A stretch of 29,400 nucleotides of DNA from a virus (Duplodnaviria > Caudoviricetes). The notes under the pieces are model-generated. The model was not told the DNA's origin. It saw only the letters and a list, made by a program, of their open reading frames with translations, and did not search any database. Made by a program: the position numbers and the translations under genes. Of the stretch, positions 1 through 29,400 are shown in pieces (within the stretch, counting starts at the first letter, position 1; each line of letters begins with the position of its first letter). The stretch covers positions 1 through 29,400 of the IMG/VR virus record IMGVR_UViG_3300037010_001239; one strand, written 5' to 3'.

Positions 1-50
1 ACAATAAATTAAATTGATTTAATATTAATAATAACAGAGGAGAATTAAAA
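1..50 (+). promoter_or_regulatory. Truncated copy of the repeated plus-strand promoter/operator, plus RBS
   Basis: Window starts ACAATAAATTAAATTGATTTAATAT, matching the (TTG)ACAATAAATTAAATTAGTTTAAAAT copy at 26522. GAGGAG RBS precedes TTG at 51. Confidence 0.7.
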
Positions 51-1556
51 TTGAATAATAAACATGAATTAAGACAATATCAAAAAGATGCAATAACAAA
101 CTTATCAGAGTCTTTTAAAAATGGTAACAAGCATGTAATATTACAAGTTGCAACTGGTGGAGGTAAAACAAGTATTGCTAGCTCTATAATTAAAAAAAAT
201 CATGATAAAAATCCAGATTTTAAAGCAATGTTTATATGTGATAGAATAGAATTAATTAATCAAACAAGTAAAAGATTTTTAGACGATGGTATTAATCATG
301 GGGTTATCCAATCAGATCATCCATTGGAAGATCATCGTAAAAAAATACAAGTGTGTTCCATACAATCATTGGCAAGAAGAGAATATGCAAAACCTAATTT
401 AATTTTTATTGATGAAGCTCATACTTTATATACAGAACATAAAAACATAATAGAAAGATGGCCAGATGTTCCTATTGTTGGATTAACTGCAACACCTTAT
501 ACAAAAGGGTTAGGTAATTATTTTAAAAAATTAATAGTTGGAGCTAATACAAGACAATTAATTGATTTAGGGTTTTTAGTTAACCCAAGAGTATTTGCAC
601 CGTCAAAACCTGATTTAGAAAAAATTAAAATTGTAAAAGGTGATTATGATAATACAGAATTAGGTAATGTATCATCAGATCCAAAAATAATTGGAGATAT
701 AATAGAACATTGGTTAAAACTTGCATATAATAAGCCAACTATATGCTTTGCTGTTAATATAGCACATAGTAAAGCAATAAGAGAAGCATTTTGGGAGGCT
801 AATATACATTGTGAGCATTTAGATGCATATACAGACGATATAGAAAGAAAAAACATTATTAAAAAATTTAAGAATGGAGAAATTAAAATATTGACTTCTG
901 TTGATATTTTAAGTAAAGGTTTTGACTATCCAGGTGCAGAAGTTGCTATATTGGCAAGACCAACAAAATCATTAAGTCTTTATATACAGCAAGTGGGTAG
1001 AGTATTAAGAATATCACCAGAAACTGGAAAAAAAGATGCTTTAATATTAGATCATAGTGGTAATACAGAGGTTCATGGTTTCTGTGATGAAGAATTTACT
1101 GTTGAATTAGATACTACAACAAAAGGTAAAGCAAGTCAAACATATAAAAAAGTTAAAGAAGAAATTAATGCAGTATGTCCATCTTGTTTTTTTGTAAGAA
1201 AAACTTTTAAATGTGAAAATTGTGGTTTTGAGCATCAACCTAAAAATACAATTACAAATACTGATGGTTATTTAGTTGAAATTGTAAAAGATGAAAATAA
1301 TAATAAAATAGGTAAATTAAGTGCAAAAGACTTCTTATCAATTGATAAAATAGATTTATACAGTCAATTGTTGCAAATGTGTGAATATAAAAAATGGAAA
1401 GCAGGAAGAGCATATTTTTTATATAAAGATATAGTTGGAGTATTCCCATCTAATGAAGTAAAATCAAAATCTATCAAAAAGAAAGTTACTGAAGAAGTAT
1501 ATAACATGGTTACTCACTTAAATATTAAAAATGCAAGAAGTAAATATAAAAAATAA
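51..1556 (+). CDS. SF2 DEAH-box DNA helicase with C-terminal zinc finger
   Basis: Q motif LRQYQ, Walker A ATGGGKT, DEAH, motif III TAT, motif VI QQVGRVLR, CPSC..CENC. TTG start with RBS. Confidence 0.92.
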   Translation: MNNKHELRQYQKDAITNLSESFKNGNKHVILQVATGGGKTSIASSIIKKNHDKNPDFKAMFICDRIELINQTSKRFLDDGINHGVIQSDHPLEDHRKKIQVCSIQSLARREYAKPNLIFIDEAHTLYTEHKNIIERWPDVPIVGLTATPYTKGLGNYFKKLIVGANTRQLIDLGFLVNPRVFAPSKPDLEKIKIVKGDYDNTELGNVSSDPKIIGDIIEHWLKLAYNKPTICFAVNIAHSKAIREAFWEANIHCEHLDAYTDDIERKNIIKKFKNGEIKILTSVDILSKGFDYPGAEVAILARPTKSLSLYIQQVGRVLRISPETGKKDALILDHSGNTEVHGFCDEEFTVELDTTTKGKASQTYKKVKEEINAVCPSCFFVRKTFKCENCGFEHQPKNTITNTDGYLVEIVKDENNNKIGKLSAKDFLSIDKIDLYSQLLQMCEYKKWKAGRAYFLYKDIVGVFPSNEVKSKSIKKKVTEEVYNMVTHLNIKNARSKYKK

Positions 1557-1568
1557 AATTAAAAAGAC

Positions 1569-1597
1569 TTGATTTATTAATAAAAGTATTATATAAT
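1569..1597 (+). promoter_or_regulatory. Sigma70-type promoter for the cro-like/zinc ribbon/tRNA unit
   Basis: TTGATT-N17-TATAAT, then AAGGA RBS before ATG 1623. Confidence 0.65.
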
Positions 1598-1622
1598 TAA
1601 ACTATATTAAAAAGGAATAAAA

Positions 1623-1811
1623 ATGAGAAAATATATTATCGAGCAACCTGATGCTAATTACATAATTGATAAATTAGGATCTAATAATAAAATAGCTGCT
1701 AAAATTGGAGTATCTGCTGCAGCAATTTCTTATTGGAGAGAAAATGGTATTCCTGAATTAAGATTAATACAATTAAAAGTATTGTTTCCAGAGGAATTAA
1801 AAGGGATATAA
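1623..1811 (+). CDS. Cro-like helix-turn-helix regulator
   Basis: 62 aa, IIDKLGSNNKIAAKIGVSAAAISYWRENGIP is a typical Cro/CI-type HTH pattern. Confidence 0.8.
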   Translation: MRKYIIEQPDANYIIDKLGSNNKIAAKIGVSAAAISYWRENGIPELRLIQLKVLFPEELKGI

Positions 1812-1812
1812 T

Positions 1813-2001
1813 ATGCCAATTTATGTTTATGTATGTAGTAAATGTAAAGAAGAATTAGAGGTTCTTCAATCTATAAAAGATGAACCTCTAAAATTATGCC
1901 ATAAATGTAATATGAATACATTAGATAAAAAGGTAACTAATGCTTCCTTTAGTTTTAAAGGAACGGGTTATTATTGTACAGATTTTAAAAATAAAAAATA
2001 A
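1813..2001 (+). CDS. FmdB-family zinc ribbon protein
   Basis: MPIYVYVCSKC...CHKC...FSFKGTGYYCTDF matches the FmdB family pattern. Confidence 0.85.
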   Translation: MPIYVYVCSKCKEELEVLQSIKDEPLKLCHKCNMNTLDKKVTNASFSFKGTGYYCTDFKNKK

Positions 2002-2002
2002 T

Positions 2003-2077
2003 CAGTATATAGGAAAGTTTGGTTAATCCGCTTTGTTTGGAACGAAGAGATCGTAAGTTCGAATCTTACTATACTGA
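2003..2077 (+). tRNA. tRNA-Pro (anticodon TGG)
   Basis: Acceptor CAGTATA/TATACTG, D-loop with TGG, anticodon stem CTTTG/CGAAG with loop TTTGGAA, T-arm GTAAG-TTCGAAT-CTTAC. Discriminator A is followed by CTA, not CCA. Confidence 0.9.
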
Positions 2078-2083
2078 CTAATA

Positions 2084-2374
2084 TTATTTTTCTAATCTAT
2101 TTAATCTATTTGATAAATCGCTAATCTTAAAATTCATTAATTCTATATCTTTTGCTGCATCAATCTTGCTATAACTTTCTTGTTTTATATCTGACAATTG
2201 TGTTACTAAATTATCTAATTTATTTGTTAATGTTGCGGCCCACCAAATACCACCTGCTGTTTGTATTAGTATTGCAAAAATTAACATAATAGGTATTTCT
2301 TTACCAATATGCCAGTGTTCTCTTTGTACTTTTTTTGGTTCCGATTCAGTTACTATATCAATATGCTCACTCAT
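2084..2374 (-). CDS. Small membrane protein with coiled-coil C-terminus, function unknown
   Basis: Hydrophobic IPIMLIFAILIQTAGGIWWAA then heptad-like tail. ATG 2374 (GTG 2377 alternative). Upstream TTGACT-N17-TATAAT at 2435-2407. Confidence 0.7.
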   Translation of the reverse strand: MSEHIDIVTESEPKKVQREHWHIGKEIPIMLIFAILIQTAGGIWWAATLTNKLDNLVTQLSDIKQESYSKIDAAKDIELMNFKISDLSNRLNRLEK

Positions 2375-2440
2375 CACTAAATACCTATATTATTATTATT
2401 ATTTTAATTATAGTAAAAATATAAATATTAGTCAATATTT

Positions 2441-4147
2441 TTATGCAGATGTTATTGTTTCCCAAGCAGTTGCACCACCAATTCTTAATTTATTTAATGT
2501 TGTATCAAAATACATTGCACCAATCCTATATGCAGGAGCTGTTGCTGTTGTAAATTGTGGTATATCTACTAAATCACCAGTAAATGTCGCACCTTTATTT
2601 GCTTGTAAATGCCCAGCAAATCCACCAGAACCAGCTAAAAAGTTATTTCTTGCATATGGATAAAAACCACAATAAACAAAATTATTATCTTTACTAATTA
2701 ATAAATATTGAGAGAATCCAGCACCTAATACTAATGGTGTTAATATTTCTAATGTCCCAAAATTTTGATCTATTTTACATATATTGATTGATCCAGAGCT
2801 TGTATAGTCTTTAAAGTATAAAAATTTACCAGTATTATCTATTGTTAAACTACTCATACTTGAATAAGTTCCAATATCAGAACCTATTTTTGTAATATTT
2901 CCATTTGTTTTATTTATTGAAAATATTGAAATCCCATTTGTTCCAGCAGCATTACTAACATATAAAAATCTACCAGTTGGTTCTACTATTAGTTCATATG
3001 GAAATGAAAGTGTTGAAGCTGTTGTTTGTATTAATGTTAAAAAACCAGTTGTTTGATTTATTGAATAAACAAGTATATTACTTATATTTAAACCCAAACT
3101 ATTTGTTAAATATAAATAACTACCAGTTGGATCAATAGTCATATAAGATAAGGAAGATCCACCAGGAGTAATATCAGTACCTGACGATGTTAATTCACCT
3201 GTTGTTTGATCTATTGAAAACATAGAAATAGTTGAGTTACTTGTATTTATAGCATATAAAAATCTACCAAATGGATCAATAGTTAATGACTTTGCATATG
3301 AACTTATTAATGTATCTGAACTAATGCTTGTTAAAGAACCAGATGTATTTATTGTATATTTTATTATATGAGAATTTGGATTTAATTGATTTAGTTGATA
3401 TAAAAATCTACCAAATGGATCAGTTACTACCTCAGTTGCAGAAGCACCATTATTATATTTAAAAGTTAATAACCCATTTGTTTTATTAATTGAATATGTT
3501 TTTAAATTTCCACTATAATTCATAAAAACATAATTATTAGTTAATGCAAATGAACCATAACCTGAATATAAAGGTATTCCATTTTGTGTTAATTGTCCAT
3601 CATAAATATTTGTATCTTTTGTTGGAGCTAAAACTGGATATGATGATTGTAAAAAAGTTGAACCTCCACCACCAGATGCACTAATTACACCAGCACCATT
3701 AATAGTTACTGTTGTTCCATCAACTTTAACACCACCTAATACTGTTGTTGATGCTGTTGGTAAAACATAACCACCTTTTGAAAAAAATGACCTATAATCT
3801 ATATACGAAATAACAGATGCTGAACCTGTTATAATAGAATATAAGTTTGTATATCCAACACCTAAAAATCCAGTTGTATTTACATGTAATGTTAATGCTG
3901 TATTATCTAAATAAATATAATTTGTTGCTGATGGAGTTAATGTAATAGTTCCATTAGGAAAATTAGTAACAATTCCTGCTTCATTTATATTTCCACCATA
4001 ATAACCCCATGTTAAAGATGAAGTAGTTGAAGAACGACGACCAAATAATGAAGCAGGTGACGATGCATCAAATAAAGCATTTGCTGTTATTTCTTTTTGT
4101 GCTTGGCTTGAACTTATTAAATCTAAATTTGTTGTGCTATTTGCCAT
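2441..4147 (-). CDS. Tail fibre / receptor-binding protein with lactonase-like beta-propeller
   Basis: Last gene of tail module. DUF2793-like N-terminus (SQAQKEITANALFD), LPTASTTVLGGVKV fibre motif, repeated blades DPFGRFLY (x2), DPTGSYLY, EPTGRFLY, DNTGKFLY. Confidence 0.75.
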   Translation of the reverse strand: MANSTTNLDLISSSQAQKEITANALFDASSPASLFGRRSSTTSSLTWGYYGGNINEAGIVTNFPNGTITLTPSATNYIYLDNTALTLHVNTTGFLGVGYTNLYSIITGSASVISYIDYRSFFSKGGYVLPTASTTVLGGVKVDGTTVTINGAGVISASGGGGSTFLQSSYPVLAPTKDTNIYDGQLTQNGIPLYSGYGSFALTNNYVFMNYSGNLKTYSINKTNGLLTFKYNNGASATEVVTDPFGRFLYQLNQLNPNSHIIKYTINTSGSLTSISSDTLISSYAKSLTIDPFGRFLYAINTSNSTISMFSIDQTTGELTSSGTDITPGGSSLSYMTIDPTGSYLYLTNSLGLNISNILVYSINQTTGFLTLIQTTASTLSFPYELIVEPTGRFLYVSNAAGTNGISIFSINKTNGNITKIGSDIGTYSSMSSLTIDNTGKFLYFKDYTSSGSINICKIDQNFGTLEILTPLVLGAGFSQYLLISKDNNFVYCGFYPYARNNFLAGSGGFAGHLQANKGATFTGDLVDIPQFTTATAPAYRIGAMYFDTTLNKLRIGGATAWETITSA

Positions 4148-4167
4148 TATAATAATCCTTTTTAATT

Positions 4168-4196
4168 ATTATATATTATTTTAATAATTAAATCAA
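4168..4196 (-). promoter_or_regulatory. Sigma70-type promoter for the fibre gene
   Basis: TTGATT-N17-TATAAT on minus strand, AAGGA RBS downstream. Confidence 0.65.
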
Positions 4197-4251
4197 TAAA
4201 TTATTTGAATCTACTATTGCTATATTCTGAGTTGATATATTATATTTTCAT

Positions 4252-7200
4252 TTATATTATTCCATTACCAGCATAACCACGACCTATTATTGAACTTATT
4301 TGATATACATTTAAATGTAAAATTGATTGATTAGAACCAAAATCAGTAACTTGATCTGCTGTTGTATATTCATAAGTTGGAGTTGTTAAACCATTTATTG
4401 TTCTTACAATAGTTGTACCATTCATTATATCTATGGAATATAACTCTGTTGTTTCACCTAATGATACATCAGTGTAGCTATTCCATGATCCATTTATTCT
4501 TGTTCTTCTTGTCCAATTTATAGTAATATTACCAGCTGAATCACGACCACCACCTATTTGAACTGGTGAATATGGTTTTTGTGCTACTCCAGTATTTGTA
4601 AAGTTATAAATAGTTGAGTCATTTAATAACATTCCAAAACTTACTCCTGTATACTCTCTTGGTAAATTATATTCAGAAGATGGGCTATTTTCAATATATG
4701 TTGTTTTGTTTGTTAAAAGAATAAATCTTTCACCAATAGCATGACTTATCATAGCCCATTCTGTACCAAATTTACCTCTTAATAAACCTGTTAATTTATA
4801 TGTATTTGTTGCTATTAATGTTGCATTTTTAAATTGTATTATCTCGCTTCCTATTAAACAAACATTTGAACCATTTAAAACTGAAATTTCAGTAACAGAA
4901 GATAATATGTTATTAGTTTTTACAATTACATCATTAATTTCATCAAAAATATTTCCAGAAGTAAAATTATTTAATACTGTTGTAGTATTTCCTAATGTTG
5001 CTTGATTATTTATTGGAGTGCTAAATTTATTAAATGAACCACCACCATCTATTGATTTATAAATTTGGCAACCATTCCATCCAGGTAGATAACCAGAAGC
5101 TGATATATAAAAACCAACTTGATCATCTTGATCTCTTAAAATAGGTATATCTAATAACTGTAAATTAGTTGGTGTTTTAGTGCTAATTGTTGCATCTGTA
5201 GTAGGTATAGAAGAACCAGTAGAATTTTGTAAATATATAGTAGAGTCTTCTTCTACTGCCGAGTAAGTTATTATATTTCCTTGATAATCTTGATCTACTA
5301 ATCTAATATTATAAGTTATATTATTTTTAGTTACATTTATTATATCAGTAGGATCTAAATATAAATACTTATTAGATAATGTAAATTTAAATGTTGTTCT
5401 TGATTGCCAGTAATTATATAAAGTAATATCTGAAATTGATTTTGCTTTATTAGAAGTTAATGCAATTGGTAACTGTATTGATGAAGTATTTAAAGTTTTA
5501 GCAATTAATCTTCTGCTATATTGAGAACCAGTTTGATAATCAGCATTTAAATCCATATATGCAACTGTTATTTCTTCTGGTAAATCTAATTGTTGCATTC
5601 TATTTATGAATAATTGGTCTGGTAAATTAGAACCATAATTACAAGCTGATAAATCATCTTCTGTTATTGATAATATTGAGTTATTTCCTCTTTTTATAAA
5701 TTTTATTTTATTATCAGACTCAATTGCATCAAAAAAATATGCTGACATTAAACCCTCTATTGCAGCTCTTGCCGTCATTTTATTTGCTAGTAAATATCCG
5801 CTTACTTTTTCATTTGATAGGCTTGTGACATCAATATCAGACGGAGATAATCCAGAATTTAAACAAATTTTAGATACAACTTGATCTAATGATAAATCTG
5901 TATTTGATATATATTGAGTTATAGCTTGAATAAAAATATTTGAATTATAAGGATATGATGGATTGCCATATTCACCATTTGAATAATTACTTGTAAAAAA
6001 CATTCCATTTTTATAAAAAAATCCTTGTGCATTTTGACTTGAAAAAACACACACATTCTGTAATGGATCATTGGTTGTTTTTAATTGATTTACATAAGTA
6101 ATAAAAATAGGTGTTCCATTAGTAAAATCATAAATCATAGGTGTTGTTTTATAATAACTAGAAATAGAAGCTGGATTTGATTTTACATAAAAACCGTATA
6201 ATTTATGATTACTACATGTAATACTTAAAAAAGAATCAGTTGTAGGAGTTGTATATACAGTTGATATAAAATTTAAATCTAAATCATATTTAGTTAAAAT
6301 TCCATTAATATCTAATGTATATATAAAATCATCTAATATATCCATTGATATTATTTGATTTGTTACATTTATTGTTATAGGTGAATAAAATGATTGACCA
6401 GAACATTTTAATGATGTTAATCTATGAGTGTGAGTTGATGTTATTGAATTATAATAATCTGTAGCTATAAATAAATTATTACTATTTTTAACTGAACACT
6501 CATAAAAACCTAGTAAATTACCAATAGTATTATCTAATGGAGGTAATAAATTAGTAATATCAACTATTGACATATCATTAAATATTACATAAAATGAATA
6601 TATAAAACTAGAGGAAGCTCCAAAAGCAATAATAGATCCATCGTTTGTTTTACATTTTTTATAACTATTTAATAAATAAATATTATTACTTGGATCTAAC
6701 CTTATCATTTGTTGATTAGATAACTGATCTGTTCCATTAGGAAAAATATTATATAAAGCAATATGACGTATATTATTAATAAAATCATCTTGAGTTAAAT
6801 AACCCTGTATAAAAACTTGTTGTTTAGTAGTATTTATTGTTCCAAAATCATAACCAATAATACTATAAAATTCAGAAAATAATCCCGAATCATTTGGTAT
6901 ATTTAATGGTAATGGTATATTATAAAATGAATTAGTGTTATATGTATCAGCTCCGTTATTTACAATCTCAAATTCTAAATTAGGTGTTCTATTTCCATAA
7001 TTTGCTAATTGTAAATTATTAAATACTATATATGCTGTTCCTCTATATGCAGATGTTTTATTAACTCCTGCATATGATTGAATTAATGCATCTGGCATTT
7101 GAGATTCAGTACCAAGATAAATAGTTATTCCATTTGCTATTTGAATTGAAGCCAATCCAGTAACAACATCCGTTGTTCCAACATTATATATTAATTTACC

Positions 7201-7593
7201 ATTAGCCCAAATTTTACGAATACCTGTAATTGGACCCTCACAAATAGCAACTGCAAAAGATTGAGAATATGTATATGTTACTGTTTCTTGAATTGGTGCA
7301 CCTTTATTTCCTTGTTCTTGTGTTTGACTATTTGCTTTTTCAATTATAGGTGTAGACCATATAATATTACCAGATAATCTAATCGTAGAATAAACAGTTG
7401 GCAAAGTTGTACCATATGTTGATGTGATTACTTTTAAATCACCTAGTTTTGGCCCATATTGTGTTGGTAATTTTTGAGGATCAACTAATGAGCCGACAGC
7501 AGATCCAATAGCCCATCCCATTTGTGCTCCTGTTGGTCCTCCATATATACCACCAATTACTGCTCCAACTGCTCCTAATACCATTGATGCCAT
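4252..7593 (-). CDS. Tail tip / host-specificity protein (GTA-like tail protein)
   Basis: Gly-rich N-terminus, YGTTLPTVYSTIRLSGNIIW, CEGPITGIRKIWANGK, AYRGTAYIVF, GNRTPNLEFE, LLRGKFGTE, ITINWTRRTR. Follows the NlpC/P60 gene. Confidence 0.85.
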   Translation of the reverse strand: MASMVLGAVGAVIGGIYGGPTGAQMGWAIGSAVGSLVDPQKLPTQYGPKLGDLKVITSTYGTTLPTVYSTIRLSGNIIWSTPIIEKANSQTQEQGNKGAPIQETVTYTYSQSFAVAICEGPITGIRKIWANGKLIYNVGTTDVVTGLASIQIANGITIYLGTESQMPDALIQSYAGVNKTSAYRGTAYIVFNNLQLANYGNRTPNLEFEIVNNGADTYNTNSFYNIPLPLNIPNDSGLFSEFYSIIGYDFGTINTTKQQVFIQGYLTQDDFINNIRHIALYNIFPNGTDQLSNQQMIRLDPSNNIYLLNSYKKCKTNDGSIIAFGASSSFIYSFYVIFNDMSIVDITNLLPPLDNTIGNLLGFYECSVKNSNNLFIATDYYNSITSTHTHRLTSLKCSGQSFYSPITINVTNQIISMDILDDFIYTLDINGILTKYDLDLNFISTVYTTPTTDSFLSITCSNHKLYGFYVKSNPASISSYYKTTPMIYDFTNGTPIFITYVNQLKTTNDPLQNVCVFSSQNAQGFFYKNGMFFTSNYSNGEYGNPSYPYNSNIFIQAITQYISNTDLSLDQVVSKICLNSGLSPSDIDVTSLSNEKVSGYLLANKMTARAAIEGLMSAYFFDAIESDNKIKFIKRGNNSILSITEDDLSACNYGSNLPDQLFINRMQQLDLPEEITVAYMDLNADYQTGSQYSRRLIAKTLNTSSIQLPIALTSNKAKSISDITLYNYWQSRTTFKFTLSNKYLYLDPTDIINVTKNNITYNIRLVDQDYQGNIITYSAVEEDSTIYLQNSTGSSIPTTDATISTKTPTNLQLLDIPILRDQDDQVGFYISASGYLPGWNGCQIYKSIDGGGSFNKFSTPINNQATLGNTTTVLNNFTSGNIFDEINDVIVKTNNILSSVTEISVLNGSNVCLIGSEIIQFKNATLIATNTYKLTGLLRGKFGTEWAMISHAIGERFILLTNKTTYIENSPSSEYNLPREYTGVSFGMLLNDSTIYNFTNTGVAQKPYSPVQIGGGRDSAGNITINWTRRTRINGSWNSYTDVSLGETTELYSIDIMNGTTIVRTINGLTTPTYEYTTADQVTDFGSNQSILHLNVYQISSIIGRGYAGNGII

Positions 7594-7596
7594 TAT

Positions 7597-8019
7597 TTAA
7601 TCCTTTAAATTTTTAAATCTAAAACAAGCAACTAATCTACGCTCCCATATTTTATCAAAGTCATGCTCTACAACTTTATTTACTTGTTGATAAGCATGTA
7701 TGATTTTAATATTAGGTTTAACTTCTGATACAAAAGCGATATGTTGAGGTTCTGATGTAAATTTAAATATCATCATATCTCCTTGTTGTAAATCTTCAAA
7801 ATCAATTTTTATTAATTGATTAATTACTGTTTTTTCAAATAATCCTTGACTAGGTATATTTGAATAACCCTTAATATCATAAACATCTATATTTAAATCT
7901 TTTGCAGTACATATAATTAAACCTGCACAATCAACACCTACTCCTTTTAATCTACCCTGATGATGAAAAGGAGTGTTTATGTATTCTCTTGCTTTATTTA
8001 TTATATCTATATTATTCAT
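7597..8019 (-). CDS. NlpC/P60-family tail peptidase
   Basis: TPFHHQGRLKGVGVDCAGL with catalytic Cys, PQHIA His, IIHAY. Confidence 0.9.
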   Translation of the reverse strand: MNNIDIINKAREYINTPFHHQGRLKGVGVDCAGLIICTAKDLNIDVYDIKGYSNIPSQGLFEKTVINQLIKIDFEDLQQGDMMIFKFTSEPQHIAFVSEVKPNIKIIHAYQQVNKVVEHDFDKIWERRLVACFRFKNLKD

Positions 8020-9233
8020 TATTGTCCACTCATCAATTTATCATTTCCTGGTACTAAATTAAAACCACGAAAATTTATTATATTATTATATCTATTATTA
8101 CAAGTTGAATCAACTTTATCACATCCTGCTTTTATAATATAAGTATCTCCATTTTGTATATTATATGGCATTTGTTGAGCTAAAAAAACATATCCAGGAT
8201 AATAATTTTTTATCTCCATTTCTAATTTATCATTTAATCCAGATGTCCAAGTTATTAATCCACCTTGGAAATATTCACTTATTACTGATAATGTAATTAC
8301 ACCACCACCAATATATGTTCCACCACCTGTATCCCAAGTTGAGCCTGAAAAAGTAGCAACAAAACCATTTGAATAAGAAGTATTTTTATATTCTACTGGT
8401 GAAGTTCCTGGTATTATATCTAAAAATAAAGATGAATCTATTGATACAGAAAAATTATTTAAATCTATATAACCAACATTAGCTGTATGTCCATTTAAAT
8501 AATTCATTGAACCAGATATACCAGAAAATGTAATTTCTGTTCCTGCTGTAAAACCATGACTATTACATTGAATATATGTTGTACTTCCAGCAGCAATATT
8601 TTGTATTGATTTTTGCACTGTTGAAGTAGTTTGAGTTAAAGATCCATCAACCCAAGAATGATTGTTAATTACAGCAGTTACTGAGCCATTAAATGTATAT
8701 GGTGTCATATTTACACCACATTTAGAATCTCCTAAATTAGCAGTGCATGATGGAGTAAATAAACGACCTATAAATTGTTGTAAATACTGTGTCATACCTC
8801 TTAACTCTGCTGTAAATTGAGATCTACCAGTTTTAACTTCACCAATAGTTCCTCTTCTCATTATTAAAGAACCCATTGTTAAATCTTCATAATTAACTAT
8901 AAAGATTTCAATTTTAGCTAAATCCCATAATCCTGCTTTTATGTCTAATTCTGTTAAAAATGGACTATCTATCACATCAACATAAGAAATAGGAATACCA
9001 CCTAAATTTGCTGATACTTCTAAATTATCAACATCTAGTTTTGAAGTTGTTTTTATATTACTAGAATTTTGACCAGTTGATGCATAATAAACTATATCGT
9101 TAATTATTAAATCATGTGAGCAATCAGTAAAACCAAAAATTAGATTATCTAAACGGGTTACTTTCCAACATGTTGCTAATGTTGTGCTGTCTTGCTGTAA
9201 ATGTTCTTTTAATTGACTTGATATTGTTTTCAT
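8019..9233 (-). CDS. Baseplate hub protein (DUF2163 plus BR0599-like C-terminus)
   Basis: TTLATCWKVTRLD..FGFTD, CTANLGDSKC, AGCDK..TC..RYNNIINFRGF. Confidence 0.88.
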   Translation of the reverse strand: MKTISSQLKEHLQQDSTTLATCWKVTRLDNLIFGFTDCSHDLIINDIVYYASTGQNSSNIKTTSKLDVDNLEVSANLGGIPISYVDVIDSPFLTELDIKAGLWDLAKIEIFIVNYEDLTMGSLIMRRGTIGEVKTGRSQFTAELRGMTQYLQQFIGRLFTPSCTANLGDSKCGVNMTPYTFNGSVTAVINNHSWVDGSLTQTTSTVQKSIQNIAAGSTTYIQCNSHGFTAGTEITFSGISGSMNYLNGHTANVGYIDLNNFSVSIDSSLFLDIIPGTSPVEYKNTSYSNGFVATFSGSTWDTGGGTYIGGGVITLSVISEYFQGGLITWTSGLNDKLEMEIKNYYPGYVFLAQQMPYNIQNGDTYIIKAGCDKVDSTCNNRYNNIINFRGFNLVPGNDKLMSGQ

Positions 9234-9235
9234 AT

Positions 9236-10099
9236 TTATGTTCTTATCTCTACAATTTTTATATTACTTAATTGAATTAAACCACCTGTTGTTACTTCAT
9301 ACTTTAAATTATCCATATCAAAACGAGCAGCTATATCAAATTCACCCTCACATGTTAAAGTATCTGTTAATTGAGGATATTTAGCAACTTGACCTGTTGT
9401 TATAGAAGCTAAATTAGTTGCTAATATTGAAAATGTAGTTGTTGACAATATAGAATTTACAACACATACTGTTTTTTCCAATGTATTTCCAGTATTTAAT
9501 GAAGATAAATAAATAATTTCACCACCAATAAAAGAATGTGGTAATGTTGTTGTTACTTCTGGATTAATTCCAATAGTAATACTAGCAATATTATAAAGTA
9601 AATCAGGAACAAATGTAACTATTCCATTTGTATAGTCTATTGATATATTAGATGGTAAAATACCAATAGGAATTAATGTTGCATTTCTATATACTTTAAT
9701 TGTTCCAACAACTGGTTTTTTAATTGATTTTTTATCATACATTGTACCAGTTGTATATGTTTTATATAATTGGTAAGTTGGAAAACCAGTACCTATACCA
9801 CTATCTAATGTGCCATTTAATACTGTTATTTTATAATCTTGGAAATCTTTAAATCTAAAACCAAAAGCACGACCTTTCATTGACCTAAAAAAAGCAATGG
9901 TATCAGATATTGCATATTGAGAAGTTTGTGTCTGTAATCCTGATGTTATATCATAAGTTGCTCTTGATTGATTCCAGTTTTGATTACGTTGCTCAAAACC
10001 AGAATTTAACTGTATAACAGTAGTATTGTAGTCTGCACCACCAGAAGCCCAATAAGCCATCTCATCTGGAAATCTTGGTGACTCAATAAAAGTTGACAT
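9236..10099 (-). CDS. Distal tail protein (DUF2460-like)
   Basis: FIESPRFP, SGFEQRNQNW, AFFRSMKGRAFGFRFKD, GEFDIAARFD. Confidence 0.88.
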   Translation of the reverse strand: MSTFIESPRFPDEMAYWASGGADYNTTVIQLNSGFEQRNQNWNQSRATYDITSGLQTQTSQYAISDTIAFFRSMKGRAFGFRFKDFQDYKITVLNGTLDSGIGTGFPTYQLYKTYTTGTMYDKKSIKKPVVGTIKVYRNATLIPIGILPSNISIDYTNGIVTFVPDLLYNIASITIGINPEVTTTLPHSFIGGEIIYLSSLNTGNTLEKTVCVVNSILSTTTFSILATNLASITTGQVAKYPQLTDTLTCEGEFDIAARFDMDNLKYEVTTGGLIQLSNIKIVEIRT

Positions 10100-10122
10100 A
10101 TTTTTAATTCCTTATTTTTATT

Positions 10123-10151
10123 ATTATAACGATATTTAAAAAATAAATCAA
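10123..10151 (-). promoter_or_regulatory. Sigma70-type promoter restarting tail-tip transcription
   Basis: TTGATT-N17-TATAAT, back-to-back with the plus-strand promoter at 10169. Confidence 0.65.
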
Positions 10152-10160
10152 ATTTATTAA

Positions 10161-10225
10161 AATAATAGTTGACAATAATTTAAAGTAGTTTAATATATAT
10201 ATATAAACAACAAAGGAGAATTAAA
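10161..10225 (+). promoter_or_regulatory. Repeated plus-strand promoter/operator with RBS
   Basis: AATAATAGTTGACAATAATTTAAAGTAGTTTAATATAT then AAGGAG and ATG 10226. Confidence 0.8.
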
Positions 10226-10324
10226 ATGATTGCAATTACATTAATAATGGATGTTTTATTTATTTATTCAGTGATATATTTAAAGAGAGTTTTTGTAAGA
10301 GATAATAGTAAAGTTATATTTTGA
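10226..10324 (+). CDS. 32-aa hydrophobic peptide (not in ORF track)
   Basis: MIAITLIMDVLFIYSVIYLKRVFVRDNSKVIF, first ATG after the repeat promoter, strong AAGGAG RBS. Confidence 0.6.
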   Translation: MIAITLIMDVLFIYSVIYLKRVFVRDNSKVIF

Positions 10325-10602
10325 TTGATGAAAATTTTAAACAATTATTAATTAAAATAGAAAAACATAAATGGAATACTTCTACAATTAAAATAAGAGA
10401 GAACAATATGCAAAATATATTAGATAAAGAAATAAATAAAAAAGATATTGAAATTAAAAAAATAAATAGAGATATTAAAATTATAAATGATAAAATAAAT
10501 ATTTTTGAAGAATTTATTAAAAATAAAAAATTAGAAGATGAATTTCAACTATATTATTTAAATAAGTTAGCTGATAAAATTTTTAATAAAGTGAGTAAAT
10601 AA
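10321..10602 (+). CDS. Hypothetical coiled-coil protein
   Basis: TTG start overlaps the upstream TGA. Alternative ATG at 10408 after GAGAG. Confidence 0.55.
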   Translation: MIDENFKQLLIKIEKHKWNTSTIKIRENNMQNILDKEINKKDIEIKKINRDIKIINDKINIFEEFIKNKKLEDEFQLYYLNKLADKIFNKVSK

Positions 10603-10603
10603 C

Positions 10604-10765
10604 ATGAATAATAAACCAGATTCACATTACGATAATCAATTTAATATAGTAAAAAAAGAAAACAATAAAATTAATTATTTAATTAAAAATACTAACTATG
10701 AATTAAAGATATTATTAGTTTATATTTTTATGTTTGTAATAATATCTTTAATTACAGGAGTATAA
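10604..10765 (+). CDS. 53-aa protein with C-terminal transmembrane helix (not in ORF track)
   Basis: MNNKPDSHY...ILLVYIFMFVIISLITGV, starts 1 nt after the previous stop. Confidence 0.55.
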   Translation: MNNKPDSHYDNQFNIVKKENNKINYLIKNTNYELKILLVYIFMFVIISLITGV

Positions 10766-10767
10766 CA

Positions 10768-10836
10768 ATGAGAATATTATTAGTAAATACTATTACTGCA
10801 TTAATTCTAATTTATGTTATCCATTTCTTTTCATAG
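10768..10836 (+). CDS. 22-aa hydrophobic peptide (not in ORF track)
   Basis: AGGAG at 10756-10760 then MRILLVNTITALILIYVIHFFS. Overlaps the tape measure 3' end convergently. Confidence 0.4.
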   Translation: MRILLVNTITALILIYVIHFFS

Positions 10837-13800
10837 CTCTTTGTAATTCAGCTCCTGCCATTGTGGCCATTTGTGATTGAGTTCTTAAATCAGGAGCTTG
10901 ATTCATTATAAAATTAATGCTAGAATGAACACTTCCTGATTGTTGATATTTTGGATTATTATATTTAGCAGGTACAATAGCTTCACCTTTATGTATTTTT
11001 GCTATTTGGTCATTAGGTACATAATTAGTACCAACATCAAATGATGCTAAGCTACCAATCCATGATGCTGCACTACTAACCATACTACCCATACCTCCAC
11101 CTGAACCACCACCAGAGCTACTAAACATTGAACCTAATGAGCTAAATATAGAACTAAATGAGTCACCCAATCCACTAAAAAACTTACTAAACATACTACT
11201 TATAGAATCAAACATTGGAGATAATTTTGATATAATAGAAGTAGATAAATCAGCACCACCAGTTGCAGGTGTATCTGTACTTGATTTGCTTGATTTACCA
11301 TTAATTAAATCACTAAAAAACCCACCAATTCCAGCACCAGAACCAGTTTTACCATCAACAGTTCCAAATAATCTTTCTGCTAGCTTTTGAGCAACCATTT
11401 TATTAAGCATTGCTGTAACACTACTAATCATTTCTTTAATACTATCTTTAAATGATTTTTTACCAGATTCTAAATCTTCAATAATAGTAGCAAAACTATT
11501 TTTAAATCCATCAGTAATTGTTTGTGCATCTTTGTTTGCTTCAACAGCTATACTATTATAAATCTCACCCATCTTTACAGCATGTTCTCTTGATGCAGCT
11601 AAAATCTCATCATTTATTTTTAATTCTTCTTTTTCATTACCTTTTTCTAATGCAAGTTTACTATTTAAAGTATCTTTTAAAGCAGTATATTTTGCTTCTT
11701 CTGTCTTTAAATCCATTTGTAAAGATTCTTCATTACTTATTTTATGTAATGATAATAACCTTTCTTGATTTAATTTTTCTAATGAATATTTTAAATCTAA
11801 ATCAGCTTGTTTGTTTTTTGCTTGTGATAATGCAATATTATCACTACGAGCATCTTTTTCATTTTCTAATGCTCTTGTATTAGCTTTAATTGCATCAGTT
11901 TCTTGTAATTTAAGTAAATTAATTTGACCCTGTAAAGTAGCAACCTCAGCCATGTTTTTTGTTTTTTCAGCAGTAGTATCATATTTTTTACTTTGAGCAA
12001 AAGCTTTTTCTTTCTCTTTAATTTTAATTTGAGCTTCAAAATCTGCTGTTGTAATTTTTGCTTTTTCAGCATAATACTCTTCTAATGTTATTTTATTATG
12101 TTTAAATAAGTCATCATTTACTTCCTGTTCTTGTTTAGCATTTTCTCTTTGTAAAGATAAATCACTCTCCATTTGAGCTTTTTGTAAAGCAAAATCAGCA
12201 TCTGCTTGTGGTGATACTTTACCAGCTTTACCAGTTGTTTTATTTGGATGTTTAGGAATTATTAAATCAGAAGAAGATTTCTTCTTTTTATAATCATCAG
12301 TTTTTTTTATTAATTCATCAATTGCTTTTTTATAATCAGCGTTTACTTTTTCACCTGCTTTTTTTATATCATCAGCACCCTCTAATGCTGCCTCTTTTGT
12401 TTTTGTCCATTGTTCTAATGGTTTTCCTGATGCAGCTAAATTAATACCTCTTTGTTTTGCTTCTTCGTTTGCTTGTGCTCTATCCTCTAAACTTTTACCT
12501 AATGAATTTTTACCAAAAACCTGAACTGTACTAGCTAATGCTTTATCACTTACAGCTGCAACTTTATTAGTTAATGCAATTGTTCCACCAATAACAACTT
12601 TTAATGCATTAACAATATCATCAACTATATCTCTAATAGCAGAAAAAACAATTTTTAGTGCAGCAACAAAACCAGTAAAAATTTGCATTGCTGTACCCAT
12701 TTTACTTATTTTGTCTTTTCCTTGGTCTATTCCACCATTTACATCATTTAATATAGCATGTGCTAGATCAAGTACTATTACAATAATATCGCCAATTAAG
12801 CCAAAAACCTGACCTAAAAATCCTTTTGTTTCATTCCATAATGCAATCATACCATTTATAAAAGATTGGTCGCTATCTAGGTATTCTCCCATTTTTATAA
12901 CCCAAGAGATAACAGATTTTACACCATTAACTATCTCATCTCCTAATAATTTACCAATAGTATTTAATAATGCTACAATAGGTCTAAATGAGTCAGTAAA
13001 TTCACCAGTATCGATATTATATACAGATTTTAATAATTCCTTTAATTTTAATAGTGATCCATTTAGACCGTTTGATATTTCATACTCGAACATTTGAAAA
13101 ACGTCATGTAAGGCATTAAACATACCTGCTAGCCCGTTTGCTTGTGCTTCACCAGATAAAGCAAATGCTTTAAATTGTTTCTCTAAAAATTCATAAGCTT
13201 TACCAGTTTTTATTGCAGTTAAATATTCTTCATGTAAAGCACTACCATGACCTAAACCTAATGCACTTGATAATGTATTTGCTCTACCAATCAATACATC
13301 TTTATAATCTCGCATTAATTGATCTTGACCCATTCCCAAAGATTTACCAACAACAGATGCATATCCAGCCATTGTCCTTGCTTGATCTAAATTCATACCA
13401 GCACCAGCAGATGGAGCAATTGCCATTTTAAATGTTTCTGCTAATTCTTTTGTTGTTAAACCTAATCTTATAGCATCTCTTTGTAATTTTTTAACTTGTT
13501 CGCTTGATATTTCAACAGATTTATTAAAAGCATCTTGTCCCTCTAATATTTTACCATTAGCATCTTTTATTGTATACATATCAGATACAAGACCAGCTAT
13601 ACCATTTTTAGTGGTATCTATATCCATTCTTAACTCTAATGAATTTTTAAATAATTCAAATATACCCTCTCCTATTTTTTCTATTGCTTTTAATCCAACT
13701 TCTAATGCAACTAATTCTAATGCTGCATCTTTAATGGCGTGTTTCATTCCACTAAAAGAATCATGACTTACAGTGCTAATTGCTCTTGTATGAGAACTTA

Positions 13801-14020
13801 CAGCAGATAGATGTGATGTCATACCTGATAATGAGCTTGATACACTACTTGCACCAGAAGAAGTTGTAGTTGATAATCTCGCTATATCTGCTCTCATACT
13901 ATCAATAGCAGTTTTAAATGATACTGATACTTGTGCAGATATATTAGCAATTTTTTTAATTTCTGCTATTGCTTGACTTGCATCAGCTATAATACTAATT
14001 TTTATATCTTCGTTTGACAT
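10817..14020 (-). CDS. Tail tape measure protein
   Basis: 1067 aa, helical Ala/Lys-rich, C-terminal SFDVGTNYVPNDQIAKIHKGEAIVP. Lies between chaperone and tail tip genes. Confidence 0.9.
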   Translation of the reverse strand: MSNEDIKISIIADASQAIAEIKKIANISAQVSVSFKTAIDSMRADIARLSTTTSSGASSVSSSLSGMTSHLSAVSSHTRAISTVSHDSFSGMKHAIKDAALELVALEVGLKAIEKIGEGIFELFKNSLELRMDIDTTKNGIAGLVSDMYTIKDANGKILEGQDAFNKSVEISSEQVKKLQRDAIRLGLTTKELAETFKMAIAPSAGAGMNLDQARTMAGYASVVGKSLGMGQDQLMRDYKDVLIGRANTLSSALGLGHGSALHEEYLTAIKTGKAYEFLEKQFKAFALSGEAQANGLAGMFNALHDVFQMFEYEISNGLNGSLLKLKELLKSVYNIDTGEFTDSFRPIVALLNTIGKLLGDEIVNGVKSVISWVIKMGEYLDSDQSFINGMIALWNETKGFLGQVFGLIGDIIVIVLDLAHAILNDVNGGIDQGKDKISKMGTAMQIFTGFVAALKIVFSAIRDIVDDIVNALKVVIGGTIALTNKVAAVSDKALASTVQVFGKNSLGKSLEDRAQANEEAKQRGINLAASGKPLEQWTKTKEAALEGADDIKKAGEKVNADYKKAIDELIKKTDDYKKKKSSSDLIIPKHPNKTTGKAGKVSPQADADFALQKAQMESDLSLQRENAKQEQEVNDDLFKHNKITLEEYYAEKAKITTADFEAQIKIKEKEKAFAQSKKYDTTAEKTKNMAEVATLQGQINLLKLQETDAIKANTRALENEKDARSDNIALSQAKNKQADLDLKYSLEKLNQERLLSLHKISNEESLQMDLKTEEAKYTALKDTLNSKLALEKGNEKEELKINDEILAASREHAVKMGEIYNSIAVEANKDAQTITDGFKNSFATIIEDLESGKKSFKDSIKEMISSVTAMLNKMVAQKLAERLFGTVDGKTGSGAGIGGFFSDLINGKSSKSSTDTPATGGADLSTSIISKLSPMFDSISSMFSKFFSGLGDSFSSIFSSLGSMFSSSGGGSGGGMGSMVSSAASWIGSLASFDVGTNYVPNDQIAKIHKGEAIVPAKYNNPKYQQSGSVHSSINFIMNQAPDLRTQSQMATMAGAELQRAMKRNG

Positions 14021-14609
14021 TATATCATTCTTACCTTTATTTTTTTATTTTTATTTACATCATGAGGTATATCTTTTAATAATTCGTGAATGCTTTCTTG
14101 TGTATTTTCTATTTTTTTCTTCTTTTTATTTTCAAATCCCATAAATCCTTTAACTAAAAGATGTAAAGGTGGATTATCAGCAAAATATTCATTCATAGAG
14201 ATAAGACGGGGTATATCCATACATTCCTCAATATACTCCCATGTCCATCCAGTGCAAACGATTAAATGAGAGTATATTTCACCCCAATTTATTTTTTTGC
14301 TTCTGCTGTACCAACCTCATCTTTATTAACATTTGTCATTCCAGAAGTTGACATAATATTTACAAAAATTGTTTGAATATTTGATACATCAATTAAATCA
14401 GCAACATCATCTCTTGTTATATCTGGATAATTTCTTTTTAATGAAGCATGAGCTATATCAATAATTGCTGATATTTGGTTTGTTTGAGAATCGCTAGAAG
14501 TTACAGCATCAATTTTATCTTGTAATCTTTCAACAGCACCTAATGATAATGATGGGAATACATAACGAGTACCACCTAATTCAATTTCAAAACCTTTATA
14601 TTTTGTCAT
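14020..14609 (-). CDS. Tail assembly chaperone, -1 frameshifted long form (gpGT-like, 196 aa)
   Basis: GCA AAA AAA TAA slippery site at 14298-14292. The -1 frame reads INWGEIYSHLIVCTGWTWEYIEEC straight into ORF 14020..14220. Confidence 0.85.
14289..14609 (-). CDS. Tail assembly chaperone, short form (gpG-like)
   Basis: 106 aa between tail tube and tape measure genes. AAGGA RBS; TTGATT-N16-TATAAT at 14672-14645. Confidence 0.85.
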   Translation of the reverse strand: MTKYKGFEIELGGTRYVFPSLSLGAVERLQDKIDAVTSSDSQTNQISAIIDIAHASLKRNYPDITRDDVADLIDVSNIQTIFVNIMSTSGMTNVNKDEVGTAEAKK

Positions 14610-14670
14610 TTCTTTTTTTCCTTGTAAAGTAAAGTTTATAATATATTATAAAGCATTAATAATAAAAATC

Positions 14671-14706
14671 AAATAAAAAGACATAATAATTTATGTCTTT
14701 TTATTT
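14671..14706. terminator. Intrinsic terminator after the tail tube gene
   Basis: Perfect 16-bp inverted repeat AAATAAAAAGACATAA-TAAT-TTATGTCTTTTTATTT. Confidence 0.75.
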
Positions 14707-14727
14707 TTTACTTATTTATTTTAATTA

Positions 14728-15498
14728 TTATTCAGTTGTAGCCCATGACATAACATTACCAGCTGAATCAGCGAAAGCACTAAAATCTAATTCAGGCATC
14801 ATAAAGTCATCTAATTTTGTTGATATTGATAATTTATTTGATATACATTTGTTTAATGTAAGAACCAAAGATTTACCATCATAAGGCATATATAATTCAG
14901 TTGAAAATGATGGAGAATAACCCATTGGTATATTTTTTACAGTATTTTTAACAGCAGTTGTAGAAGTAGCTGTATAAGAATAGTTAATATAAACAACTAA
15001 TAATGTATCAGCAGCAGCAAAAGTATAAATACCAGCATTAGATACTGAATATTGACCAGTTGTTGGAGCAGATGCAACTTTTGTTAAAGGTAAACCGGTC
15101 GCTTGATATACAACACCTAAATCTGTTTGAAAAGTTCCAGATGATGGTGGTGTTACAGTAATTTGGTATGGAGTTGCAGGAATAGCAGCACCAACAGTAT
15201 CATAAACAACTGAATTTATACCACTTGTTTGACCTTGACCAAAAAACAAACTATTAAATATAGCACCTTTAATAGTTCCCATAGATGCTTTACAATCAAT
15301 TTTTCCCTTACCACGACCGACATATTTAGCAAATTGACTATCAGATCCATGTAATTCTTTTGTTTCAAAAGATATATCTACTGATACATTTTGCAATATA
15401 CCAATCATAATAGGTGTTGCATTAGCTACTGCTGCACCTGTTGAATCTTGTAATTGTGTTCCCCACATTATTCCTGCTCCAAAGACTGCTTGACTCAT
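14728..15498 (-). CDS. Major tail tube protein
   Basis: FGAGIMWG, LQNVSVDISFETKELHG, beta-rich. Sits between tail terminator and chaperone, followed by a terminator. Confidence 0.8.
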   Translation of the reverse strand: MSQAVFGAGIMWGTQLQDSTGAAVANATPIMIGILQNVSVDISFETKELHGSDSQFAKYVGRGKGKIDCKASMGTIKGAIFNSLFFGQGQTSGINSVVYDTVGAAIPATPYQITVTPPSSGTFQTDLGVVYQATGLPLTKVASAPTTGQYSVSNAGIYTFAAADTLLVVYINYSYTATSTTAVKNTVKNIPMGYSPSFSTELYMPYDGKSLVLTLNKCISNKLSISTKLDDFMMPELDFSAFADSAGNVMSWATTE

Positions 15499-15534
15499 AA
15501 TTTTATTCCTTTTTAAAGTTAGTTTTTGTTAATT

Positions 15535-15963
15535 TTATGCTACTGTTATTTCTAATGGTATTATTGCTATTGCTATTGGACCTAATGCACCACCATCATT
15601 CTCTACTGTACCGTTTACTTTTACTGTATGAACTAATCCACCTAATGTTTGTTTTCCTTGCTGTAAATTTTTTGAATCAAATAAATGTATAATATTATCT
15701 ACAATAGGATTTAAAATACTATAAGGTACAACATTTGGATCACTTCCAGCATTTATATATACATAAACTTCTGCATGTAAAGTCCATATATTAGGCATAC
15801 CAGTTTTTACAGTAGATGTTTCTTTTCCTTGCATTAAGAACATAGCTGGCATATTACCATTACCCATGTCATCCCAATGCCTTAATCTTCTTGATGTATA
15901 ATTCAAATTAGGTACTGTTTTCAATAATGTAAATAAAGTACTATATATTAATTCTCTATTCAT
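15535..15963 (-). CDS. Putative tail terminator
   Basis: 142 aa, MNRELIY..SRRLRHWDD..PAMF..QTLGGLV. Immediately upstream of the tail tube gene. Confidence 0.7.
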   Translation of the reverse strand: MNRELIYSTLFTLLKTVPNLNYTSRRLRHWDDMGNGNMPAMFLMQGKETSTVKTGMPNIWTLHAEVYVYINAGSDPNVVPYSILNPIVDNIIHLFDSKNLQQGKQTLGGLVHTVKVNGTVENDGGALGPIAIAIIPLEITVA

Positions 15964-16436
15964 AAATCTACCTTTACAACTGCACCTTTTATTTTATTTA
16001 AAATCTCACTCTTCATATCAGCTAAAGAGCTACGCATAAAACTTCTTTCTGGCATATTTACTCTTCTTATATGAGATTTTACATCTACTGTTTTTGGAGT
16101 TATACTTTTTCCAAAAGCTTGGCTTATTTTTCTTGTAAAACCATTTACATTAACTGAACCTTTAGAACCATATTCATGTATTCTTGCATAAACAACATTT
16201 GTACTTACTATTCCTATAACTTGATTAGAATTTGAAGAAACATTATATTTTATACTATTTCTTAATCTACCAGTTCTTACATTTAGTACTGTTCCTGTTA
16301 GTTTATCAGTTCTTATGTGATTTGTCAACTTTATTGATAGTTTTGTAATTTCTTCTGTTAATGCTTTTCTTATATTAACTTCATAATTATTTATTTTATT
16401 TTGTAAAACACTATCATCAAATCTAACATATATCAT
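15960..16436 (-). CDS. Neck/tail completion protein (HK97 gp10-like)
   Basis: RTGRLRNSI, TNVVYARIHEYG, MPERSFMR motifs. Confidence 0.8.
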   Translation of the reverse strand: MIYVRFDDSVLQNKINNYEVNIRKALTEEITKLSIKLTNHIRTDKLTGTVLNVRTGRLRNSIKYNVSSNSNQVIGIVSTNVVYARIHEYGSKGSVNVNGFTRKISQAFGKSITPKTVDVKSHIRRVNMPERSFMRSSLADMKSEILNKIKGAVVKVDL

Positions 16437-16448
16437 AATAATATCCTT

Positions 16449-16997
16449 TTAAAAAGATATAACTTTTTTATAATTTTTTAATGTTACCTTTATAAATGCA
16501 GGTATATCAGAAGTTATAAAAGCAACAGTTTCACCAGCAACAACTTTACTTGATTGTTCTATATGTTCTATTTGTTTATATTTTGTTGCTATTAATTCTA
16601 AACATGCTTGCTCTATTTCAGGAGGAATTATTGAATAACCCGCTTGATAAGTTATTACACAATTTAAACGACCTCTTGCAAAAACATATCCCTGTAATGC
16701 TATTTGCTCATCATCATTAATATAACCAGCCGTATTTGTGTTTTGAGATAATGGTATAGATAAATCATTTACAACAACACTAGTAATTGAAGTTATAGGA
16801 TAATCTCCACAAATATGAAACTGATTTCCTGTACCACTAAATTTTTCAGTATATGTCTGAATTGATAATTCTTTATTTAACCATGTTTGTATAAATTCAC
16901 TACATGCAGTAACTAAACGAGTAATAAGAGCATCATCAGTTGTTCCAGTTATTCTTAAAAATTGTTTAGCATTTGATAATGTAGTTAAATCAGCCAT
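16449..16997 (-). CDS. Head-tail adaptor (gp6-like)
   Basis: LTTLSNAKQFLRI..DDALITRL, ITYQAGY..IPPEIEQACL. Confidence 0.85.
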   Translation of the reverse strand: MADLTTLSNAKQFLRITGTTDDALITRLVTACSEFIQTWLNKELSIQTYTEKFSGTGNQFHICGDYPITSITSVVVNDLSIPLSQNTNTAGYINDDEQIALQGYVFARGRLNCVITYQAGYSIIPPEIEQACLELIATKYKQIEHIEQSSKVVAGETVAFITSDIPAFIKVTLKNYKKVISF

Positions 16998-17164
16998 TAT
17001 TTTTTACCTTTTACTTTTTCTACAAATACTTCAAAACCATGTGTTAAAGCAGTTTCTAAATGTACTAATTCTACTTCAATACAATTTTCTTCATTAACTA
17101 TATATTCTTTTCCTGCTATAACTATTTTTAATAAGCTATCGCTTAATGCTTTTAATTTTATCAT
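16997..17164 (-). CDS. 55-aa hypothetical protein after the capsid gene (not in ORF track)
   Basis: MIKLKALSDSLLKIVIAGKEY...KVKGKK. AAGGA RBS, TAATG coupling to the adaptor gene, TTGCTT-N16-TATAAT at 17210-17183. Confidence 0.7.
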   Translation of the reverse strand: MIKLKALSDSLLKIVIAGKEYIVNEENCIEVELVHLETALTHGFEVFVEKVKGKK

Positions 17165-17219
17165 ATAAAATCCTTTTTAATTATTATACATTATTTATAT
17201 AAAAAAGCAAGTATAAAAT

Positions 17220-17248
17220 AAAAAACCCTTTTTTAAGAGGGCTTTTAT
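17220..17248 (-). terminator. Intrinsic terminator after the major capsid gene
   Basis: Minus strand GCCCT-CTTAAAAA-AGGGT followed by a T run. Confidence 0.6.
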
Positions 17249-17260
17249 TTTTAATTACTA

Positions 17261-18781
17261 TTAAGCAGCAATATTATAAATCAAACCAAAAGCTGGTGGG
17301 AAGTAATTTTTTAATACGCCATCAAAATAAACACCATACTCATATTTACGAGTTCTTAATGGCCATTCCATTTGATAGTAATCACGTCTTAATGATTTTT
17401 CTAAAAGAACACCAGTATTACTTAATGGATAAGGTACTGATTGACTATAAAACATAATAGTACCAGGAGCAGCATTTGGATGAACTTCAATTTTAATCAA
17501 ATCACCAGTTATTTTATTTAAATATGATCTAACACTTGTCCCTGCTTGTAAAGAGCTAGAACCATTGAAATCACCAGCAAATCTAACTAATGGAGCACCA
17601 TTGTTTGCAATAACTAATTTTGTAATTAATGTTAATACAGAAGCACTTACATAAATTGTATCTGGACTTAAACGATAATTTTGATAGAAAGAAATTAATG
17701 CATCTTCAATTTCTTGAACTCCACCAGCACCATCACTTGTTAAAGTTGTACCAACACCTGCTGTACCTGTTGCTAATGCTTTAACATAAGAACCTGAACC
17801 AGGTTTTAATATTTGAGTCATTATACCGTCATAAACAGTTGAGTCAATTGAGTTATCATTAGTAAATAAAGAAGCATTAACAGTTGAAGCTGATACATTA
17901 TTAATTGTAACAGAGTTAATTGAAGTAACAGCCGTTAAAACTTCTGAACCAGCAACACCGAAGAACCAAGCATAACCAATTGCACCAGCAACAGCTGTAA
18001 CACTTGCTGTAACAGAGTTTGTAGAAGTAGCACCAGTTGTAATTGAAGTAGCTACCGATTTTCTAGCAACACCACCTGCTTTTGTATAAGAAGTACCAGA
18101 ACCTTGGTCTACCACTGTATAAGTTGGTACCAAAGTAGCACTTGCTTGAATAAATGATTGATTAACAGTACCGTTATTTAATCCAGCAACTTGTTCATAA
18201 CCTTTTTTAGATAAAGCAACGCAGATTACATTATAAGTAATAGCAGTAGGTAAAAGTCCACCAGTAGTAGAAGTAGCAACAGTTGGAGTAGGAGTTGTTC
18301 CTAATGCCAAAGTAGCATTACCAGCCAAGTCTAATTGTTCTTCTTGAATCATGGTAGCTTGTAAAAGATTTTTAACAGCAAGAGCTTTAACATCATCAAA
18401 TCCTTTTGCAGCGAAATCAGCTTCAAATGTTACTGAGTTTTCTAATCCCATAAAGGCAAATTTAGCTAAATAATCAGCAGTTGTTTGAGCCATAACAGCA
18501 CCACGAGCACCTTCAGCAACACCGATACCCATACCATTTGTATTAATACCTGTTATTGCTCTCCAGTTTGCTTGGATACCCATTCCACCAACATTACGAC
18601 TAATACGATTACGTAAAGGAGTCATAACTGGAAATAATAATTTTGCTCCAATTTCTAAATCGTAGTATGTAATACCAGAAATAGCAGATCCTGATTGTGT
18701 AAATGATTTAGACAATTCATCAGCAATTGGATTACTTTGAGCTGTTTTTAATGCATCAAGAGTTTTTTGTGTTTCATTCAT
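17261..18781 (-). CDS. Major capsid protein
   Basis: 506 aa directly after the protease, strong RBS, followed by a terminator. TPLRNRISR near the N-terminus; Thr/Ala/Gly-rich central insertion. Confidence 0.8.
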   Translation of the reverse strand: MNETQKTLDALKTAQSNPIADELSKSFTQSGSAISGITYYDLEIGAKLLFPVMTPLRNRISRNVGGMGIQANWRAITGINTNGMGIGVAEGARGAVMAQTTADYLAKFAFMGLENSVTFEADFAAKGFDDVKALAVKNLLQATMIQEEQLDLAGNATLALGTTPTPTVATSTTGGLLPTAITYNVICVALSKKGYEQVAGLNNGTVNQSFIQASATLVPTYTVVDQGSGTSYTKAGGVARKSVATSITTGATSTNSVTASVTAVAGAIGYAWFFGVAGSEVLTAVTSINSVTINNVSASTVNASLFTNDNSIDSTVYDGIMTQILKPGSGSYVKALATGTAGVGTTLTSDGAGGVQEIEDALISFYQNYRLSPDTIYVSASVLTLITKLVIANNGAPLVRFAGDFNGSSSLQAGTSVRSYLNKITGDLIKIEVHPNAAPGTIMFYSQSVPYPLSNTGVLLEKSLRRDYYQMEWPLRTRKYEYGVYFDGVLKNYFPPAFGLIYNIAA

Positions 18782-18811
18782 TTTTTATTTCCTTTTTATA
18801 AAATTAAATTT

Positions 18812-19969
18812 TTAGTAGTTTTTTCTTATTTTTTGAGATTTCTTTATTGCTGTTGCAACTTCATCTATTTCATTTGAACCAGATTTATATATTACATCTT
18901 CAAATTCATTAGTAATACCTAATTCTTCATTTTTTGATATAGACATTAAAGAAGCTTTTGCAGGTTTAGGCATGTTTTCTAATTCATTTACTCTTTTTGC
19001 TAAATCTTCATTAATTTTTATTGTTTTTTGTAACTCTTCATTTAAAACTTCAAATTTGTTTAAATCTTCATTTACTTTTGATTTAACAACTTCTAAACCA
19101 TAACCTTTTAACAAATTAATTATTTCTTCTGATTTATTTAAGTCTGTATTTTTTTCTGAATATGCAACACTATCATCTTCATTATCAATATTAACATAAT
19201 CATTTGAACTTGTCAACTCATCAGTTTCTTCTTTTGCAGAAGCTACTAATATATTACTTAATGTTTTAATTACTTCAATTAAATCAGATGGAAGTGTTGA
19301 GTTATCTTTTTCGTATTTTTCTTCATTTTCCATACATTCTTGCAAATATGCTAATTCTTGAACAATTGAAGCAAGCCAAGCTACATCTGATAAACCTTTT
19401 TTAATATCTGTATTATCTTCTGCTTTAATAACTTCTTCAACAACAACTTCTGCTTTAACAACTTCTTTATTATCCATTATTTGTTCCTTTTCTTCATTAT
19501 CTAATATATTAATATCTTTGTCAATAGTTTCAGCTTTAAACATTGTAAAAATGGCTTCTGGATTAGCAGGACGATCAACTAATGATATTTCTACTAATTT
19601 AATTTGTTTTATAACTGATTTATTTAAATTATCTCTTTCTAAAACTTTACCACCAATACTAAAACCTTTATATGTTCCTGTTTGAACTTTTAATACAGCA
19701 ATTGGATCTACTATATGAGCACCAAACCAAGTTTTACCATCTTCACCAACTGATGCTTCAATTGCTGTACCTGCTGCATTATTACCATGCATTTCACGGA
19801 CAGCACCAAATTTCATATAATCAGGTAAAGCATTTTTTAAAGCATCAGATGTTATAGTTTCCCCATCAGAGTCAATAGAGTTAGAGCTAGCATAACCCCA
19901 TACTTTAATTGTACCATCATCTTGTTGTTCTGTTTTATTAATCTCACCGTAAATTTGTTTCATTTTCAT
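18812..19969 (-). CDS. Prohead protease with acidic coiled-coil scaffold-like C-terminus
   Basis: VWGYAS..DSDGE, VREMH, YKGFSIGG, EISLVDRPANPEA (HK97/XkdF-type protease motifs). Confidence 0.88.
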   Translation of the reverse strand: MKMKQIYGEINKTEQQDDGTIKVWGYASSNSIDSDGETITSDALKNALPDYMKFGAVREMHGNNAAGTAIEASVGEDGKTWFGAHIVDPIAVLKVQTGTYKGFSIGGKVLERDNLNKSVIKQIKLVEISLVDRPANPEAIFTMFKAETIDKDINILDNEEKEQIMDNKEVVKAEVVVEEVIKAEDNTDIKKGLSDVAWLASIVQELAYLQECMENEEKYEKDNSTLPSDLIEVIKTLSNILVASAKEETDELTSSNDYVNIDNEDDSVAYSEKNTDLNKSEEIINLLKGYGLEVVKSKVNEDLNKFEVLNEELQKTIKINEDLAKRVNELENMPKPAKASLMSISKNEELGITNEFEDVIYKSGSNEIDEVATAIKKSQKIRKNY

Positions 19970-19974
19970 TTTTT

Positions 19975-20307
19975 AACCCTTTTAGTTTGTTTTATAGTTA
20001 TTTGTACTTCTTTTAATTCATCTATATTTGTATACCCTAGAGCTTAAAGACAAAGCAATCCTATAAGATTTTTCGCTTTATCTTTTAACAATCAAAATAT
20101 ATTTATTAAAATATACCCTGTCGCAATTGACTTTATTACAGACTTTATGCAATATAAAAGCTTGGCTAAATTCACAATATCTTTTAATTACACCCTAGAC
20201 CGGCTCTATAATTCGCACACCGTTGCATCTGTCCACATTCTTATGCATTACAAGTTATGTTCGTTTGGCGTTATCCTCTGTATTCCATAACCATTTACTA
20301 CTCTTCT
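19975..20307 (-). ncRNA. Candidate structured non-coding RNA or long 5' leader
   Basis: About 340 nt with no long ORF, GC-richer than other intergenic DNA, downstream of a near-consensus promoter, several mutually compatible stems (see findings). Confidence 0.5.
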
Positions 20308-20313
20308 TAATAG

Positions 20314-20342
20314 ATTATATGGTTATATTTTAAAAAAGTCAA
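20314..20342 (-). promoter_or_regulatory. Sigma70-type promoter upstream of the leader/protease/capsid unit
   Basis: TTGACT-N17-TATAAT. Confidence 0.7.
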
Positions 20343-20365
20343 TATTTATTTTAAATATATTTAAT

Positions 20366-20614
20366 TTATTTCTTTTCTTCATTTAAAATAAAATCTTTTT
20401 TTGCTTTATTTTGATTAACACATAAAGCATATATTTTTTTATTTTCTATAATAACATTTATAAATTCAGCAGGAGTTCCAACTTTTGGTTTAATATATTC
20501 TTGGCAATCTTCCATAATTTCATTTGGAGCAATTAAAGTAGCTGTATTTACAACTTTTGGCATATTTGCACAACTAGATAATAAAAGTGTTAATAATAGG
20601 CTAATTTTAATCAT
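20366..20614 (-). CDS. o-spanin (Rz1-like lipoprotein)
   Basis: Signal peptide with lipobox LSSC, further Cys and Pro residues, ATGA overlap with the i-spanin. Confidence 0.75.
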   Translation of the reverse strand: MIKISLLLTLLLSSCANMPKVVNTATLIAPNEIMEDCQEYIKPKVGTPAEFINVIIENKKIYALCVNQNKAKKDFILNEEKK

Positions 20615-20997
20615 TTTATAGCATCCAATGAGTCGTTTAATGTTTTTAAATCAGTATTATTAATAGAGCAATCTTTACTATTTAATTGAGGATTGTCATG
20701 TATTAATTTATTAACTATTACAACCCTATCTTTATAAACTGTTTCAATCTGTTTCTCTGCTTTAACTACTTCAATTGCTTTTTGTTGAATTAAACCTTGT
20801 TTTAATGCTTGTTGTTTTAATTCTTTATCTAGTGCTATATTATCAATATTTTGTTGAAAAATAACGCCTTTATTATAACCTAAATGATGAGAGTACATAA
20901 TAGAACATATTAATAAAATTATAATAAGAATAATTTGACCTATTTTTGTTGAGAAAAAATCACTAATATATTTTAAAACTAATAAAATTATTGACAT
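20611..20997 (-). CDS. i-spanin (Rz-like)
   Basis: N-terminal TM helix, coiled coil, C-terminal Cys. TTGTTT-N17-TATAAT at 21044-21016. Confidence 0.75.
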   Translation of the reverse strand: MSIILLVLKYISDFFSTKIGQIILIIILLICSIMYSHHLGYNKGVIFQQNIDNIALDKELKQQALKQGLIQQKAIEVVKAEKQIETVYKDRVVIVNKLIHDNPQLNSKDCSINNTDLKTLNDSLDAIK

Positions 20998-21100
20998 ATT
21001 AAAACCTTTTTTATAATTATATACTATTTATATATAAAAAACAAATTTTTTTATTGTATTTTATATATTTTAATATATGATATAATAAAAAGGGTTATTT

Positions 21101-21370
21101 ATGTTTGATAATAAAATAATAGAAGCCATCACTTTATCAAGTCAAGCACATCATTTAAACTGTATGCTTGCTATATGTGAAATATTTGATTTTGTTAAAG
21201 ATGCAAATGCAAGATTTGAAAATACAATAATAAATTTTAATAAAGAAGAAGATGGCACTGTATCATTATATAATAACACTCAATTAATAGTTAATTTAGA
21301 TTTTTCATTTAGAACAAAAGAAGACATAGCAAAATTACGTCTTCTTTTAATATATTTAGATAAACTATAA
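21101..21370 (+). CDS. Hypothetical protein, antisense within the lysis module
   Basis: 89-aa ORF, AAGGG RBS, TGATATAAT extended -10 at 21078-21086. Confidence 0.65.
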   Translation: MFDNKIIEAITLSSQAHHLNCMLAICEIFDFVKDANARFENTIINFNKEEDGTVSLYNNTQLIVNLDFSFRTKEDIAKLRLLLIYLDKL

Positions 21371-21377
21371 ATAAAAA

Positions 21378-21665
21378 TTATTTAATAGGGTTTGTTGTAT
21401 ATTTTCTATTAATTATATTTAAGATGGCTATAATAATAATAGCAGTAATATAATAATTCATGTTTAATGATTTAAGATATGACAATATATCTGATGTATT
21501 GTCTGATAATTGGTTATATAATTCAAACAAAACACCAGGAACTGCAACAATAGCATTACCTATAATGGTTTTACTTTTATACCAAGCTTTTATCATTTGA
21601 TCTTCTAATTCTTGCGGTATTTCTTCTAGTGAATCTTCATTTGGTGTAACTTCATCATTTTCCAT
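21378..21665 (-). CDS. Putative holin
   Basis: KAWYKSKTI, two hydrophobic segments, basic C-terminus. Between endolysin and spanins. TTGATT-N17-TATAAT at 21717-21689. Confidence 0.65.
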   Translation of the reverse strand: MENDEVTPNEDSLEEIPQELEDQMIKAWYKSKTIIGNAIVAVPGVLFELYNQLSDNTSDILSYLKSLNMNYYITAIIIIAILNIINRKYTTNPIK

Positions 21666-21719
21666 AATTTATCCTTTTTTTATATTTTATTATAACGTGT
21701 AAAATATAAAAAATCAATA

Positions 21720-22157
21720 TTAAATTATTTCTTCTAATGTACCACCATTTCTAAAATGTTTAATTGCTTCTGTATAGTCATTAATTCTTCCAGTATATTG
21801 AAAGTGTGCCATCTCTTTAAAATGGATCCAATCATGACCCCAAAACAAACCTACCCCCCGACCAATTTGACCAATTTGACTCCATTTTGGAGAGTTCCAA
21901 TCAGCTTTACCATCAACTAACGGTACAACGTCCATCGCTACTTTAAAATTATGGAAAGAATAACCAGCACGAGCATTAGTTACTATATGTCCGGGTGTTG
22001 TTCTACCTTGGTTAAATAATGCATTTTGACTCTCAGCATCTCTATAAGTTGATGTTATTAATAAATCAATCCCTGCTTCCTTGCATTTTTCTAAAAAGTG
22101 ATTAGCATATATTTGAACGATAGGATGTAAATCTTCTATTTTTCTACTGTTTATCAT
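21720..22157 (-). CDS. Endolysin, peptidase M15 family (L-Ala-D-Glu peptidase type)
   Basis: TSTYRDAESQNALFNQGRT, VTNARAGYSFHNF..AMD, WGHDW..KEMAHFQ. Start revised to ATG 22157 (AAGGA RBS; TTGTTT-N17-TATACT at 22214-22186). Confidence 0.9.
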   Translation of the reverse strand: MINSRKIEDLHPIVQIYANHFLEKCKEAGIDLLITSTYRDAESQNALFNQGRTTPGHIVTNARAGYSFHNFKVAMDVVPLVDGKADWNSPKWSQIGQIGRGVGLFWGHDWIHFKEMAHFQYTGRINDYTEAIKHFRNGGTLEEII

Positions 22158-22202
22158 TGTTTTTATCCTTATTTTTCCTATAATTAGTATAACATAAAAA
22201 AA

Positions 22203-22292
22203 TAAATAAAACAAGTTTAAAATAATACTTGACAATATTTTAAATTGGCTTAATATATATAATATAAAAAGAGGAAAAATAAAAATGAGTAA
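22203..22292 (+). repeat. 90-bp direct repeat copy 1 (promoter, operator, RBS, start codon)
   Basis: 85/90 identical to 23348-23437 by manual alignment; TTGACA at 22229. Confidence 0.9.
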
Positions 22293-23370
22293 TAAATATA
22301 AATTAATAAAAGGTAACTCAATAGAAGAATTAAAGCAATTTCCAGATAACCATTTTGATAGTATAGTTACAGATCCACCTTATGAACTTGGTTTTATGGG
22401 TAAATCTTGGGACTCAACTAAAATTGCTTATAATGAAGAATTATGGAGTGAATGTTTTAGAGTATTAAAACCAGGTGGTCATTTAATAGCATTTTCTGGT
22501 TCAAGAACTTATCATCGTATGGCAGTAGCAATTGAAAATAGTGAGTTTGAAATACGCGATCAAATGCTATGGTTATATGGTACAGGCTTTCCAAAAAATT
22601 TAAATATTAGTAAAGCAATAGATGGTAAATTACAAGAAGTTCAAGTATATAGAGATACAAATTATGATGAAATTGATAAAAAAAGATTAGGAAAATTAAA
22701 ACCATCAACAGAAGAAGCTAAACAATGGGATGGATGGGGGACAGCTTTAAAACCAGCACATGAGCCAATGGTATTAGCAAGGAAGCCTTTATCTGAAAAA
22801 ACAGTTTCTGAAAATGTATTAAAATGGGGTGTTGGTGGATTAAATATAGATGATTGTAGAGTTGAATATAAAGATATAAAAAACGATGTAACCAATCCAA
22901 ATAATGATTTAGGTAGATGGCCAGCAAATTTAATTCATGATGGTAGTGAAGAAGTAAAAAAGATTTTTCCAAATGACAATTCAAGATTTTTTTATTGTGC
23001 AAAAGCAAGTAAAAAAGATAGAAATGATGGGTTAGATAATTTTGAATTAAAAGGTAAAATATATAATGGAAATAATACACAATCAACAGTAGATGGATTT
23101 AAAAAATTAAGTGTAGAAGATAAATTTACTACTAAACCATCAGCTAATAATCATCCAACTGTTAAACCTACTAATTTAATGGCTTATTTATGTAGATTAG
23201 TAACTCCACCTGGTGGAATTATATTAGATCCTTTTAATGGTAGTGGTAGCACTGGTAAAGCAGCAATAAGAGAAAATTTTAATTATGTTGGTATTGACTT
23301 ATCACAAGAGTATTTAGATATAAGTAAATCAAGAATAGATAATGAATTAAATAAAACAAGTTTAAAATAA
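22285..23370 (+). CDS. DNA methyltransferase, N4-C/N6-A beta class, orphan
   Basis: DSIVTDPPY near the N-terminus; HPTVKP and ILDPFNGSGSTG near the C-terminus. Confidence 0.93.
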   Translation: MSNKYKLIKGNSIEELKQFPDNHFDSIVTDPPYELGFMGKSWDSTKIAYNEELWSECFRVLKPGGHLIAFSGSRTYHRMAVAIENSEFEIRDQMLWLYGTGFPKNLNISKAIDGKLQEVQVYRDTNYDEIDKKRLGKLKPSTEEAKQWDGWGTALKPAHEPMVLARKPLSEKTVSENVLKWGVGGLNIDDCRVEYKDIKNDVTNPNNDLGRWPANLIHDGSEEVKKIFPNDNSRFFYCAKASKKDRNDGLDNFELKGKIYNGNNTQSTVDGFKKLSVEDKFTTKPSANNHPTVKPTNLMAYLCRLVTPPGGIILDPFNGSGSTGKAAIRENFNYVGIDLSQEYLDISKSRIDNELNKTSLK

Positions 23371-23437
23371 TAGTTGACAATATTTTAAATTAGTTTAAAA
23401 TATATAATATAACAAGAGGAAAAATAAAAATGAGTAA
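23348..23437 (+). repeat. 90-bp direct repeat copy 2 (promoter, operator, RBS, start codon)
   Basis: TTGACA at 23374, perfect ATATTTTAAA-N4-TTTAAAATAT palindrome at 23380-23403, overlaps the methyltransferase stop. Confidence 0.9.
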
Positions 23438-23630
23438 AAAAGTAGAACTGTTACAAGAGATTAATGAATTAGTAAAATTATTTGAATATACTAGGCATAC
23501 AAAAGAATTACTTGGTTTGAAAAGAAGATATAAAATGTTAATGTGTGAATATGTTAGTGTTATAGATAAAGAAAAACCTAAATCTAAAAAGTGTCCGTTT
23601 GATTATGAAATTAATATTCTTAAAAAATAA
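23430..23630 (+). CDS. Hypothetical protein
   Basis: 66 aa, GAGGA RBS behind the repeat promoter. Confidence 0.75.
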   Translation: MSKKVELLQEINELVKLFEYTRHTKELLGLKRRYKMLMCEYVSVIDKEKPKSKKCPFDYEINILKK

Positions 23631-23642
23631 AGGAGTATCAAA

Positions 23643-23921
23643 ATGAATAAAATTAAAGAAATATACTTAAATTATAAAATATTAATTAAATTAATAAAAT
23701 ATTTATCGTTATTAAGAGATAGTGAAAGAATAGAAATTACAAAAATGTTAGATAATAAAGACTTTAATATAATTTTAAAAGAAATAAGAGATTGTATTAA
23801 TTTAATTAAAGAAGATAATTACAAGTATAAAGATTTAGTGTTGGAGTCAATTAAACAATATATATATTCTGAGTTAATTTATAAAAAATATTATAAAGGA
23901 ATATATAATGAGTCAAATTGA
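23643..23921 (+). CDS. Hypothetical protein
   Basis: 92 aa, AAGGAG RBS. Confidence 0.7.
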   Translation: MNKIKEIYLNYKILIKLIKYLSLLRDSERIEITKMLDNKDFNIILKEIRDCINLIKEDNYKYKDLVLESIKQYIYSELIYKKYYKGIYNESN

Positions 23922-24114
23922 AGAAATAGTGAAAGAAAATAGTAAAGATAAAATAAATAAAGAAAAGGTATTAATTGATTTTGATTTATTTAAATCAATA
24001 ATTCTTAATAAAACAAATTATAGAATAAAAGAAACCCAAACAGGTATTGGTAATAATATTACTTTAATTATAAATGGAATTGAAATAGATATTACTAACT
24101 ATACAGATTGGTAA
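23908..24114 (+). CDS. Hypothetical protein
   Basis: 68 aa, AAGGA RBS, begins MSQIEEI. Confidence 0.7.
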   Translation: MSQIEEIVKENSKDKINKEKVLIDFDLFKSIILNKTNYRIKETQTGIGNNITLIINGIEIDITNYTDW

Positions 24115-24132
24115 ATTTAAAAGGAATATATT

Positions 24133-24270
24133 ATGAGTCAAATTGAAGAAATACTTAAAAATATTAAAGATGGTAGTGAAGATATAAAGGAGGTAAGTAA
24201 ATTAAATGACTCTGAAAAAATAGATTATTATATTAAAAAATACAAAGAGTCAATTAAAGAAAATAAATAA
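24133..24270 (+). CDS. 45-aa hypothetical protein (not in ORF track)
   Basis: MSQIEEILKNIKDGSED...ESIKENK, same RBS and N-terminus as the ORF at 23908. Confidence 0.65.
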   Translation: MSQIEEILKNIKDGSEDIKEVSKLNDSEKIDYYIKKYKESIKENK

Positions 24271-24273
24271 TAA

Positions 24274-24299
24274 AATAGACCTAATTTAATAGGTTTATT
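24274..24299. terminator. Terminator between convergent units
   Basis: AATAGACCTA-ATTTAA-TAGGTTTATT hairpin flanked by A and T runs. Confidence 0.65.
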
Positions 24300-24303
24300 C
24301 TTT

Positions 24304-25074
24304 TTAATAATCTTCTATCTCTTTATTATCTAACTCATTACCATCAGCATCTAATAATACTGCTAATAATGTGCATCTACATCTTGGATGTCCTGGTGGA
24401 GCATAACTACCTCCTGAAAACTCTTTATCTATATCAATTGATCCCTCACGTTCATTATGACGACATAATTGACTTACTTTTGAATCATGAGCAGTCCACC
24501 ATTTTTTCTTTTTGATACCAACAGCCTTATAACTTACTAGCCTAGCATCATTACTTGCTCTATTAGTTTCTGTTCTAGCTATCATTTCAGCACGATTAGG
24601 GCTAAAATTAAAAGAGTTTTCTAATTCTGTTGCTAATGTATCATTAGACCAACCCTCATCCATTGCTTTTTGTATTAAATCACCTAAACCAGAATTAGTA
24701 CCAATAATTATATTCATATCACCAGCTTCAGCAAACATCTCATCAACTCTTTTTGTTGCATCTTTAACTGCTTGCTTTTTAACTTGATCTATTAAAAACT
24801 CATCGTTTTTATTTAAGCTTTTTAATGCTTCGTTTCCAGATTGTATATATACTTCCTCTAATGCTACCGTAACATCATATTTAGTTATTGGTAAATTACT
24901 ATAATCTAAAAGTAATGCTGTCAATATCCATTGGTTTGTATCGCTTACATCTTCATTATCTTCTGACTTATTAATATTGCTATATTTACTTATAACATTA
25001 TTAATTATATAATGTTTTTGACTATTTAAAAATGTTTGGATTGCTTTTTGTATTTTAGTACTACCATCTTCCAT
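24304..25074 (-). CDS. MuF / SPP1 gp7-like head morphogenesis protein
   Basis: RAEMIARTE, KKWWTAHD, C..N, PPGHPRCRC. Frame is open upstream to 25122. Confidence 0.9.
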   Translation of the reverse strand: MEDGSTKIQKAIQTFLNSQKHYIINNVISKYSNINKSEDNEDVSDTNQWILTALLLDYSNLPITKYDVTVALEEVYIQSGNEALKSLNKNDEFLIDQVKKQAVKDATKRVDEMFAEAGDMNIIIGTNSGLGDLIQKAMDEGWSNDTLATELENSFNFSPNRAEMIARTETNRASNDARLVSYKAVGIKKKKWWTAHDSKVSQLCRHNEREGSIDIDKEFSGGSYAPPGHPRCRCTLLAVLLDADGNELDNKEIEDY

Positions 25075-25103
25075 AAACTTTTTATCAAATGGTAGCTCAT
25101 TAG

Positions 25104-26456
25104 TTAATAGTATCTTTTTTTTTTAAGGTCAACACTATATGCTTTTTTAGAGTTATCGTCAACAATAGATTTAACATCATTAGGTACAACAGTTGTGTCT
25201 TGTGTTAATTCTTCATCTGATAAAGGATCTAATGATAAATCTGCTCGTATTTCATTAATTTTTTTAATACCTGCTTCTACATATATTTTATCAATTTGAG
25301 CTTTAACCAATGGATCTGTTTCTAAATCTAAATTCCACTCAAATTTAATATCAGTATAACCAAAATAATTAATAATAATGCTATCAATAAGACCTTTTAC
25401 CCATTGCATGATTGGTAAAAGTCCCTCTTCTTCTGCTATTTCTTTTGAAGTTTCTGATGTTGCTCTATTCATCTCTTTAACAAAACCTTGTGGATTTATT
25501 GAGAAAGTATAGCATATAATACGGGCTAACCATTCATCAAATTCATTTTTTAAAGGCTCAGGCTTTGTATTAAAAGGTTGTACACCACTTGGAACAAATT
25601 TTGCTAATGATTTTGATTGATTTTGATTAATCTCATCCCAATATAATTGGAATTTTCTAATTTGATCTGGGTTCCATTCATTAGGCGTTGAAAATATTAA
25701 ATTTGGAGTATTACCCTCGCTATAATAAGATAGTTGCTGTAATGATTTACGGATCTGAGTATTTACAGTAACTAATATTTGCTCTACATGACTATAACCA
25801 TATAATTTATTAGTTCTTATATTTCTTGGCTTATATATTAATTCTCTATATGTATAATCTACTGCTGGAACACCCTTTAAAATTTGCTGGTATGCTGGGG
25901 AAGTATCATCAATTGGAGTACGACCATTACTATCAATTACTTTTTTAATAGTTGAACCATCAATTAACTCTAATGAAAATAATTTACCACCATTAGTCAT
26001 TCTTGGGTATAAAGTTGCTGCATCTATAACAAATAAATCTTCTAGTAAAGCACCTAACCATTCTTCAAATGTATGTTGTTTATCAGGTGAACTAAAAAAA
26101 TTATTTAATTCTTCTGTTCTACTATCATAAATAACATCTTTATTATTTTTGTTATTAATTTTAAAATCATATTTTAATTTTTTAATTTGGTCTTTACGTG
26201 TTTCAATTATAATTCTTAAGATATCACAATTATCAGCTAATAATCTTAATTCTTTAAAGCCGTGTACTTCTTCTGCACGAGGTTGTATTTGTATATTTAA
26301 TCCTGGTGTATAGTCATACTGTCTACCCTCTGCTTGTTGAGCCATTGGTTGAATTGGTTGTATTGGACTAAACCATGTATCAGGTTTAACACCCTGAACA
26401 ATATATTTTGTTGATTGAGTTAATCTTTTTAAAAAATTATCTTTCTTTTCACTCAT
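25104..26456 (-). CDS. Portal protein
   Basis: LRIIIETRKDQI, LLEDLFVIDA, AYQQILKG, YGYSHVEQ, DEWLARIIC. Between terminase and MuF. TTTACA-N17-TATAAT at 26508-26480. Confidence 0.88.
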   Translation of the reverse strand: MSEKKDNFLKRLTQSTKYIVQGVKPDTWFSPIQPIQPMAQQAEGRQYDYTPGLNIQIQPRAEEVHGFKELRLLADNCDILRIIIETRKDQIKKLKYDFKINNKNNKDVIYDSRTEELNNFFSSPDKQHTFEEWLGALLEDLFVIDAATLYPRMTNGGKLFSLELIDGSTIKKVIDSNGRTPIDDTSPAYQQILKGVPAVDYTYRELIYKPRNIRTNKLYGYSHVEQILVTVNTQIRKSLQQLSYYSEGNTPNLIFSTPNEWNPDQIRKFQLYWDEINQNQSKSLAKFVPSGVQPFNTKPEPLKNEFDEWLARIICYTFSINPQGFVKEMNRATSETSKEIAEEEGLLPIMQWVKGLIDSIIINYFGYTDIKFEWNLDLETDPLVKAQIDKIYVEAGIKKINEIRADLSLDPLSDEELTQDTTVVPNDVKSIVDDNSKKAYSVDLKKKRYY

Positions 26457-26512
26457 TTTAATTAACCTTTTTATTTATAATTATATACTATTATAATAAG
26501 TTTGTAAAGATT

Positions 26513-26574
26513 AAATAATAGTTGACAATAAATTAAATTAGTTTAAAATATATAATAATAAAAGGAGAAATAAA
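26513..26574 (+). promoter_or_regulatory. Repeated plus-strand promoter/operator with RBS
   Basis: AAATAATAGTTGACAATAAATTAAATTAGTTTAAAATATATAAT...AAGGAG. Confidence 0.8.
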
Positions 26575-26772
26575 ATGAACAGAGAAAAAAGCATTGATTA
26601 CATAACACACTTATTCCCGTTAAATACTGAGATTGGTAAAGATATTGCATATGAAACAACTGGTAAAAGAGATAGTGACTATTCAAAATATAGTGACGAC
26701 CAATTATTTAATATAGCATGTCAGCAATTGATTGAAGCTGGTGAAGAATTAAAGGATCATATTTATAAATAA
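26575..26772 (+). CDS. Hypothetical protein
   Basis: 65 aa, strong RBS behind the repeat promoter. Confidence 0.75.
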   Translation: MNREKSIDYITHLFPLNTEIGKDIAYETTGKRDSDYSKYSDDQLFNIACQQLIEAGEELKDHIYK

Positions 26773-26824
26773 GCACACTAGCCAAATATATGAGAAATAA
26801 GATATTTTAAGAATAGGAGATATA

Positions 26825-27124
26825 ATGATAAAAGAAATTACAAAAGAAGATGCTATATTCTTTAAAAATTATTCAAAGGTAGTAAAATATAATAAAAATA
26901 GAACCGATAAAAATATTGAATTAATTAATGATATAGTTTTATGCACAAAAGATAAACACATAAATGAAATGATGGATATAATGGAATATGCTATTTTAGA
27001 AAAAGATTATACTAAAAAATATTTAGATCTTTATAAGAGTAAATATGATAACATTATATTATATTTTAAATTAAAAGGTGAGTTATCTTTAAATACAGTA
27101 GAAAAAATTAAACATAAAATTTAA
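26825..27124 (+). CDS. Hypothetical protein ending LKGELSLNTVEKIKHKI
   Basis: 99 aa, AGGAG RBS, divergent copy of the shared C-terminal tail. Confidence 0.7.
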   Translation: MIKEITKEDAIFFKNYSKVVKYNKNRTDKNIELINDIVLCTKDKHINEMMDIMEYAILEKDYTKKYLDLYKSKYDNIILYFKLKGELSLNTVEKIKHKI

Positions 27125-27165
27125 GTTACTCTTATCGATTTAATAATTGAGTAACGGGGGGAAAC

Positions 27166-29400: not shown

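Follow-up and report, generated by a model that had tools for sequence, protein, structure and literature searches.

Comparative analysis points to programmed recoding at a conserved A-run between the portal and MuF domains of a phage family

A run of ten adenines (A10) lies shortly before the portal stop codon in the 29.4-kb stretch of phage DNA analysed here (hereafter the window). We propose that RNA polymerase slips on this run and adds one A in part of the transcripts, so that a 717-aa portal-MuF fusion would be made beside the 450-aa portal; judged from sequence, this reading has a probability of roughly 0.7. Unslipped transcripts would give the short portal, transcripts with one added A the fusion (predicted at ~82 kDa), and the third frame, with a stop after 4 codons, another short portal. 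Ribosomal shifting by -1 on this A10 would yield the same protein and may contribute, and it is very probable that the run is a programmed recoding site with two products, whichever mechanism operates. The putative slip signal is conserved at the portal/MuF boundary in three layouts: split genes with A9-10, in-frame genes with A9-10 and a near +1-frame stop, and in-frame genes with an A6-8 heptamer accompanied by a Shine-Dalgarno (SD) element and 3' structure. A preliminary description of this DNA had suggested that recoding joins the portal to the MuF head protein, and the comparative data support this through the run, the register and a MuF ATG without SD.

The features of the window are collected in Table 1. 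The portal ORF matches columns 22-427 of the 717-column family phrog_2662 (profile match, E 5e-72) and the MuF ORF columns 487-708 (E 7e-31), in this order, which places the locus in that family by domain order. The stop at 25104 interrupts the frame between the two domains, and the window therefore represents a split member. The portal C-terminus consists of three Lys codons followed by Arg-Tyr-Tyr-stop. A10, the longest A/T run of the window (five others reach 8), holds an in-frame A_AAA_AAA heptamer at 25122-25116 of the X_XXY_YYZ type; both the run and the portal end are as first described. The -1 frame has a TAA at 25125-25123, which shares bases with the beginning of A10, and from there the frame is open, reading KKK, then 13 residues (ILLTNELPFDKKF) and then the MuF ATG at 25074. 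Frame analysis confirmed the length of 717 aa that had been read from this register for the joined product. A MAFFT alignment sets the predicted linker against the corresponding linker and the first helix of fused relatives, and the two non-productive frames of the window stop within 2 and 4 codons. The window has three features of genes with programmed transcriptional slippage of the Thermus dnaX or tssM type: at least nine A/T at the junction, conservation in relatives and near stops in the non-productive frames.

Table 1. Positions of the features discussed, numbered from the first letter of the window
Feature	Position	Strand	Remark
Tail-fibre-like ORF, lactonase-type beta-propeller	2441-4147	-	PF10282
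A_AAA_AAA (A7) at end of tail-assembly-chaperone-like gene	14292..14298	-	G/GT-type
Lysis genes: M15 peptidase endolysin, holin- and spanin-like ORFs	20366-22235	-	holin- and spanin-like ORFs assigned by eye
N6/N4 methylase	22285-23370	+	
MuF (SPP1 gp7-like) domain ORF	24304..25074	-	256 aa from ATG; PF04233, E 2e-15
Predicted RNA hairpin	25060..25096	-	18 nt 3' of run; -11.6 kcal/mol, z -2.63
-1 frame linker (predicted, long product)	25075..25122	-	16 codons up to MuF ATG
Portal gene	25104..26456	-	short product 450 aa, 52 kDa; PF04860, E 2.7e-17
A10, candidate slip run	25115..25124	-	8 nt upstream of portal stop; relatives keep position
Ankyrin-repeat protein	27852-28220	+	
EcoRI-type adenine methyltransferase	28269-29150	+	

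The MuF ATG had been noted for its lack of a clear SD, and among 21 minus-strand starts examined it alone shows no anti-SD pairing (dG +0.6; the others range from -1.5 to -6.2). It lies 29 nt from the portal stop, the two genes do not overlap, and the predicted hairpin (equally stable in 1 of 200 shuffles; single-sequence prediction) overlays the stretch where a ribosome would bind as well as part of the ATG. These properties of the start, the -1 frame that opens exactly at the run while the other two soon close, and the retention of A10 in sister loci all argue against the view that the run is a relic and that portal and MuF are separate proteins, with MuF weakly started at 25074. This view would fit the position of the ATG at the beginning of the first MuF helix, which means that a protein begun there would be nearly whole, and the peptide before the ATG, which scores negatively against the junction PSSM and whose similarity to the P-I-D-R-x-R motif of the family is not significant. 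It would also fit the low cost of keeping such a run at 26% GC and the separately started MuF of some relatives; overall we consider it distinctly improbable. By eye, PFDKKF of the window had been taken for the P-I-D-R-x-R motif, an assignment that was rejected because the alignment is two columns off and the PSSM scores are negative. Since the pre-ATG peptide does not resemble the motif and the helix begins where the ATG lies, some independent initiation at 25074 may occur.

By itself the run in the window is unremarkable, because three Lys codons and AT-rich codon use make a run of this length expected (p=0.65 by synonymous resampling with the portal's own usage, 26% GC genome). The case against chance is thus one that rests on the relatives and not on the window. 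Of 2,931 protein homologs, the best 120 comprise 71 of at least 620 aa (nearly all of them portal plus MuF) and 49 shorter ones; Lys-Lys is found in the last 30 residues of 28 of 48 short homologs (the window's own excluded), as against 0 of 48 for a control stretch. At the DNA level, 338 loci (at most the best 80 of each search, from roughly 1,800 stretches per collection, with redundancy) were classed with a profile of the fused proteins and clustered by their portal cores with an identity cut-off of 85%. Left out were 34 loci that were truncated or had no portal end and 18 without the anchor motif. Nine of these 18 were checked and comprised a -1 split with A9 (L018), a fused locus with A10 (L069), a +1 split with A6 and six with at most A4. 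Among the 149 remaining clusters, MuF is split off in the -1 frame in 28, split off in the +1 frame in 5, in frame behind a stop in 1, fused to the portal in 69 and missing in 46.

The conserved slippery run and -1 register that the preliminary description had proposed to look for in related phages were found: 22 of the 28 split -1 clusters, window included, carry A9 (7) or A10 (15) before the portal stop, in a class with a mean GC of 0.56. An A7-8 run occurs in none of the 28, and A8 or longer in none of the +1-frame (0/5), same-frame (0/1) and no-MuF (0/46) clusters; a non-representative no-MuF locus with a fragmented portal (L168) has A9. Fisher's test on 22/27 versus 0/46, with L221 (break deep within MuF) counted as fused, gives p 3e-14, a value that is overstated, the clusters being related. 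Of the six split -1 clusters without A9-10, L187 has A_AAA_AAG (A6 only, 3' z -2.4), L014 has T_TTA_AAA, one is L221, and the other three show ordinary coupled starts; such MuF starts were seen in the split relatives L025, L151, L320 and L231. The plasmid matches examined added no split case, and the portal genes of the cultured Brevundimonas phage Polewnik and Alicyclobacillus phage MMB025 have no A run of six or more.

The runs are concentrated at the junction. Across loci with a GC of at least 0.45 (808,870 nt), 32 A/T runs of at least 9 lie at the junction and 1 elsewhere, and in loci with a GC of at least 0.5, Lys-Lys is spelled AAA-AAA in 30 of 49 junction pairs versus 0 of 14 portal-core pairs. 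A need for lysine alone was considered as an explanation and rejected: the GC-rich fused loci L321 and L331 spell the junction Lys-Lys AAG-AAG. None of the 23 split loci with a run has an ATG, GTG or TTG in the MuF frame upstream of it (23/23), and their first MuF-frame ATG comes 13-124 codons past the run. In most of these 23 loci a P-[IL]-D-R-x-R-like motif, common to the fused proteins, is read in the -1 frame past the run; L115, which is among the 23, has an additional stop in the MuF frame. With no upstream start in this frame, a slip would be the only evident route to the whole domain in most split relatives.

A FastTree phylogeny of the 149 portal cores joins the window to L004 and L102 (support 1.00), its nearest relatives with DNA. 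Both are fused and have the same A10 in the same phase, so that the difference in register lies outside the run. On 93 tips, split-with-run and fused states change 11 times, against a mean of 20.7 after shuffling, which shows that the clusters are not independent, yet also that the split state belongs to more than one lineage. Run length is constant among the distinct sequences within run-bearing clusters (8/8 A10, 7/7 A6, 3/3 A10) and A11 occurs in none of the 149 clusters, which argues against phase variation of the DNA. Whether the window itself carries A10 or A11, a question raised at the outset, was addressed with assemblies: 4/4 Logan assemblies span 24200-26600 in one piece with A10, 0 differing letters and 0 gaps (word depth 70, 92, 32 and 13; they possibly come from the very samples that gave the window, and rare variants are lost in contigs). 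Three IMG/VR contigs carry an identical junction. An A11 assembly error is unlikely given four identical assemblies at depths of 13-92. These data and the shared A10 of the fused sisters make it highly improbable that the register reflects a DNA-level switch (A10/A11 phase variation by replication slippage) or a recurrent homopolymer error in the assembly of a plain fusion gene, even though homopolymers are prone to indels and an in-frame A10/A11 that lost one A would take on the register of the window. L187 and L023/L024 are closely related and one A of the heptamer sets their registers apart, which would also fit such a switch. The protein relatives P0014, P0024, P0032, P0037 and P0043 end like L187.

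The fused relatives carry signals of two kinds, and a slip in such an in-frame gene would make the short portal. Among the 69 fused clusters, 14 have A9-A10 and 20 have A6-A8, nearly all in X_XXY_YYZ phase; the A6-8 class below comprises the 17 with the run at the junction, L165, L189 and L197 being dropped because their runs lie off it. In the A9-10 class, 12 of the 14 have a +1-frame stop no more than 5 codons on (control 0.26, p 5e-6), as expected if out-of-frame transcripts are made; such stops are not enriched in split loci (5/22). The heptamer of the A6-8 class is A_AAA_AAG/A, and 14 of 17 have an SD-like element with dG<=-7 upstream (control 2%), mostly with spacers of 10-14 nt and encoded by varying amino acids. 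The 3' fold of this class has a mean z of -2.26, with z<-2 in 9 of 17, and RNAalifold on 13 of the 17 junctions returned no pair of a consensus 3' stem. An early -1-frame stop was not found in the A6-8 class (median 25 codons versus 12 in the control). At A9-10 sites, an SD with dG<=-7 occurs in 1/22 split and 0/14 fused clusters, and a 3' fold with z<-2 in 0/22 and 1/14, respectively (mean z -0.27 and -0.5). No run of at least A6 is present in 35 of the 69 fused clusters, 16 of which have another heptamer-like word; G_GGA_AAR with an SD was found in L109, L195, L206, L316 and L318, and some other fused loci have AAG-AAG and no signal. Together with the split relatives that have coupled starts, these runless clusters show that recoding and fusion are both optional in the family.

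In the portions available of the sources cited here and below, runs of nine A/T are described as giving efficient slippage by bacterial RNA polymerase (PMC5009743), and an SD 9-14 nt upstream as stimulating -1 ribosomal shifts (PMC5009743, PMC3711429). Slippage by RNA polymerase is favoured because the split runs are 9-10 and never 7-8 nt long and because SD and hairpin stimulators are largely missing from the A9-10 sites, and it was chosen for the window because a split -1 gene with A10 is a layout known for dnaX. It is rather unlikely, although this is the main rival, that the same two products arise mainly by a ribosomal -1 shift, or by sliding on poly-A Lys codons, on unaltered A10 mRNA. 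Such a shift could use the in-frame A_AAA_AAA inside the run, and the family does have cassettes of SD, heptamer and stem at this place, including split L187 with only A6. However, the runs of split loci are longer than a heptamer requires, these loci are without SD and close 3' stems, and a -1 shift leaves the near +1-frame stops of the fused A9-10 genes unexplained. In the window, the SD 9-14 nt 5' of the shift site is absent (dG +0.2) and the first 50 nt 3' of the run fold with a z of -0.26. The predicted hairpin 3' of the run would suit a ribosomal shift, but it begins beyond the usual spacing, typical 3' stimulators lying 5-9 nt from the shift site. The tail-chaperone gene of the phage ends on the same heptamer, as the preliminary description had pointed out, and this too is in line with ribosomal shifting. 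The gene lies upstream of the tape-measure gene, and its -1 frame is open into the 14220 ORF, whose ATG has an SD-like element (dG -5.6). The presence of A_AAA_AAA there was confirmed; as an A7 heptamer whose 3' sequence is structured (fold z -2.94), it is a different kind of signal from A10.

Elsewhere in the window, a promoter-like repeat of ~50 nt containing TTGACA occurs in four plus-strand copies (22206-22257, 23351-23402, 26499-26550 and 28199-28250), each preceding a gene cassette on the plus strand that is inserted in opposition to the head module on the minus strand; the copy at 26513-26560 matches further contigs of the same samples. The plus-strand inserts lie between terminase and portal (26575-29150) and between MuF and the lysis genes (22285-24114) and encode, besides the two methylases and the ankyrin-repeat protein of Table 1, small ORFs without assigned role, some with shared ends. 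The lysis genes are in an unusual position, between MuF and the prohead protease.

Portals are usually regarded as homo-oligomers made from one ORF. Partial recoding would give a portal ring with MuF on some subunits only, so that a small number of MuF copies would be packaged at the portal vertex. In SPP1, gp7 binds the portal and is present in 1-2 copies per capsid (PMC5576092), and virions without gp7 are only about 25% infectious (PMC6316719); a partial fusion would bring few MuF domains to the place where SPP1 gp7 goes, which may be its purpose. In many temperate phages the MuF domain brings toxins and other cargo into hosts (PMC5576092, PMC5512222). More speculatively, the prohead protease may cut [LIVM]xK[SA]-like sites and free MuF within the head. 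An xK[ASVD][DE] motif occurs 30-70 residues past the run in 26 of 54 loci, compared with 1 of 54 in the control. [LIVM]xK[SA] occurs 8 times in the protease ORF of the window and near the capsid N-terminus. Speculatively, these motifs may be maturation cut sites, a reading that draws partly on other phages.

For the family as a whole, we put at slightly better than even odds that a widespread group of phages tunes its MuF-bearing portal subunits by repeatedly swapping three recoding designs, makes hidden short portals, and builds a hetero-oligomer that packages protease-released cargo in a Gag-Pol-like manner. The three designs would be RNA-polymerase slippage that lengthens the product, RNA-polymerase slippage that shortens it, and a ribosomal shift with SD, heptamer and stem that shortens it. 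If this is true, a recoded portal shows how a phage sets a low MuF copy number, split and fused portal-MuF genes alike are mis-annotated, and many annotated 'portal-MuF fusion' genes also yield a hidden short portal. The family would then offer natural pairs in which RNA-polymerase slippage and ribosomal shifting are seemingly swapped at one site, a replacement of mechanism described so far for dnaX and IS elements. The signals are present in the cultured Thermoanaerobacterium phage THSA-485A and in prophages of named isolates, among them Limnobacter litoralis (L103) and Herbaspirillum sp. RV1423 (L114). L103 and L110 are examples of fused A9-10 loci, and L107, L037 and L188 of fused A6-8 loci. 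In THSA-485A (L340; CP003186.1), A9 lies in frame at codon 534 of a long portal gene, and out-of-frame stops follow after 6 and 2 codons; at 39% GC this case is weak alone. Many portals without MuF (e.g. L036, L057, L062, L068, L077, L131 and L177) have in-frame variable C-terminal extensions of 100-330 aa, some of which resemble, by eye, the tips of polymorphic toxins.

The two domains are known in the same order from constitutive portal-MuF fusions, described in the available text of PMC7302621 (Microbacterium clusters EA3/EA5/EA8 and EB) and PMC5512222 and also found in phrog_2662 and in the annotation of Arthrobacter phage Sonali. As in these fusions and with free SPP1 gp7, MuF would be brought to the head via the portal; there, however, the domains are described as parts of one ORF or as products of two genes, without recoding, whereas in the window the link would be conditional. 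Unlike the MuF polymorphic toxins (Jamet 2017), the window has no toxin extension C-terminal to MuF: the domain ends ~20 aa before the stop, with no further Pfam match. The preliminary description knew of no portal-MuF recoding site, and we likewise found no paper on one in the open-access literature, although one supplement of PMC3711429, outside the search, may list such a cluster. In the portions available, the words 'frameshift' and 'slippage' are absent from two MuF surveys (PMC5576092, PMC5512222), 'portal' is absent from the recoding review PMC5009743 and from the main text of the GeneTack paper (PMC3711429), and the tail-chaperone shift is the only one mentioned in PMC7911831.

Recoding that sets the ratio of a structural protein to its extended form is familiar from phages, namely lambda G/GT, the T3/T7 capsid, the A2 and PSA capsid and tail proteins and SPP1 gp17.1* (PMC5009743, PMC6316719, as far as available); those shifts are ribosomal and lie in chaperone, capsid and tail genes, whereas the gene here is the portal. 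The closest parallel in layout is dnaX, for which the accessible parts of PMC5009743 and PMC3711429 describe an in-frame -1 shift at A_AAA_AAG with SD and stem-loop in E. coli, in-frame A9 slippage with near stops in both other frames in Thermus thermophilus, and split -1 genes with A10. Like dnaX tau/gamma, the portal-MuF genes would give a long and a short product with one N-terminus, from the same three layouts and two signal types; unlike the clamp loader, the protein is a virion portal, the layouts interchange among close relatives, and the evidence here is that of sequence. The nearest tested poly-A slip that sets the ratio of two forms in a machine is tssM1 of Citrobacter rodentium, where, in the available text, transcriptional frameshifting on A11 was shown by experiment (PMC4256274). 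There, too, the gene is interrupted, poly-A precedes the stop, and an added A restores a C-terminal domain that relatives encode in frame; the relative amounts of the two tssM1 forms matter for an oligomeric machine (PMC4256274). tssM1 differs in being a T6SS membrane protein with A11, whereas we infer recoding at A10 in a phage head gene. Known mechanisms would thus be at work on an undescribed gene pair, and they apparently interchange within one family.
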